A DNA stretch of 64,000 nucleotides from an uncultured bacterium (GTDB taxonomy: Bacteria > Patescibacteriota > Minisyncoccia > Phycocordibacterales > CAIJYI01), in contig CAIJYI010000037.1 in the NCBI GenBank assembly GCA_903824855.1, positions 18,684 to 82,683 on the forward strand, in the 5' to 3' direction. Each line of letters opens with the position of its first letter. The first letter of the stretch is position 1. A program made the translations under genes and the position numbers. The notes below the pieces were generated by a model, which worked only from the letters and a program-made list of their open reading frames with translations, had not been told where the DNA came from and searched no databases. Positions 1-64,000 of this stretch are shown here, piece by piece.

Positions 1-1158
1 ACAATAAGGTCGGTTTCTAAGATTTTTGCAAAACGCCGCCTTTCAAGCGATGGTTCTTCGGTTATCATGATTATGCTTGATTCAGGTTCTGTTTGGGCAA
101 AAAGTTTTTCCCCTTCTGTTTCGTCATTCAAACCGATTGAGCGTATTATGTTCTTCCGTAACCTTTCCATGATGATGGATGCGGGGCTTCCCCTCGCCGA
201 AGGTCTTGAGGTTCTTCATGAACAAATTAATAAAGCGGGAGTTAGGAATGCCATTGATGCCATGACAAGGGAGATTATGAACGGACAGAGCCTCTCAAAG
301 GCGATGCGTGCCTTTCCTGAGTATTTTACTCCTTATATTGTTGAAATGATTCGTGTCGGTGAATTAACAGGAACACTCACTCAGACTCTCGAGCGTATTG
401 CGGACGATCTTGAAAAGGACAACGAAACTCGTCAAAAAGTTATCGGTGCCATCGCCTATCCTCTCATTGTATTCTCCGTAATGATTTCTATCGCACTTCT
501 TCTTATGCTTTATGTCCTGCCAAAGGTTCAGGACATGTTCAAGGAAGTTGGTGTCGCACTCCCTCCGATTACGGCATTTCTTCTTTCTGTAAGCGCTTTC
601 ATGGAAGCACATCCAATCGGAATTTTTGCAACCATAATTTTTTCTATTGCAATTTGTTTCTCCCTTTATGACACAAAAAAAGGGAAATATTTTTTCCATT
701 TCTTAGCTCTCAGAATTCCCATCTTTGGAGAACTCATAAAAGAAGCAAACCTCTCAAGGTTTTTTCGCTCCATGAATTCTCTTATAGGAAGTAGCATTTC
801 AATAGATCAGGCGGTGGAGATTTCCGAAAAAACCCTTACCAATGCAATGTACAAGGAAGCTCTCGAAAAAATTCAACCGATTGTACGTTATGGTGTACCA
901 CTCACTGAAGCGTTAAAATCCTTTCCTTTTCTTTTTCCGATGCAAACATGCAAAATTCTCGGAGTCGGAGAAAAAACCGGTAAAGTAGGAGAATCACTGG
1001 AACGATTGGTAACGCATTATGACCGAGCGCTTTCACACAAAGCAAAAATGATTACTTCTCTTGTCGAACCTATACTTATGGGTCTTGCAGGACTTATGGT
1101 TGGAGTTCTCGCGCTTTCTATCTTCATGCCACTCTACCAAATGGCTAATGTTATCTAA
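1..1158 (+). CDS. pilC: Type II secretion/type IV pilus inner-membrane platform protein (GspF/PilC family), 5'-truncated by the window edge
   Basis: Frame is open from base 1. Motifs FFRNLSMMMDAGLPL, MIRVGELTGTL, AIAYP, EPILM and IFMPLY match the two T2SSF domains. Confidence 0.9.
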   Translation, partial: TIRSVSKIFAKRRLSSDGSSVIMIMLDSGSVWAKSFSPSVSSFKPIERIMFFRNLSMMMDAGLPLAEGLEVLHEQINKAGVRNAIDAMTREIMNGQSLSKAMRAFPEYFTPYIVEMIRVGELTGTLTQTLERIADDLEKDNETRQKVIGAIAYPLIVFSVMISIALLLMLYVLPKVQDMFKEVGVALPPITAFLLSVSAFMEAHPIGIFATIIFSIAICFSLYDTKKGKYFFHFLALRIPIFGELIKEANLSRFFRSMNSLIGSSISIDQAVEISEKTLTNAMYKEALEKIQPIVRYGVPLTEALKSFPFLFPMQTCKILGVGEKTGKVGESLERLVTHYDRALSHKAKMITSLVEPILMGLAGLMVGVLALSIFMPLYQMANVI

Positions 1159-1162
1159 ACTC

Positions 1163-1600
1163 ATGAAAAAAAACGTCATTAAAAATTCCGCTCGCGGTTT
1201 CACCCTTATTGAATTGCTCGTCGTTATCGGGTTATTTTCTCTGGGTGTTTGGACTGCAGCTGAAGCTTTTGGAAATAGCGAGAAAAAAGCTCTTGATGCT
1301 ACAAATCAGATAATTTCGCTGAATTTGAAAAACGCGCGCAATTCATCCTCGACTGGTGTTGGGAATATAGATCATCACGTCACAATATATAGTGATGGGA
1401 TTTCTATTGACGGCAGTTCTCAAAAAATATTATTCCCCAGTTCAATCAGCGTTACAGTAAGTCCTTCGAATGATATACTATTTAAGAGGCCTTCAGGGAT
1501 TCCCGTTTCTCCTGCAATGATTACGATTACCCACACCTCTTCAGGAAAAACAAAGACCATCACCGTCAATAGTCTCGGGGTTGTATCCTCCCCAAACTAG
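1163..1600 (+). CDS. Type IV pilin-like protein (prepilin N-terminal cleavage/methylation motif)
   Basis: MKKNVIKNSARG|FTLIELLVVI class III signal peptide; start placed at ATG 1163 just after the pilC stop. Confidence 0.85.
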   Translation: MKKNVIKNSARGFTLIELLVVIGLFSLGVWTAAEAFGNSEKKALDATNQIISLNLKNARNSSSTGVGNIDHHVTIYSDGISIDGSSQKILFPSSISVTVSPSNDILFKRPSGIPVSPAMITITHTSSGKTKTITVNSLGVVSSPN

Positions 1601-1608
1601 AAAGAGTT

Positions 1609-2079
1609 ATGAAATTAAAAAAAACTCAAAAATCAGGTTTCGCTATAATTGAAGCGATCCTCGGTATTACTATCGGCGGCATGATTACGCTGTTTTTTTT
1701 AAGCACATTAAAACAGGCGGTAAAAATAAACCATTCAAATATAGACGATTGGCAGGCCATTTTATATCTTCATGAGGGAGACGAAATAGCGAGGGATCTG
1801 GAAATTTCAAATTGGACGGCGATAAGTACTTGCGCGAATCCCTGCCATCCTTCTGTTTCAGGTAGTGTCTGGACAATACAATCGGGAAAAGAATTTCTTG
1901 ACCGAAAATTTGAGCGAAGTTTTAAGATTGAACCGGTATTGCGCAATGCAGGAGGAAAAATAACGCTTTCCGGAGGAACGATTGATCCCCTTATGAAAAA
2001 AATAACCACCTCTGTGAGCTGGTTAAAAAATAGTGCAACAACGACGGAATCAGTAGAGTTATATATATACAAACCTTAA
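1609..2079 (+). CDS. Minor pilin (PilV-like)
   Basis: KSG|FAIIEAILGI prepilin motif with E5; C-terminal KKITTSVSW as in PilV-like pilins. Confidence 0.75.
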   Translation: MKLKKTQKSGFAIIEAILGITIGGMITLFFLSTLKQAVKINHSNIDDWQAILYLHEGDEIARDLEISNWTAISTCANPCHPSVSGSVWTIQSGKEFLDRKFERSFKIEPVLRNAGGKITLSGGTIDPLMKKITTSVSWLKNSATTTESVELYIYKP

Positions 2080-2537
2080 TGAAAAACTTTCCCAAAAATA
2101 CAACTTCAGGATTTACTCTCATGGAAATGCTTGTCGCGATGGCTCTCGGAGCTTTCGTATTGATAATGCTTATGATGATAATGATCCCGAGTTTTAAAAA
2201 CATTAGGGATATTCGTGCCACACAAAAATTGCATGCTGATTCGGTTCAGATAATCGATACTCTTTCTTATTATGCCGAAAAAGCTACCCTTTTTACCGTT
2301 CCAAATTCTTCAACTCTTGTTATATCACTTCCTGACGGAAGCTTTGCTACCACAACTCTGAACGGAACCGCCATCACTGAAAACGATTTATTAATGATTG
2401 ATTCCGACACAGAAGTAACATCGCTTCAGTTTAAAAATCTTGCCCGCTCATTCCGTATGAGTTTTACCTTAAAAAATCCCGAAACGGGAAAAACCTTCAG
2501 TGCCACAACAACGATAACCAGAAGAAATGGTTCATAA
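2079..2537 (+). CDS. Minor pilin (PilW-like)
   Basis: SG|FTLMEMLVAM prepilin motif; TAATG overlap with the upstream gene. Confidence 0.8.
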   Translation: MKNFPKNTTSGFTLMEMLVAMALGAFVLIMLMMIMIPSFKNIRDIRATQKLHADSVQIIDTLSYYAEKATLFTVPNSSTLVISLPDGSFATTTLNGTAITENDLLMIDSDTEVTSLQFKNLARSFRMSFTLKNPETGKTFSATTTITRRNGS

Positions 2538-2550
2538 TTTAACAATAAAT

Positions 2551-3357
2551 ATGTCTCATCCGGAAAAAAACAGAGGTATAATAAGTCTCATTGCCGTATT
2601 ATCTATCGGCATCTTTTCACTTGCTCTCGCTTTTCTTGCTGCTGATGAATCATTAAGTGAACTTTCAAAAAATCGCAATTCCCTTTTCGCTGAACGCACT
2701 TTTTCAACTTCCGAATCAGCAATGAAAGAAGGAATGTATCAATTCAAAACAAGAGGCCAATCAAATCTTTCCACTTTTGCATTTCCGTTAAATGATTCCA
2801 CGACAACGACGATTTCAATTACCTCGACTGTTTCAACAACAACGATAAAAGGGACGGCAATAAACGGAATCACTTCCCATACAATTGTACGAACGATGCG
2901 TGTAATTCCGACTAGTTGGAGTGCTTTTGATTACACGGTTGGTACGGAAGGAAACTATATCTCGAACGGAAACTCAAGTGTTGCAGTAACCAAAATGACT
3001 ATCCCAAAACTAATCTCAACCGTATGCAGTAATCCTAGTTATGTTGCACCTTTGGGGGTCACAATAATTCGTGGTAATCTTTCTACCGGCACGGGTACGA
3101 CAAATGACTCAATTTCTATAGTTTGCGGAAACCTGGACATAGGAGGAGGTAGTACTTTAAATGGTCTTACTTACGTAACGGGTACAGTAAAACTTCATGG
3201 AAACGTTACTGTTAACGGAATAATTCTCTCCATTGGAAATGTTACCGTGAGCGGAGCGAAGAACATTGTGACAGGAGAACAATCTCCGGTCTGGGATGAT
3301 TTACTGACCCCCGGTACTTCGCTCGAACCGGGAAACGGAACGTGGTCAAATGAATAA
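2551..3357 (+). CDS. PilX-like minor pilin with C-terminal beta-rich repeats
   Basis: NRG|IISLIAVLSI (no E5, as in PilX/GspK), A..TSESAMKEG helix, C-terminal GNxxVNG/GxVTV repeats. Confidence 0.65.
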   Translation: MSHPEKNRGIISLIAVLSIGIFSLALAFLAADESLSELSKNRNSLFAERTFSTSESAMKEGMYQFKTRGQSNLSTFAFPLNDSTTTTISITSTVSTTTIKGTAINGITSHTIVRTMRVIPTSWSAFDYTVGTEGNYISNGNSSVAVTKMTIPKLISTVCSNPSYVAPLGVTIIRGNLSTGTGTTNDSISIVCGNLDIGGGSTLNGLTYVTGTVKLHGNVTVNGIILSIGNVTVSGAKNIVTGEQSPVWDDLLTPGTSLEPGNGTWSNE

Positions 3358-3390
3358 TAAAAAACACGAAGAAATTCTTCGTGTTTTTTA
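3358..3390. terminator. Bidirectional intrinsic terminator
   Basis: AAAAAACACGAAGAAATTCTTCGTGTTTTTT hairpin between convergent genes. Confidence 0.8.
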
Positions 3391-3411
3391 TTGTTTTGTT
3401 TCTCTCTATTG

Positions 3412-3897
3412 TTAGAAAACTAATTCGAGGGGGGCTGTTCTTGGGATGCTTGGTTCTGGTGTTTCGGCGAGGAGGTGGATTTTTTTACCGGCGTCGATAT
3501 ATATTTTATATCCTGTATTCACTCCGAATCCTGACGCCGGATCAAGCGGTATTTCTGGAAGGTATGTCGAAACGAGGCAATCTAAGCCGACGGAACGAGG
3601 GGTGATATAGACATCTGCTGTAATTTCCAAAGGAGTGGAAGGAAGATTCGGGCAGGTTTTTCCATTCCCTATATTTACTCCGCCGAAGCTTCCGCTATTA
3701 TCAGAAATACGACGACCGATAGCAAGAGAAAGTGCTTTCATGTCGGTAGTTCTTTGTTCATCTTTATTTTTTGAAGAGCTTTGAGAATAATACAGTTGAA
3801 TAAAAATAATTAACGCCGAAAGAAGGATAAGAGTGATGATAAAACTTCCGGTCACGGCAAAACCACGTGATTTATTTGAAAATGTATTTTTTTTCAT
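3412..3897 (-). CDS. Pilin/pseudopilin-like protein (GspG-like fold) with degenerate prepilin motif
   Basis: SRG|FAVTGSF followed by a hydrophobic helix, KDEQRTTDMKAL and YLPEIPLDP typical of CPR pilins; start placed at MKKNTF. Confidence 0.65.
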   Translation of the reverse strand: MKKNTFSNKSRGFAVTGSFIITLILLSALIIFIQLYYSQSSSKNKDEQRTTDMKALSLAIGRRISDNSGSFGGVNIGNGKTCPNLPSTPLEITADVYITPRSVGLDCLVSTYLPEIPLDPASGFGVNTGYKIYIDAGKKIHLLAETPEPSIPRTAPLELVF

Positions 3898-4028
3898 AAC
3901 TCTATTATATTTTCTTACGAAAGAAACGGCAAGGCGGAAATATTTCATGCACTCTTGCTATTATTTTAAAATGTGCTATTATTCTTTTGGAAGAAAATTG
4001 TTAAACAACAGCGAAAAAGGAGATTGTT

Positions 4029-4295
4029 GTGGAAATAATACATGTTGGAAAAATCACAGAAATGAATTGCCTCGGTTTTGGATATCTTGTTGAAGCCGAA
4101 CCGCTTTATACAAGATTTGTGGAAACTCCTGTCGGAAAAACCTTTGTCTTTGCTATAAATAAGATTGGCTACGACAACATTTGTGATTTAAGTGAAATCA
4201 AAAAACTTGGTGTAGACGTTGGCACAATCGTTCGTTTTACTATAGATAATAGAAATCGAGTAACTCGCGTTTACCCTCTTGTTTTTAGAAAATAG
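4029..4295 (+). CDS. Hypothetical protein (small beta-rich, possibly OB-fold)
   Basis: 88 aa ORF with GTG start, AGGAG RBS, upstream promoter-like sequence and downstream terminator. Confidence 0.55.
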   Translation: MEIIHVGKITEMNCLGFGYLVEAEPLYTRFVETPVGKTFVFAINKIGYDNICDLSEIKKLGVDVGTIVRFTIDNRNRVTRVYPLVFRK

Positions 4296-4305
4296 AGTTT
4301 TATGA

Positions 4306-4341
4306 AAAATCGCCACGATTTAATCGTGGCGATTCTTTTTT
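4306..4341. terminator. Bidirectional intrinsic terminator
   Basis: AATCGCCACGATTTAATCGTGGCGATT hairpin flanked by A/T tracts. Confidence 0.8.
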
Positions 4342-6017
4342 TATGTATTTTTTCGCAGAAGTGATTTCTTGATAAACTCCACAAATAACGGGTGCGGGGC
4401 AAGTGGGCGACTCTGGAGTTCCGGATGGAATTGCGTTGCTAAGAAGAACGGGTGAACTTTTTCGGGAAGTTCGGCGATTTCCATAAGAACTCCGTCAGGA
4501 GAAGCACCGGAAAATACTAAACCGCCTTTTTTGATTTGTTCTATATATAAGGGGTTCACTTCGTAACGATGGCGATGTCTTTCTGAAATATGCTCCTGAT
4601 CTCCGTAAGCTTTTCTCGCAAGTGTCCCCTTTTCAAGAAGCGCCGTATAAGAACCGAGTCGCATGGAACCGCCGTAATTCTCTTCTTTCATTTTCTTCTT
4701 CTGATCGGGCATTATATCAATAACAAGATTTTTTGAATTCGGATCAATCTCTGCAGTATTGGCATCTTTCAGACCGAGGACATTTCGGGCAAATTCAATG
4801 ACGGCTAATTGCATTCCATAACAAAGACCAAAATACGGGATTTTATGTTCGCGTACATATCGGATGACCGCAAGCTTCCCTTCTATTCCGCGAGAGCCAA
4901 ACCCTCCGGGAACCAAAACCCCGTCATAATTTAGTAAAGTCTTGAGATTTTTTTTACCGGCTTCACCTTCAAATTCTTCAGCAGAGAGCCAAGTTAGTTT
5001 CGGTTTTGCTCCCTGCGAATAAGAGGCGTGTTTTATCGCTTCGATAACGGAAATATAGGAATCGGAAAGGACAAAATCACCCGAGCTGAAATATTTTCCC
5101 ACCACGGCAACGTTTACCTCTTTCGTTGCCGTCTTCGTTTTATTAACGAATTTCTTCCACTCCGAAAGGTCAGAGGCTTTTTTCGGTGCAAGTTTCAAAC
5201 ATTTCAGGAGAATGTCGGAAAGTTTATCTTTTTCAAAATTAATCGGCACATCATAAATACTTTCTATGTCGGGAGCGGAAATAACATTCTTCGTGCGAAC
5301 ACTACAGAAAAGTGCAATTTTTTCTTTGCGTACAAGGTCTAAAGGTTTACTGGAACGAGCGATAATAACATCAGGTTGAACACCATTTGAGTTGAGCGCG
5401 CGAACAGCATGTTGTGTCGGCTTTGTTTTCATCTCTCCAAGAATTGACGGTAGAGGTAAATAAGAAACCATCACGGTTGTAACATCGTCCGGTTTTTGCA
5501 ATTCCATCATACGAACAGCCTCTATAAAAAGCACGTTCTCGTATTCCCCGACGGTTCCTCCAATTTCGATAATAGTGACATCCGCATCTTCTTTTTCTGC
5601 CGCTTTTTCAATTCGAGAAATAACTTCAAGCGGTATGTGCGGAACAACCTGAACGCATTTTCCTTTGTATTTTAGATTTCTTTCTTTTTCAATAACGGAA
5701 AGATAGACACGTCCGGTCGTCATGTAGTTATCGGAAGAAAGCGAGACGTTAAGAAAGCGCTCGTAATTACCCATGTCTTGATCGGTTTCAAAGCCGTCCT
5801 TGAGAACAAAGACTTCTCCGTGCTCGGTCGGATTCATCGTTCCCGCGTCAATATTCACGTACGGGTCAATTTTAACGGAGGTTACTTTAAAACCTCTCGC
5901 CTGCATAATAACCCCGATAGACGAAGCGGTGATTCCTTTACCCACCCCGGACATAACTCCTCCAACCACAAAAATGAATTTTCTTCTGCGATTGGCTTTT
6001 GATTTTTTTGTTGCCAT
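4341..6017 (-). CDS. pyrG: CTP synthase
   Basis: GGVMSGVGKG, KIDPYVNIDAGTMNP, GLCYGMQ, ERHRHRYEVN, TQFHPE. Confidence 0.98.
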   Translation of the reverse strand: MATKKSKANRRRKFIFVVGGVMSGVGKGITASSIGVIMQARGFKVTSVKIDPYVNIDAGTMNPTEHGEVFVLKDGFETDQDMGNYERFLNVSLSSDNYMTTGRVYLSVIEKERNLKYKGKCVQVVPHIPLEVISRIEKAAEKEDADVTIIEIGGTVGEYENVLFIEAVRMMELQKPDDVTTVMVSYLPLPSILGEMKTKPTQHAVRALNSNGVQPDVIIARSSKPLDLVRKEKIALFCSVRTKNVISAPDIESIYDVPINFEKDKLSDILLKCLKLAPKKASDLSEWKKFVNKTKTATKEVNVAVVGKYFSSGDFVLSDSYISVIEAIKHASYSQGAKPKLTWLSAEEFEGEAGKKNLKTLLNYDGVLVPGGFGSRGIEGKLAVIRYVREHKIPYFGLCYGMQLAVIEFARNVLGLKDANTAEIDPNSKNLVIDIMPDQKKKMKEENYGGSMRLGSYTALLEKGTLARKAYGDQEHISERHRHRYEVNPLYIEQIKKGGLVFSGASPDGVLMEIAELPEKVHPFFLATQFHPELQSRPLAPHPLFVEFIKKSLLRKNT

Positions 6018-6137
6018 AAGGAAAAAGTATTAATGCCTCTATTATACTCTAATCAAGGAATCAAGCCAAAAATTGAAGGAGGAACAAAACCACACATCAC
6101 TATGGCGTATTTTGTCAATTTATGGTACTGTTTTGAA

Positions 6138-7373
6138 ATGCAATATAATCGGATTTTTGATCTTATCGTCATCGGAGGCGGACCTTCCGGAATGATGTGT
6201 GCAGGGCGGGCGGCTGAAAAAGGCGCGCGCGTTCTTCTGATAGAAAAAAATAAAGAGCTCGGAAAGAAACTTTCTATGACCGGAGGCGGACGATGCAATA
6301 TTACCAACGCGGAATTTGATACCCGTGCTTTTTTGGCGAACTTCCCCGAATCAAAAGAATTTCTATTTTCACCTTTTTCTAAATTCTCCGTGCAGGACAC
6401 CTTTAATTTCTTTGAAAAAAAAGGCCTTCCTTTAGTCGTCGAGGGAAGAAAACGCGCTTTTCCAAAAACTCAGAATGCGAACGACGTTGTTGCGGTAATG
6501 GCGAACTTCATTAAGAAAAATAATGTTGAAATTAAAACGGGAGTAAAAGTAACCGCAATGACGAAAGAAAGTGACGGAAATTTTTTGATTGAAACTAAAT
6601 CAGGCGAAAATTTTCACGGGAAAAAAGTGGCGCTGGCCTCAGGTATTGGAGGCGAAGGAATTTCTATGCTTGAAGAACTCGGCCACACCGTAAAGGAACC
6701 AAATCCGAACCTCGTCCCACTCACGACCGACGCGGAATGGGTTCACGCTCTTTCCGGAATTTCTCTTTCCTTCATGACTATCCGTTTCAGACAGGGTGGA
6801 AAAAATAGACTCAAAAAAACCGGAAAAATTCTATTCACTCATTTCGGAGTTTCGGGACCGCTCATTTTGAACTCATCATTTGAGGTAAAAAAACTTCTTG
6901 ATGTTGGGCACGTCATCGCAAGCATTGATATGTTTCCGGATACAGAAGAGAATGAGCTCGACCGCAGAGTGTGGAGACTTTTTGAGTTGAATAAAAACAA
7001 GATACTGAAAAACATTCTTCCTGAAATGATGGATAAAGCGATTGCCGAACAGATTCTCAATCTTCCGGATATTAACATTGCAGAGAAACCTGCGAACGCC
7101 GTGACTAAAGAAGAACGCAAAGCACTCGTTAAAAAAATGAAGGATCTTACTTTCCCGATTACCGGAACGCTCGGTTTTGAAAAAGCTCTTATCGCTGACG
7201 GTGGTGTCGCTCTCACCGAAGTAAACTTCACAAACATGACCTCAAAAATTCACCCAAATCTCTACCTTCTCGGTGATGTACTAGATATCAATCGACCTTC
7301 CGGAGGTTTCTCTCTTCAGCTCTGCTGGACAACCGGATGGGTAGCAGGAACTGACGCAGGTAACCTGAAATAA
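6138..7373 (+). CDS. HI0933/YhiN-family FAD-dependent oxidoreductase
   Basis: IGGGPSG, GKKLSMTGGGRCNITN, LFTHFGVSGP, GGFSLQLCWTTG; start placed at MQYN. Confidence 0.92.
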   Translation: MQYNRIFDLIVIGGGPSGMMCAGRAAEKGARVLLIEKNKELGKKLSMTGGGRCNITNAEFDTRAFLANFPESKEFLFSPFSKFSVQDTFNFFEKKGLPLVVEGRKRAFPKTQNANDVVAVMANFIKKNNVEIKTGVKVTAMTKESDGNFLIETKSGENFHGKKVALASGIGGEGISMLEELGHTVKEPNPNLVPLTTDAEWVHALSGISLSFMTIRFRQGGKNRLKKTGKILFTHFGVSGPLILNSSFEVKKLLDVGHVIASIDMFPDTEENELDRRVWRLFELNKNKILKNILPEMMDKAIAEQILNLPDINIAEKPANAVTKEERKALVKKMKDLTFPITGTLGFEKALIADGGVALTEVNFTNMTSKIHPNLYLLGDVLDINRPSGGFSLQLCWTTGWVAGTDAGNLK

Positions 7374-7393
7374 AAACGGAACGCATGCGTATT
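7366..7393 (+). promoter_or_regulatory. Candidate ECF (SigW-like) autoregulatory promoter
   Basis: TGAAAT-N16-CGTATT upstream of the ECF sigma gene resembles the TGAAAC-N16-CGTA consensus. Confidence 0.4.
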
Positions 7394-7419
7394 AGAGAGT
7401 AAAGGTATCGTATTTATTT

Positions 7420-8001
7420 ATGGAAAATCTCTGTCTTGATAAAACCGATGAGGAATTGGTCGCACTTGTTCTCGAAGATCAGGAGTATTTTGGCTGCCTC
7501 ATGGGAAGATACAGTGCCCCGCTTTCTCGATATATCGTGCGCATTATTCCTTCTTTTCGTGATTCAACGGAAGATGTTCTCCAGGAAGTTTTCATAAAAA
7601 TTTATCTTAATCTCCGTGGGTTCGACCCTTCTTTGAAATTTTCTTCCTGGGCTTATCGTATTACACATAATCACGCGATAAGTCTGTTGAGAAAAGAATC
7701 TTCCCGTCCTCATACCGTTTCTGTCGACAATGATGAATATGATTTCTTTGAGCGCTATAAAGCGGACGACCAAATAAGCAGTAAGGAGATGCGCTACGCA
7801 AAAGAGGAAGTCTCTTATGTTCTTGGGGAAATGGATCCAAAGTACCGCGAAGTGTTAATTTTGAGATATTTGGAAGAAATGGATTATGATGAAATCGGGG
7901 ACATTTTGAAGAAACCGGTCGGAACAGTGGGGACACTCATTTCAAGAGCGAAGACAATATTTAAAGAAGAATATACCAAAAGATATGGAACAGAAAAATA
8001 A
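7420..8001 (+). CDS. ECF RNA polymerase sigma factor
   Basis: DEELV, EDVLQEVFIKIY, FSSWAYRITHN (region 2); LILRYLEEMDYDEIGDILKKPVGTVGTLISRA (region 4). Confidence 0.93.
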   Translation: MENLCLDKTDEELVALVLEDQEYFGCLMGRYSAPLSRYIVRIIPSFRDSTEDVLQEVFIKIYLNLRGFDPSLKFSSWAYRITHNHAISLLRKESSRPHTVSVDNDEYDFFERYKADDQISSKEMRYAKEEVSYVLGEMDPKYREVLILRYLEEMDYDEIGDILKKPVGTVGTLISRAKTIFKEEYTKRYGTEK

Positions 8002-8710
8002 AGACAATTGCATAAATTGCGTAATGTCTCGTATTAAAGACGAGAAGATTAAGCCAAAATCAAAATGGACATTCTTGTTCCATGATTATTCGGTGATTGC
8101 AATTTCTCTTTCCTCACTCCTTATCGGAACGATCTCATTTAGTATTTTCTTAAACACCTTCCTTACCAACGATTGGGATATTTATCAACAAGCGGGCCAA
8201 GGCTTTTGGGAACACGCGATAAAAACTTTTCCTTTCCTCTGGTTTATCTTTCTCATCCTTTTCGCTTTCTCTTTCTACTACACATTCTCATCAACGGAAA
8301 AAGGATATCATTATGAACAATCAGTCATTATTTCACTTTCTGTTATTATCAGTCTTCTTTTTGGAACAATGATGTATCTCTCGGGAATTGGAGAAAAAGT
8401 AGATGACTATTTTATTCAAACAATTCCCCATTATCATTACGTCACAGGTAATCACACCTGCCTTTGGGAAAATCCAAAAGGAGGTCTTCTTGCGGGAATG
8501 ATTGTCTCCACGGGAACAGAACCGATAACTGTTGTTGATTTCCAAGGAAATACATGGAATACAATAGGGTCTCCGATAATTCAGGAGGGTGTGAAAAATA
8601 TTCCGGGTCAACGAATAAAAATGATTGGAATAACCCGCGGAAATTTCGTTTTTGATATAAAAGAAATAAGAAAATGGGTCGGTGAAGTTGAACCGAATCC
8701 CTGCCAATAA
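7985..8710 (+). CDS. Membrane protein, putative anti-sigma factor
   Basis: Overlaps the ECF sigma stop; three hydrophobic segments followed by a soluble C-terminal domain. Confidence 0.6.
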   Translation: MEQKNKDNCINCVMSRIKDEKIKPKSKWTFLFHDYSVIAISLSSLLIGTISFSIFLNTFLTNDWDIYQQAGQGFWEHAIKTFPFLWFIFLILFAFSFYYTFSSTEKGYHYEQSVIISLSVIISLLFGTMMYLSGIGEKVDDYFIQTIPHYHYVTGNHTCLWENPKGGLLAGMIVSTGTEPITVVDFQGNTWNTIGSPIIQEGVKNIPGQRIKMIGITRGNFVFDIKEIRKWVGEVEPNPCQ

Positions 8711-8730
8711 AAAAGGAAGAAACTCACCGG

Positions 8731-10230
8731 CTACACGGTGAGTTTTTTTGATCTGTTTGAAATTGAATAAACAATGGCGTAAAGAATATAAATAAATACG
8801 AGAATCCCTACCGAGAATTGTGGAATTGAAATGAAGGAAAGAGGTAATCCTGAGAAGAAAGATGAAACAAAAAACACAAAGGAAAGAATGAGAAACACGG
8901 GAAAACCAAAAAAGATTCCGAAGGGCGTGATGAAACCGAGAAGCAAAGCGAGGGCTCCGAAAAACATAGCGAGGGGAATTAAAGGAAGTACGATAAGATT
9001 TACAGGAAGCGCAACGAGAGACAACATTCCAGTTTCATATAACAAAAGAGGAAGGACGAAAATCTGTGTTGAGAGAGTTGAAGAGAGTGTTTCTCTCATA
9101 CCAAATTTTTCAGTCACAAAAGAAAGACGTCGCGAGAGTTCCGGGCCTACACCAAGTAATCCAAGAGTTGCCATAAAGGAAAGTTGAAAAGAAGGGTCGT
9201 AAAGGAGAGAAAGCGGATTCCATAAAACCATAAAAAATGCAGCGACAAAAAGGAGGTGCAACGCATCGGAAGTTCTCCCCGTCGCGCGTGCAAAGATAGC
9301 AAGGAGTGCCATAAAAGTTGCGCGCAAAGTGGAAGCGCCAAGTCCCGTCATTATCGAAAAAAGAATTACTCCGATTCCACCACCGAGAGAAGCGGCCATC
9401 TTTGAAAGAGGAAATAGTAAAAAGAAACGCGTGAAAAAATCAGCAACGATCGTGATGTTGTAACCGGAAAGAACAACAATATGAATGATTCCGGCAACGC
9501 GAAACATTTGTAAAACATCAGCCCCAAGAGCACGCTTGGATCCAAACAAAAGTCCGTCCAATAATCCGGCATGAGGTTCGGGTAAAATTTGTGAAACTTT
9601 ATCCATCATTATATTTTTGAAAGAATAAAGAATGGCATTGAGACGATTTCCTTGTCCGGACAAAATAACCTGTGTTTGAGGAAAAGGTATCTCGTATAAA
9701 ATTCCTTCTCTTTTTAAATAGGAAACATAATCAAAAGAACGCCCGTCAGGATTTTGAAAATTTTCCGGCAAGGCAAGATTTCCGGAAACTCTTACCCTAT
9801 CGCCATATGTAAATTCAGGATACTTCCTTGCCACCAGCAATATTGGTTCTGCTTTTACTAAATCTTTTTTTACTCCGAGCATTTCGGTCTTGTCGACGCT
9901 AACAACAAGGAATGTGGAATTTTCTCTTATGTCGGGCTCTTTAGTGATTACCCCCTCAACAACAACTTTCCTTCCGACAAATTGTTCCAAGAATGAGTTT
10001 GACCGTGAAGGAATAAAACCCGCACGGAAATAGCCGAGAGCAAAAAAGAGGAGTGTTGCGGAAAATAATATTTTCTTTACGGAACGTTCTTTTGAAAAAT
10101 AAGTCGGGAGAAAAATAATGAGTGAAACGAGAATCACAAAAAAAGTGAATGAATTCCCGATGTCAAAAATAAAGCGGAGAGCAATTCCGCCAAGAAAACC
10201 GAAGATACAAAAACGAACGAAACGAGCCAT
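8731..10230 (-). CDS. comEC: ComEC/Rec2 DNA-uptake channel (DUF4131 + Competence domains, no beta-lactamase domain)
   Basis: GIIHIVVLSGYNI, STLRATFM, SFQLSFMATLG, multiple transmembrane segments; start placed at MARF. Confidence 0.92.
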   Translation of the reverse strand: MARFVRFCIFGFLGGIALRFIFDIGNSFTFFVILVSLIIFLPTYFSKERSVKKILFSATLLFFALGYFRAGFIPSRSNSFLEQFVGRKVVVEGVITKEPDIRENSTFLVVSVDKTEMLGVKKDLVKAEPILLVARKYPEFTYGDRVRVSGNLALPENFQNPDGRSFDYVSYLKREGILYEIPFPQTQVILSGQGNRLNAILYSFKNIMMDKVSQILPEPHAGLLDGLLFGSKRALGADVLQMFRVAGIIHIVVLSGYNITIVADFFTRFFLLFPLSKMAASLGGGIGVILFSIMTGLGASTLRATFMALLAIFARATGRTSDALHLLFVAAFFMVLWNPLSLLYDPSFQLSFMATLGLLGVGPELSRRLSFVTEKFGMRETLSSTLSTQIFVLPLLLYETGMLSLVALPVNLIVLPLIPLAMFFGALALLLGFITPFGIFFGFPVFLILSFVFFVSSFFSGLPLSFISIPQFSVGILVFIYILYAIVYSISNRSKKLTV

Positions 10231-10334
10231 GAGTCCGTATTGTATGTAAAAAAGAATGACGTGGCAAATTATGAATTTTATGGCAAAAAGCGCTTTTTTT
10301 CTTTTTTTCTCTTTTTGTGTATAATGGCGATACA

Positions 10335-11156
10335 ATGATTAGGAGAAACGTCATTTTTACCGTAATTTTCATCCTCTCTGCCGGCATCGGCTTTTTCGTC
10401 AATCTATCACAGACGAATTCTCTTCACTTGGTTTTTTTCAAAAAAATAGACAATGCAACCCTCGTGAAACAAGTCATAATACCAATACCGGTCAAGGTTC
10501 CAATCGTCATTTACCACAGTGTCAGACCATACACGAAAGGAGAATCAAAAGAACAAGATCTTTTTGATATTACTCCGGAGCTTCTTGCAGAGCAATTGTC
10601 ATACCTAAAATTACAGGGTTTCACAACTATTTCTTTTGAGATGCTTGCGGATTATTTTGATACAGGAAAACCACTTCCGGTGAAACCGATTATTTTGTCT
10701 TTTGATGATGCTTGGGAAAATCAATACACTTACGCATTTCCATTACTGGTGAAACAAAAAATGACGGGAACTTTTTTTGTCTTTACCAACTCTCTCAATA
10801 GAGGAACCCATTTGAGATGGGACGATGTTCGGACAATGAGAAAAGCCGGAATGGAGATTGGTTCACATACCAAATTTCATCCGTTCTTGGACGACATAAA
10901 ATCACCGACCTTGTTGGCAAATGAAATTGAAGGGAGCAAAATTATTCTTGAAGAAAGTGTCGGTACGACGACTGCGTTTGCCTATCCATTCGGAGAGCAC
11001 GGAACGACGACCGTCAACGAAGTGAAACATGCCGGCTATCGAGTAGCGAGAGCGATCAGAGGAGGCAACGTCCAGAGTATTGAAGACCGCTACACACTTC
11101 GTGGATTTCTGGTGAGCGACAGTCTGGCTGAATTCAAAAGAATGATAAATAAATAA
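10335..11156 (+). CDS. Polysaccharide deacetylase (CE4 family)
   Basis: N-terminal anchor, PIVIYH, LSFDDAW, EIGSHT..H, FAYPFG. Confidence 0.9.
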   Translation: MIRRNVIFTVIFILSAGIGFFVNLSQTNSLHLVFFKKIDNATLVKQVIIPIPVKVPIVIYHSVRPYTKGESKEQDLFDITPELLAEQLSYLKLQGFTTISFEMLADYFDTGKPLPVKPIILSFDDAWENQYTYAFPLLVKQKMTGTFFVFTNSLNRGTHLRWDDVRTMRKAGMEIGSHTKFHPFLDDIKSPTLLANEIEGSKIILEESVGTTTAFAYPFGEHGTTTVNEVKHAGYRVARAIRGGNVQSIEDRYTLRGFLVSDSLAEFKRMINK

Positions 11157-11159
11157 ATT

Positions 11160-11192
11160 AAAAAATCACAAACATTTGTTTGTGATTTTTTT
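11160..11192. terminator. Bidirectional intrinsic terminator
   Basis: AAAAATCACAAACATTTGTTTGTGATTTTTT. Confidence 0.75.
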
Positions 11193-11202
11193 TTAAAATA
11201 TT

Positions 11203-11922
11203 TTACAAACCCCACTCTTTTTTAATCTTTCCCTCATCCTCCTTGGACAATGCTTTTTTGAATTTTGTCGCTTTCTTTCCTTTCACCCTTGCTTCACACT
11301 CCGCCCATGTTTGATGTGTCATAACTTTTCCATCGACTAAACTGAGATAAGAAAATGCTTTTGCTTTCGAATGTGCCTTGCTCGCGCTTCGATCCTTTTT
11401 CTGTTCGACGTCGTGAGAGACATCAAGAATATTTTGTATCGAATATTTTTCAAAATCTCCCTCATATAATTTTTCAGGCTTTCCTTTAGAAAACGAAACG
11501 GCAATTTCATCAGCGCGGTTGTTCCCCGCAATACCGATATGACCACCGACATATTTCCATTCAATTTTTTTTCCGGCAACGAGAGAGGATAGTTCTTCCC
11601 AAAGATCGCGATTAATGACTTCAGTTTTTGTTGAGGTTATCCAATTATTTTTTCTCCATCCCCACACCCATTTGGTGATGCCGTTAATGACGTAACTTGA
11701 ATCGGTGTGAAGCAAAATTACCTTCTCAGTTTTTGCGATATATGAAAGTGCTCCGATTGTTGCAGAAAGTTCCATCCGATTATTCGTTGTAGGATTCTCT
11801 CCACCTCCGAGTTCTTTTATGACGTGATCATCAAAAATAATAATGGCTCCCCATCCTCCGGGTCCGGGATTGCCGAGTGATGACCCGTCCGTAAAAACAT
11901 GAATGTGTTTTTTGTTTTCCAT
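11203..11922 (-). CDS. rnhA: Ribonuclease HI with C-terminal hybrid-binding (Cauli_VI/viroplasmin-like) domain
   Basis: FTDGSSLGNPGPGGW, TTNNRMEL, TDSSYV, GHIG..GNNRAD; C-terminal TWAECEARVKG. Confidence 0.92.
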   Translation of the reverse strand: MENKKHIHVFTDGSSLGNPGPGGWGAIIIFDDHVIKELGGGENPTTNNRMELSATIGALSYIAKTEKVILLHTDSSYVINGITKWVWGWRKNNWITSTKTEVINRDLWEELSSLVAGKKIEWKYVGGHIGIAGNNRADEIAVSFSKGKPEKLYEGDFEKYSIQNILDVSHDVEQKKDRSASKAHSKAKAFSYLSLVDGKVMTHQTWAECEARVKGKKATKFKKALSKEDEGKIKKEWGL

Positions 11923-11992
11923 ACGTCTTATGCTAACAAATTTATGACAAAATGAGAAATAAAATAGGCGACAACAAGTGCCGCCCATTACG

Positions 11993-12145
11993 TTATCGAA
12001 ATCTCCAAATATATGCGGCAAGCGCAAGTATCGCTAATAGATTAAGCGACATCCCAAAATGGTGTATTCCAAAAAACAAAGGAATCAGACATATCACGTT
12101 TAAGAGTAAAAGAAACCAAATCATATTTTTTTCCCACGTGCTCAT
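11993..12145 (-). CDS. Small membrane protein (50 aa; absent from the ORF track)
   Basis: Hand-translated MSTWEKNMIWFLLLLNVICLIPLFFGIHHFGMSLNLLAILALAAYIWRFR*; GAGGAG RBS; two hydrophobic helices. Confidence 0.6.
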   Translation of the reverse strand: MSTWEKNMIWFLLLLNVICLIPLFFGIHHFGMSLNLLAILALAAYIWRFR

Positions 12146-12205
12146 TTTTTTCTCCTCGGAAGAATTGTAAAAAATAACTTATCCCTCATTAAGGGTATCG
12201 TTTTT

Positions 12206-13915
12206 TTAAGAGATGTCAATTATTCGCAAACGCAGTTCGGGGTAGTTTCTAAACATGGATTTTTCTAGCGTGGCAAAAAGATTCACTTTCTCTCCCCTGC
12301 CGAGAAGAACTTTCGGGAAATTTTTTTCGGAGACAAAGAAACCGATGGCGGGGATTTTTTGTCCGTTTGAATTTCGGAATTCCAGTTCGAGATGTTCCAT
12401 CGCTTTGCCGAATTTTTTCACGTTTACAATTTCTACACTTTTAAAGAGAAAAACTGGTTTCGGGTTCCCTATTCCGAATGGAGCAAAAGCTTCTACTTCT
12501 TTCCATGTATCCCACGTCATGTCGTCCATCGAAAGCTCTCCTTCAACATCCACCGTTTCCGTTTTGATTATTTTGTCCATCGCGCGGTACACATCGGAAA
12601 GTTCCTTCTCCAATAAATGTATTCCCTCTGATGAAACAGTAAATCCTCCCGCTTCGGCGTGTCCGCCAAATTGCAAAAATACTCCCTCCTTGGCGTTGCT
12701 CATAAGTTCCACCAGTGATACCGTTCCGTCCGAACGACACGACCCTTTTATCTTTCCGTCGGTATCCCTTCCCCACACAAACACCGGTCGTTTAAATTCT
12801 TCAACGAGGTTGTTGGCAGCAAGCCCAAGAATTCCCGGTTCCCATTCTGGATGTCCGATGACGATAACTTCAAAAAGTTCACGCGCGAGTAATCGTCCTT
12901 TCGCGTCTTTTATCATGCTCGCCGTCAATCCTTTTCTTTGATCATTCAAATGATTGAGCCAATTCGCCAATTCTTCGGCGCGAGCATCATCATCAGTAGA
13001 GAGCAATTCGAAAGCGCGGAGTGGATGATCCATTCGACTCGCTGCATTTATACGCGGAGCAATCATAAAACCGATATCGTCTTCCGTAAGATGTTCCCTG
13101 TTTACTTTTATTTTTTGCAAAAGCAGGTTGAGCCCTTTGCGTCGACTTTTTCGCAAAACCTTCAATCCATAGTGTGCAAAAAGCCGATTTTCATTTAGAA
13201 GAGGAACCATGTCGGCGATAGTGGAAAGCCCAGCCATATCTAAAAGCCACTTTTCCCAACCTTCCTGAATTTGTGCGAATTGCCCGCGTTTAATGAGTGC
13301 CTGCACAAGTTTGAAGGCGACACCGGCACCGCAAAGCATCGGGTCAGGATAGGCGTCTTCTTTTTGTTTGGAATCAAGAATAGTATAAGCCTCGGGTGTT
13401 TTGCCGTCTTGAGCGAGGTGGTGGTCGGTAATAATGACATCGATACCGAGTTTTTTCGCATGATCAACCGGTTCCACATCGGTAATCCCCAAATCTGCGG
13501 TAATAATGAGAGAAAAACCTTCCTCTGCAAATTTTTCTACGGCCAAAATATTTAATCCATATCCTTCTTCGTGTCGATGAGGAATGTAGTTCTTAAAATT
13601 CGTATATTCTATCTTTTTAAAGAAATCATGAAGGATTACTCCGGCAGGAATACCGTCGCAGTCATAATCGGTATATAAAACAATCTTTTCGTCATTTTTT
13701 ATCGCAGAGAGTATTCTTTCAACCGCTTTTTCCATATTCAAAATGAGAAACGGGTCATAACTATCTCTCTGCCAATCCGGATGCAAAAATTGTTCAGCCA
13801 AGGCAAATGACGTGATTCCACGACTTGCGAGCATTTTTTGTGTCAGAGGAGCATATCTTTCTAAACTCTCCTCGGTCGAACCCTTTTCTTCGATTTTTGT
13901 ATCATTCTTTTTCAT
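12206..13915 (-). CDS. recJ: Single-stranded-DNA-specific exonuclease RecJ
   Basis: DYDCDG, EGYGL, TDHH, TIADMVPL, APRINAASR, GGHAEAGG, APFGIGNPKP. Confidence 0.96.
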   Translation of the reverse strand: MKKNDTKIEEKGSTEESLERYAPLTQKMLASRGITSFALAEQFLHPDWQRDSYDPFLILNMEKAVERILSAIKNDEKIVLYTDYDCDGIPAGVILHDFFKKIEYTNFKNYIPHRHEEGYGLNILAVEKFAEEGFSLIITADLGITDVEPVDHAKKLGIDVIITDHHLAQDGKTPEAYTILDSKQKEDAYPDPMLCGAGVAFKLVQALIKRGQFAQIQEGWEKWLLDMAGLSTIADMVPLLNENRLFAHYGLKVLRKSRRKGLNLLLQKIKVNREHLTEDDIGFMIAPRINAASRMDHPLRAFELLSTDDDARAEELANWLNHLNDQRKGLTASMIKDAKGRLLARELFEVIVIGHPEWEPGILGLAANNLVEEFKRPVFVWGRDTDGKIKGSCRSDGTVSLVELMSNAKEGVFLQFGGHAEAGGFTVSSEGIHLLEKELSDVYRAMDKIIKTETVDVEGELSMDDMTWDTWKEVEAFAPFGIGNPKPVFLFKSVEIVNVKKFGKAMEHLELEFRNSNGQKIPAIGFFVSEKNFPKVLLGRGEKVNLFATLEKSMFRNYPELRLRIIDIS

Positions 13916-14010
13916 GGGATTATATTGTATCACATATCAATAAAAATCATTCCTTGAATTGCTCGGACGTAGTGTTATAATATGTATATTATTCATGATA
14001 AATTATTTAT

Positions 14011-14319
14011 ATGGGATTATTTTCAACACCACCAAAAAGAATCACCCAGAGAGAATATGAGGGTACTTTTTTTAAGCCCGGCTTTCTCGGCTCTGTCCAC
14101 GGGAATGGTTCCATGGAAAAAATACCGGATAGACATCTTCCCGTATTAAAAGCGATAATGGACAATGCAATAAACGACGTCGATCATTACCGCGGAGGTA
14201 ATTTTAAAGGGATTACCGCTGAAAAGATTCCGGGGATTCGAAAGGAAATGGAGGAAACAGGTCAGTTTAACTCGAAACAGATTGATCATGTTGAGAGTGA
14301 GTTAAAAAAGAGGCTGTAA
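14011..14319 (+). CDS. Hypothetical protein
   Basis: 102 aa ORF after a TGTTATAAT promoter, co-oriented with the HIT gene. Confidence 0.65.
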   Translation: MGLFSTPPKRITQREYEGTFFKPGFLGSVHGNGSMEKIPDRHLPVLKAIMDNAINDVDHYRGGNFKGITAEKIPGIRKEMEETGQFNSKQIDHVESELKKRL

Positions 14320-14324
14320 TTTTT

Positions 14325-14738
14325 ATGGATGACTGTATTTTTTGTAAAATAATTAAAGGCGATATCCCCTGCACAAAAGTCTGGGAGGATTCGGAAACGT
14401 TCGCCTTTTTAAGCACTAATCCGAATAACCACGGGCATACTCTCGTCGTTCCCAAAAAACATTTTCGAAATATCTTTGATATGGATGAGCATTCCGTCAC
14501 TTCCCTCGCACTCGCCACGCAAAAGATAGCACGCGGTGTTTATAAAGGAGTAAAAGCCGAGGGGGTAAATATTATTATGAATAATGAGGCACCAGCCGGA
14601 CAAGCGGTATTTCATGCTCATATCCATATTATTCCAAGATTCACAAACGACGGACTACATAGCTGGAATAAAAGCACTCCTTATCAAGAAGACGAAAAAG
14701 AACAAATTGCCGAACAAATATTCAACAACGTCGCTTAA
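14325..14738 (+). CDS. HIT family nucleotide hydrolase
   Basis: DCIFCKII, GHTLVVPK, GQAVFHAHIHIIPR histidine triad. Confidence 0.95.
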   Translation: MDDCIFCKIIKGDIPCTKVWEDSETFAFLSTNPNNHGHTLVVPKKHFRNIFDMDEHSVTSLALATQKIARGVYKGVKAEGVNIIMNNEAPAGQAVFHAHIHIIPRFTNDGLHSWNKSTPYQEDEKEQIAEQIFNNVA

Positions 14739-14800
14739 AGAATAAATGTTAAAAAAAAGGGAGTCGAAATAACATCAGAAAATTCACAATAATCACAATA

Positions 14801-14830
14801 AAAAAACAGCCGTTATGTACGGCTGTTTTT
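14801..14830. terminator. Bidirectional intrinsic terminator
   Basis: AAAAAACAGCCGTTATGTACGGCTGTTTTT. Confidence 0.75.
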
Positions 14831-14833
14831 GTA

Positions 14834-15112
14834 TTAATCGTGTTTACCTTTCTTTTTGAGCATCTTTTCTTCCTCAGTCAGTATTTTCTTCCACATTTCC
14901 GCATCATCAGCAAGCAGAGCGATCTTTTTTGTATGATAATTGTCGCTTACTTTTTTAATCCATGACTGGTCTTCTGTAAAAAGGTCAAAGGCTGCATTTA
15001 TTTCTTCTTCTGATGCTTCAGCGAAGAGCCACGCCAAATCTTCCTTCTCTGAAAAAGATATTTCTGACGCGAATATTAATTTTTTTAATTCCGGGAAAGT
15101 TTTGTTTTCCAT
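14834..15112 (-). CDS. Hypothetical acidic helical protein
   Basis: ORF track; start placed at MENKTF. Confidence 0.6.
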   Translation of the reverse strand: MENKTFPELKKLIFASEISFSEKEDLAWLFAEASEEEINAAFDLFTEDQSWIKKVSDNYHTKKIALLADDAEMWKKILTEEEKMLKKKGKHD

Positions 15113-15145
15113 ATATTTTCGGTCCAATGACCGATAAAACTGCGA

Positions 15146-15289
15146 TTACCCGGCGTTTTCCATAAGTCGGCGAGTAACGAGTTCGAACACCACTGCAGCA
15201 TCTTTATTTTCCGCACCAACAAACAAGGCTCTTTCTTCTCGTGCAAAATCGTATCCTTCAAACGTTTCAAACGAATTGTTCGGTGGCAT
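15146..15289 (-). CDS. Small hypothetical protein (47 aa; absent from the ORF track)
   Basis: Hand-translated MPPNNSFETFEGYDFAREERALFVGAENKDAAVVFELVTRRLMENAG*; fills the gap and is co-oriented with neighbours. Confidence 0.45.
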   Translation of the reverse strand: MPPNNSFETFEGYDFAREERALFVGAENKDAAVVFELVTRRLMENAG

Positions 15290-15428
15290 GTGTCTTTTTA
15301 ATTTAAATTATTAAATCCTAACTCAAATAAATCTTATGTCTTTATGATAAACCTTTTTAATATTTCATGCAACGAAAAAGAAGATTTCACCACACTGTAA
15401 ATTTGACAATTTATTTTTTTTGAAATTT

Positions 15429-15935
15429 TTACTCTTCTCTTTTTGGATTTTCCAACTCATCAGCATATTCCTTCATTTTTATATCACTAAAATGCCTACC
15501 AAATGAATCTCGAATTTCTTGAATATCATTAACGTTTAAGATTCCCATTTTCTGAATCGCCTCAATCTCTTTTTGCAGTTCCTGATCGACTTCTCCATAA
15601 TCAAATCTGTGAAGTTTTTCGGCTAATGACCAAGAGAGTTTTTCAATATATGTTTTTTTGAGTTTTTCATCGGAAAAACCGGTATCTTCCTTAGCACAGA
15701 ATTCTAACGTTCTCATAATAATCTCATCTTTGGAAATAAAATCAGCTTTATTTTTTGGGATTTCGGATATGGCCTGATTCAGTTCTTTAACAAATTGTCC
15801 GTCATTCAGACTTCCGCCTTTTCTCAATATTTCGGCTAATAGCGTTATTTTTTGACCTAAAAATCCTTCCCAATATTTATTCGGATTGTTTTTTGCCTGT
15901 TCTTCCGTAGGAGTGAGGGGGTTCCAGTTTTCCAT
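15429..15935 (-). CDS. Hypothetical protein
   Basis: 168 aa E/K-rich ORF; no recognisable motif. Confidence 0.65.
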   Translation of the reverse strand: MENWNPLTPTEEQAKNNPNKYWEGFLGQKITLLAEILRKGGSLNDGQFVKELNQAISEIPKNKADFISKDEIIMRTLEFCAKEDTGFSDEKLKKTYIEKLSWSLAEKLHRFDYGEVDQELQKEIEAIQKMGILNVNDIQEIRDSFGRHFSDIKMKEYADELENPKREE

Positions 15936-15960
15936 AAATAATTTTATTAAACCTTTTCTG

Positions 15961-16221
15961 CTAATATTCCTTTTTTACGTTACATATCTTTTCAACATAC
16001 GAATCAGCGTTTGAAACAGCCTCTTTTCTTAGGTTTCCCAATTCTTCAAGTAGTTTTTCTTTTTCTGTTCCAACAAGGTTTTCTGCTCTTTTTTCTAATA
16101 AATCAACCTCTCGGAGGAATTCCTCCAATTCTTCATTGATTTCCTCAAGAGATTCATCAACCTGTTTTTCAAATAACTCCTCTTTCTCAATATTTTCGTT
16201 ATGTGATATTTTTTCAGGCAT
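15961..16221 (-). CDS. Hypothetical acidic coiled-coil protein
   Basis: 86 aa E-rich ORF. Confidence 0.6.
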   Translation of the reverse strand: MPEKISHNENIEKEELFEKQVDESLEEINEELEEFLREVDLLEKRAENLVGTEKEKLLEELGNLRKEAVSNADSYVEKICNVKKEY

Positions 16222-16362
16222 TGTTTTCAGTATTAGCTAATACAAAAGCCAACTTTGCGGATATTTCACGCAAACGTTGCATGTCGCGTTCATAACCAGC
16301 CTGCAAATTTCGAACAATATTTACTTTAGCTTGTTGATCGTTGTCCATAAAAGTACAAAGCT

Positions 16363-17496
16363 TTATTTTTTCTTTTTTATAATGGCCTCAATTGCCGGTA
16401 ATGTTCCCTTGGAGAGAAAATCAAGCATTGCTCCGCCTCCAGTGGAAATAAAAATGTTTTTCTTATTTGATTTTACTTTTTCAATAGCTGCAACGGTATC
16501 CCCTCCTCCAACTACGGCGTTAGCGGTTGTTTGCGAAAGTGCTTTTGCTACAGAAAGCGTGGCTCCGTCATATCCGCCTTCATAATAACCGAGCGGACCA
16601 TTCCAGAGAATAAATTTTGCTTTCTTGATTAATCCCTCCAGCAACAAGACGGTCTCCGGTCCATCATCCAGAATTTTTTCCGTTTTTTCTACTGCCTCCT
16701 GAGAACGAACTATTCTTCCACTCGGGCCCTCAACAATAACATCGAGAGGTAAGATGAGTTTTTTATTCTTCAAAAGAGGTTTCATTTTATTCGTCTCAAC
16801 ATCACAAACAGAGGCACCGATTTCGCAACCTTGAAGTTTAAAAAAAGTATTAGCAAGGGCTCCCCCAACAAAAACAGTGTCCGCCACGTCTAGATATTTT
16901 TTAATTAACGGCAATTTTGTCTCAAATTTGGCTCCACCTAAAATAAGAAGGTACGGATGACTTTTTTTGAAAGCGATGGATATATTTTCCACTTCATCAA
17001 CGAATAATGGCCCAAAATATGCGGGCAGTAATTTCGGTAAAGCAAAAACTGAGGCATCTTTTCTGTGAGAAACAGCAAAAGCTTCGTTTACAAAAATATC
17101 ACCAAAGGAAGCCAAAGATTTTGCGAATGCTTTATCTCCGGATTTTTCACCGTCCCATTTTCGAAGATTTTCAACAAGGGCAACTTCTCCATCTTTTAGT
17201 GAAGAAAGGGTTGTTTTTCCTTCTTCAGACATAAAATCTTGCACAAATACATGTTTGATCTTTTCCCCAAGTTTTTGAGAAGCCGACAGAAGAGTATCGG
17301 TTTTTTCTCTTCCGATGTGACTTAAAATAATTATTCTGGCTCCGGACTTTTTTAAAAATTCAAGCGTAGGAATAACTTTTCTGATGCGGAAATCATCGAC
17401 GACGACGTCGTCCTTTATCGGTACATTGAAATCAACACGCAATAAAATTCTTTTTCCCTTTAATTTCTTCAATTTTGTGATGTTTGGTAATTTCAT
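16363..17496 (-). CDS. pgk: Phosphoglycerate kinase
   Basis: LRVDFNVP, NEAFAVSHR, LGGAK, WNGPLG, GGGDT, STGGGA. Confidence 0.97.
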   Translation of the reverse strand: MKLPNITKLKKLKGKRILLRVDFNVPIKDDVVVDDFRIRKVIPTLEFLKKSGARIIILSHIGREKTDTLLSASQKLGEKIKHVFVQDFMSEEGKTTLSSLKDGEVALVENLRKWDGEKSGDKAFAKSLASFGDIFVNEAFAVSHRKDASVFALPKLLPAYFGPLFVDEVENISIAFKKSHPYLLILGGAKFETKLPLIKKYLDVADTVFVGGALANTFFKLQGCEIGASVCDVETNKMKPLLKNKKLILPLDVIVEGPSGRIVRSQEAVEKTEKILDDGPETVLLLEGLIKKAKFILWNGPLGYYEGGYDGATLSVAKALSQTTANAVVGGGDTVAAIEKVKSNKKNIFISTGGGAMLDFLSKGTLPAIEAIIKKKK

Positions 17497-17512
17497 ATGG
17501 TTAGCTTATAGC

Positions 17513-18277
17513 TTATAAGTTTTCTGCTATTTTAACTATTTCAATAAATTTTTTCGGATTAAGGCTTGCTCTGCCAACTAATAAGCCGGCTACTCCGCCT
17601 TCTTTCATGAAACCTTCAGAATTTTTTTCATCTACTGAACCACCATAAAGAATTTTCAAAGAATGTGCTGTTTCCTGGTCGTATATTCCGGAAAGAACTT
17701 TCCGTATAAAAATAACAATTTCGAGCAATCCGGCAGGATCAATCCTTCCTGTCGCTTTTTCTCCAATCGCCCAAACAGGTTCATAGGCAATAACGAGTTT
17801 AGAAAGCAATCCTTTAGGAATATTAAGGAGGGAATTTTCAATTTGTAGCCTTAGCATTTCAAGATAGGTACATTCTTCGTCCCTCTCTTTCTCTCCAACA
17901 CATAAAATAACGGATAATTTTGCATTGAGAGCTGATTCCACCTTTTTTGAAATCATAAAGTCTGTCTCCCCCATTTCTCTTCTTTCGGAATGTCCGAGAA
18001 TGACATATTTTACTTTAAATTGGGCGAGCATTCCTATGGAAATTTCACCGGTAAATGCACCTTCTTTTGAAGCACTCACATTCTGTACTCCAAGAATTGT
18101 AGCCGCTGATAATTTCTTTGATAGCTCCGGAATAAAAATAACGGGCGGACACATGGCCACGTCGGTATTTTTAAATGTAACGATACCCTTTTTTATACCG
18201 TCAAAAATCTTCCCCGCCACCGCTCCTGTTTGCGGATTCATCTTCCAGTTGCCGACGATGAGTTTTTTTTGTTTCAT
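17513..18277 (-). CDS. tpiA: Triosephosphate isomerase
   Basis: GNWKMN, GAFTGEIS, ILGHSERR, AYEPVWAIG, LYGGSV. Confidence 0.98.
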   Translation of the reverse strand: MKQKKLIVGNWKMNPQTGAVAGKIFDGIKKGIVTFKNTDVAMCPPVIFIPELSKKLSAATILGVQNVSASKEGAFTGEISIGMLAQFKVKYVILGHSERREMGETDFMISKKVESALNAKLSVILCVGEKERDEECTYLEMLRLQIENSLLNIPKGLLSKLVIAYEPVWAIGEKATGRIDPAGLLEIVIFIRKVLSGIYDQETAHSLKILYGGSVDEKNSEGFMKEGGVAGLLVGRASLNPKKFIEIVKIAENL

Positions 18278-18292
18278 TATTGTGTATTTGCT

Positions 18293-18643
18293 TTATTTCA
18301 CCTCAGCGTATCCTTGTTGAGATTTTTCGATTTGCTCTTGATGTTCTATATCTCCGTAGAAATCCAATCCATGCTTTTTCATTCTTTTATATTCAGGCGT
18401 TTCTTTCAGATTAAACTCAATTTCTCCCTTTTCTCTTCGCACACTATTTTCCGCATCAACTGCCTTAATTTTTTCAATCATTTGAGGAAATTCAACCAGA
18501 TTGAGCTTGATAATTTCTTTCGAATCTGCGGTGTTTTCATATTTTTCCGCAAGTTCTTTTATTGCAGTAAGTGCGTTTAGAACGGTTTCGCTTTTTTCAC
18601 CATTTCCGGCGGAGTTTTGTCCCTCCATTTTTGTTGCTTCCAT
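18293..18643 (-). CDS. Hypothetical protein
   Basis: 116 aa E/K-rich ORF directly upstream of tpiA. Confidence 0.6.
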   Translation of the reverse strand: MEATKMEGQNSAGNGEKSETVLNALTAIKELAEKYENTADSKEIIKLNLVEFPQMIEKIKAVDAENSVRREKGEIEFNLKETPEYKRMKKHGLDFYGDIEHQEQIEKSQQGYAEVK

Positions 18644-18726
18644 ATGATTAATATTATTGAATAATTCTTTTTTCTAACATTCTCCCTACAATTATATCCC
18701 ACTGCAAATAAAGAGCAACCTGGCAA

Positions 18727-19263
18727 TTATGGACATAAACTGCTCGGGTAAAGATTTGCGGAATAATCATCAGCGGTGCCATATATACCATCCGGACCAA
18801 CGGTTCGTATTGTGTCGGGACGGCAATCCGCAGAACCTGACTCTTTCTCGTTTTCATCCAGTCCGTAGGGACTGCCCCAAGGATCGCGAGTCATTTGAGT
18901 AAGATTTGTTACTGCGCCGTTTGTAGAATTTTGAATAGTAGTAAGTACATTTAACCACTGTACATAACATGAATCGGAGGTAACAATGTTTCTAATATCA
19001 CGACCTCGGCAGGAACAGTCACTGCAATTACTCCCCGTGATATTTTGTAAACGGCCTTTTTCCTGTTGTGCCAAAACCGCTGAATTTATAAATTGAGTCA
19101 TTTCAGCTTGAGCCCTCGCATATTTCGCCTTTTCCCTTGCTTTTGCCACTGACGACATAACGATTGAGGAGAGGAGGCTAATTATTGAGACAACGACAAG
19201 AAGTTCAATGAGTGTGAACCCTTTTTTTTGTTTTTTATTTTTAAATATATGTTTTATATTCAT
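18727..19263 (-). CDS. Type IV pilin/GspG-like major pseudopilin
   Basis: KKG|FTLIELLVVVSII, AREKAK, DPWGSPY, GPDGIYGTADD; Cys-rich. Confidence 0.88.
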   Translation of the reverse strand: MNIKHIFKNKKQKKGFTLIELLVVVSIISLLSSIVMSSVAKAREKAKYARAQAEMTQFINSAVLAQQEKGRLQNITGSNCSDCSCRGRDIRNIVTSDSCYVQWLNVLTTIQNSTNGAVTNLTQMTRDPWGSPYGLDENEKESGSADCRPDTIRTVGPDGIYGTADDYSANLYPSSLCP

Positions 19264-19297
19264 TTCAATTTGATTATATCACAAACGAATGTTGCTC

Positions 19298-19330
19298 AAA
19301 AAAAAGACGAGAAATTCTCGTCTTTTTTTT
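19298..19330. terminator. Intrinsic terminator
   Basis: AAAAAAAGACGAGAAATTCTCGTCTTTTTTT. Confidence 0.75.
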
Positions 19331-19367
19331 ATTATCGAGTGTTTTTTGAAACACAATAGATCCATTA

Positions 19368-20909
19368 TTACTGATCTTGTGTCCACTGAACGAATTTGTA
19401 CGTATCTTCTGTGTACGGCGTCATCGGTGGTGGATCATTAAAGAGGGTTGAATCGTAATTATCAATACGCGTATTATACCCATTAACATTTCCCCATTTT
19501 GTTCCTACGCGCCCGTTAGAAACAACCGTGCCGTAGATATTCATCTGGTTCTGAAAAGCACAACCACTATATTTACTCGCGAGGCCGCAACTTGTATCAT
19601 AATAATCTCTTCCGAAATAACCAAGCTGTGCGATAAAAATTCCGTCGGCACTGAGATTGTCAGGGGAATCAGGTGGCACTTTTACTGAGTTTTCAGCGAG
19701 AGCTGTTAAACCATCGGCCGTACCATCTGATGGAGTATAATTTATACTATTCCGAATATAAATATTTGGATTTTCTGAGGAAGTACTACTTGCAGCAATA
19801 ACAGAAATCTTTCCATTAAGATTGCCTTCCAACCAAACATTATCATCAAAATATAATAATTTACAGCTTGTTGGAGGAGCAAAAGTTCCAATGAGGCTTT
19901 GTGCGGTTCCACTTGGCGTATAAGGACAAATTCCATTTGAACCGGAATTGGAAATTACACTGTTTTCGCTTACTTTATGAGCGCAATCAGCGATTCCGTA
20001 AGACACAGGAACCCCGGGAACACTCTCAGTGGAAAGCACTTTATATAATGTAAAAGTTCCTTCCGGGTTGAATATTAAATGATAACCTAACGTCATCGCA
20101 GAACCGGGATTTGTTCTTGGAAAATAGCATCCGAGCCCTTGTCCTGCGTTGCACACACCCGGAGTAGTAGAGGCAACATTTTTCCGATAAATATCTGTCA
20201 GGTTTTGCGAAATAATAGTAAAATCAATCTGAGGAACTGGAGACTTCCATAAATTAGACCCGGCACCAGTACCGCCAGAATCATGAGTTACACCTGGGGC
20301 ACTTGATTGGACGGGGGAACAATAACTAGAGCTACAATTCCAGGTAGTCTGAGCAGAGGTGACAGAAGAATAATTCGTTCCTTCAAAATCAATACCGCCA
20401 TTTGAATGATACGGGCCATAGATGATACGATCGTTACCCACGAGAACATTTGAATTAAGAATATAACTAAAATTAGAAACAGACGGGCGCATGTAGCGTC
20501 CCGTAATTGTTTTTTTTATTTCCGGATGAGCATTCGTCCAAGCAGTAGAAACAACGTCTACTGACATAAGTGACCCACATTGATAATTTCCAGAAATTGC
20601 TAAGGAATATTTGCCTATGGCACTTCCTTCAGGATCAAGAAAATCATGCACATACGGGCCGGTGTGGCCTGTGCCATCTTGGATATCATTAGGATAATGT
20701 CCTAGCCGCCATCGATAATACTCAAGACCGGCTTCCGAGATAGTTAACGCTTTAGATCCTTCCTCTTTAGAAACTTCTACCTTTTTTTGCATAAGAGAAA
20801 CATCAACAAGCCCAATGAGCACAAAAACAAAAACAGCGATAAAAACTAAAGCTGTTATTGAAAGAACGCCGGAATGAAAAGAACGCTGTAATAATTTTAT
20901 TTTTTGCAT
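19368..20909 (-). CDS. PilX-like minor pilin with large C-terminal domain
   Basis: SG|VLSITALVF hydrophobic helix, ALTISEAGLEYYRWRL, GPYHSNGGI; within the pilus locus. Confidence 0.75.
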   Translation of the reverse strand: MQKIKLLQRSFHSGVLSITALVFIAVFVFVLIGLVDVSLMQKKVEVSKEEGSKALTISEAGLEYYRWRLGHYPNDIQDGTGHTGPYVHDFLDPEGSAIGKYSLAISGNYQCGSLMSVDVVSTAWTNAHPEIKKTITGRYMRPSVSNFSYILNSNVLVGNDRIIYGPYHSNGGIDFEGTNYSSVTSAQTTWNCSSSYCSPVQSSAPGVTHDSGGTGAGSNLWKSPVPQIDFTIISQNLTDIYRKNVASTTPGVCNAGQGLGCYFPRTNPGSAMTLGYHLIFNPEGTFTLYKVLSTESVPGVPVSYGIADCAHKVSENSVISNSGSNGICPYTPSGTAQSLIGTFAPPTSCKLLYFDDNVWLEGNLNGKISVIAASSTSSENPNIYIRNSINYTPSDGTADGLTALAENSVKVPPDSPDNLSADGIFIAQLGYFGRDYYDTSCGLASKYSGCAFQNQMNIYGTVVSNGRVGTKWGNVNGYNTRIDNYDSTLFNDPPPMTPYTEDTYKFVQWTQDQ

Positions 20910-20945
20910 AATTATGATAATAGTATACTACGAATTCGGCTTACC

Positions 20946-21551
20946 CTAAAGATTTGATTTCAAATTTCGTAATGTTGCGCTCGTACGCAAAGTAAATTCA
21001 TTCGGCATTGTTGCCGGGTTTACGTTCACGACAAGTTTAATCTGTATCCAACGGATATTAATAAGAACGAAAGGGCTATTCATTTGTGCTCCGGTTGTGT
21101 CGTAATAAGTAAAAATATTCACGTTATTTTCGGCGTTTCTTACATATTGAGCGACGGTAGTAATTATTTCACTTCCTGAATTATAAACAGACGGAATACC
21201 TACTGGTTTTATTATACCTCGTTGGAAGTTATTTCCGCTCAAAAAATAACGAACGCGCTCAATAGTTCCATCTCCGTCTATATCTGAATAAAAAGTAATA
21301 TTATTTACATCTACTGCTTCTAAAGGATATGCACCGGAGGCAGAATATGCCGCTTCCCTCAACGAAGTAACCATAGAATTAAGACCTATTCGAGCGCTAT
21401 CAAGCTGATTTATTTGTTCAAGTGTATAGCGATTCGTTTGATAAAAAGTTATCAAAGCATTTGAAATGACCACCATGGAAAAGGAAAATATAGCAATATA
21501 GATTATTGTTTCAAGTAAGGTCATTCCTGCCATTATATTTTTTTTGTTCAT
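20946..21551 (-). CDS. Minor pilin (PilW/GspJ-like)
   Basis: AG|MTLLETIIYI prepilin motif; C-terminal TSATLRNL. Confidence 0.82.
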   Translation of the reverse strand: MNKKNIMAGMTLLETIIYIAIFSFSMVVISNALITFYQTNRYTLEQINQLDSARIGLNSMVTSLREAAYSASGAYPLEAVDVNNITFYSDIDGDGTIERVRYFLSGNNFQRGIIKPVGIPSVYNSGSEIITTVAQYVRNAENNVNIFTYYDTTGAQMNSPFVLINIRWIQIKLVVNVNPATMPNEFTLRTSATLRNLKSNL

Positions 21552-21565
21552 AGATAGAGATGTTT

Positions 21566-24500
21566 TTATTGTTGGTTCATCTCAAAGTAGAGATGCGCTG
21601 TCTGATTACCAGATATTGGTGCGGTTGTATTCAAAGAAACTGAGGTTCCCGATGCGGGGGTAGTACTGTTTCGTTTTATGAGAGCAAACGTACCGTCGCT
21701 CGCTACGTATGAGTCATGTTTGGTTTGATTTGTTCCGGCAGTAGGAGAAGTATTCGCATTTTGGTCTGCGTAAATAAGCCAACCCCATGATTTGTTTGTA
21801 GTGGAAACGTAAGTATCACTTACAACTCCTGAAACATTTCTTCCTCCTCCGATTGAACCTACCGGGTCACTCGTTTTAGCACCCGTAACAACGAGTACAT
21901 TCATCATGACATCATCGCTGTTTGACTGTGTAATACTTACGGTCATGGACTGCGACGTTGTGACGGTTGCGGTATAAAGAGTTACAACAGAATCTGTTCC
22001 TCCGCCGTTTCCATATGTACCCTGTGGTACGTAAGAGAGATGAGAAGAGCGATTGTCAGTTATCGAAGCAATAGCGCGGTCTGAACTAATAGCGATATAA
22101 AGAACAGAGTTTACTGGAGGAGTAAATGAATTTGATGTGATTGTTTTTCCGCTCGTCTTTACCGTCGCAGGTGTAGAATTATCAAGCGCGAGTGGAGCGG
22201 TTACTGTTATTACAAGTGTGGCCGTTCCTGTACCCCCTGCATTCGTTGCGCCGATAGTAACACTGGTAACACCGGAGGAAGTCGGGGTTCCTGTTATGGA
22301 ACCATTGGATGTATTTACAGAAAGTCCATTCGGAAGATTTGTTGCACTAAACGATGTTGGATTATTTGTGCCGGCAATAGTATATGTTGAAAAAGCGCTT
22401 CCAATTTCCCCTGATGCAGTAAGAGGACTATTTGTTATAACAGGTGGCTGCGGATTAATTGTAATGACAAGTGTCGCTATTCCACTCCCCCCGGCATTAG
22501 TTGCGCTGATGGTAACGTTTGAAATTCCAACAGTCGTCGGCGTTCCGGTTATAGCACCGGAAGATGAATTTACAGAGAGACCGGCTGGTAGAGATATGGC
22601 GCTAAAGAATGTTGGACTATTTGTACCGGTAATAGCGTAGGTAGAGAAAGAATTCCCTACGACACCCGTCGCGGTAAGAGGATTATTCGTAATAACCGGT
22701 GCTGGCGGTACCACAGTAATGGTATCGCTCACGCTCGTTGAGCCACCGGATCCAGCACACAAAAGCGTATAGTTAGAGGTGACCGCAGGAGAAACTGTTT
22801 GAGTTCCACCTCCAACATTTTTTGATCCAGTCCACGAGCCGGAAGCGTTACAAGAAGTAGCATTTGTAATATCACTCCATGTAAGAACAGAAGAACCTCC
22901 AAGTGTTATCGTAGTCGGGTTCGCCGTAAGAGAAACTCCCGGGGGAGGAAGGCTCGTTCCGGTAAAGGTAATTGTACGGTAGGAATAGTCCAAAACATCT
23001 ACATTCATAATCGTTGTTGTACTGGTGTATGGAGGTGCGCTCACATCAAGTGAGTATGGATTTCCGTTTGTAAAAGTTCCCGCAGAAAGTCCATTCCAAA
23101 ACACCTGTCCGCAACGTAAACCTGTTTTTTTATAATTACTAAAAGCTGGAGATGCTCGGTATATTTTTACAAGAGCATTAGAAATACTATTACCGGCACT
23201 ATTTTTCACCCCAATGAGAATTGAGTTTGGATTCGTTGTTGTTGCGTTTATATACACATCGAGATCTGACTCCGGGTTAACGTTAATTTTTGGAAGAGAA
23301 GATTCCGGAGCTCCACAAATTTCAGAAAGTTCATAATTTGTTTTTGTGACTGAATACAAGTCAGATTCAAGAGAAGACGTCGCGTATAATCCTGAGGAAT
23401 CAGCGGAAAAAATTTGGTTTAGTTTATACACCGGATTATTCCCGGAATCAGTTCCCATTGTTTTCGTTCCAGCCATAGTGAAACTAAAGTCTGGTCTCAC
23501 CGTTTGAACAAGATAGGAAATCTGCCAGTCAGAGATTGAAGGAGTGACGGATGTATCGGACGTACTTTCTGAAATACCGACACTCAATGATGTATAACTG
23601 GCATCGAGTAACGATAAATCTACCGGTGATGAAGAAAACCCTGTTACATTTCCGGTAAGCGCAGTGTCCGGGATAAGAGTGGGGGTTCCTCCATTGTTAT
23701 AATAAAGATGGACAAAGTAATCTGTATTTGCGGGTGTATTAGCATTCCAAGATAAAGTTTTCCATTGATAGAAATCGGTCGGTGCAACCCAAATACTTCT
23801 CGCTGTTCCACTTGAATTGTATACGCCTGAATTGTTAGTAAGAACGAGGTTTCCTCCTTTTGTTTCAATGGAGGAATTAGAGGCAAGTTTTGAGGCATCA
23901 GAAAAGGAGTCATTCCATGCTCCATCGACAGGGGTATTGAAAAAATGTATTGCAAGGTTGCTTACCTTATCAATCTGAAAACTTATTGGGTTCACATTAT
24001 CATCAATGGATGTAAAATGACCCGGATTTGGATTCGGAAGTCCCGCAGAAATATCATATGTTTTGGCGGTGTTATAACCCGACTTAGTAACAGTTATCTG
24101 ATATCCGGCTCCTGGCGGTACGCCATTTTCATACCACACACCGTCGTCATTAGTTATACGATCAACAGACAAAACTCCCTGTTTGTAAATATGGATATTT
24201 GCTCCGGATACAGGACCGGAGCCGCTAAATATAGTGAATTTAAAAACGCCACCAGGAACATTCGTTTCAAGTCCTTTTGGTGCAATATTGGTTATAGAAA
24301 AAAAACTAAAGGTTTGTCCACGGAAATCCCAAGAAACTTCGACTTTCACTTGTTTATAATCAGTATTTATCGTATCGGCTGGAGCAACACCATCCGCCGG
24401 GTCATCAACCCAAAACACCACATTTCTTCGCGTATATTGAATGCCGTTTAATAAAACACTTGATCCCGACTCAACTTGCGGCACAGTACCTGAAGGATTA

Positions 24501-24721
24501 CCCATCACAACTCCAACACTCGAAAAGGGTAAACTTCGCATATATTCAATTTGTTCATTAACAAGAGCCATAGCACCAAGCCTGGCTTTATTCTGAGCAA
24601 TATTCGACAATGAAGAAGTGAGGACACCATAAAGTCCAACAAATCCGGTTACAAAAAGAAAAATCCCGATTAATGCATCGATTAATAAAAATCCTCTTGA
24701 TTTGTTTTTTGGGAGAAACAT
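21566..24721 (-). CDS. Very large minor pilin (PilV-like N-terminus) with carboxypeptidase-regulatory-like and tandem putative-Ig domains; candidate tip adhesin
   Basis: SRG|FLLIDALIGI, EQIEYMRSLPF, YKQVKVEVSW; two ~83 aa LPxGLSVNxSxGxITGTPT Ig-like repeats; S/T-rich. Confidence 0.8.
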   Translation of the reverse strand: MFLPKNKSRGFLLIDALIGIFLFVTGFVGLYGVLTSSLSNIAQNKARLGAMALVNEQIEYMRSLPFSSVGVVMGNPSGTVPQVESGSSVLLNGIQYTRRNVVFWVDDPADGVAPADTINTDYKQVKVEVSWDFRGQTFSFFSITNIAPKGLETNVPGGVFKFTIFSGSGPVSGANIHIYKQGVLSVDRITNDDGVWYENGVPPGAGYQITVTKSGYNTAKTYDISAGLPNPNPGHFTSIDDNVNPISFQIDKVSNLAIHFFNTPVDGAWNDSFSDASKLASNSSIETKGGNLVLTNNSGVYNSSGTARSIWVAPTDFYQWKTLSWNANTPANTDYFVHLYYNNGGTPTLIPDTALTGNVTGFSSSPVDLSLLDASYTSLSVGISESTSDTSVTPSISDWQISYLVQTVRPDFSFTMAGTKTMGTDSGNNPVYKLNQIFSADSSGLYATSSLESDLYSVTKTNYELSEICGAPESSLPKINVNPESDLDVYINATTTNPNSILIGVKNSAGNSISNALVKIYRASPAFSNYKKTGLRCGQVFWNGLSAGTFTNGNPYSLDVSAPPYTSTTTIMNVDVLDYSYRTITFTGTSLPPPGVSLTANPTTITLGGSSVLTWSDITNATSCNASGSWTGSKNVGGGTQTVSPAVTSNYTLLCAGSGGSTSVSDTITVVPPAPVITNNPLTATGVVGNSFSTYAITGTNSPTFFSAISLPAGLSVNSSSGAITGTPTTVGISNVTISATNAGGSGIATLVITINPQPPVITNSPLTASGEIGSAFSTYTIAGTNNPTSFSATNLPNGLSVNTSNGSITGTPTSSGVTSVTIGATNAGGTGTATLVITVTAPLALDNSTPATVKTSGKTITSNSFTPPVNSVLYIAISSDRAIASITDNRSSHLSYVPQGTYGNGGGTDSVVTLYTATVTTSQSMTVSITQSNSDDVMMNVLVVTGAKTSDPVGSIGGGRNVSGVVSDTYVSTTNKSWGWLIYADQNANTSPTAGTNQTKHDSYVASDGTFALIKRNSTTPASGTSVSLNTTAPISGNQTAHLYFEMNQQ

Positions 24722-24760
24722 GTGTTAAAAAGTCAAAAGTCTGTAAAAAATTACAATCGA

Positions 24761-25975
24761 TTACATGCTCGCCGTTAATTTATACATCGGCGTAATCATA
24801 GCAATAGCAAAAAATCCGACAGCGCTCGCTATAAAAAGCATGAGAATCGGCTCAATAACGGTGGACAAATCTTTAGTAACAGTTGAAACTTCGTCTTCAA
24901 AGAAGACTGCAATTTTTTCAAGCATCGTCGCAAGTTTACCCGTCTCTTCACCAACTTGCATCATTTCTCCCACCAACAGCGGATATATATCTTGATTTTC
25001 TAAAAATACAGAGGAAAGCGGGATACCTTTTTGAACGGTATCTTTCGCTTTTGCCAGAACCTCTTTGTAATAAGAATTCTGCATAACATCTTCGGTAATA
25101 TCCAAAGCCTCTATGACAGTGACACCGGAAGAAAAAAGAGAAGAAAGTGTGCGTGCTGTTTGAGCGGCATTGTATTGTTTAACGATACCCGAAATTCCCG
25201 GAATATGGAGGGCGACATAATCAGATAATCTCATCCCTATTTTTGTGCGTAACCCGAGAGTAAAAGCAATTACAAATCCTATGATACTTGAAATGGCGAG
25301 TACTGTATTCGCGACGAGGAAATCACTAATTATCATAATGATTTTAGTACTCATCGGAAGCTCCATATTGAATTCCTTAAAGGTAGAGGTCAATGTTGGG
25401 ACAACATAAATAAACATAATGATACCAATGATGATCATGGCGCAGAAAACGATAGTCGGATACATCATGGCGCTTTTCACTTTCTTTCTGAGAGTATAAC
25501 CTTGTTCCAACTGTTGTCCTACGACATCGAGCGCTTCCACAAGTTTTCCCGATTCTTCTCCGGCGCGCACCATAGAATTAAAAAGTGAAGAAAATACATC
25601 GGGATACTTTTTTAGCGCGGTAGAAAAGGGGTCTCCTTCTTCAATACTTTTCTTTAAAGAGAGAATTATCGATTTGAATTTAATATTAGTCGTTTGTTTT
25701 CCCAATATTTCCAGAGCACGAGAAAGTGCAATGCCTGAACTTATCATCGAAGAAAGATTTCTTGTGAAAATTATTTTATCGCGTAATTTTATACGCGTCA
25801 GCATCAGATTGATTTTCGTCAGGTCAAAGTTGGTCAAGGTTTCTTCTCTGGCAAAGATGACGGTAAGTCCTTTTTCCTTCATCATTTTCACGAGTTCACT
25901 CTTTCCCGCAGCCTCTGCTCTGTCTTCAACATTGCGACCTTCCGCTGTCTTTGCTATGTAATTAAATATCGGCAT
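24761..25975 (-). CDS. pilC: Type IV pilus platform protein (GspF/PilC family)
   Basis: MPIFNYIAK, FTRNLSSMISSGI, MVRAGEESGKL, AMMYP, IEPILM, PMYKL. Confidence 0.93.
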   Translation of the reverse strand: MPIFNYIAKTAEGRNVEDRAEAAGKSELVKMMKEKGLTVIFAREETLTNFDLTKINLMLTRIKLRDKIIFTRNLSSMISSGIALSRALEILGKQTTNIKFKSIILSLKKSIEEGDPFSTALKKYPDVFSSLFNSMVRAGEESGKLVEALDVVGQQLEQGYTLRKKVKSAMMYPTIVFCAMIIIGIIMFIYVVPTLTSTFKEFNMELPMSTKIIMIISDFLVANTVLAISSIIGFVIAFTLGLRTKIGMRLSDYVALHIPGISGIVKQYNAAQTARTLSSLFSSGVTVIEALDITEDVMQNSYYKEVLAKAKDTVQKGIPLSSVFLENQDIYPLLVGEMMQVGEETGKLATMLEKIAVFFEDEVSTVTKDLSTVIEPILMLFIASAVGFFAIAMITPMYKLTASM

Positions 25976-26025
25976 AAATAAAAAATATAAAATGAATGTA
26001 CGAAAATTCAATAATGAAATGCGAA

Positions 26026-27780
26026 TTATTCCGAGATAACACGCAATATTTCCTCGATGGTGGTCAAACCCTGAACAGCTTTGAACATTCCATCTTCAAT
26101 CATGGAAACCATACCTTCTTTGATTGCCTGTTTCTCTATTTCATCCGATGAACCGCCCCTTAAGATTATTTCTTTGATGGTAGAGGACATTTTTAATACT
26201 TCATGAATGACCAAGCGCCCCGCGTATCCACTCTCACACTCAGTGCTCTTTTTCTGTTTGTAAAACGGAATGGTATCCCAGTTCTGATTTGCCTTAATAA
26301 TATTTTCTTCTTTTAACTGCTTTAATACTTTATCCATGTCTACCGTTTTTGAAAGTGAAGCCAATTCGGATTTCGTCGCAAAATATTTTTCTTTTGCTCC
26401 GCACAATCTTCGGACGAGGCGTTGGGCGACGACTACGTTTATTGTGGAAACAAGAAGAAATGGCTCTACTTCCATATCAATAAGACGAGGAATTGTCCCC
26501 GATGAAGAGTTTGTATGAAGAGTTGAAAGAACAAGGTGTCCGGTAAGTGCGGCATTTACGGCAAGAGAAGCTGTCTCGTGATCACGAATCTCTCCCACCA
26601 TGATAATATCGGGATCTTGACGAACAAGCGTGCGAATTCCTTCTGAAAAAGTAAAACCGATATCGGGACGGACTTGCGATTGATTGACTCTTGCCATTTG
26701 ATATTCAACAGGATCTTCAATGGTAGAGATATTTACTTCCGGAGTATTGAGCAAGTCTAAAATTGTATACAGGGTGGTTGATTTTCCTGAACCGGTCGGA
26801 CCCGTGACTAAAATCATTCCCGTTTTTTGTTTGGTTGCGAGATGGATTCGTTCGAGAGCTTCGCCATGAAAACCCAATCCTTCAAGAGAGAATCCTCCTC
26901 CTCCCTCTTTCAAAAGGCGCATAACTGTTTTTTCACCATAATACGTCGGCAAAATGGAAACACGAAAAGCAACGGAATTGGTCGCCGTCTCTATTTTAAA
27001 TCTTCCGTCCTGAGGAAGTCGCTTTTCGTCGAGTTTAAGATTTGAAAGTACTTTGAGACGAGCCGTGATACCGGAAGCGGTATTTTTCGGCAGAACCATG
27101 GCGTCATGGAGGATGCCATCGATACGATAACGAACAACCACTTGCTTTTCCATCGGTTCGATATGGATATCCGATACGCCCTGAAGAACGGCGTGATTGA
27201 GTAACGTGTCGACGATACGGACAACGGGCAAATCATGAGCGAGTTTTTTGAGGTCTTCTTCGCTTCTTTCTTCTCCTTCCAAAACATCAGGAATAGCGTG
27301 TAGTTCTTCAGATCCTTGTTTTATAATATCACCGAATTCAGCCTTTAAGCTTTTTTGGTACTGCAAAAGAACGCTCTTCATTGATTCCGTATCAGTAAGA
27401 CGAGGTAAAATCTTTAATCCGACTTTTTTCTTTACAAAATTGATTGCTTCAAGGTCATCGGTATCGAGCATTGCGACTTCGAGCGACTTCGCATCTTTTT
27501 TGAAGGCGATAATATTATGGTTGCGGGCAATCGGCTCAGGAATTAAAGAGAGAATTGAAGGATCAATCTTCTCAACTTTAAGATTAATAAAAGGAATCCC
27601 CATGATATACCCTTTCATTTGACGAAGATCATCGGCGGTGAGTTTTCCATCACGAACAAGTAATTCATCAAAGGTAACATCAGTACCTTTTACCTTTTTT
27701 TCCGCATCATCAATATCTTTAGCTGAAACTAAATTTGTATCAAGAATAAACTTTTTCAATTGATCAGCGTTCACGTGCAT
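26026..27780 (-). CDS. pilB: Type IV pilus assembly ATPase (GspE/PilB family)
   Basis: SDIHIEP, EKRLPQDGR, GPTGSGKSTT (Walker A), TIEDPVE, RQDPDIIMVGEIRD, TGHLVLSTLHTN. Confidence 0.95.
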   Translation of the reverse strand: MHVNADQLKKFILDTNLVSAKDIDDAEKKVKGTDVTFDELLVRDGKLTADDLRQMKGYIMGIPFINLKVEKIDPSILSLIPEPIARNHNIIAFKKDAKSLEVAMLDTDDLEAINFVKKKVGLKILPRLTDTESMKSVLLQYQKSLKAEFGDIIKQGSEELHAIPDVLEGEERSEEDLKKLAHDLPVVRIVDTLLNHAVLQGVSDIHIEPMEKQVVVRYRIDGILHDAMVLPKNTASGITARLKVLSNLKLDEKRLPQDGRFKIETATNSVAFRVSILPTYYGEKTVMRLLKEGGGGFSLEGLGFHGEALERIHLATKQKTGMILVTGPTGSGKSTTLYTILDLLNTPEVNISTIEDPVEYQMARVNQSQVRPDIGFTFSEGIRTLVRQDPDIIMVGEIRDHETASLAVNAALTGHLVLSTLHTNSSSGTIPRLIDMEVEPFLLVSTINVVVAQRLVRRLCGAKEKYFATKSELASLSKTVDMDKVLKQLKEENIIKANQNWDTIPFYKQKKSTECESGYAGRLVIHEVLKMSSTIKEIILRGGSSDEIEKQAIKEGMVSMIEDGMFKAVQGLTTIEEILRVISE

Positions 27781-27898
27781 ATATATATTATTATACACTA
27801 AAATAAAAAATCCACGCAAAAAAAACGTGGATAAAAATGGACAAAAAAAAGGATTCCTCTATAATGAAAAGATAAGTGTTTGAATACAACAAAAAAAT

Positions 27899-28255
27899 AT
27901 GGCCCAACAATTTGAAGCACCTGATTTATCAAATCTTCTCCCGCCAACCGGTGAAAATGACAACAGCATGAACACCCCGTCGGTTTCCGGTGTTGGTTTT
28001 AATGTACAGAACAAATCATCGGTTCGTTCGGCAAAAAAAATAGGCGCAATAACCAAAATGGTTATAAAATATTCCCGCGGAAAAATTGAAGACGAAAAAC
28101 AAGCAAATGTTGTTTTGATTGGATTTATAGTGCTAACCGTCATTATTTTGTTGTTTTCTTTATCCGGGAGCTCAAGTGGAGTAAAGAACGTCAAGTTTTC
28201 TCCAACCGTCCAGGAAGATATGCAAAATGCCGCCAAAACTCTTTATAAACAGTAA
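27899..28255 (+). CDS. Hypothetical single-pass membrane protein
   Basis: 118 aa with one hydrophobic segment, just upstream of a pilin gene. Confidence 0.65.
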   Translation: MAQQFEAPDLSNLLPPTGENDNSMNTPSVSGVGFNVQNKSSVRSAKKIGAITKMVIKYSRGKIEDEKQANVVLIGFIVLTVIILLFSLSGSSSGVKNVKFSPTVQEDMQNAAKTLYKQ

Positions 28256-28262
28256 TTCAAAC

Positions 28263-28805
28263 ATGAAATTTTTTTACAAAGAGCAAAAAGGTTTTACTTT
28301 AATTGAGCTTCTCGTTGTTATTTCTATAATAGCACTGCTTTCCAGTGTCGTTATGTCGAGTACCGTTGCCGCCAGAAAGAAATCAAGAGACACTAAACGA
28401 ATCAGTGAACTACAAGCACTTCAAGTCGCGCTGGAATTATATCGTGATGATACCGGACATTACCCGAATAATGGCGCGAGCGGAACATTTGCGGGATGTT
28501 GGAAAGGCACAGCAAATTGGATTCCTGACGGTACAAATTATGACTGGTCAACGGGGTATATTTCTGAACAACCACAAGACCCTGCTGATATTTGTTGCTG
28601 GCCATGGGGAAATTGTGGAACAGCCGGAACTCCGGGAACTTATGAATATTGGAGTAATGGGCTACATTATCTCTTAGCGGCAAGATTAGAAGACACGGGT
28701 AATATTAACAGATCTGAGGTGACCGGAATTATTGACCCCCGAGATGGAGCTCTTTACTCGAGTAATGACCCATTGGGAAAATATGTTTTTGTACTTACTC
28801 AATAA
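28263..28805 (+). CDS. Type IV pilin/GspG-like protein
   Basis: QKG|FTLIELLVVISII, ARKKSRDTKRISEL..LQVALELY..D.G.YP. Confidence 0.9.
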   Translation: MKFFYKEQKGFTLIELLVVISIIALLSSVVMSSTVAARKKSRDTKRISELQALQVALELYRDDTGHYPNNGASGTFAGCWKGTANWIPDGTNYDWSTGYISEQPQDPADICCWPWGNCGTAGTPGTYEYWSNGLHYLLAARLEDTGNINRSEVTGIIDPRDGALYSSNDPLGKYVFVLTQ

Positions 28806-28890
28806 TTTTTTGATAAAATGAATTTCGATTAGTGTATGACATAATATTTATCTTGAGTATGTCACGGGAGGCGTTAAATAATTTTTAAAT

Positions 28891-28930
28891 ACAAAAAAAC
28901 AATCATGAAAATTCATGATTGTTTTTTTGT
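28891..28930. terminator. Bidirectional intrinsic terminator
   Basis: ACAAAAAAACAATCATGAAAATTCATGATTGTTTTTTTGT, perfect inverted repeat. Confidence 0.8.
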
Positions 28931-28940
28931 AAATTGAAAG

Positions 28941-29525
28941 TTATTTCCTTTCCGGGGACTTCCCAAACATCGATGTCGTTTTTTGATTAGGAACTTTTTT
29001 CTGTTGCACCGGAACCCTCTGCCGAATCAGATATTTATCTGGATTTTCACAGAGATCAACAAAGTCATCAGCTTCTTCTCGCAATTTTCCGGAAGTTGAT
29101 TTTCCAAAGGATGCCACTTCTACACGAATGCCCATATTTAAACGGAGGAATTGAACGAGTGGTACGAAGTCGCCGTCACCGGAAACAAGAATAACCACGT
29201 CCAATTTTGGTGCGAGAGAAATAGCATCAACGGCGAGTCCGACATCCCAGTCGGCTTTCTTTGCACCGCCGAAAAAGATTTGCAAATCCTTGGTTTTAAT
29301 TTCAATTCCGAGTTTCTCAAGCGCTTCAAAAAAGTTTTTCTCTTCGCCTGATTCCGTGGTGATGACATAAGCCAAAGCCCGAATAAGCGCGCGATCGCCA
29401 ACTGTTTCTTTGAGAATATTCTCAAAATTTGCGCGCGACTGATAGAGATTGCGAGCGCTATGATAAATGTTTTGCGTGTCTATAAAAACACCGACGCGCT
29501 GGTGTGAATGTTTAATTACTGCCAT
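28941..29525 (-). CDS. NYN domain protein (LabA/DUF88 family, PIN-like)
   Basis: VFIDTQNIY, KKADWDVGLAVD, LVSGDGDFVPL, ADDFVDL. Confidence 0.92.
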   Translation of the reverse strand: MAVIKHSHQRVGVFIDTQNIYHSARNLYQSRANFENILKETVGDRALIRALAYVITTESGEEKNFFEALEKLGIEIKTKDLQIFFGGAKKADWDVGLAVDAISLAPKLDVVILVSGDGDFVPLVQFLRLNMGIRVEVASFGKSTSGKLREEADDFVDLCENPDKYLIRQRVPVQQKKVPNQKTTSMFGKSPERK

Positions 29526-29533
29526 AAAAATGT

Positions 29534-29787
29534 AAGTAGAAAGTCCATCAAGTTCATCAAGTTTATAAAGTACGACGGTACGATATAACTTAAAAAACTT
29601 CTAAACTTTCAAATATTATTAAAAAAATGTGTTCGAGAAAAAATATAAAAAATTGTGTCAAAAGCAGAACCGTCGTCCGTACTTTATAAACTTAATACCC
29701 GTCTGTCTTTAGACAGAAACTTGATAAACTTGTCATCTCGTCGTCCGTACTTGATGAACTTGATAAACTTTATAACTTGATAAACTT
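29534..29787. repeat. Inverted arrays of degenerate 8-9 bp tandem repeats (AACTTGATR/AACTTTATA) with CGTCGT(CCGT)AC head motif
   Basis: Reverse-oriented array at 29534-29578; forward arrays at ~29670-29693 and 29739-29787; homologous copy at 43057-43116. Confidence 0.75.
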
Positions 29788-29848
29788 AATTGTACACGAA
29801 AATGAGAGGATTTTCATCCCCTCACCTTCTTTTGAAAACTTGTAGAGA

Positions 29849-30118
29849 TTATTTGTCTTTAAGACCGACTTTCTTCGCTAATTCAGTGAAGCGTTTCTCA
29901 TCTTTCTTTTTAAGATATTTGATGTGAGAACGTCTGTCGGCAACCATTTGAAGAAGACCTTTTCTTGAATGATTATCTTTTTTGTTATCTTTAAGGTGAT
30001 CGGCGAGAACGTCGATTTTCTTCGTTAAAAGAGCGATCTGCACTTCAGGAGATCCTGTATCGGTCTCATGGACGCGAACCTTCTTAACGATTGATTCTTT
30101 TTGTTTTTTCTTTAACAT
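29849..30118 (-). CDS. rpsO: 30S ribosomal protein S15
   Basis: HETDTGSPEVQIALLT..I..L..HL..NKKDNHSRKGL. Confidence 0.97.
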   Translation of the reverse strand: MLKKKQKESIVKKVRVHETDTGSPEVQIALLTKKIDVLADHLKDNKKDNHSRKGLLQMVADRRSHIKYLKKKDEKRFTELAKKVGLKDK

Positions 30119-30224
30119 GGCCCTATCTTAGCATAAAACCGCTTTTTTTGCAAGCCCCCGCCCTCCCATCACTTTTATTATCATAAAATATAAAAAACCA
30201 CCGATTTTCTCGGTGGTTTCTACT

Positions 30225-30788
30225 TTATGAATTTTCTACACGGAAACTTTCGCAGTATATTCTCTCAATGGGACTGGGTTTCTTGATAAAAACCGACGGT
30301 AAGGCGTAATTCCCTTGATAATCCTCAATATTTACTCGAGATGAAACAAATTCACAATAGCTTTTTCTTACGTCGGGAATTAAACAAAGCTTCCCTAAAA
30401 ATGATGCCTTCCAAAATTTTCTTGCGGAAACAAACAAAAATTCTTCATCAAAAACGGAAACTTGATCGTCTGAATTGACTTCAAACGACAATTTCACCAA
30501 AGTTTTTGGTGATTTCTTCTTTTCTTCGCTATCCCCATGGTATTGAACCCAAGATTTCGTGACGTAATCCCAAACTTCCTTATCTCTTTTCCATTTCGGC
30601 AATTCTTCTTCAAGAAAGCAAAAAGTTCCTCTTTCTGTAAATGTTTTTGGCAAGAAGAGCAACCTTCTCATCCACTCATGTTTAGCAACATCAGCAATAC
30701 AGCTCCCGGAAAATAACGACCCGCTCTCACAAATTTTTTCGACAGCTTCTTCTGTTGTTAAATGAGAAACCAAAATCGGCATAAACAT
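30225..30788 (-). CDS. Hypothetical protein
   Basis: 187 aa ORF with AGGAG RBS, TTGACT promoter and a terminator at ~30194-30220. Confidence 0.6.
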   Translation of the reverse strand: MFMPILVSHLTTEEAVEKICESGSLFSGSCIADVAKHEWMRRLLFLPKTFTERGTFCFLEEELPKWKRDKEVWDYVTKSWVQYHGDSEEKKKSPKTLVKLSFEVNSDDQVSVFDEEFLFVSARKFWKASFLGKLCLIPDVRKSYCEFVSSRVNIEDYQGNYALPSVFIKKPSPIERIYCESFRVENS

Positions 30789-30901
30789 AACAATCTCCTA
30801 TTTCTATAAGAATAACAATCTGAGCAAAAAGTATCATAAATATAGATTTTAGTCAAAAAAAATTCGATTTTTTTTCTTATTTCCAGTAAAATAGAAGGGT
30901 A

Positions 30902-31837
30902 ATGAAACTTCCTCAATTAAAAACTGAATTTTTGGAACATCTTGAGATTGAGCGAGGCCGTTCACTCAAAACAATTGAGAATTATGACCATTATTTATCG
31001 CGCTTTTTAGAATTCGCAAAACTCACGGAAGCGGATGAAATAACTGATGAAATCGTGCGAAAATACCGCATTTGGCTCAACAGGCAAGATGCGGGAAAAA
31101 AACGCCGAGGGGCAGATGAAGGAATATCCGGAACTCTTAAAAAGAAAACGCAGAATTATTACCTTATCGCCTTGCGCGCCTTCCTCAAATACCTTGTCCG
31201 ACGGGAAATAAAATCACTTCAGCCCGACCGAATCGATCTTGCTAAGACGAGCGAGCGTTCACTTGACCTTATTTCGAGTGACGAACTCGCAAGACTTCTT
31301 TCTGCGCCAAAAGGAGATAAACTTCAGAATCTCCGCGACCGAGCTATTCTGGAATTACTTTTCTCAACAGGACTGCGCGTTTCCGAGCTCTGTTCCCTTT
31401 CCCGATATATAGATTTAAAAAAAGATGAACTCTCTGTAAGGGGGAAAGGTGAGAAAATCCGCGTTGTTTTTCTTTCCGAAGACGCTAAAGACGCGATAAA
31501 AAAATATTTGGAAAAACGCGACGATGTCGACGATGCACTTTTTGTTAAACATACGAACGGTGGTGCCAAAGACTCAAAATCGCTTCGCTTAACTCCAAGA
31601 AGTGTCGAGCGAATGGCGGAACACTATGCACTCGCCGCCGGTATTTCAAAAAAAGTTACCCCGCACGTCATTCGCCACAGTTTCGCCACAGACCTCCTCG
31701 AAAACGGAGCCGACCTTCGGAGTGTCCAGGTAATGCTCGGTCATTCCAATATCGCGACTACTCAAATCTATACCCACGTCACAGATAAAGGTTTGAGAGA
31801 AATCCACAAAAATTTCCACGGAAAAAAACGAACATAA
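30902..31837 (+). CDS. Tyrosine recombinase, XerC/XerD family
   Basis: RDRAILELLFSTGLRVSEL, GKGEK.R, TPHVIRHSFATDLL, MLGHSNIATTQIYTHV (R-H-R-H-Y catalytic set). Confidence 0.93.
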   Translation: MKLPQLKTEFLEHLEIERGRSLKTIENYDHYLSRFLEFAKLTEADEITDEIVRKYRIWLNRQDAGKKRRGADEGISGTLKKKTQNYYLIALRAFLKYLVRREIKSLQPDRIDLAKTSERSLDLISSDELARLLSAPKGDKLQNLRDRAILELLFSTGLRVSELCSLSRYIDLKKDELSVRGKGEKIRVVFLSEDAKDAIKKYLEKRDDVDDALFVKHTNGGAKDSKSLRLTPRSVERMAEHYALAAGISKKVTPHVIRHSFATDLLENGADLRSVQVMLGHSNIATTQIYTHVTDKGLREIHKNFHGKKRT

Positions 31838-31910
31838 AATATCTTTTTACACACGAACATCTTTATGATAGGGTTTGAGAAGATGTTTTTATAGTACAAA
31901 AGGAGGATAT

Positions 31911-32711
31911 ATGAGTGAGACGAATGAAGTCGTGTTGAAAGAACCGACTCTTCGGATAAACGAGAAAGGTATATATAATTCTTACCTCCGAGGTCATCTC
32001 TTAGGGAAAGGTATTTCGTATGAACTAATCAAAAAATGTCTTTCGGAAGGAAAAGAAGTTACAGGCTCATTGAAGTATAAAAAAGAAGGAACGAGATATT
32101 TTGTTCTTTCTGTTGAAAAAGAAGCAGATTTGCCGGGAGCTTTTATTCTCCCCTCTACGCATGGACCCCTGGGCAATAAAGTTTCCAATTGGAATTCGTC
32201 CTGCACTTTTAAATTTCGCCACGGTCGGCTGGTTCCGGTAATAAAAAGAAAGGATATTCCGGATTGGCTCATAAAATATGCGACAACCTTTTGGGTTATT
32301 GTAGAAAAAAATGAACTTCAAGATGAAACACTATTGAACCGCGATGGTCCGACGGAAAAAGACATCGAGGGAAGCTGGTTCGTTGTAACTGCCCATTTTG
32401 GACCACCAAACATTCCAAAACCACGTGTTCCGAAAGATTGCGGTAATAAAACGGATTTGAAAAATTATTTGAATGATTTGGATAATTGGAATCGTCAGCA
32501 ATTTAGTACCGTATATATAGACTTGGAAACCGACGGTCAAACCGGCCCGTGTGAAGCATCAAAAGAAAATCATGATGAAATAGCAGAACTCAAAAAAATC
32601 GTCTCATTTCAGCAAAAACAAATGGAAGAAATGCGCGAAGAGATACATCGTCTAAAAAAGATTTTCACGAAAAGAATGCGTTCAAAAGAACGGGGTGAAA
32701 ACAGAAAATAG
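31911..32711 (+). CDS. Hypothetical protein with C-terminal coiled coil
   Basis: ATG 31911 after AGGAGG RBS; VVTAHFGP motif. Confidence 0.65.
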   Translation: MSETNEVVLKEPTLRINEKGIYNSYLRGHLLGKGISYELIKKCLSEGKEVTGSLKYKKEGTRYFVLSVEKEADLPGAFILPSTHGPLGNKVSNWNSSCTFKFRHGRLVPVIKRKDIPDWLIKYATTFWVIVEKNELQDETLLNRDGPTEKDIEGSWFVVTAHFGPPNIPKPRVPKDCGNKTDLKNYLNDLDNWNRQQFSTVYIDLETDGQTGPCEASKENHDEIAELKKIVSFQQKQMEEMREEIHRLKKIFTKRMRSKERGENRK

Positions 32712-32759
32712 AAACAAAAGCACAGGAAATTATCCCTGTGCTATTTTATTTATACACTA

Positions 32760-32828
32760 TTGACAAAATACAGCATGAGCGTATTATATATGTATACCTA
32801 AGTCCGTCCTGCACGGGCTTATTTTTTT
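32760..32828 (+). promoter_or_regulatory. nusA promoter and leader hairpin/terminator
   Basis: TTGACA-N16-TATTAT, then hairpin AAGTCCGT-CCTGC-ACGGGCTT followed by ATTTTTTT. Confidence 0.55.
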
Positions 32829-32852
32829 AAAAAAATTATTATTTTAATAACG

Positions 32853-32930
32853 AGGTTATAGGGGTTAGGGATTAGGTTTTAGACGAAACGGTTTCCGTTT
32901 TTCTAACCCCTAAAACCTATAACCTAAGCT
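32853..32930. repeat. Inverted heptamer tandem-repeat array (GGNNTTA-like units) in the nusA leader
   Basis: GGTTATA GGGGTTA GGGATTA GGTTTTA, hairpin AAACGG/CCGTTT, then TAACCCC TAAAACC TATAACC TAAGCT. Confidence 0.75.
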
Positions 32931-32938
32931 AAAAATAT

Positions 32939-34249
32939 ATGTTATTTGATCTGAAAACAATGCGCTCAGCGCTCGATCAGCTAGAAGAAGAAAAAGGCAT
33001 TTCCCGTGAGAAAATCATGGAGGCAATTGAGATGTCACTTGCTGCCGCCTATAAAAAAGAATATGGAAAGAAAGGACAAATTGTCCGCGCAAAATTCGAT
33101 ATGGAAACAGGAAATACCGATTTTTCACAAGTAAAAATCGTTGTGGACGAATCTATCGTAAAAATGCCGGCACCTCTCGATGAGAACGGTGAACCAATCG
33201 AAGAAGAAGAAAAAGACCCGAACGATCTTCGAACTCGTTTCAATACTGAACACCATATTCTTCTCGAAGATGCGAAGAAAATTAAACGCGGAGCTAAAAT
33301 TGAAGACGAAATTGTTTTCCCTCTTGAAACCAAAGAAGATTTTGGACGTATTGCCGCACAGACAGCAAAGCAGGTCATCATTCAGAAAATTCGCGAAGCG
33401 GAAAAAAGCACAACAATGGAAGAATTTGGCCACAAAGAAGGAGGAGTTGTCAGTGGAACCGTTCAGCGTGTTGAAAAAGGAAATATCTTTGTTGACCTTG
33501 GGAAAAGCACCGCTATCCTCCCCTATGAAGAACAAATTTCTCGCGAGCACTTTCGCCCGGGTGAAAGAATAAAAGCATTCCTTTATCGCGTTGAAGATAC
33601 ACCGAGAGGAATCAATTTAAGACTTTCTCGTACTCATCCAAAACTCGTTGAAGAATTTTTCAAAATGGAAGCGCCTGAAGTAGCGTCGGGAGTTGTTGAA
33701 ATCAAGAACATCGCGAGGGAGCCGGGTTCCCGTTCAAAAATTGCAGTATTTTCAGTTGATGAACATATTGACCCTGTCGGTTCCTGTGTCGGACAAAGAG
33801 GTGTTCGCGTCAATACCGTCATGAGTGAATTAGGAGGAGAAAAGATTGATATTATTGAATGGTCTGACGATGCACAGAAATTCATTATTGAAGCGCTCGC
33901 TCCTGCAAAAATTCTTTCCGTTCAATTACGTGAAGAAGAAAAACGCGCATCAGTAACCGTTAACGAAGATCAACTTTCACTCGCTATCGGTAAAGGAGGT
34001 CAAAATGCAAGACTTGCCGCAAAGCTTACCGGTTGGAAAATAGATATCCATCCGGCATCAGAAATCCCTTCTGAAAGCGTTGAAGAAGAAAAAACAGAGG
34101 AAAGAACTGAAGAGAAAGTTGAAGTAAAAGAGAAAAAGAAACGCGTTTCAAAAAAGAAAGAAGAAACGGGTGACGAAGCTGAAGAAGTAGAGGAGGAAGT
34201 TATTGAAGAGGAAGCCGGAGTAGACGCAACCGCCCCAGTAGAAGAATAA
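32939..34249 (+). CDS. nusA: Transcription termination/antitermination factor NusA
   Basis: FGRIAAQTAKQVIIQKIREAE, AREPGSRSKIAV, GSCVGQRG, SLAIGKGGQNARLAAKLTGWKIDI; acidic tail. Confidence 0.98.
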   Translation: MLFDLKTMRSALDQLEEEKGISREKIMEAIEMSLAAAYKKEYGKKGQIVRAKFDMETGNTDFSQVKIVVDESIVKMPAPLDENGEPIEEEEKDPNDLRTRFNTEHHILLEDAKKIKRGAKIEDEIVFPLETKEDFGRIAAQTAKQVIIQKIREAEKSTTMEEFGHKEGGVVSGTVQRVEKGNIFVDLGKSTAILPYEEQISREHFRPGERIKAFLYRVEDTPRGINLRLSRTHPKLVEEFFKMEAPEVASGVVEIKNIAREPGSRSKIAVFSVDEHIDPVGSCVGQRGVRVNTVMSELGGEKIDIIEWSDDAQKFIIEALAPAKILSVQLREEEKRASVTVNEDQLSLAIGKGGQNARLAAKLTGWKIDIHPASEIPSESVEEEKTEERTEEKVEVKEKKKRVSKKKEETGDEAEEVEEEVIEEEAGVDATAPVEE

Positions 34250-34433
34250 ATAAAAAAACGAACCACCAACCGGTGGTTCATTTTTTTATAATACTAAAAT
34301 GTGACCTTTGAAAAAAAGAACACTGAAATGATTTTGAGTCAATATTGATTGATTTTTATATTAAGGGTATTATAGTATTTCTGCTACATGCCTTTATTGG
34401 GGCATAAATTAACAATCGTTATTAATATTTACA

Positions 34434-34504
34434 TCGAACAAGGGTCTCTCACCCTGCTCGGAACGTTTTGAATTGGTCATCCGCTAGCCGGCAGGCCCTT
34501 CGAA
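34434..34504 (+). promoter_or_regulatory. Candidate structured leader upstream of hppA
   Basis: GC-rich island in an AT-rich spacer; AAGGGTC/GGCCCTT and CCTGC(T)CGG/CCGGCAGG pairings, with an alternative AGGGT/ACCCT hairpin. Confidence 0.4.
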
Positions 34505-34541
34505 GAAAAAATATTTATTTTAATAATATAAAAGTACATAT

Positions 34542-36542
34542 ATGTCGGAAAATCAAATTTTAATGTATGCAATCGGCTCTAGCCTTATTGCTCTCCTCTA
34601 CGGAGGATACCTTATTTACAAGATCCTTAAACAATCGGAAGGAAACGAGAAAATGAAGGAAATCGCTTCTGCTATCCAGGAGGGTGCAAAAGCATATCTC
34701 TCTCGCCAATACCAAACGGTCGGAATTGTCGCCTTGGTAGTGATTTGTATCATGCTTTTCACAGGTTTTTCAGATAACACCATTTTTGCTTTTGTCATCG
34801 GCGCAGCATTTTCTGCACTCGCAGGTTTCATTGGAATGAATGTTTCCGTTCGCGCAAATGTTCGTACGGCTGAAGCGGCGAGAAAAGGATTGGCTCCAGC
34901 TCTCGCTCTCGCTTTCGAAGGAGGTGCCGTAACAGGACTTTTTGTTGTCGGTTTAGGGTTGCTTTCCGTTAGCGGTTTTTACATGATCACAAAAGATACC
35001 GCCGCTTTAATAGGCCTCGGTTTCGGAGCTTCTCTTATCTCTGTTTTTGCTCGCCTTGGAGGTGGAATTTTCACCAAAGGTGCTGACGTCGGTACCGACA
35101 TGGTTGGAAAAATCGAAGCCGGAATTCCTGAAGATGATCCAAGAAACCCCGGTGTTATTGCCGATAACGTTGGAGACAACGTAGGAGATTGTGCAGGAAT
35201 GGCTGCTGACCTTTTTGAAACCTATGCCGTCTCTGCTATCGCTATCATCTTACTCGGAAGAGTCGTGTTCACAGACTATTCAAATGCAATAGTTTACCCT
35301 CTCGCCATTGGAGCAGCTTCCATTTTCACTACAATAATCGGAACATGGTTTGCAAAGCTTGGAAAATCCGAAAGTATCATGGGGGCTCTCTACAAAAGCT
35401 TGATTGTTACCGGAATTCTTTCAGCAATTGCTTTCTACCCAATCACCAATTACTTAATGGCCGACAATGGACTCTTCACGGTCACCTCACTATATCTCGC
35501 TGCCCTCATCGGTCTCGTTGTAACCGGAGCAATCGTTGTTATTACTGAATATTACACCGCGAGTAAATACTCCCCTGTCCAAAGTATCGCTCAGGCCAGC
35601 ACAACAGGTCATGGAACGAATATCATTCAAGGACTCGCCATAGGAATGCAGGCTACCGCACTTCCTATCGTTGTTATCGTTATTGCAATTCTCTCAGCTT
35701 TCCATCTCGCAGGACTTTACGGTATCGCTCTCGCTGTCATGAGCATGCTTTCCTTAACGGGAATCGTTGTAGCCATTGACGCGTTTGGTCCAATCACCGA
35801 CAATGCCGGTGGGATTGCAGAAATGTCCGGTCTTGATAAAACAGTGCGTAAAATCACGGACGCTCTTGATGCTGTCGGAAATACAACAAAAGCTGTAACA
35901 AAAGGATATGCGATTGCTTCAGCAGGTCTCGCAGCTATGGTGTTGTTTGCTGCTTACACGGAAGAACTGAAATTGAATGGAATTTCTTCCGTCTTTGACC
36001 TTTCCGATACAAAAGTTTTAGTTGGTCTTCTTATCGGAGGATTACTCCCTTACCTCTTCGCTTCAATGGCTATGTCTGCCGTTGGAACTGCCGCAAAAGC
36101 TGTTGTTGAGGAAGTTCGCCGACAATTCCGCGACATTAAAGGGATTATGGAAGGTACCGCCAAACCGGAATATTCTAAATGTGTTGATATTGTTACCACT
36201 GCAGCCATCAAAGAAATGGTTATTCCTGCCCTTCTCCCTGTTGTCGTACCGATTCTTGTCGGTCTTATCTTAGGACCCGCAGCTCTCGGAGGTTTGCTTG
36301 TCGGTTGTATCATCACCGGTCTCTTCGTTGGAATGTCTATGACCACAGGAGGCGCAGCGTGGGACAATTCCAAGAAATATATTGAAGATGGAGCTCATGG
36401 AGGAAAAGGTTCCGACGCTCACAAATCATCAGTTACCGGTGATACAGTCGGGGATCCTTACAAAGATACAGCCGGCCCTGCCATCAACCCGATGATTAAA
36501 ATCATCAATATCGTCGCATTACTCTTGGTCAGATTCCTCTAA
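34542..36542 (+). CDS. hppA: Membrane-bound H+-translocating pyrophosphatase, K+-independent type
   Basis: [51 protein letters not shown]; GNTTK (Lys) signature. Confidence 0.95.
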
Positions 36543-36654
36543 TCTTTGTAACAATAGTTTATCAACAACCCCGCTTTACAAATAAAGCGGGGTTTTGGTG
36601 TATAATTGAAGAAAGAAAAGTTTTAAGTATTTTATTAGCATTACTATAAAAAAA

Positions 36655-37374
36655 ATGAAATCGATAAAATTCACAGTAGTCGCTCTGACTATTATAATGT
36701 CGACACCTTTCGCTTTTGCGCAAGAAACGACAACCACTCCACCCGCACCAACATTAAGAACGGAGAGACAAACGCAAATAAATCTTTTGAAGCAAAAAGA
36801 GGATGCGCTCCGCGAAAAAGCATCATCAACAAGAGAGATGCTTCGCGAAAAAGCTTCTACAACAAAAGCAAATATTCTTGAAAAAGCCCAGACAATGAGG
36901 GAGAAAGTCCAAGAGAAAAAAACAGAAATAAAAAATAATTTTGATGCAAAGAAAATTGCGATATTAAAAAGAACGGCAGAAAATACGATAAAAGTTCTTC
37001 AGGCAGCTATCGCCCGCCTCGAACAAATTGCTAAACGTCTTGATTCTCGTATTGCAAAAATGGAAACAAACAAGATTGACGTCTCTAAAGCAAAAGCTGA
37101 TCTCGTTATCGCAAGACAAAAGATTACTGATGCAAAAACAGCTCTTACTACGGCAATAACGGCTATTGGAGGAATTGAGGAAGCTGCAAAAAATGCCAGC
37201 ACAACACCGAATGTCATGGGAGAAAGCACTGCTAAGATTAAAGCTTTGGCAAAAACAGTAAAAGATGCTTTACAAGCCGCACACACACAACTTGTTTTGG
37301 TGACGAGCGAATTAAAAGGAAAAGAGGGCCCGGGAAACAAGCATGCGACCACAACACAGGAGACAGTACAATAA
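36655..37374 (+). CDS. Secreted coiled-coil protein
   Basis: Signal peptide ending AFA|QE; long K/A/E-rich helices. Confidence 0.7.
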   Translation: MKSIKFTVVALTIIMSTPFAFAQETTTTPPAPTLRTERQTQINLLKQKEDALREKASSTREMLREKASTTKANILEKAQTMREKVQEKKTEIKNNFDAKKIAILKRTAENTIKVLQAAIARLEQIAKRLDSRIAKMETNKIDVSKAKADLVIARQKITDAKTALTTAITAIGGIEEAAKNASTTPNVMGESTAKIKALAKTVKDALQAAHTQLVLVTSELKGKEGPGNKHATTTQETVQ

Positions 37375-37412
37375 AGAATTATAAAAAATAATAATCATTA
37401 TATTTAAATTTT

Positions 37413-37769
37413 ATGGAGAATGAAAATTTAACACCTACTCCTCTTACAGACGAAGCCCCTCTGCAAGCCCCCATTCCAAAAATAAATATCGAGAATAAAT
37501 CTTCAGGACCGCTTGTCGGCACTATTATTGTTATTCTCGTCCTCGTATTGGGTGGATTTTTCCTCTGGAGCACAAAAATTCAACCACAAATTGATAAAAA
37601 GACGGAGGGAACAACAGAAGAACAACAAGTCGTTGCAGAAACAGCAATGACCAATACCGCCGTCGAGCAACTCACCACACAAAGTCCTTCGGACGAAACT
37701 TCTTCTATTGAAGCCGATCTAAAAGCGACCGACATCGATTCACTAGATAAGAGCCTCCAAAATTTATAA
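37413..37769 (+). CDS. Single-pass membrane protein
   Basis: GPLVGTIIVILVLVLGGFFLW; C-terminal SDETSSIEADL. Confidence 0.7.
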   Translation: MENENLTPTPLTDEAPLQAPIPKINIENKSSGPLVGTIIVILVLVLGGFFLWSTKIQPQIDKKTEGTTEEQQVVAETAMTNTAVEQLTTQSPSDETSSIEADLKATDIDSLDKSLQNL

Positions 37770-37850
37770 AAAGACACTAAATATCTTAATATAAAAATCT
37801 CCCCGAAATAAGTCGGGGAGATTTTTTAAAATTCTTTAAAAAATAGAGGG

Positions 37851-38834
37851 TTATTTTATACATGAAAGCTTCGCGATTTTGGTTCGAGTGAGAGGGCCAA
37901 CATAACCGGTTCCGGAGATTCCGTTTGCTATCTGGAATTTTTTTACGGCAGACAAAGTAAGCAAACCAAAATATCCGGTTGGAGTAGAATTGAGATACCC
38001 TTTTTCATTCAGAACTTTTTGCAAAAGAGAAACTCCGCCTTTCGTGAGAATATCCCGCGAACCGTATTTCACATCCACCGAAGGCGCAACGCAAAGAGCA
38101 GAAACAAGTGATGTTGTTATCGGTTGTGTCGTAATTGTTGTGATTGTCGGGGGAATTGATACGGTAGATGTTGCTTGAACGGGAGTTGTTGTAGCGGCAA
38201 TAATCACCGTAGAATAATTAGACATCCCATTCCAGTTGCTCACCCAAAAATTATAAAGTTTAGGAGAAAGATCTTCTGGTACAATAAAAGAAATAGTGTT
38301 CCCGTCTTCACTTGGTGCCGTTACTGAAGAAGGAGTATCTAATGATGTGGCGATGTTCACAATATTTCCTGCGGGTAAAGGTAAAAATCCTTGCCCGATT
38401 ACATACGCCGTTTTCCCCGGAATAAGTGCTCCTCCCGGCTCTTTTGAAACTACTCCGTTCACCGAAGGTCGAACAAACGGCTTCACAAAAACACTTACAG
38501 AGTCGCTAACCGTTGTTCCTGAGCTATCCGAACAAGTGATACTGAAAAAAGTATTACTGATGATATTTTCAAAGGAGATAGTTCCTGACGTGCCAAGACC
38601 CCCCTGCCATCCGGTTGTTGTTGTTGCCGAACCATTTTGATATCCGGAACAAGATCCTATTCCCGTCGATGTCCAAGTAAGTACCGGTACCGCACCATAA
38701 GACATGTTAATCGGACCGTCGAGACCGTTTATCTTAAGATCAACGCCCACACTCTGACTCGTATCAGCATGTGAAGCAATTGGGAAAACCGCAAAAAATA
38801 TTAAAATAAAAAAAAGAGATATTTTTGTTTTCAT
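37851..38834 (-). CDS. Secreted protein with C-terminal peptidoglycan-binding domain
   Basis: Signal peptide; Ig-like regions; VSLLQKVL..KGY..TGYFGLLT..AVKKFQ..GYVGPLTR (PG_binding_1). Confidence 0.85.
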   Translation of the reverse strand: MKTKISLFFILIFFAVFPIASHADTSQSVGVDLKINGLDGPINMSYGAVPVLTWTSTGIGSCSGYQNGSATTTTGWQGGLGTSGTISFENIISNTFFSITCSDSSGTTVSDSVSVFVKPFVRPSVNGVVSKEPGGALIPGKTAYVIGQGFLPLPAGNIVNIATSLDTPSSVTAPSEDGNTISFIVPEDLSPKLYNFWVSNWNGMSNYSTVIIAATTTPVQATSTVSIPPTITTITTQPITTSLVSALCVAPSVDVKYGSRDILTKGGVSLLQKVLNEKGYLNSTPTGYFGLLTLSAVKKFQIANGISGTGYVGPLTRTKIAKLSCIK

Positions 38835-38930
38835 GATTTTATTATACCACAAACGAAAATATTTTTGTTTACAAAAAAAACCGGTAAATGTATAATAGTG
38901 GTAATTACTAAAGAAAATAAAGAGATATTC

Positions 38931-39557
38931 ATGCAAGAAAAAAAAATCGAGATAAATAATGTTGAATCATCCTCCCATGAAGAAATCCAGAAAGCCGGAT
39001 ATGTCGCCGCGGTAATTCTCGCGACCATCGTCAACGCAGCCGAAATACAGGCAGGATATGAGGCCGGAGCGATACCTGATACGACAACGGAACAAATCGC
39101 GCCAAAAAACAAAGAGGAGAAATTGGTTGCCGCCGATCCATTGCTTTATCCGAACATGACTCAAGAGCAGATTGATAGCGTAGCAAAAGCTGCCGTTGAA
39201 AAATTCGAAATGAACAAAGCTTTTGAAAACATCCTTCATGAGTGCGATGCTCTCGTAAAAGCCCAAAAAGGAACAGAGTCTGCCGTCAACATGTGTGTTG
39301 ATTGGTATAAAGCAGAGGCTCTGAAAGGAAACGGAAAGGCGGCACTGGAAATTATTTTGCAAAATCACAAAGAAATAACACAAAATAAGCATGATCTAGT
39401 CGGGTCCAGCATAATGAATAAATTAGCCACTGTTCTCGTGGGATTATCCGTCGTTGGAACCTTAATGAAAAAAAGTGCTTCACTGAATAAAACACTTCCT
39501 AAAGATAAAGATGAAGATTTTTCCATTGAATCCTACTGGAAAAATTCCGCCAAATAA
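38931..39557 (+). CDS. Hypothetical membrane protein
   Basis: Start placed at MQEKK; two hydrophobic segments. Confidence 0.6.
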   Translation: MQEKKIEINNVESSSHEEIQKAGYVAAVILATIVNAAEIQAGYEAGAIPDTTTEQIAPKNKEEKLVAADPLLYPNMTQEQIDSVAKAAVEKFEMNKAFENILHECDALVKAQKGTESAVNMCVDWYKAEALKGNGKAALEIILQNHKEITQNKHDLVGSSIMNKLATVLVGLSVVGTLMKKSASLNKTLPKDKDEDFSIESYWKNSAK

Positions 39558-39660
39558 TTCTTCACCCTATAAGTATCAAAAATTACCTTTATTAACTCCG
39601 CGGGCACAAAAGACCTGCGGAGTTTTGACAAACCGCTGAAATTTATATATGCTTAAAGCC

Positions 39661-40746
39661 ATGAAAATCGAAATCAAAAAACTTCCCAAATCTCTCGTTG
39701 AGATTATGGGCACAATAGATACAGAGGACTTTGAATCCTTCCGAGGAAAAGCAATGAAGCACTTAGCTGAACATGCCGACCTACCGGGATTTAGAAAAGG
39801 TCATATCCCTGAAGCAACCCTGATAAGTGCGATTGGCGAAATGCCGATCCTTGAAGAAATGGCCGAAATAGCCATTGATTCACGTTATCCGGAAATTATT
39901 ATGGGAAACAAAATAGATGCCATCGGACATCCGAGCATTTCCATATTAAAACTCGCAAAAGCAAACCCTTTTGAGTTTAAAATCGTCACCGCCGTCGTTC
40001 CTGAAATTGAACTTCCTGATTACAAAAAAATTGCCGGGAAGAAAACCAAAGACACGATTAAGGTAACAGTTGAAGACAAAGAAGTTGATGATGTTATCCT
40101 AAACATCAGAAAACAACGCGCAGGAAAAGCGGAGACAATGGGAGAAGAAGGCACCGTCATTGAAACTGAAATTAAAGAAGAAAATCTCCCCGCCCTCGAT
40201 GAAGAATTCCTTAAATCTTTAGGTGAATTTAAAACTGTCGATGATTTGAAAAAATTATTGAGAGAAAATATGACGAAAGAAAAGGAGCAACAGGCAAAAG
40301 AAAAAAGAAGAATGGAAATCATAAATGCTATCAGCGAAGAAACAAAAGCTGAACTTCCTGATATTCTCATTGAAAGCGAGCTCGGACGAATGGTGGCTCA
40401 ATTCAAGCATGATGTTTCTCAGATGGGAATTAAATTTGAGGATTATCTTGTCCACTTGAAAAAAACAGAAGAAGATATGAAGAAGGAATGGACAAAAGAC
40501 GCGGAAGCGAGAGCAAAAACTCAACTTATCATCAATAAAATTGCAGACGAAGAAAAGATTAATCCGGAAAAAGCGGATCTTGAAAAAGAAATTGATCATA
40601 TTATGGAACACTATCCTGATGCCGACAGAAACAGAACCATAGGATATGTTGAAATGGTTATGACCAACGAAAAAGTTTTGGAATTCCTTGAATCTCCTAC
40701 AAAAAAAGGAAAGGAAAAAGAGGAAGAAAAAGAAGTGGAAAAATAA
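39661..40746 (+). CDS. tig: Trigger factor lacking the FKBP-type PPIase domain
   Basis: LPGFRKGHIP ribosome-binding motif and C-terminal chaperone domain, only ~361 aa; TTGACA-N17-TATGCT promoter ends 7 nt before ATG 39661. Confidence 0.92.
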   Translation: MKIEIKKLPKSLVEIMGTIDTEDFESFRGKAMKHLAEHADLPGFRKGHIPEATLISAIGEMPILEEMAEIAIDSRYPEIIMGNKIDAIGHPSISILKLAKANPFEFKIVTAVVPEIELPDYKKIAGKKTKDTIKVTVEDKEVDDVILNIRKQRAGKAETMGEEGTVIETEIKEENLPALDEEFLKSLGEFKTVDDLKKLLRENMTKEKEQQAKEKRRMEIINAISEETKAELPDILIESELGRMVAQFKHDVSQMGIKFEDYLVHLKKTEEDMKKEWTKDAEARAKTQLIINKIADEEKINPEKADLEKEIDHIMEHYPDADRNRTIGYVEMVMTNEKVLEFLESPTKKGKEKEEEKEVEK

Positions 40747-40792
40747 AAAAAGAAACCCTCTGCTCAATAACGAGCAGAGGGTTTTTTGTTTT

Positions 40793-41971
40793 TTATTGCT
40801 TATGTTCCTCTTGGTATATTTTAATCGCTTCCGCAATAACTTTTGGAACTTTTCGATCTAACGAAATAGGAAGAATTTTATCTTTTTTGGGTCGTTTTAT
40901 CATTCCCGCAATAGCCTCTGCTACGCGAATGAGCATTTCTTCAGTAATTTTCTTCACTCCGTTATCTAATACTCCACGGAAAACGCCCGGGAATACGAGG
41001 CAATTATTCGTCTGATTGGGAAATTTTGAACTTCCTGTCGCGACGATAAAAGCACCGGCATCTAATGCGACGTCCGGAAGAATTTCAGGAATCGGATTAG
41101 ATAAAGCAAAAATGAGCGGATCTTTATTCATACGAAGAACCATTTCTTTGGTGAGAATATTCGGGGCGGAAACTCCGATAAAAATATCCTTGCAACCAAT
41201 GATATCCGAAAGAGTTCCGCTTTCATTAAATCTGTTGGTCTTTTTCGCGATGAGATATTTTTCGCGGTTTTTTTCATCCGGAGTAATCAGGTCGGAACGT
41301 CCTTCCCTTATTGCACCTTTTGTATCAACCACGACAATATTCAAGAACCCGTAGGTCAGAAGCAGTTTTGTAATGGCAATACCGGCAGCACCGGCGCCAT
41401 TTACCACTATTTCCACCTCTTCTTTATTAAGGTGGCGCAAACGCAGAGCGTTTATTAGTCCTGCGAGAACAACTACTGCTGTTCCCCACTGGTCATCATG
41501 CATCACCGGAATATCCAATTCTTCCCGAAGCCTTTGTTCTATTTCAAAACAACGAGGAGCAGAAATATCTTCCAGATTAATACCACCAAAAGTTGGAGCA
41601 ATTTGTTTGACGAATTTAACAATATCATCAACATCGTGCGCGTCGATACATAAAGGAAACGCATCTACTCCGCCCAATTGTTTGAAAAGGACCGCTTTCC
41701 CTTCCATCACAGGAAGAGCCGCTTCAGGACCAAGATTACCAAGTCCGAGAATCGCTGTTCCGTCAGAAACGACGGCGACCGTGTTCTTTTTTATAGTTAA
41801 TTCTTTGGCAAGTGATATATCTTTTCCGATTACGATACAAGGCTCCGCCACCCCGGGTGTATATAAAAGAGAAAGGTCTTCAATATTCCGAATTTTCTTT
41901 TTTATGCCTGTTTCTATTTTTCCACCAAGCTCAAAATGAAGAGCGAGGGATTTTTCAGATGTACTCGACAT
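40793..41971 (-). CDS. NAD(P)-dependent malic enzyme (small bacterial type)
   Basis: YTPGVA, DGTAILGLGNLG, PVMEGKAVLFK, INLEDISAPRCF, HDDQWGTA, GAGAAG, NNCLVFPG. Confidence 0.93.
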   Translation of the reverse strand: MSSTSEKSLALHFELGGKIETGIKKKIRNIEDLSLLYTPGVAEPCIVIGKDISLAKELTIKKNTVAVVSDGTAILGLGNLGPEAALPVMEGKAVLFKQLGGVDAFPLCIDAHDVDDIVKFVKQIAPTFGGINLEDISAPRCFEIEQRLREELDIPVMHDDQWGTAVVVLAGLINALRLRHLNKEEVEIVVNGAGAAGIAITKLLLTYGFLNIVVVDTKGAIREGRSDLITPDEKNREKYLIAKKTNRFNESGTLSDIIGCKDIFIGVSAPNILTKEMVLRMNKDPLIFALSNPIPEILPDVALDAGAFIVATGSSKFPNQTNNCLVFPGVFRGVLDNGVKKITEEMLIRVAEAIAGMIKRPKKDKILPISLDRKVPKVIAEAIKIYQEEHKQ

Positions 41972-42104
41972 TTTTATTTTCCTCATAAGGTCAAAAAAAT
42001 GATTATTATTTTCCTCACAGAACGTGAGGAATCTGTTTTTAGAATACTGCTTGTACGTTATTCTGTCAAATAAAAACCCGCCTTCCAGAGAAAGCGGGTT
42101 GCCT

Positions 42105-42290
42105 TTAAAACATCGGAGATGCAATAAAAGGAATTATATAAACGGCGTACAAATAGAATGCCCATAAGAGCCCGGTGAAACCGAAAATAGAAAGAGGGAG
42201 CGCTTTATAAAAGCCTTCACTCACTTCAACAACTCCGGAAGCAACAAGTAAACCAACCGATACAACGAGCAACAAAACTGCCCAAATCAT
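42105..42290 (-). CDS. Small two-helix membrane protein
   Basis: MIWAVLLLVV... after AAGGAG RBS and a TTGACA promoter. Confidence 0.6.
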   Translation of the reverse strand: MIWAVLLLVVSVGLLVASGVVEVSEGFYKALPLSIFGFTGLLWAFYLYAVYIIPFIASPMF

Positions 42291-42427
42291 GATAATTTCT
42301 CCTTTTTGAAAAACTTTAATCTGCATTTAGTATACCAAAGTTAGGACTACTTGTCAAGTAAACATCGGTGTGCTATACTATCGACGTTATCAAATAGATA
42401 ACAACTACAAGTTAAAATCTTACCTAT

Positions 42428-43009
42428 ATGTTAATTCCTACAGTAATCGAAAAGTCACAATTCGGCGAACGCGCATACGACATCTACTCTCGCCTTCTTC
42501 GCGAGCGTATCGTCTTCCTCGCGGGCCCAATCGATGATTACACCGCAAATATCGTTATTGCACAGCTTCTTTTCCTTGAAGCAGAAGACCCAAAAAAGGA
42601 TATTATGCTCTATATCAACAGCCCGGGAGGTTCGGTCACCGCAGGCCTCGCCATCTATGACACAATGGAGCACATCAAACCCGATGTTTCTACCATTTGC
42701 GTCGGTATCGCCGCATCTATGGGTGCCGTACTTCTCTCTTCCGGAGCCAAGGGAAAGCGTTTTGCTCTCCCGAATGCCGAAGTTATGATTCATCAGGTTA
42801 TGGGTGGAGCCGAAGGACAAGCATCAGATATAGAGATTACCGCTCGCCACATCCTAAAAACAAAGGAAAACTTAGGCCGAATTCTCGCCAAAAACACCAA
42901 GAAAAGCATTGAGCGAGTCACCAAAGACTCTGATCGCGACTACTATATGAGCGCAGAAGAAGCCAAAGCCTATGGATTGGTTGACGATGTATTCCATCCT
43001 AAAACCTAA
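42428..43009 (+). CDS. clpP: ATP-dependent Clp protease proteolytic subunit
   Basis: [38 protein letters not shown]. Confidence 0.98.
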
Positions 43010-43018
43010 CTCTAAAAT

Positions 43019-43053
43019 AAAAAAGAACGATTACTGTGTAATCGTTCTTTTTT
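43019..43053 (+). terminator. clpP terminator
   Basis: AAAAGAACGATTAC-TGT-GTAATCGTTCTTTTTT. Confidence 0.8.
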
Positions 43054-43056
43054 CAG

Positions 43057-43116
43057 TATTTCGTCGTAATTTCGTCGTACTTTATAAACTTGATGAACTT
43101 TATAACTTGATAAACT
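43057..43116. repeat. Second copy of the CGTCGTAC + 8-9 bp tandem repeat family
   Basis: TTTCGTCGTAATTTCGTCGTACTTTATAAACTTGATGAACTTTATAACTTGATAAACT; same units as 29534-29787. Confidence 0.75.
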
Positions 43117-43183
43117 GAATGAACTCCGATTTATTGGACTTTTATCCCCCACTCTGCTATTATCGAAGTATTCGTTATGAGTT

Positions 43184-43335
43184 AATTCCCGCTACCGAAG
43201 GGTTGCGGACACAGGTTTCACTCGAAAGAATACCCCCATAAAATCTTATGCGATTTCAATTACGAAAAACATCTATTATACTCAATATTCTGATAGAAAC
43301 GCCTAGGTGGTAGGGGTTTTCGCGTAGAGCGGAAC
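43184..43335 (+). ncRNA. Candidate 6S-like RNA or structured rny leader
   Basis: Terminal pairing TTCC(C)GCTAC/GTAGAGCGGAA and inner GTTTC..AGAATA/TATTCT..GAAAC; upstream TGCTATTAT promoter; ssrS lies near rny in several lineages. Confidence 0.35.
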
Positions 43336-43343
43336 CAACCACA

Positions 43344-44867
43344 ATGTTATTACAAATATTATCGCTCGTTGCCATCACTCTCGCTGGGGTGGTTTTCGGG
43401 TATTACCTTCGCCTGTTGGTATCTTTGGGCAAAAAAGGTTCTATGGAAATTCAGATAAAGCAAATGCTCCTGAATGCCAAAGAAGACGCACAGAAGATCA
43501 CCACAAAAGCGGAGAAAGAAGCAGCAGCAAAGTTAGAAGAATTTAAGGCGGAGGAAAAAGAGAAAAAAGAAGTCCTCAAAAGAACAGAAGATCGTTATAT
43601 TAAAAAAGAAGAACTCCTCGATAAACGCCAACAAGATATTGACCGTGAAGTCGAAGGATTAAAGCAAAAAGTCGTCGAAATAAAGAAAATCCGCGAAGAT
43701 AGTGAGGATTTAAAAAAAGGCATTGAGAAAGACCTCGCAAGAATTGCCAATCTCACTCCTGAAAAAGCAAAAGAAGAGCTTATTCTAAAAATTGAGAAAC
43801 AAAGCGAAGAAGATATCCTCGTTCGCATCCAAAAATTGGAAATGACGGGAGCTGAAAAATTAGAGAGAAAAGCGAAAGAAATACTCACCACAGCCATTCA
43901 TCGCCTTGGAAATTCCGTTTCTTCAGATGTTCTTACCACCGCCGTAACCATTCCGAACGATGAAATCAAAGGAAAGATTATCGGAAAAGAAGGCCGTAAC
44001 ATCCGTGCATTTGAAAGAGTTGCCGGTGTTGAGCTTATCGTTGACGATACCCCGGGTTCTATCACTATCTCAGCTTTTGACCCGGTAAGAAGGAATATCG
44101 CAAAGCTTGCCCTTGAAAATCTTATCGCTGACGGACGCATCCAACCGGTCAAGATTGAAGAAATGGTTGATAAAGCCAAAAATGAGATTAATAAAATCAT
44201 TAAAGAATCGGGAGAAAAAGCGGTTTACGAATGTGGAGTTTATAATCTTGATCCTCGCATCGTTTCCATTCTTGGACGTCTCCACTTCAGAACAAGCTAC
44301 GGACAAAACGTCCTTCAACATTCCATCGAAATGGCTCACATCTGCGGAATGCTCGCAGCAGAACTCGGCGCTGACGTTCAGATAGCCAAAGCGGGCGCCC
44401 TTCTCCACGACATCGGTAAAGCCGTTGACCACGAGATTCAAGGAACGCACGTTGATATCGGAAGAAGAATTCTTCAGAAATTCGGAGCTGATGAAAGAAT
44501 CATCAAAGCGATGCAAGCCCATCACGAAGAATATCCATACGAAACTATTGAATCAATTCTCGTTCAGGTTGCCGACGCCATTTCCGGCGGACGCCCGGGA
44601 GCAAGACGTGATTCCGTTGAAAATTACATCAAAAGATTGGAAGAACTTGAAAGAATTGCTAATTCATTTACCGGCGTAGAAAAAGCATATGCATTGCAAG
44701 CCGGTCGTGAAATTCGCGTTTTTGTTTTCCCCGATGCCATCTCAGATCTTGAAGCAAAACGCCTCGCACGAGAAATCGCGCTTCGCGTAGAAAACGAACT
44801 CAAATACCCCGGAGAAATAAAAGTAAACGTTATTCGAGAAACAAGAGTTATCGAATACGCACGATAA
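43344..44867 (+). CDS. rny: Ribonuclease Y
   Basis: N-terminal TM, coiled coil, KH domain (KGKIIGKEGRNIR), HD domain (LLHDIGK), ADAISGGRPGARR. Confidence 0.97.
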   Translation: MLLQILSLVAITLAGVVFGYYLRLLVSLGKKGSMEIQIKQMLLNAKEDAQKITTKAEKEAAAKLEEFKAEEKEKKEVLKRTEDRYIKKEELLDKRQQDIDREVEGLKQKVVEIKKIREDSEDLKKGIEKDLARIANLTPEKAKEELILKIEKQSEEDILVRIQKLEMTGAEKLERKAKEILTTAIHRLGNSVSSDVLTTAVTIPNDEIKGKIIGKEGRNIRAFERVAGVELIVDDTPGSITISAFDPVRRNIAKLALENLIADGRIQPVKIEEMVDKAKNEINKIIKESGEKAVYECGVYNLDPRIVSILGRLHFRTSYGQNVLQHSIEMAHICGMLAAELGADVQIAKAGALLHDIGKAVDHEIQGTHVDIGRRILQKFGADERIIKAMQAHHEEYPYETIESILVQVADAISGGRPGARRDSVENYIKRLEELERIANSFTGVEKAYALQAGREIRVFVFPDAISDLEAKRLAREIALRVENELKYPGEIKVNVIRETRVIEYAR

Positions 44868-45176
44868 AAAACATATCCTAAATTATCGCTCTAAATCGCA
44901 CTTTTTACGGGGTGCGATTTTTTGCATTTTATTTAACTATTTCAAAGTGTTCCTTCTTCGGTTGTGAATATCTGTCTCTGCACACGATATTTAATACATC
45001 CTTTTCCTTTCCGTTTCAATCACTCCTGTCAAGTTATTGTGTGGATAGAAAAATATCGCTCTATTGCAAACTATTTTCAATGCTATATAATAAGAGTAAG
45101 AATATTTGGTCGATTCGAATTGTTCGCAAAATTTTTGAGAACAAACGAAACTTATAAAACTAATCAAACTTGTATC

Positions 45177-45449
45177 ATGAACAAGCAAGATCTCATTGAA
45201 GCGGTACATGGCGTTCTCGGTGGAACAAAGAAATCCGCTGAAGATGCTGTTGAGATGGTAATCTCAACTATCGTAGGAAGCTTGAAGAAAGGAGAAGACG
45301 TCTCCGTCGCAGGTCTTGGAATTTTCGCAGTGAAGGCCCGAAAGGCTCGCACCGCTAGAAATCCAAAAACCGGTGAATTGATCCAGGTCGCGGCTATGAC
45401 AGTTCCGAAATTCCGCGCCTCCAAAGCTCTTAAAGATGCGGTAAAGTAA
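45177..45449 (+). CDS. hup: DNA-binding protein HU
   Basis: MNKQDLIEAV...GLGIF...ARTARNPKTGE...PKFRASKALKDAVK. Confidence 0.95.
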   Translation: MNKQDLIEAVHGVLGGTKKSAEDAVEMVISTIVGSLKKGEDVSVAGLGIFAVKARKARTARNPKTGELIQVAAMTVPKFRASKALKDAVK

Positions 45450-45473
45450 GACTTCTTACTTTCCAACCTTTAC

Positions 45474-45501
45474 AAAAAACCCTCCGTTCGGAGGGTTTTT
45501 T
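45474..45501. terminator. Bidirectional intrinsic terminator
   Basis: AAAAAACCCTCCGTTCGGAGGGTTTTTT. Confidence 0.85.
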
Positions 45502-45530
45502 GAATCTAAAAAATAAAGTTCAAAAAATGG

Positions 45531-46664
45531 CTAAATAAATATCCTTTGGATTTTCGGGTTAATCCTCGTAACAATCTCATAACTGGAACTATCCGCATAA
45601 GAAGCAACTTCTTCAGGTGTAATAATCTCATCACCCATTTTTCCAATAAGGATAACCTCATCACCCATTTTTGTTTTTTCAATATCGCTCACATCAACCG
45701 TAATCATATCCATAGAAACACGACCAAGGACTCTCGCACGCTTTCCACCGATTAATACGTGCCCAATAGACGACAGCGACCGTGGGAAGCCATGCCAATA
45801 GCCGATAGGACAAATTGCGACCTTGGTATTTTTTTGAAAAGTCTCCGTGAAGTTATAGCCGATTCTCTCCCCTTTCGGTATTATTTTAATTTCAGCAATA
45901 ATCGTTTTCCAGACAAGAATAGGGGATAATTTTATTTTTTTCTCAAGCGCTCGTTTCACCTCCTGCGCAGGCCATAGTCCGGACAAGCCCATTCCGATGC
46001 GAACCATATCAAAATGATATTGAGGGAAAAGAAGAGCCCCCGATGTTGCGCTCGCGTGCTTAATAAAAGTAAAACCGGCATTCATGAGAATCTCCACCGC
46101 CTCTTCAAATTCTTTTGCTTGATTTTCCGTATCAGCGGTAAAACTCGGATTCTTTGCATTAGCAAAATGCGTATAAACGCCTTCTATCACAATTTGTTTG
46201 TTTTTTAAAAGGATAGCGGAAAGCTTTTTCACGTCTTTTATGAAAAATCCCTGACGATGCATACCACTATCAATTTTTATATGAACGCGGGCGGGAGTTT
46301 TTTCTTTCACAAGCAAATTAAGCGCATCAAAACTCGAAAGAGTAATACAAATATTGTTTTTGGTGGCAACATGGATATTTTCATTTATCGTGTAACCCAA
46401 AACAAGCACCGGTTTCGTGATTCCGGCTTTTCTGAGCGCTAAACCCTCGGTAATTGAATCCACCCCGAAGTAATCAGCACCAAGAGTATCCAATTCTTTA
46501 GAAAACCCAATGAGCTCATTTCCATAGGCATTCGATTTCACCACAGCCATCAATTTCGTTCCTGGTTTGATCAGACCGCGAAAAACCTTGTAATTACTCG
46601 CCAGCGCCCGTCTATTGATTTCCAGCCATGTGCGGACTTTTAGTGTTTGGGGTTTGTTGTTCAT
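45531..46664 (-). CDS. alr: Alanine racemase
   Basis: AVVKSNAYG (PLP lysine), KIDSGMHRQG, YTHFA, GRVSMD, YEIVT. Confidence 0.95.
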   Translation of the reverse strand: MNNKPQTLKVRTWLEINRRALASNYKVFRGLIKPGTKLMAVVKSNAYGNELIGFSKELDTLGADYFGVDSITEGLALRKAGITKPVLVLGYTINENIHVATKNNICITLSSFDALNLLVKEKTPARVHIKIDSGMHRQGFFIKDVKKLSAILLKNKQIVIEGVYTHFANAKNPSFTADTENQAKEFEEAVEILMNAGFTFIKHASATSGALLFPQYHFDMVRIGMGLSGLWPAQEVKRALEKKIKLSPILVWKTIIAEIKIIPKGERIGYNFTETFQKNTKVAICPIGYWHGFPRSLSSIGHVLIGGKRARVLGRVSMDMITVDVSDIEKTKMGDEVILIGKMGDEIITPEEVASYADSSSYEIVTRINPKIQRIFI

Positions 46665-46734
46665 TAGATATATTATAACCGAAAATATCGATTTTGGTTA
46701 CTTGCAAAAAATTCCGCGTGTTGCGGAATTTTTT

Positions 46735-46906
46735 TGTGCCCGAGAGAGGAATCTTTCTCCTTACAGGAGCGGTACATGTTTTATACCTCACTTCGCCGAC
46801 CTCGGCTCGTTACGGTATATTCAACATCTTCAAATCCTCACGAAAGAGAAGCAGTTCTCTTTCTTCTCGGGCACACAAAAAATCGGCTCAATGCCGATTT
46901 TTTCTG
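46735..46906 (-). other. tRNA-3'-associated structured element, copy 1 (after tRNA-Leu)
   Basis: Split antisense tRNA copy (46829-46875), 25-nt hairpin insert (46840-46864), 76-nt core (46753-46828) and 16-bp direct repeat of the tRNA 3' end (46735-46750 = 46905-46920); terminator at 46705-46736. Confidence 0.8.
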
Positions 46907-46988
46907 TGCCCGAGAGAGGACTTGAACCTCCATGTATTGCTACATACGCACCTGAAGCGTACGCGTCTACCAATTTCGCCACCCGGGC
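46907..46988 (-). tRNA. tRNA-Leu (anticodon CAG)
   Basis: GCCCGGG/CTCGGGC acceptor, D-loop AAATTGGTAGA, TACGC-TTCAGGT-GCGTA anticodon arm, long variable arm, GGAGG-TTCAAGT-CCTCT; CCA not encoded. Confidence 0.95.
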
Positions 46989-47065
46989 ATACGTGTATAT
47001 AAGGGATTAACAAATCATCCTTATATACACACCCTATCAAATCTCTCTATAAAATACCAATGGTA

Positions 47066-48355
47066 TTACTTCTTAAACCATTTACCGTATTTATCGCCAA
47101 ATTTTTTCAAATTGTCGGAGATGTCTTCTTCTTTATTTTTTTTAATTTCCGGTTTCGAATCCTCTTCTTTCTCTTCAATCAGTTCTTCACTATTCAATGC
47201 TGAAATTTCTTCTGATAGTTCTTCCTCAAATTCTTTTTTCAACTTAACCGGTTTTGGTTTCTTTCCTTCAATAATTTCGAGCATTTCCTCAATCTCATTT
47301 TTCGGCAAAAGTCCCTGTAAAACACCTCGGAATATTTGCTCTTGAAATTTCTTTTGCAGGATATTTGTCATTCCTCCCGGTGGCATACCTTTTCTTATCC
47401 AGTTGATATAAGGATATGCGGTTTCGCTAATAGGGAGAGTAACCAATACAATATCATCCGCCTGATTCGTATCATCAGATTTATTTCGTTTTGCCTTTGC
47501 AATCTGTCTCTTCTTTTTCTCTTGTGTCTCAGGGTTCGTATTCATCGTCAATTGGACACCTATTTCTTCCGTTTCTTCTGATTCTTCAACCCTTACCCCA
47601 CGAAGTCTTTTTGGAATACGAATATAAAAATCTATTTTTCCCTCAACATCTTCGTAAATATCCGCATCTTCAATCTTTATCGGAAGATTACAGTCAATAA
47701 TCATCTTCTGAAAAAATGTTTTAACAATTTTTTCAGCAACTATTCCGGGCTGTATTTCATTTTTTTCTCGCCGTTCTGATACCGCCGTATAAGCCGTGGT
47801 TAGATGCTCACGCCCAATCCTATCAAACTCTGAGGTCGATTTTGGTTTCTGGTGAATTTCTGTTTTTAAAATTTGATCATCCGCCAAAGAAAGAATATTT
47901 CTTCTTGCGTCATCGACAATAAATCGTTTTCTCACTTCTCTCGGAACGGTTCCGTCCATTTCATATAAAATCCCCCATTCCGGGTCAGTCAAGATTTCGC
48001 CTTTTGTTGCAGAAGATTTTGTTCCGTCAGGAAGAGTAATAATGGCTTTTTCCTCTTTTTCGTTCCATGAAACGGAACGCACGGTTGTATCCCCGTCAAA
48101 ACCAATAACGGGTTCATCTTTATCGATGGCCTGCAGTTTTTCATGCAGTTTACCCATTATCTTATTCTTCATATTTTGCAAAGTGAAGATTTCCGCCGCC
48201 GTTTCTTTTGTCCATATCCCTTTTTTCACAAAGTCTTTTCCCATTTGAGTAATCTCACCCTTTATCGTGTTTTTCTCTCCTTCATCTTGAGATTTTTTAA
48301 ACTCGGTTATTTTCTCATTCGTTGCGAGCAACGATTCTTCAAAATTTTCTTTCAT
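47066..48355 (-). CDS. Hypothetical protein, possible PD-(D/E)xK-like nuclease fold
   Basis: GIVAEKIV...EDVEGKIDFYI...IGVQLT pattern with acidic/lysine-rich flanks; lies between the two tRNAs. Confidence 0.6.
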   Translation of the reverse strand: MKENFEESLLATNEKITEFKKSQDEGEKNTIKGEITQMGKDFVKKGIWTKETAAEIFTLQNMKNKIMGKLHEKLQAIDKDEPVIGFDGDTTVRSVSWNEKEEKAIITLPDGTKSSATKGEILTDPEWGILYEMDGTVPREVRKRFIVDDARRNILSLADDQILKTEIHQKPKSTSEFDRIGREHLTTAYTAVSERREKNEIQPGIVAEKIVKTFFQKMIIDCNLPIKIEDADIYEDVEGKIDFYIRIPKRLRGVRVEESEETEEIGVQLTMNTNPETQEKKKRQIAKAKRNKSDDTNQADDIVLVTLPISETAYPYINWIRKGMPPGGMTNILQKKFQEQIFRGVLQGLLPKNEIEEMLEIIEGKKPKPVKLKKEFEEELSEEISALNSEELIEEKEEDSKPEIKKNKEEDISDNLKKFGDKYGKWFKK

Positions 48356-48487
48356 ATGCATACAGAATACCAAATTGAAGAAGAACAAGCAAAAAACTTT
48401 TAAATCTCACAGAAATGATTTCGTCCTCTTACGGTGGTATTTTTTTGTTTTTTATGATATATATAATAGTAATTGAATAAAGAACGG

Positions 48488-48574
48488 GGAGAGGTGGCTG
48501 AGTGGTCGAAAGCGCCTCACTGCTAACGAGGTATCCTGTAAAAAGGATCCAGGGTTCGAATCCCTGCCTCTCCG
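48488..48574 (+). tRNA. tRNA-Ser (anticodon GCT)
   Basis: GGAGAGG/CCTCTCC acceptor, TGGTCGAAAGC D-arm, CTGCTAA anticodon loop, long variable arm, CAGGG-TTCGAAT-CCCTG; followed by CCT, so CCA not encoded. Confidence 0.95.
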
Positions 48575-48757
48575 CCTGTATTAAGAAATGCCCTTTTTAG
48601 GGTATTTTTTAATGCAGGCGGAGAGGAGAAAGACAACTGCTTGTCTTTCGTCGGGGATTCGAAGATGTTGAATATATCGCAACGAGTCGAGATCGACGAA
48701 GTGAGATATAAAACCCGTACCGTCCATGTAATGGAAGAAATTCCCTGCCTCTCCGTC
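48575..48757 (+). other. tRNA-3'-associated structured element, copy 2 (after tRNA-Ser)
   Basis: Split antisense tRNA copy (48617-48663), 25-nt hairpin insert (48627-48651), 76-nt core (48664-48739) and 14-bp direct repeat of the tRNA 3' end (48742-48755 = 48561-48574); terminator at 48763-48786. Confidence 0.8.
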
Positions 48758-48801
48758 AAAAAAAACACCGGCAACCGCCGGTGTTTGTATATATCTCGTC
48801 G

Positions 48802-49470
48802 TTAAACGAGTGAATAGATAACTCCTCCGAGTAAGATAATAAAGAGTATAGTATCAAAAAGCGTGTGATAAGTAATACTCCAAGCTAATGCTCTTGCGTG
48901 CGCTAAATGAAGTTCTTCTTCTTTGCAAAACGGAAGAGTTTCCAAATATGCTTTTCGGTATTTATATCCGAGGAAAAGCCCGAGAATAATGAGCGATACG
49001 CCGGCTGCGATGGGAATTCCGAGTATAAGATGAATTAAACCGAAGAACGTTGACCACGCAAATATCTCGCCCCAGGTGGTGTGTCCGTGTCGAAACATTC
49101 CTTCTTCTATTGCGACAAAGAACGGCGCAACAAAAACAAGAGAGACAAGCAGAAAGATAGGAGCATACCTAAGATAATCTGCCTGTGTTTGCACGAGATC
49201 CGCAATCGGTGTGAGAATAATATTCCCGCCTTCCGGTGAGAAAAAATTCATCCAACCAAGTCTGGAAAGTGGCACAAATAATGATAAAAGAACAAAAGAT
49301 GAAGCGACGAGAGTTAAAACTCCCAACACTTCCGCGACCATTTTTGGCCGTACTCTTTTCCAGATAAAAGAAATAAACGAAAGATTTGTGAACGCATCAT
49401 AAAAGATACGTACTAAGAAATAAACAGCGTACGCCAAAGCGGCATATTTGAGTAAAACGAACGGATCCAT
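48802..49470 (-). CDS. CPBP/CAAX-family intramembrane metalloprotease-like protein
   Basis: EEGMFR, FGLIH and YHTLFD motifs within multiple TM segments. Confidence 0.75.
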   Translation of the reverse strand: MDPFVLLKYAALAYAVYFLVRIFYDAFTNLSFISFIWKRVRPKMVAEVLGVLTLVASSFVLLSLFVPLSRLGWMNFFSPEGGNIILTPIADLVQTQADYLRYAPIFLLVSLVFVAPFFVAIEEGMFRHGHTTWGEIFAWSTFFGLIHLILGIPIAAGVSLIILGLFLGYKYRKAYLETLPFCKEEELHLAHARALAWSITYHTLFDTILFIILLGGVIYSLV

Positions 49471-49579
49471 AAGAAATCCCTCCTTTGTGTATAATCATCT
49501 GTTTCCAATGTTACGGTAGCACACCTTTCGAACACGCGCAAATTAACATTCAATCATTTATGCGATACAATTACCGCAT

Positions 49580-50506
49580 ATGGAATCAAACATTGCTGAG
49601 AAAAACAAAACGATAAATGAAAACATCTCCATCGATGAGTTGTTGAATATTCGAAAAGATGAGCCAAATCCTTATGTCGCCCTGCAAAACAAGCTGGATG
49701 ATATTATTATGGAAAAAAGAGAATCTTTGTGGACGAAGGGTGGAGTTGAAGATATAAAAACCGGTGATTATTTTGTGGAATATGGCGGGATGGATTTGAG
49801 CCTTTGTGATGTCGTCGGAAAATACGCACCACTCGGAGAAAATATCGATGCGGGGCTTGCCTACGGACTGGAAAAAAATATTTTGATTGAAATTGGCCAA
49901 ACACCTATTCTTGTTGCTGACTTACATAATTTCGCCGCGCCATTCATTTTGGAAGCGATTAATTCAGGAAAATTGGAAAAAGGCAGTTCAATGGATCATA
50001 TTGACTACCATTCTGATGTCGGAGATGAAGAAGGCAATGATTTTGAACACTATTCCTCATTAAATTTATCCGATAAAGAAAAAGTAAAATTTCTTTTAAA
50101 AAATTCCAGAATCGGAACGTGGCAAACTTCTCCAATTATTCAAAGTGGCGCTGTCGCAAAGGATAAATGGAGATGGCTTTGTTTAGATAGTGAGGGAGAA
50201 TGGAAGGAGAAAAACGGAGAAGAAAAAATAATTAACGAAGAACCCTCAATAAACAACGGCCCGGATATTTTAGATATTGATCTTGATTATCTTTGTTTGG
50301 AAGACGACAAACTAACGGAGGAAGAAAAAGCCGGTGTTCTTCTAGGAATAATCCCAAAAAGTATTGCTGATAAAATTGCCGATACTCTCATGCTTTCAAA
50401 AAATGCGAAAGTAATAACTCTCGTGACGAGTCCGACCTTCATTCATCAAAAAAGAGCCATAGAATACGCAAAATATTTTATTCAACACTACAAAGAATCA
50501 AAATAG
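49580..50506 (+). CDS. UPF0489-like protein (arginase/deacetylase-fold metallohydrolase)
   Basis: DLHN, HIDYHSD, LDIDLDY, ITLVTSP.F motifs. Confidence 0.7.
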   Translation: MESNIAEKNKTINENISIDELLNIRKDEPNPYVALQNKLDDIIMEKRESLWTKGGVEDIKTGDYFVEYGGMDLSLCDVVGKYAPLGENIDAGLAYGLEKNILIEIGQTPILVADLHNFAAPFILEAINSGKLEKGSSMDHIDYHSDVGDEEGNDFEHYSSLNLSDKEKVKFLLKNSRIGTWQTSPIIQSGAVAKDKWRWLCLDSEGEWKEKNGEEKIINEEPSINNGPDILDIDLDYLCLEDDKLTEEEKAGVLLGIIPKSIADKIADTLMLSKNAKVITLVTSPTFIHQKRAIEYAKYFIQHYKESK

Positions 50507-50626
50507 CTCAGCTCAATAAATCGCGCATTGTTGAATATCTCAAAATTTTTATTGACATTTCTTTTATATTACTGTATAAAAGTTCTTAGTTGTAATTTTA
50601 TTTTCTAAAATATTGGAGGTATAAAG

Positions 50627-51835
50627 TTGAAACATCTTTTCGAGAAAACAACCGATATAAAACGAGTCGGAATTATAACCAGTGGCGGTGACTGTGGCGG
50701 ATTAAACGCTTTTCTTTATGGAGCGATTATGACGGCTTTAAACAGCAACATCGAACCGATTATTATTCCGAGTGGAAATATTGGAATGTACAATCTCATT
50801 AACTATAATGAGGACGAAATTATTCCCGCGACAATTGAAATGGCGGAAAGTATAGACATTACCCGTTGCGGATCATCTGCCGGTAATACAAGAGCAAAAA
50901 TTCACAAGATTGATGACTCAAAAGCGTGGGAGAGAGTCCTCGCCGGAGTAAAAAAACATCGTCTTGATGCATTTGTCATCTGTGGCGGCGACGGTTCCGG
51001 ACGCGAATCCTTGCGATATGTTGAACACGGCATAAAATGTGTTCACGCGCCAAAAACAATGGATCTTGATATGCAGTCGTATTCTGTGGGCGCTGATTCC
51101 GCAATTAATAAAATTGCAAAAGTAATCGGTGACGCAAAAACAACAGGTGAAACACACGGCAGGGTTCTTATAATAGAAGTATTCGGTGCAAAAACAGGAC
51201 ACATCGCACTTCGTGGAGGGCTGGCAGCAAACGCAGATGCTATTCTTATTCCTGAGGTTGCATACGATTTAGGTATTGTATATGAAGATTTAAAACGTTC
51301 TCTTTTTGAACGCATCTACAATTCCCCCACATCAACAGGAACGTATGTAATCGTTGTTGCTGAAGGACTCAAAGAAACGGAAAAACGACCCGGGGACGGT
51401 GGAGCGACCGGTGCCGGCGCAATTATTGCCGAGCGTTTAAAAAAGATGATGGCGGACGATAAAGAAATACCAAAACTTATGAAGAAAGCTCGCCTTTTTG
51501 TTCCGGGAGTTAATGAACGACCTGAGATAAGAGACGTTGTTCCGCTTTATATCGCGCGTTCCGGAGACACAACCGCACTCGATATTAATTTCGGTTTGGA
51601 GATTGGGTCCGGTTCAATTTTTGCTCTTCTGCAAGGACTTTCCGGGGTTACTATTCTCGGGATTAACAAGCGAAATGTTAATTATATGCAAACAGTTGAA
51701 GCCATAAAAAAACGTAAGGTGAATAAAAACCGCGTCGCGTTGTATGAATATATGGGCTTCTGTTTCGGAAGAAATACAAAAGCATTCGAGCCGATACTGA
51801 ATGAAGTAAAAAAACCTCCGATACGATTATACTAA
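50627..51835 (+). CDS. pfkA: 6-phosphofructokinase family protein (divergent)
   Basis: TSGGDCGGLN, CGGDGS, PKTMDLD, EVFG, ILIPE, VVAEG; TTG start with GGAGG RBS. Confidence 0.85.
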   Translation: MKHLFEKTTDIKRVGIITSGGDCGGLNAFLYGAIMTALNSNIEPIIIPSGNIGMYNLINYNEDEIIPATIEMAESIDITRCGSSAGNTRAKIHKIDDSKAWERVLAGVKKHRLDAFVICGGDGSGRESLRYVEHGIKCVHAPKTMDLDMQSYSVGADSAINKIAKVIGDAKTTGETHGRVLIIEVFGAKTGHIALRGGLAANADAILIPEVAYDLGIVYEDLKRSLFERIYNSPTSTGTYVIVVAEGLKETEKRPGDGGATGAGAIIAERLKKMMADDKEIPKLMKKARLFVPGVNERPEIRDVVPLYIARSGDTTALDINFGLEIGSGSIFALLQGLSGVTILGINKRNVNYMQTVEAIKKRKVNKNRVALYEYMGFCFGRNTKAFEPILNEVKKPPIRLY

Positions 51836-52009
51836 GAACAAACCCTATTCAAGCGAATAGGGTTTTTATTTATACTATATCTATATTATGAGGTGTTATT
51901 TTTACACAACACGACACAGAAAACTATAAAGTAACCACAACTTGTGTTTTTAGTGACAGTAAATTACCATATCAAAGAGGAGTCCATTTTTGCTCTTTAA
52001 GGAGGTTTA

Positions 52010-52348
52010 ATGAAGTTATTGCGCGCCATGGTCATAAATATCGTTATCCTGTTTTTACTTTCAGGAAACACAATCAAAGCAGAAAATCACACGTTCACTA
52101 TTACCAATCAAACAATAACTCCAATTATTCAATTATTTGTTTTTGATAAAGTTGAAAAAAAATGGAAGGAAGACATCTTGAATAATGTCTTCATTGGAAT
52201 GTTTTCAGAAGGCGTAATTAATTACAATAGCAAACCAAAAGATTGTTTCTTTAATCTTAAGGCGGTCTTCGATGGTGGCGATTCAGTGGAACGCAATGAT
52301 TTTAATGTTTGCAAGCCCGATGTCTGGATTATCAGAAAATACGAATAA
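52010..52348 (+). CDS. Secreted beta-sandwich hypothetical protein
   Basis: Signal peptide, FTITNQT..WKEDIL..C.FNLKAVF..NVC; AGGAGG RBS. Confidence 0.65.
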   Translation: MKLLRAMVINIVILFLLSGNTIKAENHTFTITNQTITPIIQLFVFDKVEKKWKEDILNNVFIGMFSEGVINYNSKPKDCFFNLKAVFDGGDSVERNDFNVCKPDVWIIRKYE

Positions 52349-52473
52349 ACAACGAAAGCTATTCCCAAACCTAATGGACCTCAATTCGAGGTCCTTTTTT
52401 ATATATTTTGGCATTTTTTGGCCATAAAACACACCCCCTAATAAAATATTAGGACTTATGCTATAATCGCCAA

Positions 52474-53334
52474 ATGAAAACAACACTTAAAAAAATACTT
52501 CTTATAATCGGGGTTATTTTCGCCCTAATCGGAATGCTTTTCACCTTCGTCTTTGTTGGGATGCAATTAGAACTTTTTAATGTGAGAGGAGGAATTACAC
52601 AAAGAAATGAATTTTTTCTCGGAAACAACAAAGCAACAACGACGGTTATGTTAATCGATTATCCCTGTGTTGATACCACAAAAAAGGTTTGCGACTGGAA
52701 AGAAACTCCGGAATGGGGAGTTATTAAAAACGGTCTTCAAAAAGACGAATTTGTCATCAAAAGAGTATCCGAAGAGACGGGTATTCCAAAAAGAATGATT
52801 GCGGCAGTTGTTATCCCCGAACAGGCACGCTTTTTTACTGCAAACAGAGAAATATTCAAAAAATATTTTGAACCGATGAAAATACTCGGATCAATGTCTC
52901 AATTTTCTCTCGGTGTTTCGGGAATCAAAGAAAAAACAGCACTTGAAATTGAAGTGAATCTGGCAAACAAAGATTCTGATTTTTATCCGGGAGAGGGGTT
53001 GGATAAACTTATCGCCTATGAGCCGAATGCAAATAGAGAAAAGGAATTGTTCAATCGCTTAACGGATCCGAAAGATCATTATTATTCATACCTATATACC
53101 GCACTCTATATCAGAGAAGTTGAATCACAGTGGAAATCGGCAGGTTTTGATATTTCAAAAAACCCTGAAATTGCCGCAACGCTTTTCAATATCGGTTTCG
53201 ATAATTCAAAACCGAATACCACCCCCGCAGTCGGAGGAACAGCAATTAACTTAGGTGGAAAAACCTACCTTTACGGCGAACTTTCCTCAAATTTCTATAA
53301 CTCTGAAGAACTGGCGGATGTCTTTATGAAATAA
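52474..53334 (+). CDS. Membrane-anchored hypothetical protein, possible lysozyme-like fold
   Basis: N-terminal TM; IAAVVIPEQ, SLGVSGIK, ATLFNIG resemble lytic-transglycosylase-type motifs. Confidence 0.55.
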   Translation: MKTTLKKILLIIGVIFALIGMLFTFVFVGMQLELFNVRGGITQRNEFFLGNNKATTTVMLIDYPCVDTTKKVCDWKETPEWGVIKNGLQKDEFVIKRVSEETGIPKRMIAAVVIPEQARFFTANREIFKKYFEPMKILGSMSQFSLGVSGIKEKTALEIEVNLANKDSDFYPGEGLDKLIAYEPNANREKELFNRLTDPKDHYYSYLYTALYIREVESQWKSAGFDISKNPEIAATLFNIGFDNSKPNTTPAVGGTAINLGGKTYLYGELSSNFYNSEELADVFMK

Positions 53335-53380
53335 CATTATTCTCATTGCATTTTATTCTCTCTCGTACAATAATATCTAT

Positions 53381-54286
53381 ATGAAATTCGAACACTCAAA
53401 TGAAATGCCTCCGGATTATGAAAGGATGAAAAATGAAATCCTTGCTGAATTTCCAAAAGAAAAAATTACCGGAGTCGACACAAAAACAGTCGAAGATTTT
53501 ATTATCGGACAAGGACTTCCCTTAAAAGAATATGCTGTTCTCTCTGAGGAAGACCTTCCGAAAATTCGCGATATTATCGGAGATTCCAATTTCTTTCATG
53601 GAATGCTGGAGGGAGAAAAATTCGCCGGCTCGTATATTCCTGAACTTCAAATGGCTTTTGTGTATCGCCGTGGAATTGTCCCCTTGGCGACCGAAACAAC
53701 GGGAAATATATTTTTGGAAGGCCTTCTTGTGCATGAACTCGGGGGTCATGCGACGAGTGGTTACAATGATTTTGTAACAACTGACAAAAAACACTTTGAT
53801 GTTCCACGTCTCGGACTTTGCATTACAAATCACCAAAAAAATAACGAAGGCACAATGGAGGGATTAATGCTTGAAGAAGGCTGGGCAGATATGCAGTATG
53901 CGGAATACGTAAAAACCTCTCGTCCGGAAAAAAAAGATTCCCTTGTCCGAGAACTCGGTGCTGATATGGAAAAACTCATTCCGTTTACGATTCCCGAGGT
54001 TGGTACGATTGAAGTCCCCGTTAAATACATTTACTTGGACGAGGAATATTCCCCAAATGTACGTGCGACCTCGCTTGCCGGCTATGCGCTTGAACTTTTA
54101 TGCAAGAAAAACCCAAAAATAAAACCTCTTCTTTTTGAGGCAAGAAATTCCGTACAAGCCCTCCGAGACTTAGCAAAAGAAATTGATGCCATCCGACCGG
54201 GACTCTATGAGGAACTGCAATCAGGAGAATACTCTATAAAATCCTTCGGAAAAAAATTAAAAGAGGTTATGGACGTTTGCGGATAA
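53381..54286 (+). CDS. Hypothetical protein with zincin-like HExxxH motif
   Basis: LLVHELGGH and downstream LEEGWAD. Confidence 0.6.
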   Translation: MKFEHSNEMPPDYERMKNEILAEFPKEKITGVDTKTVEDFIIGQGLPLKEYAVLSEEDLPKIRDIIGDSNFFHGMLEGEKFAGSYIPELQMAFVYRRGIVPLATETTGNIFLEGLLVHELGGHATSGYNDFVTTDKKHFDVPRLGLCITNHQKNNEGTMEGLMLEEGWADMQYAEYVKTSRPEKKDSLVRELGADMEKLIPFTIPEVGTIEVPVKYIYLDEEYSPNVRATSLAGYALELLCKKNPKIKPLLFEARNSVQALRDLAKEIDAIRPGLYEELQSGEYSIKSFGKKLKEVMDVCG

Positions 54287-54369
54287 AGAGGGCGCTGTGT
54301 TGATATTGTGCCCACTTTATAGACCTTATTGTCTTTACGGACTGCGTTTTATATGTTATTCTCTACTTC

Positions 54370-55830
54370 ATGGCAAAAAACGATACTATTCTCCGTTTTG
54401 ACGAAGTTACCTTCGGATACAAAGAAACAAAACCTCTTCTTGAAGAAGTGGATTTTTCTGTACGCAGAGGAACGAAGACGACCGTCATGGGGCAAAATGG
54501 TTCAGGCAAATCTACCCTTTTTAAACTTATCACCGGCGAATTAAAGCCTTTCAGTGGGATTATAAACGTTGTTTCCGGTGTATCTATCGCTGTTTCCCGC
54601 CAAGTCATTCCGAGAGACGAACTCGAACTCACCGTCCGTGAATTTTTCATTAAAGCAATGGCGCAAATGTACTCGGAGAAAATTTATGACATTGACCCGA
54701 GGATTGATGCTATTTTAAATCTTGTAAATCTTCATGCGCCAAAAGAAAGAATTTTGAATACTTTTTCCGGCGGTCAACAGGCACGTCTCTTACTCGCTTC
54801 GGCGCTTATCCAAAATCCGGATCTGCTTTTACTTGACGAGCCGACCAACAACCTCGACAAAGCGGGAATTGAACATCTCACGGAATTCTTGAAAGCATAT
54901 GACAAAACAGTCATCGTCATTTCACATGATTCGGGATTCTTGAACAGTTTCACTGACAGCGTTCTCTATTTGGACATTTTTACAAGAAAGATGGAACAAT
55001 ATGTCGGTAACTACTTTGACGTCCGCGAACAAATTTTAGCCCGTTTGGAAAAAGAAAACCGAAAGAATGCACAACTTGCGAAAGAAATTCAAGCCAACAA
55101 GGAAAAAGCCAACTTCTTTGCAATGAAAGGAGGTCAAATGCGTATGGTTGCAAAAAGAATGAGAGAGAAAGCCGAAGAAATGGAGGAAGAAAAAGTTGAT
55201 GTGAGAAAAGAAGATAAAACCATCCGCCCATTCATTATTCCCTCTCAAGAAAATATCGGCGGAATCGTTCATATCACCGCGTTCAAAACGTATCATGACG
55301 GAGAAATTTTTCAGAGAAAAACCGATATCAAACTCGGTCGTAATCAACATCTCTTGCTCGCCGGCCCGAATGGAATTGGAAAAAGCACACTTCTCGAACT
55401 TATCGCACACAACGATTCCGAAGGAACGACTATTCCGCAAGATATTAAAATCGGCTACTACCGACAAGATTTTTCCACACTCAATTTTGATGATACGGTA
55501 TTAAAATCGCTTATGGACGTCGCTCCCGAATTAACGGAAGAAAAAATCCGTGCCACCGCCGCAGGATTTTTACTCACCGGAAATGTCGTCTATTCAAAAA
55601 TCGGTACTCTTTCAGAAGGACAAAAAGGTCTCGTTGCTTTCGCCCGCCTTGTTCTTGAACGCCCCGGCCTTTTGATTTTAGACGAACCCACCAATCACAT
55701 AAATTTTAGACATATCCCGATAATCGCCGAAGCCCTCAACAAATACACCGGCGCCATGATTATGGTCAGCCACGTCCCCGATTTTGTAGAGAAAATCCGC
55801 ATCGATGAAGTGCTCGATTTGGGGAAATAG
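54370..55830 (+). CDS. ABC-F family ATP-binding protein
   Basis: Two ABC domains (GQNGSGKST/FSGGQ/LLLDEPTNNLD; GPNGIGKST/LSEGQ/LDEPTNH), no TM segments. Confidence 0.93.
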   Translation: MAKNDTILRFDEVTFGYKETKPLLEEVDFSVRRGTKTTVMGQNGSGKSTLFKLITGELKPFSGIINVVSGVSIAVSRQVIPRDELELTVREFFIKAMAQMYSEKIYDIDPRIDAILNLVNLHAPKERILNTFSGGQQARLLLASALIQNPDLLLLDEPTNNLDKAGIEHLTEFLKAYDKTVIVISHDSGFLNSFTDSVLYLDIFTRKMEQYVGNYFDVREQILARLEKENRKNAQLAKEIQANKEKANFFAMKGGQMRMVAKRMREKAEEMEEEKVDVRKEDKTIRPFIIPSQENIGGIVHITAFKTYHDGEIFQRKTDIKLGRNQHLLLAGPNGIGKSTLLELIAHNDSEGTTIPQDIKIGYYRQDFSTLNFDDTVLKSLMDVAPELTEEKIRATAAGFLLTGNVVYSKIGTLSEGQKGLVAFARLVLERPGLLILDEPTNHINFRHIPIIAEALNKYTGAMIMVSHVPDFVEKIRIDEVLDLGK

Positions 55831-55893
55831 TTTTATTGTGATTAAACATTATAAAAAATTGCCATCCAACTACACCTTTGATAATCTATAGAA

Positions 55894-56436
55894 ATGAAAA
55901 CATTTGTCATTACCGGTCCTTCATCTTCCGGAAAATCAACGCTTATTGAATTTTTACAGAATAAAGGGTTTTATGTTGTTCCGGAAATAGCTCGAAGCGT
56001 TTTAGAAGAAGGAGTTTTTCACCCAAGTCGCGACCCCTATCTTTTTCAAAAAGAAATAGCAAAAAGACAAGCAACAGCGGAAGAAAAAATGAAAAGTCTC
56101 GATATCCCTATTGCCTTCCTTGACCGCGGATTTCACGACCAAATTGCCTATTGTAAACACAGCGGTATTACGGAGTTTCCTCCCGAAATTCAAATTCATT
56201 CAGAGTATACCGGCGTATTTAATCTTGAAATGCTCAATAAATTCGAATCAGACGGCATACGAATCGAAAAAGGAGGTGAAGAAGCACGACAAATACATAA
56301 AGTCGCATTGGATGAATATAAAAAATGCGGAATTCCTGTCATTTCTATTCCGGCAATCTCTGTTTCTGATCGCGCAAAATTAATTATCGAGTATTCTCTA
56401 AAATTGCCTTCTTCCGCGGTCTCTGATATTCTTTAA
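55894..56436 (+). CDS. P-loop NTPase/kinase, AAA_28 (NadR-like) family
   Basis: ITGPSSSGKSTLI, VVPEIAR, FLDRG..D.IAY. Confidence 0.85.
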   Translation: MKTFVITGPSSSGKSTLIEFLQNKGFYVVPEIARSVLEEGVFHPSRDPYLFQKEIAKRQATAEEKMKSLDIPIAFLDRGFHDQIAYCKHSGITEFPPEIQIHSEYTGVFNLEMLNKFESDGIRIEKGGEEARQIHKVALDEYKKCGIPVISIPAISVSDRAKLIIEYSLKLPSSAVSDIL

Positions 56437-56461
56437 GAAAATAAAGAATGAAAATAAAATA

Positions 56462-56809
56462 ATGAATACCAAAAAAACCATATTTATTGCACACCCGATA
56501 AACGGAGATATTGAAGGAAACATGAAGAAAGTTCTTGATATATGCGCTCATTTACACAATGAGGACACTATCCCCGTCGCTCCTTACCTCATTTCACTTC
56601 AATATCTTGATGATTCCATACCAAAAGACCGCGACCTCGGTATCATCGCAAACCTTGAAACTCTTAATCGCGGATATGTCGATGAACTCTGGGTCTATGG
56701 AGACTCAATAACACCGGGAATGAAACAGGAAGTTACACTTGCCCTCTCCCTCGGTATTCCTGTTTTTCCACAAACAGAAGGCACAAAACGAGATTTTGAA
56801 ATGATGTAA
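56462..56809 (+). CDS. Nucleoside 2-deoxyribosyltransferase-like (DUF4406-like) protein
   Basis: IFIAHP..GD..N, PVAP, DELWVYG..ITPGMKQE..A..LGIPV. Confidence 0.7.
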   Translation: MNTKKTIFIAHPINGDIEGNMKKVLDICAHLHNEDTIPVAPYLISLQYLDDSIPKDRDLGIIANLETLNRGYVDELWVYGDSITPGMKQEVTLALSLGIPVFPQTEGTKRDFEMM

Positions 56810-56855
56810 AGAAAAACGCCACGATTGTGGCGTTTTTTAAAAATAGTTTTTACGA

Positions 56856-57290
56856 TTATTTTGTCGTTGTCGCATTTTCCATTGGAATTTCATCGGAGGA
56901 ACTCGTTGCTTCAATAACTTTCAAGCTGAGCTGTTTTTTCATTTCTTTTTCTTTTATAGCGTTCTGTTTTTGAAGAGCCGCAAGTGTGGAGGTCGCTTTA
57001 TTCAACTGTTTCATTTTATTTGAAAGTGAAAGGCTTTGAGCTTCCAGATTTTCTTTTGCCTCCTGTATTTCTAAAGGAAGCGAAGGATTCTCTTTTTCGA
57101 GGTCTGCAATTTTTTTGTTAATCACGATCATTTCAGCATCTCGTTCCGAAACGGATTGCATTACCGTCGTTTGAACTCTCACTTTATTTGAAAGGTCCCC
57201 ACGGAGAGGGATATCCACAAAGATTCCGCCGAGTGCGCCGGCGAGAAGCGAGGCATTCAAAACTATAATAAAAAAAGAAAGTATGTTCAT
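56856..57290 (-). CDS. Membrane-anchored coiled-coil protein
   Basis: N-terminal TM followed by a coiled coil. Confidence 0.6.
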   Translation of the reverse strand: MNILSFFIIVLNASLLAGALGGIFVDIPLRGDLSNKVRVQTTVMQSVSERDAEMIVINKKIADLEKENPSLPLEIQEAKENLEAQSLSLSNKMKQLNKATSTLAALQKQNAIKEKEMKKQLSLKVIEATSSSDEIPMENATTTK

Positions 57291-57298
57291 AAAGAATA

Positions 57299-57721
57299 CT
57301 AGGGAGTTTTTAACGAGGTATCATCATGCAAAAGAGATGCCGCTATGGCTGTTTCATCCGCAATCGACGCAGTAACGATACCAATATCTACATCATTTTT
57401 TAAAATCTGAATCTCAACCTCTTGAAGTTTTGCGGTAGTACTGGCAAGATCATCGCGCAAGAGAGCATTTTCGGATTGAAGTTTTGATAATTTCTGTTTA
57501 CCAAGGTCGAGAGCCAATTTCTGATCTTCTTCTGTACCCGAAAGAAGTGCGTGTGTTTCGCTGGAAACAGAAGCGATTTTATCCCTACGTCCCGAATAGT
57601 CATTCCAAAAATATATATTCGCAGAGGCAAGCAAGACAAAAACAGTGAGCGGGACAATGATTGGAGAAAATACGCTTTGAGAAACGTGGTTAGATTGATA
57701 TTTTTTTTCCTGACTATCCAT
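57299..57721 (-). CDS. Membrane-anchored coiled-coil protein
   Basis: Start placed at MDSQEKK; one TM then a coiled coil. Confidence 0.6.
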   Translation of the reverse strand: MDSQEKKYQSNHVSQSVFSPIIVPLTVFVLLASANIYFWNDYSGRRDKIASVSSETHALLSGTEEDQKLALDLGKQKLSKLQSENALLRDDLASTTAKLQEVEIQILKNDVDIGIVTASIADETAIAASLLHDDTSLKTP

Positions 57722-57951
57722 ATCTCCATAATACCATACGTATAAAATAAATGCGTGTGTATTCTCTTTGCTTTTATGTGCTATAATAAAAACAGAATTC
57801 GAAACATGTAAAACGGTAAAAAACAACGAAACATAAAAAGAAACAGTAACACTCGAATTTGAAGGGTATTCGAATCACACGAAAGGGGAATTTTTAGTAA
57901 AAATAACGGTGAGGTCGGTCACTTGAACTTACAACAACAATAAAAAATAAT

Positions 57952-58056
57952 ATGAAACAATCACAATCAGCTCCACAAGACAAAGAGCGACTTGCACATG
58001 AATCAATTCACATGACGCGAGCCCCTCGAATGAGTAATAACGGAAAAAAGAAATAA
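57952..58056 (+). CDS. Small basic peptide (34 aa; absent from the ORF track)
   Basis: MKQSQSAPQDKERLAHESIHMTRAPRMSNNGKKK*, followed by a terminator-like hairpin at ~58063-58098. Confidence 0.35.
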   Translation: MKQSQSAPQDKERLAHESIHMTRAPRMSNNGKKK

Positions 58057-58141
58057 ATTATCAAATAACTGACTCTGAAAGGGGTCGGTTATTTTTTTAT
58101 GAAGAATTCCCTCGTTTCAATACTTCTGCTATACTATTTTC

Positions 58142-59251
58142 ATGTTACAAATATTCATTTTTGCGCTTACCGCTGTCGGTATTATCGTCATTTCGCACTT
58201 TTTTCTCTACGTTTCGTTTGTTCAGTTTTTTACCATTGAATCGGCAAATATACGTCATATAATTGCGGGATTACTCATCTTTTTCCCCATTGGACTTATC
58301 GGAGTTCAGGTGCTTGCCCATTATTATGATACTACCTTTACCCGAGGACTTTTCTATTTTTTCAGTCTTTGGTTTGGTATTTTGACGGCACTTCTTACTA
58401 TATTCCTTCTCGCGTGGATTATTGTTGGGCTCGCAGGATTGTTTCATGTACTCATTCCCGGCCTTATCATTGGCGTTATTGCCTCACTTTTTACTCTAGG
58501 ATATACATCATATGGAATCTGGAATGCTTATAACCCGATAGTGAAACAGGTCACGGTAACAATAAAGAACCTTCCGTCAGAGTGGAAAGGAAAGAAAGTC
58601 GTGCAAATATCAGATGTTCATTTGGGATTTATTTGGGAAGAACGCTTTTTTGAAAAACTGATTTCCGATGTTAACAAAATAAAACCTGACGCGGTGTTTA
58701 TAACGGGCGATCTTTTTGATGGAACAGGAGACAAATTTGATTATGTCGCAAATGATCTTTCAAAAATTATTGCACCAAAAGGAAAATACTTTGTTACGGG
58801 GAATCATGAAACATATTTCGGAGTCGATAAATCCTATAATCTATTAAAAGGTTCCGGCGTTACAATATTAAAAGATGAAATGAAAGACGTTTCAGGTTTG
58901 CAGATTATTGGAGTAAGTTATGGAGAAAGAATGGAAAACAAAAACGTTTCCGCGGTCATTAGTAAATTGCAGGGTTACAACGAAAACGGCCCGTCCATTC
59001 TTCTCTACCACGAACCGGCACAAACGAAGGAAATAAAAGCTATGGGAATTAAACTTCAGCTTTCCGGACACACTCATGCCGGCCAGATATTCCCTTACGG
59101 TTTTATAACATCACTAGTTTATCCGGGAGTAGATTATGGACTTCACGTGTTTGGCGACTATTCTATCTATACATCAAGCGGTGCCGGTACCTGGGGCCCA
59201 ACCATGAGGGTCGGAACAAATTCAGAGATTGTCGTCATTACGCTTGAGTAG
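58142..59251 (+). CDS. Membrane-bound metallophosphoesterase (YkuE/YaeI-like)
   Basis: ISDVHLG, TGDLFD, GNHE, LLYHEP, SGHTHAGQ; N-terminal TMs. Confidence 0.92.
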   Translation: MLQIFIFALTAVGIIVISHFFLYVSFVQFFTIESANIRHIIAGLLIFFPIGLIGVQVLAHYYDTTFTRGLFYFFSLWFGILTALLTIFLLAWIIVGLAGLFHVLIPGLIIGVIASLFTLGYTSYGIWNAYNPIVKQVTVTIKNLPSEWKGKKVVQISDVHLGFIWEERFFEKLISDVNKIKPDAVFITGDLFDGTGDKFDYVANDLSKIIAPKGKYFVTGNHETYFGVDKSYNLLKGSGVTILKDEMKDVSGLQIIGVSYGERMENKNVSAVISKLQGYNENGPSILLYHEPAQTKEIKAMGIKLQLSGHTHAGQIFPYGFITSLVYPGVDYGLHVFGDYSIYTSSGAGTWGPTMRVGTNSEIVVITLE

Positions 59252-59316
59252 CCCAATTTTATTGACAGTATTTATAAAATGAATTAATGTATTTTATGGA
59301 AAAAGGAGAAAATAAT

Positions 59317-60063
59317 ATGAATCAAAACGAAACACAGCAAAAAAAGATCACTATTTTTGAAGAACAAAATGAAACGCTTCAAAAAATCAAAAAAGAGGGC
59401 TTTGTAAAATATACAGGTTCCCTCGAAAAGCTTTCCGACTCTTTTGTTTTGAAAGACGGTGCTATTCGTTGTATTGATGAAGGAACGCCCGGTGGAATGC
59501 ATTCAGCGGGGAGCGGTATTTTGAGAAACCAATCAGAGGTAGTGGATGCTTTTAAAAATGCGGGAGTCACTGAAATTACGAGTCATGACGGATGCGGAGC
59601 GGCAAAACTGTACGCAAAAGCAAATGGTCTCGACGAATCAAAGGCTGATGAATATGGAAAAAAATGGTCCGAGGAAATCGCAAAACAATTGGGGGTCCCT
59701 CATCAACATATTTCCGCAAGTGAAATGAAGAGACCAAGTGAATTTCATATCGCAAGAACAGTCTACTATGACGGAACCGGAAAATTCGATTTCGGAGAGG
59801 GAAAAGAACTCCCTCCCGGTTTTATCATCAGCAGAAAAATTCAAACCAAAGATGATTCTCTTAAAGAAACCGAAGTTGCCTTAAGTATCGCTTTTGGACA
59901 CCACGGATTTTCCGACCTTATCACAGATGAGAATCCTTTCATTTTAGTCGCGATTGGAGAAACGGCAGAAGATACCGAACGGCTAAAGAAAGAGCTTGCG
60001 GAAGTCACCCATGAATATGACAAAAAAGTAATCATCGACGGATTTACTGCACCCTCTTTTTAA
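59317..60063 (+). CDS. Hypothetical protein with carbonic-anhydrase-like (beta/zeta) metal motif
   Basis: RCIDEG ... SHDGCGA (C-x-D and H-x-x-C). Confidence 0.55.
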   Translation: MNQNETQQKKITIFEEQNETLQKIKKEGFVKYTGSLEKLSDSFVLKDGAIRCIDEGTPGGMHSAGSGILRNQSEVVDAFKNAGVTEITSHDGCGAAKLYAKANGLDESKADEYGKKWSEEIAKQLGVPHQHISASEMKRPSEFHIARTVYYDGTGKFDFGEGKELPPGFIISRKIQTKDDSLKETEVALSIAFGHHGFSDLITDENPFILVAIGETAEDTERLKKELAEVTHEYDKKVIIDGFTAPSF

Positions 60064-60175
60064 TCTGTCGCGGAACAGAGCAATAAACAATATTTGGTGA
60101 TTTTTTCTTCTTGACAAAAGCACAAACCATTGCTATTCTGCAATCAGAAACAGTTCCCAAATTTAGGAGGTTCAA

Positions 60176-60475
60176 ATGAAAAAAGGTCTGTTAACACTGC
60201 TCTCGGCAGTCGCTATTGTTGCGCTCATTCAGCTCAATCCGTCTTGTACGGAAACGCAAAAAATTGACGGTACCATTACGGCTGTTCTTCCGATAAATGC
60301 CAAATATATTAGCGTCGTCCACAACGACAAAAATGGTGTTCCTCGTACCGAACAGGTTTTTCACAGCCAGACAGTCACCGACGGAATAACAACAGTTAAC
60401 CCGCATGATTATATTCCCCAATATTGTAAAACGGAATGCAAATCATATGGAGACATCATTCCAAAGCTGTTCTGA
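60176..60475 (+). CDS. Secreted or anchored hypothetical protein
   Basis: Signal-like N-terminus, AGGAGG RBS, TTGACA promoter, terminator at ~60507-60540. Confidence 0.6.
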   Translation: MKKGLLTLLSAVAIVALIQLNPSCTETQKIDGTITAVLPINAKYISVVHNDKNGVPRTEQVFHSQTVTDGITTVNPHDYIPQYCKTECKSYGDIIPKLF

Positions 60476-60538
60476 GACAACTATCACAAAGAAACATTAA
60501 GAAAAATCCGACGACTCATTACGAGTCGTCGGTGTTTT

Positions 60539-61498
60539 TTATAAAATCAGATTAAACAAATATCCGGTCACGATAATTCCCAAACCTACTACTCCAAAAT
60601 AGAGAGCCAAGAGTTTTGGTTTTAAAACATTTCGCAAGATAATCATCTCGGGTAATGAAAGAGCGGTGACGGACATCATAAAAGCAAGCGCTGTGCCCAT
60701 CGGTAAACCTTTTTCAACGAGTGAGCGAACGATTGGAATTGTTCCTGCAGCATTTGAGTAGAGAGGAATACCAATTAAAACAACGATAATCACGGCGAAT
60801 GGATTACTCGCACTCGCATACGTCGCAAGAAAATCATTAGGTAAATATCCATGAATTAAGGCGCCGAGAGCCACACCGATCATGACGTAAGGAAATACTT
60901 TTAGTACTAAATCCTTTGTGTAGTAGTAAGAAGTGAGCAAACGATTATTTATAGTTTGTTTAACTTCGTCTTCCTCTTCCGATTTGAATTTCCATACATA
61001 TTCTTCCACTAAATGTTCCAGTTTCATTTTTCCAAAAATGACACCTGCGACGATCGCCAGGAGCACTCCGGAAAAAACGTACAAAAGGGCAATTTTCCAA
61101 CCGAACATTCCAAACAAAAGCACGACGGCAATTTCGTTCACCATTGGCGCAGAAATGAGGTAGGAAAACGTCACACCAAGTGGTACGCCCGCTTCTAACA
61201 GCCCAATAAACAAAGGCACAGCGGAGCACGAGCAGAAAGGCGTAATAACACCGAGCAATGATGCGAGAATATTTCCCACAATCGAAAATCGATTGGAGAG
61301 CAATCTCCTTATTTTTTGCGCAGGTAAATATGACCGAATAAACGTAATCGTGAAGATGATGGCAATAAGAAGCAAACCGATTTTAACACTATCATAAATG
61401 AAAAAGTGTAATGCTCCATACAAAACATCATTTGGTGAAACTGACGTAAAAGATAGCACAAAATCAGCAAATTTTTCTATCGGATAGAAAATAGACAT
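60539..61498 (-). CDS. ArsP/DUF318 family permease
   Basis: TPFCSCSAVP, AGVPLG, GIPLYSNAAG, GTALAFMM, SLPE. Confidence 0.9.
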   Translation of the reverse strand: MSIFYPIEKFADFVLSFTSVSPNDVLYGALHFFIYDSVKIGLLLIAIIFTITFIRSYLPAQKIRRLLSNRFSIVGNILASLLGVITPFCSCSAVPLFIGLLEAGVPLGVTFSYLISAPMVNEIAVVLLFGMFGWKIALLYVFSGVLLAIVAGVIFGKMKLEHLVEEYVWKFKSEEEDEVKQTINNRLLTSYYYTKDLVLKVFPYVMIGVALGALIHGYLPNDFLATYASASNPFAVIIVVLIGIPLYSNAAGTIPIVRSLVEKGLPMGTALAFMMSVTALSLPEMIILRNVLKPKLLALYFGVVGLGIIVTGYLFNLIL

Positions 61499-61510
61499 AC
61501 TATTTATTCC

Positions 61511-61801
61511 TTATTTATTATCAAGAAGAATTTTTTTAATCTTCTCTTTTTTTACTTCTTCCGGTTCAATTTCAAACCCGGTCATAACAACTTTTCCACG
61601 AATAGTGATTACGGGGGTTTTGAGAACATTCAGCTTCAAAACTTCCTTAATATCAGGAACATACGTGATATTTTCAGTAATCCCAGCATCTTTTGCGACA
61701 CGAGAAACGAGATTAAAAAGTTTTTTACAAGTCGGGCAACCTGAACCGAGGACTTTAATATCCATCGGGATTGTTTCGCTTTTTTCAATTTCCTCAATCA
61801 T
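61511..61801 (-). CDS. Small redox-active disulfide (thioredoxin-like, MTH895 family) protein
   Basis: IKVLGSGCPTCKKL ... TP. Confidence 0.85.
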   Translation of the reverse strand: MIEEIEKSETIPMDIKVLGSGCPTCKKLFNLVSRVAKDAGITENITYVPDIKEVLKLNVLKTPVITIRGKVVMTGFEIEPEEVKKEKIKKILLDNK

Positions 61802-61812
61802 GTTTTTTTCCT

Positions 61813-62076
61813 TTACAGTTTTTCCAAAAATTCTTGTAAACCACTGAAACTTTTTTTGTTTAAAGAATAATGTACCCATTTGCCCTCCTTTCGAGTCATA
61901 ATCAGATTATTTTTTCGTAACGCGCCCAAATGGTAAGATACCAAATTTTGAGGCAATTTTAGATGTTTCAATATCCCGCAAACACATTTTTCACCCGTCG
62001 AAAGATACTGAATAATTTGTATTCTTTCCTTTCCTCCGAGAACCTTAAATGCCTGTGCGATTGTTTTGTTATTCAT
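61813..62076 (-). CDS. arsR: ArsR/SmtB family transcriptional regulator
   Basis: FKVLG..ERIQII, EKCVC, QNLVSYHL..L, RKEGKWVHYSL. Confidence 0.9.
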   Translation of the reverse strand: MNNKTIAQAFKVLGGKERIQIIQYLSTGEKCVCGILKHLKLPQNLVSYHLGALRKNNLIMTRKEGKWVHYSLNKKSFSGLQEFLEKL

Positions 62077-62105
62077 ATACATATCAAAGAACTTTGATAT
62101 GTATA
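62076..62105. promoter_or_regulatory. ArsR/SmtB-type operator palindrome
   Basis: Perfect 14-2-14 inverted repeat TATACATATCAAAG-AA-CTTTGATATGTATA directly downstream of a TTGACA-N17-TAGTAT promoter. Confidence 0.8.
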
Positions 62106-62169
62106 ATACTAGCACAATCATTTTTTATGTCAAGAAAAAACCGCCCCGATAATTTGGGGCGGTGTATTT

Positions 62170-63741
62170 TTAACTCTGTACGAGAGGAGCCGAAAAATCA
62201 ATAGGGCCAACGTCTTTGATGATACATCTTGGACTGCTCCAAGTGTTGATTATCGCTTGCGGAGTACCGATACCGGCACCGCGAGGGTCGCCACTTGGGC
62301 CAAACCAATGATTTTGCGGAGCGCCTGTCGTGCGAGCGCGCATACCTGCATAAGTTGTACCGTTTACGGTTGCACCGAGGACTTTGTTAATAAAAACAGG
62401 GTCATCGGAAACCACAGCTGCGGTCAAATGATTTTCCATGCGTTCGCATGCTTCCAAAATAAGAGGAAGTTCTTCGTCAGAATAGGTAGTGATTACTTGG
62501 ACTGGACCGAAAACTTCTGATGTTACCCGCCTCCAATATTTTTCCGATAATATTTTTTTAATCGGCACATATACGGCGGTCGGTTCTATCGCTCCATAAC
62601 ATTGCGGAATGTTATGATCTATAAGTGGTTTACCTCCAAAGACAAGATAAGCACCGGGAATTTCGAGAAGTCTTTTTATATGTTCAAGCATTGCTTTTGT
62701 GTTCCAAGTCAACACCGGACCAATCGTCAAATTTTTCAAATTTCGAGTTGCCGCCAAGTCTTTCAGTCTATAAAACAAACTTTGTTCTTTCCATTTTTTG
62801 TGTACAAAAAGGATTGATGTTGCTGAACATTTTTGTCCGCTCGCCGCATACGCATCTTGGTCACATTGCCAGGCTACATAATCAAGATTTTCTTTTTTGT
62901 AATCAGATCCGAGAATTTTCCAATCAAAGCCCGCGTCTTCAATCCGCACTTTTCCGCGCATAATCTGCGAAATTTCTTCTGCAACTTTACTGGAACCGGT
63001 GAATTGAACAAGACGAATGATATCATTCCCTTGTTTCAGTAATTCGTTCATTACTGAACCGCTACAATGAATCAAATCAACATCTTCTGTCGGTAATCCG
63101 CACCAATGAAGTAGTGATATAAATTGATCAAGTACGGGTTCTACCGTCCTTGCGGTTTTGATGAGAGGTTTATTTCCCATATAGAGTGCACCCATAAGTT
63201 GAAGTGCCGGAATCTCGATCGGAAAATTAAACGGTGCAATGATTACTACCGGCCCGTATGGCCATTGATAATCTTGCGGTTGTTGCCCAAAATGATCGCC
63301 CGGGGTTGTCTTCCCTGTTGCTAAAAATCGTACCTGATCGCCACAGAAATTTTTCAAAAACTGTTTTGTCACATTTACTTCGCCGAGCGCTTGTATATAT
63401 GATTTTGGCATCACACTCTGAACGAGTTTTGCAAAATAATCAGCGACTTTTGGATCTTCCAGTGCCATCGCGGCTTTGAAGGAAACTTCGCTGAGCATTT
63501 TATAACGCTCAACATTTTTTATCGGATTATGAAGTCCGCTTTTCGGACACTTCGCCAATGATTTTAAAAATGGCGTAATTTCGTCAATTTTTGTATCGGG
63601 TTGTTCATACAAAGGCGTACCATCGAGCGGGTTTATGATAAAAGCGGTTTTTGCCGTATTTACATACTCCCCGTCAATAATGTTGCAGGGATGATTCAGA
63701 TCATCTTTCAGAGCTCTCAATAAATCATCATAATTTGACAT
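62170..63741 (-). CDS. Aldehyde dehydrogenase, ALDH12-like (delta-1-pyrroline-5-carboxylate/glutamate semialdehyde dehydrogenase)
   Basis: WPYGPV.II.PFNFPIEIP, FTGSS.VAE, EDAGFDWKILG, DQDAYAASGQKCSA, NGTTYAG.RARTTGAPQNHWFGP.GDPRGAGIGTP. Confidence 0.88.
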   Translation of the reverse strand: MSNYDDLLRALKDDLNHPCNIIDGEYVNTAKTAFIINPLDGTPLYEQPDTKIDEITPFLKSLAKCPKSGLHNPIKNVERYKMLSEVSFKAAMALEDPKVADYFAKLVQSVMPKSYIQALGEVNVTKQFLKNFCGDQVRFLATGKTTPGDHFGQQPQDYQWPYGPVVIIAPFNFPIEIPALQLMGALYMGNKPLIKTARTVEPVLDQFISLLHWCGLPTEDVDLIHCSGSVMNELLKQGNDIIRLVQFTGSSKVAEEISQIMRGKVRIEDAGFDWKILGSDYKKENLDYVAWQCDQDAYAASGQKCSATSILFVHKKWKEQSLFYRLKDLAATRNLKNLTIGPVLTWNTKAMLEHIKRLLEIPGAYLVFGGKPLIDHNIPQCYGAIEPTAVYVPIKKILSEKYWRRVTSEVFGPVQVITTYSDEELPLILEACERMENHLTAAVVSDDPVFINKVLGATVNGTTYAGMRARTTGAPQNHWFGPSGDPRGAGIGTPQAIINTWSSPRCIIKDVGPIDFSAPLVQS

Positions 63742-63907
63742 AATCTTCTCCTTTTACCCACCGTAGCTCGCTAGCGACGACAGGCTTTCTTGTTGTTAAA
63801 GTACCCATTTCCTATTCCTATACTGCATAATTTATACGGTTATGTCAATCTGTTTTATCATATATTTATGATATAGTTTCGAGAGATTACATAAGGGGAG
63901 AGTACCA

Positions 63908-64000
63908 ATGAACAAGATAAAATGGGCATTTCTTTTAATATTTATTATATTAATGGGGTGTGCGACAACACGAATAGATTATGGTGGTAATTTGGGTGAA
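63908..64000 (+). CDS. Putative lipoprotein, 3'-truncated by the window edge
   Basis: MNKIKWAFLLIFIILMG|CATT lipobox-like; GGGGAG RBS. Confidence 0.5.
   Translation, partial: MNKIKWAFLLIFIILMGCATTRIDYGGNLGE

Follow-up and report, generated by a model that had tools for sequence, protein, structure and literature searches.

A tRNA-linked repeat family of Patescibacteria with antisense arms matched to the local tRNA gene

In a 64,000-nucleotide stretch of the genome of an uncultured Patescibacteriota bacterium (the window), a short structured unit lies behind each of two tRNA genes, and the arms of each unit match the tRNA gene beside it. The observation of paired tRNA-linked units with host-matched arms is confirmed, and the units belong to a family that is young, abundant and present on most tRNA types. 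Judged by its parts, this family has the tRNA-linked repeat layout of the E. coli TLR type, without sequence relation to it. The best reading, to which we give a probability of roughly 45%, is that of a non-autonomous mobile unit that would move as folded single-stranded DNA and land in the T-loop of tRNA and tmRNA genes.

The two loci and their family

The Leu and Ser units each measure 137 nt from arm to arm and consist of the following parts (a caret marks the junction between two tRNA positions).

46906..46988, minus strand: tRNA-Leu(CAG), host of copy 1 (ARAGORN, Rfam)
46874..46906, minus strand: copy 1, first hairpin, with a terminator-like apex; the palindrome extends into the tRNA end (sequence)
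46865..46873, minus strand: copy 1, antisense arm a' (tRNA 73 to 65; sequence comparison with the tRNA)
46840..46864, minus strand: copy 1, inserted hairpin of 25 nt at tRNA 64^65, made up of A, a 9-bp stem with a CTGC loop, and GT
46829..46839, minus strand: copy 1, antisense arm b' (tRNA 64 to 54), with terminal GAA and one G.T mismatch
46756..46828, minus strand: copy 1, class A core of 73 nt, made up of a long hairpin, a GTACCG linker and a 5-bp hairpin with a GTA loop
46737..46755, minus strand: copy 1, sense copy (tRNA 57-73), split at 59^60 by AT at 46751-46752
46705..46736, minus strand: copy 1, second terminator-like hairpin, unlike the first (sequence)
48488..48576, plus strand: tRNA-Ser(GCT), host of copy 2 (ARAGORN, Rfam)
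48575..48618, plus strand: copy 2, first hairpin (apex; sequence)
48619..48626, plus strand: copy 2, antisense arm a' (tRNA 73 to 66)
48627..48651, plus strand: copy 2, inserted hairpin of 25 nt at tRNA 65^66
48652..48663, plus strand: copy 2, antisense arm b' (tRNA 65 to 54), with one G.T mismatch
48664..48736, plus strand: copy 2, class A core of 73 nt
48737..48755, plus strand: copy 2, sense copy (tRNA 57-73), split at 59^60 by AT at 48740-48741
48756..48786, plus strand: copy 2, second terminator-like hairpin (sequence)

The order of parts is at both loci the one claimed in an earlier sequence-only reading of this window, which had also correctly placed the split of the antisense copy near the acceptor/T-stem junction (64^65 for Leu, 65^66 for Ser) and had recognised a shared 25-nt hairpin; the two inserted hairpins are indeed identical at 23 of 25 positions, and both differences belong to one compensated pair. 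The 76-nt segments proposed there as the core do align without gaps at 60/76 identity, but their last 3 nt are tRNA-derived (positions 57-59; AAG in Leu, GAA in Ser) and a 2-nt AT insert then precedes position 60, so that the constant core is 73 nt long and the sense copy, present as described, is split too, which that reading had missed. The Leu and Ser loci are joined by a BLAST alignment of 143 nt at 79.7% identity (E 3.5e-29 against the genome), and the folds of the two units, computed with DNA parameters on the tRNA-sense strand, stand at z -5.2 and -3.7 relative to shuffled sequences, with 0 of 200 shuffles folding as well.

A model of the family gives 19 matches in this genome, 16 directly behind tRNA genes and 3 displaced, and finds matches in 47 of 60 relatives, with up to 33 per genome. 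Further copies are linked to tRNA genes, a point that the earlier reading had proposed to test: 26 of the 30 top model matches in relatives lie at most 400 nt behind a tRNA or tmRNA called by ARAGORN, and matches are restricted to tRNA or tmRNA ends or bear tRNA arms, instead of being dispersed over many intergenic sites. The units are 140-230 bp long and carry no gene. Compared with one another, four class A cores from this genome, which follow two Leu tRNAs, one Ser and one Pro tRNA, are 78-97% alike, against 64-79% when compared with the cores of relatives; by their sequences, cores cluster by genome and not by tRNA.

Site occupancy is patchy, and some sites (Val-GAC and Leu-CAG) remain filled across the genus, as a host function would predict. 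An empty orthologous tRNA locus, which the earlier reading had suggested seeking, is represented by one clean aligned pair only: a 176-bp unit lies behind tRNA-Phe in the genome G003, and G005 has homologous flanks without it; the two terminator copies of G003 have a common loop, which is inverted in G005. A metagenome scan using the neighbouring alanine racemase returned 69 loci, none near enough for filled/empty pairs, and the contigs of four DNA runs from one study, three of them possibly the source, contained no joints or excised forms.

At gathering score Rfam returned nothing but tRNAs, and on 7 loci searched up to E 5 nothing but weak unrelated matches, leaving the family without a match there. 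None of the outcomes that the earlier reading had named as refuting came about. Plasmid and phage collections gave no match, and 51 pattern matches in viral contigs included none with the stem, which provides a useful control for chance. The tRNA 3' sites are also crowded with REP-like palindromes, further hairpin repeats and small GIY-YIG genes, and the same inserted hairpin was seen off tRNA ends at four loci with Campylobacterota or similar titles.

Templated arms and covarying stems

Compared with positions 54-73 of the local tRNA, for 34 tRNA types and tmRNA together, the left, antisense arm agrees at 1632 of 1760 positions; when set against 198 tRNA ends, 83 of 94 arms match none better than the local one. 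At positions where the tRNA has a wobble pair or mismatch, the arm is the Watson-Crick complement of the 3' strand in 46 of 49 cases and equals the 5' strand in 2, which shows that it was templated from the target tRNA. Of the 34 cases in which tRNA and sense copy disagree, the arm agrees with the tRNA in 31 and with the sense copy in none. The arm also runs on into genomic trailer sequence, and CCA is absent from it where not encoded. The earlier reading's view of a non-autonomous tRNA-linked element with arms tracking the local tRNA has held; of its suggestion that the arms are guide-like or templated, the complement-copy evidence supports the second, and no evidence was found for guide action. 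A pseudo-tRNA duplication was rejected by comparison of the arm with the two strands of the tRNA, and a T-loop intron was rejected, since the tRNA copy that comes first is whole and the later one decayed or split.

The inserted hairpin interrupts the arm at 64^65 in 43 and at 65^66 in 42 of 88 copies, with no target bases lost. The sense copy, present in 68 of 88, starts at positions 54-60 and is often split at 59^60 or decayed. A U-run terminator-like hairpin precedes 62 of 88 copies. In 52 of 68 loci the first terminator is unlike the second, which simple target duplication without later change does not predict. Terminator loops are inverted in 4 flipped pairs among 103 hairpins and within one locus in 2 of 68; loop inversion is a mark of template switching (PMC8794818). 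A promoter scan gave no signal over chance.

In the constant parts, pairing of the inserted stem reaches 99.7%; there are 3 G-T among 585 cells, and two-sided changes number 105. The pairing figure is inflated by the fact that about two thirds of these hairpins were found by a pattern fixing the inner five pairs. The last core hairpin has a GTA triloop and five covarying pairs, and GCGAAGC-type tips recur; for mini-hairpins of this type, the DNA form has far greater stability than the RNA form (PMC13037366). The paired inserted stem, the covarying GTA triloop hairpin and these tips are DNA-like signs in favour of the best reading.

These observations also bear on a rather unlikely alternative, in which the unit is a structured RNA retained by the host, like RtT/RrB: a putative trailer RNA whose antisense arm pairs with the sense copy as a mimic of the acceptor/T-helix, with the inserted hairpin in place of the D and anticodon arms. 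It would be made by read-through or co-transcription, excised by tRNA-processing enzymes and spread by gene conversion among tRNA loci. E. coli RrA/B/F TLRs are transcribed via first-terminator read-through, processed and bound to Hfq and CsrA (PMC8144298). A split at 64^65 or 65^66 preserves the 12-bp helix, displaced copies retain arms and covarying cores, 26 of 88 copies lack a preceding U-run terminator, and the tRNA-sense strand gives the better fold in 57 of 61 cores. This strand preference and the arm mismatches, which on the tRNA-sense strand favour G.T (42 vs 23, p 0.025), fit RNA equally well. However, the arm is a complement copy instead of a tRNA-like 5' strand and never follows a diverged sense copy; the acceptor parts are the most decayed (88% and 91%), and no sense copy is found in 20 of 88. 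G-U pairs are scarce in predicted core folds (66 of 1605), the loops are DNA-type triloops, and the patchy occupancy also counts against an RNA of this kind.

It is quite unlikely that no dedicated machinery is involved and that tRNA 3' ends are template-switching hot spots which trap generic stable hairpins, kept by conversion as a by-product. Stems can be created and maintained by template switching (PMC8794818), and the crowding of these sites with the repeats, palindromes and GIY-YIG genes mentioned above, together with the inserted hairpin off tRNA ends, would suit such an origin. Yet 85 of 88 junctions fall in two registers, the inserted hairpin is 25 nt long in 89 of 94 cases and its orientation is fixed, unpaired bases are conserved and covariation is strong, which implies recognition and selection.

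Candidate movers and routes

Under the mobile reading, we infer a single-stranded DNA intermediate and a fold-back route with the following order of events. The T-loop, universal in tRNA and tmRNA genes, would be the landing site, and the constant parts (the 25-nt inserted hairpin and the two-hairpin core) would travel between tRNA loci within a lineage. Insertion would duplicate the tRNA end from 56/57 on and leave the gene intact; the nascent strand would fold back at the hairpin behind the tRNA and copy the tRNA 3' strand into the antisense arm, which may be made in this way at insertion or be re-matched after arrival. The inserted hairpin may act as a hinge and GAA/TTC (54-56) as a universal re-entry point, the candidate mover being a trans-acting or host nickase or recombinase.

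Among recurring ORFs within 1.5 kb of copies there was no protein family in common, and longer copies with a mobilising gene between the arms, which the sequence-only reading had envisaged, were not found. Y1, GIY-YIG and reverse transcriptase (RT) profiles over 60 relatives, which as kin are not independent, revealed no obligate partner: Y1 and GIY-YIG counts correlate weakly with copies (rho 0.48 and 0.38, compared with 0.53 for genome size; same non-independent kin), Y1 is absent from 12 of 47 carriers and 6 of 47 have only one GIY-YIG match. RT, Y1 and GIY-YIG in the genome are not required for the family.

A retroelement-like unit, in which a trans-acting reverse transcriptase would extend the folded-back pre-tRNA end and jump between tRNA and element RNA, might account at a single stroke for templated arms and for several template switches. 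It is nevertheless highly improbable: there is no reverse transcriptase in cis, PF00078 has no match in this genome, RT is missing in 27 of 47 carriers, including the richest, and present in 3 of 13 non-carriers (hand count), and the arm enters genomic trailer without CCA where CCA is not encoded. Hammerhead and IS91-type readings were set aside, since neither the order of junctions nor the termini appear to fit them.

REP/REPIN elements with RAYT (Y1 HUH), which are mobilised in trans, resemble the units as small non-autonomous hairpins with a GTAC-like linker 5' of the hairpin (10.1101/2024.07.17.603846). The present family differs in being bound to tRNA/tmRNA ends, with arms rewritten site by site, and its repeat does not flank the four Y1 genes of this genome, which have flanking palindromes of other kinds. 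Small GIY-YIG gene units of the same order use the same tRNA target genes; the direct repeat restarts at about 57 in two, and one 5' duplicate ends at C56. They bear genes, show no antisense arm or inserted hairpin in those read, and are absent beside tRNAs in this genome; tRNA-linked GIY-YIG genes (13 of 41 parsed GIY-YIG genes lie near tRNAs, 20 of 50 loci being hand-picked) are a separate kind of unit with a shared target.

Integrative islands with tyrosine integrases enter tRNA genes in the T-loop, and CTX/Xer folded sites are grouped with integron attC. As with islands, the tRNA 3' end is directly repeated here from the T-loop and the gene is intact, whereas the units are small, at about 140-180 bp, without an integrase between the repeats and with an extra inverted target copy. 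It is unlikely that the hairpin of tRNA 54-73 and the antisense arm is an attC-like folded site at which a tyrosine recombinase, either the host's own Xer-like enzyme or an integrase in trans, recombines a single strand, with the extrahelical hairpin marking the site, cores as cassettes and arrays growing at the tRNA end. The geometry is alike: a folded single-strand hairpin with extrahelical, unpaired features at a fixed distance, a universal crossover or junction triplet, a variable tip and tandem units also characterise attC/cassette arrays (IntI; PMC5027507). The imperfect hairpin here has such features in fixed register and a single orientation (101 CTGC and 0 GCAG loops among 110 inserted hairpins), tandem arrays with different cores exist, and the genome has one tyrosine recombinase (Xer-like) gene, about 15 kb away. 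However, R''/R' boxes (RYYYAAC...GTTRRRY) are lacking, the conserved junction being T-loop TTC/GAA, neither integrase nor attI platform adjoins the copies, and the arms consist of target sequence. Cargo genes, where they occur, lie between the tRNA end and the hairpin, outside the cassette position. A donor with another tRNA's end would, moreover, break the target tRNA, so that re-matching would still be needed.

Relation to the E. coli TLRs

TLRs have been known since 1978, without function or origin. In E. coli they lie behind tRNA genes, single or in tandem, with function given as unknown (PMC8144298); members are the 178-bp repeats of tyrT/tyrV (RtT, RF00391), the lysT cluster, serX, the argV cluster, proK and rrA/B/F. 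The sequence-only reading had recognised no described family, which does not hold for the layout. TLRs stand directly downstream of a tRNA or rRNA gene, as 16 of the 19 matches here do behind tRNA genes. They end in an 18-19 bp copy of the 3' end of the upstream gene, which from the T-loop begins at 58/59 in E. coli and at 56-60 here, where such a copy is present in 68 of 88. Core hairpins with GNA triloops and GAGCGAAGCGA tips occur in both (PMC8144298). By sequence the two are unrelated under either model: the RtT model matches the E. coli tyr and lys units and none of these loci, at gathering score or up to E 5, and the family's model does not match E. coli TLRs (best E 0.19). The family itself is undescribed in the literature surveyed; Rudd 1999 and Egan and Landy 1978 may refer to the antisense piece, and the supplements of PMC8144298 may bear on TLR anatomy.

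The 17 K-12 TLR units examined contain a stretch that is antisense to their host tRNA. The host is strictly the best match in 11, tied in 4 and outdone in 2; in 9 of 17 units no more than 3 of 100 shuffles do as well, and the stretch often terminates in GAA at position 54. The E. coli antisense arms are shorter, whereas in the Patescibacteria family all 20 nt are copied into the arm, which the constant 25-nt hairpin interrupts; the sense copy of this family is often split at 59^60, and it also uses many more tRNA types, plus tmRNA.

It is possible, and proposed here tentatively, that these units form a protein-less class of mobile elements programmed by their target, with arms rewritten from the tRNA gene that is entered, and mobilised at the T-loop by an enzyme, of the host or supplied in trans, that works on folded single-stranded DNA, and that the E. 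coli TLRs are decayed or domesticated members. If true, the class would span Patescibacteria, Elusimicrobiota and Enterobacteria and would explain a repeat family that has remained without function since 1978. Being young, abundant and placed on most tRNA types, the Patescibacteria family displays features that are faint in E. coli, namely the templated antisense arm, junctions at tRNA coordinates on both arms and exchangeable cores, and E. coli K-12, whose TLRs carry antisense stretches too, offers testable predictions. If the mobile reading holds, this would be an element aimed at its site by copying the site, unlike integrases, TnpA guides and RNA-guided systems.

Structure of the element at its host genes

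The two elements stand behind tRNA genes located by ARAGORN:

46906-46988, minus strand, tRNA-Leu(CAG)
48488-48576, plus strand, tRNA-Ser(GCT)

The order of parts described in the sequence-only reading, namely tRNA, hairpin, split antisense copy of the tRNA 3' end (the arm), core, sense copy and terminator-like hairpin, is confirmed at both loci, as is the 60/76 identity of its two 76-nt segments, the loci matching over 143 nt at 79.7%. The alignment of this shared core stands, while its extent requires correction, because its last three bases are tRNA positions 57-59, followed by a 2-nt insert, so that the sense copy is also split. The arm-to-arm length is 137 nt in both copies, and the tRNA-sense strand of both units folds better than 200/200 shuffles. 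In the search of Rfam for a described family, the tRNAs were the sole matches at the two loci. The observation in the window is real, lies far beyond chance and extends past what was first seen. The adjoining ORFs, 47066-48388 (minus) and 48802-49470 (minus), encode about 430 and 222 aa and belong to no Pfam family.

A total of 286 distinct tRNA or tmRNA loci were examined, comprising those of the genome under study (G000), roughly half the tRNA genes from each set of six congeners taken together, and the pattern-search loci. The inserted hairpin occurs in 98, of which 94 are parsable and 88 have arms matching at least 14 of 20 positions. In these 88 copies, hosted by 34 tRNA types and tmRNA, 1632 of 1760 arm bases match positions 54-73 of the local tRNA. 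Against 198 pooled ends, the local tRNA ranks strictly first for 72/94 arms and first or tied for 83/94, with a mean score of 18.1 versus 10.9 in the pooled-ends comparison; an exception in G000 is the arm behind Pro(GGG), which shares one more matching base with Pro(CGG). The insert measures 25 nt in 89/94 and lies at tRNA position 64|65 in 43/88 and 65|66 in 42/88, with no target base lost. A sense copy is present in 68/88, with positions 57-60 contiguous in 32, and in 21 of the 36 non-contiguous copies positions 57-59 are found again, 1-2 nt upstream of position 60 (shuffle mean 7.8, 0/2000 as high); several copies carry an 11-14-nt hairpin at this split. The cores form two structural classes, and in their last hairpin five pairs covary around GTA. 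In the inserted stem, pairing reaches 99.7%, two-sided changes number 105 and G-T occurs in 3 of 585 cells, the inner pairs of many rows being fixed by the search pattern, and the loop of this stem keeps a single orientation (101 CTGC, 0 GCAG among 110 hairpins).

Origin of the arm and movement of the constant parts

At 49 positions the 5' and 3' strands of the tRNA do not form a Watson-Crick pair; the arm is the exact complement of the 3' strand at 46 of them, carries the base of the 5' strand at 2 and has another base at 1. At positions altered in the sense copy, the arm agrees with the tRNA in 31/34 cases and with the sense copy in 0/34, which shows that there is no arm-to-copy compensation and is not proof of active repair. 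On sequence grounds, the arm was copied from the target tRNA. Inverted terminator loops occur between homologous hairpins, a pattern left by template switching according to PMC8794818. That the element is a by-product of that process is considered quite improbable.

Four G000 cores of class A, the type of both window copies, stand behind different tRNAs and are 78-97% identical mutually versus 64-79% to relatives' cores; in the relative G005, the cores behind Lys and Pro are 94% alike. Orthologous tRNAs are patchily occupied. A 176-bp unit behind tRNA-Phe in G003, with a repeat of the tRNA end and terminator at either boundary, is absent from G005, where the flanks are homologous. Tandem arrays with differing cores exist. 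The first and second terminators differ in 52/68 loci (same in 5, flipped in 2, too short in 9), which counts against a simple duplication model. The comparisons of cores and of occupancy indicate that the constant parts of the element move; no excised joint was found in four DNA runs of one study. The same terminator hairpins were seen to follow different tRNAs (Leu TAG/CAG/GAG; Val and Ala) in genus relatives, at L146, L238, L192 and L235, and on G000 contigs C17, C19 and C30. A comparison of G003 with G005 at Leu(CAG) suggests that the two terminators have changed places, one being inverted.

Distribution and other units at tRNA genes

A covariance model of the inserted hairpin and arm, built from 65 sequences, gave 19 matches in G000 at E <= 0.05, four of them in the training set. 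The expected tRNA linkage of further copies was borne out, with 16/19 directly behind tRNA genes (one weak) and the remaining three displaced, yet with arms fitting tRNA-His, tmRNA and tRNA-Asn. Matches were present in 47/60 relatives (0-33 per genome) and in 1/120 genomes sampled from the rest of the phylum; this version is therefore concentrated in one order. Scanning species genomes with an exact pattern yielded 98 loci, with the stem continuing past the pattern in 80, and 60 of these 80 are at most 400 nt downstream of a tRNA or tmRNA called by ARAGORN; record titles were mostly Patescibacteria, and nine of the 80 listed rows had Elusimicrobia titles. In viral contigs, a less strict pattern gave 51 matches, none with the stem. 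The same inserted hairpin was seen in intergenic hairpin elements away from tRNA ends (L075, L077, L097, L124), three in records titled Campylobacterota and two with 12-bp terminal inverted repeats.

Several other arrangements were observed in G000. Behind tRNA-Ser(TGA) (C4:19964-20300), a variant lacks the inserted hairpin; its antisense arm is contiguous, its 30-nt core ends in a GCGAAGC hairpin tip, and the tRNA end and trailer are repeated exactly. One copy with a His arm is found 3 kb downstream of tRNA-His (C24:21700-25000, L513), with three ORFs of 356 aa (radical-SAM-like CxxxCxxC start), 265 aa and 217 aa between; this cargo seems to have entered at the tRNA-His 3' end, pushing the element away, and similar cases are G046 Asn and G006 Ala. 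Class A cores within truncated tRNA copies (1 to about 51-54), just upstream of intact tRNA-Gly(CCC) or tRNA-Gln(CTG) (C15:12170-12425 and C23:195-481), are probably deleted units at duplicated genes. Another class A core (C43:53400-53660, L244), 250 nt upstream of tRNA-Ser(GGA), lies between 18-bp inverted repeats that are not tRNA-like, and this locus has no Rfam match. tRNA-Ile(TAT) is repeated from the anticodon loop onwards at C37:89639-89884 and C12:21750-22059, each repeat preceded by a GCGAAGC mini-hairpin, and these repeats would mark a second entry point in tRNA genes. A tRNA-Asn overlooked by ARAGORN (C38 ~570-910, minus) has its anticodon loop split by ~250 nt resembling an intron; group I introns occur in tRNA-Asn of Patescibacteria.

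Mobilization, physical nature and relation to known systems

Recurring ORFs near element copies were housekeeping neighbors only, with no partner. The four RAYT-like Y1 genes of G000 each have their own flanking palindrome pair, and its GIY-YIG genes are two small ones away from tRNAs, plus UvrC. Five of these genes, among which the GIY-YIG gene sits amid short tandem and palindromic repeats, lie at:

G000 C41:88317, C3:9795, C8:2006, C27:845, C33:159, four Y1 genes and one GIY-YIG gene

The sole tyrosine recombinase of G000 is XerC/D-like (311 aa; window ~31280-32220, C37:49954-50469, L243). Across 60 relatives, Y1 and GIY-YIG counts were no more closely correlated with element counts than genome size was. 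A retro route is highly improbable, as no RT was found in G000 and RT presence does not track the element across the 60 relatives. Small GIY-YIG genes (PF01541, assigned by a Pfam-type check for two of them) have a partial 5' tRNA copy on one side and a full tRNA gene on the other at L459, L460, L461, L462, L466, L468 and L472, where a short palindrome often interrupts the D arm of the partial copy and one partial copy ends exactly at C56; at L470 and L458, the gene is enclosed by the tRNA and a repeat of the tRNA 3' end. These tRNA-linked genes of relatives are a candidate partner, as a lead only; a few have junctions at 56|57.

DNA is favored by stems with near-perfect Watson-Crick pairing, by GNA triloops, by GCGAAGC-type tips, whose stability is much greater in DNA (PMC13037366), and by the terminator-like hairpin preceding 62/88 copies. 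The sense strand folds better in 57/61 cores, and arm mismatches favor G.T over A.C, both being equally compatible with a transcript and with a displaced sense strand; that the element is a processed RNA is judged somewhat unlikely. An attC-like site is unlikely as well, since the geometry is similar (PMC5027507) but attC boxes and the cognate integrase are lacking.

The tRNA-linked repeats (TLRs) of E. coli comprise 22 units distributed over ten loci. They have no known function, every unit closes with 18-19 bp from the 3' end of the gene upstream, and the three rRNA-linked TLRs are transcribed and processed; the available part of this source (PMC8144298) makes no mention of an antisense arm. 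Antisense stretches with 8-14 bases matching were found in 17 K-12 units that follow Tyr, Lys, Ser, Arg and Pro tRNAs, the host tRNA being strictly best in 11, tied in 4 and losing in 2, with at least 97/100 shuffles beaten in 9/17. Several of these stretches have GAA at position 54 as their end, and the sense copy resumes at 58/59; the layout is therefore common to TLRs and the tRNA-linked element. In contrast, the RtT model (RF00391) has no match at these loci, nor does the element's covariance model match the E. coli units. Raised mobilome coverage over the tyrT/rttR region has been credited to RNA/DNA hybrids, not circles, in 10.1101/2024.07.17.603846. No description of the tRNA-linked family was found in the literature searched, a scope to which the older Rudd 1999 and Egan and Landy 1978 do not belong.

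The preferred reading, with a probability of roughly 45%, is a non-autonomous element of folded single-stranded DNA, which would land in the T-loop of a tRNA gene and whose arms are copied from the target tRNA. The element works like the TLRs and is best placed beside them, and it is not a member of RF00391.
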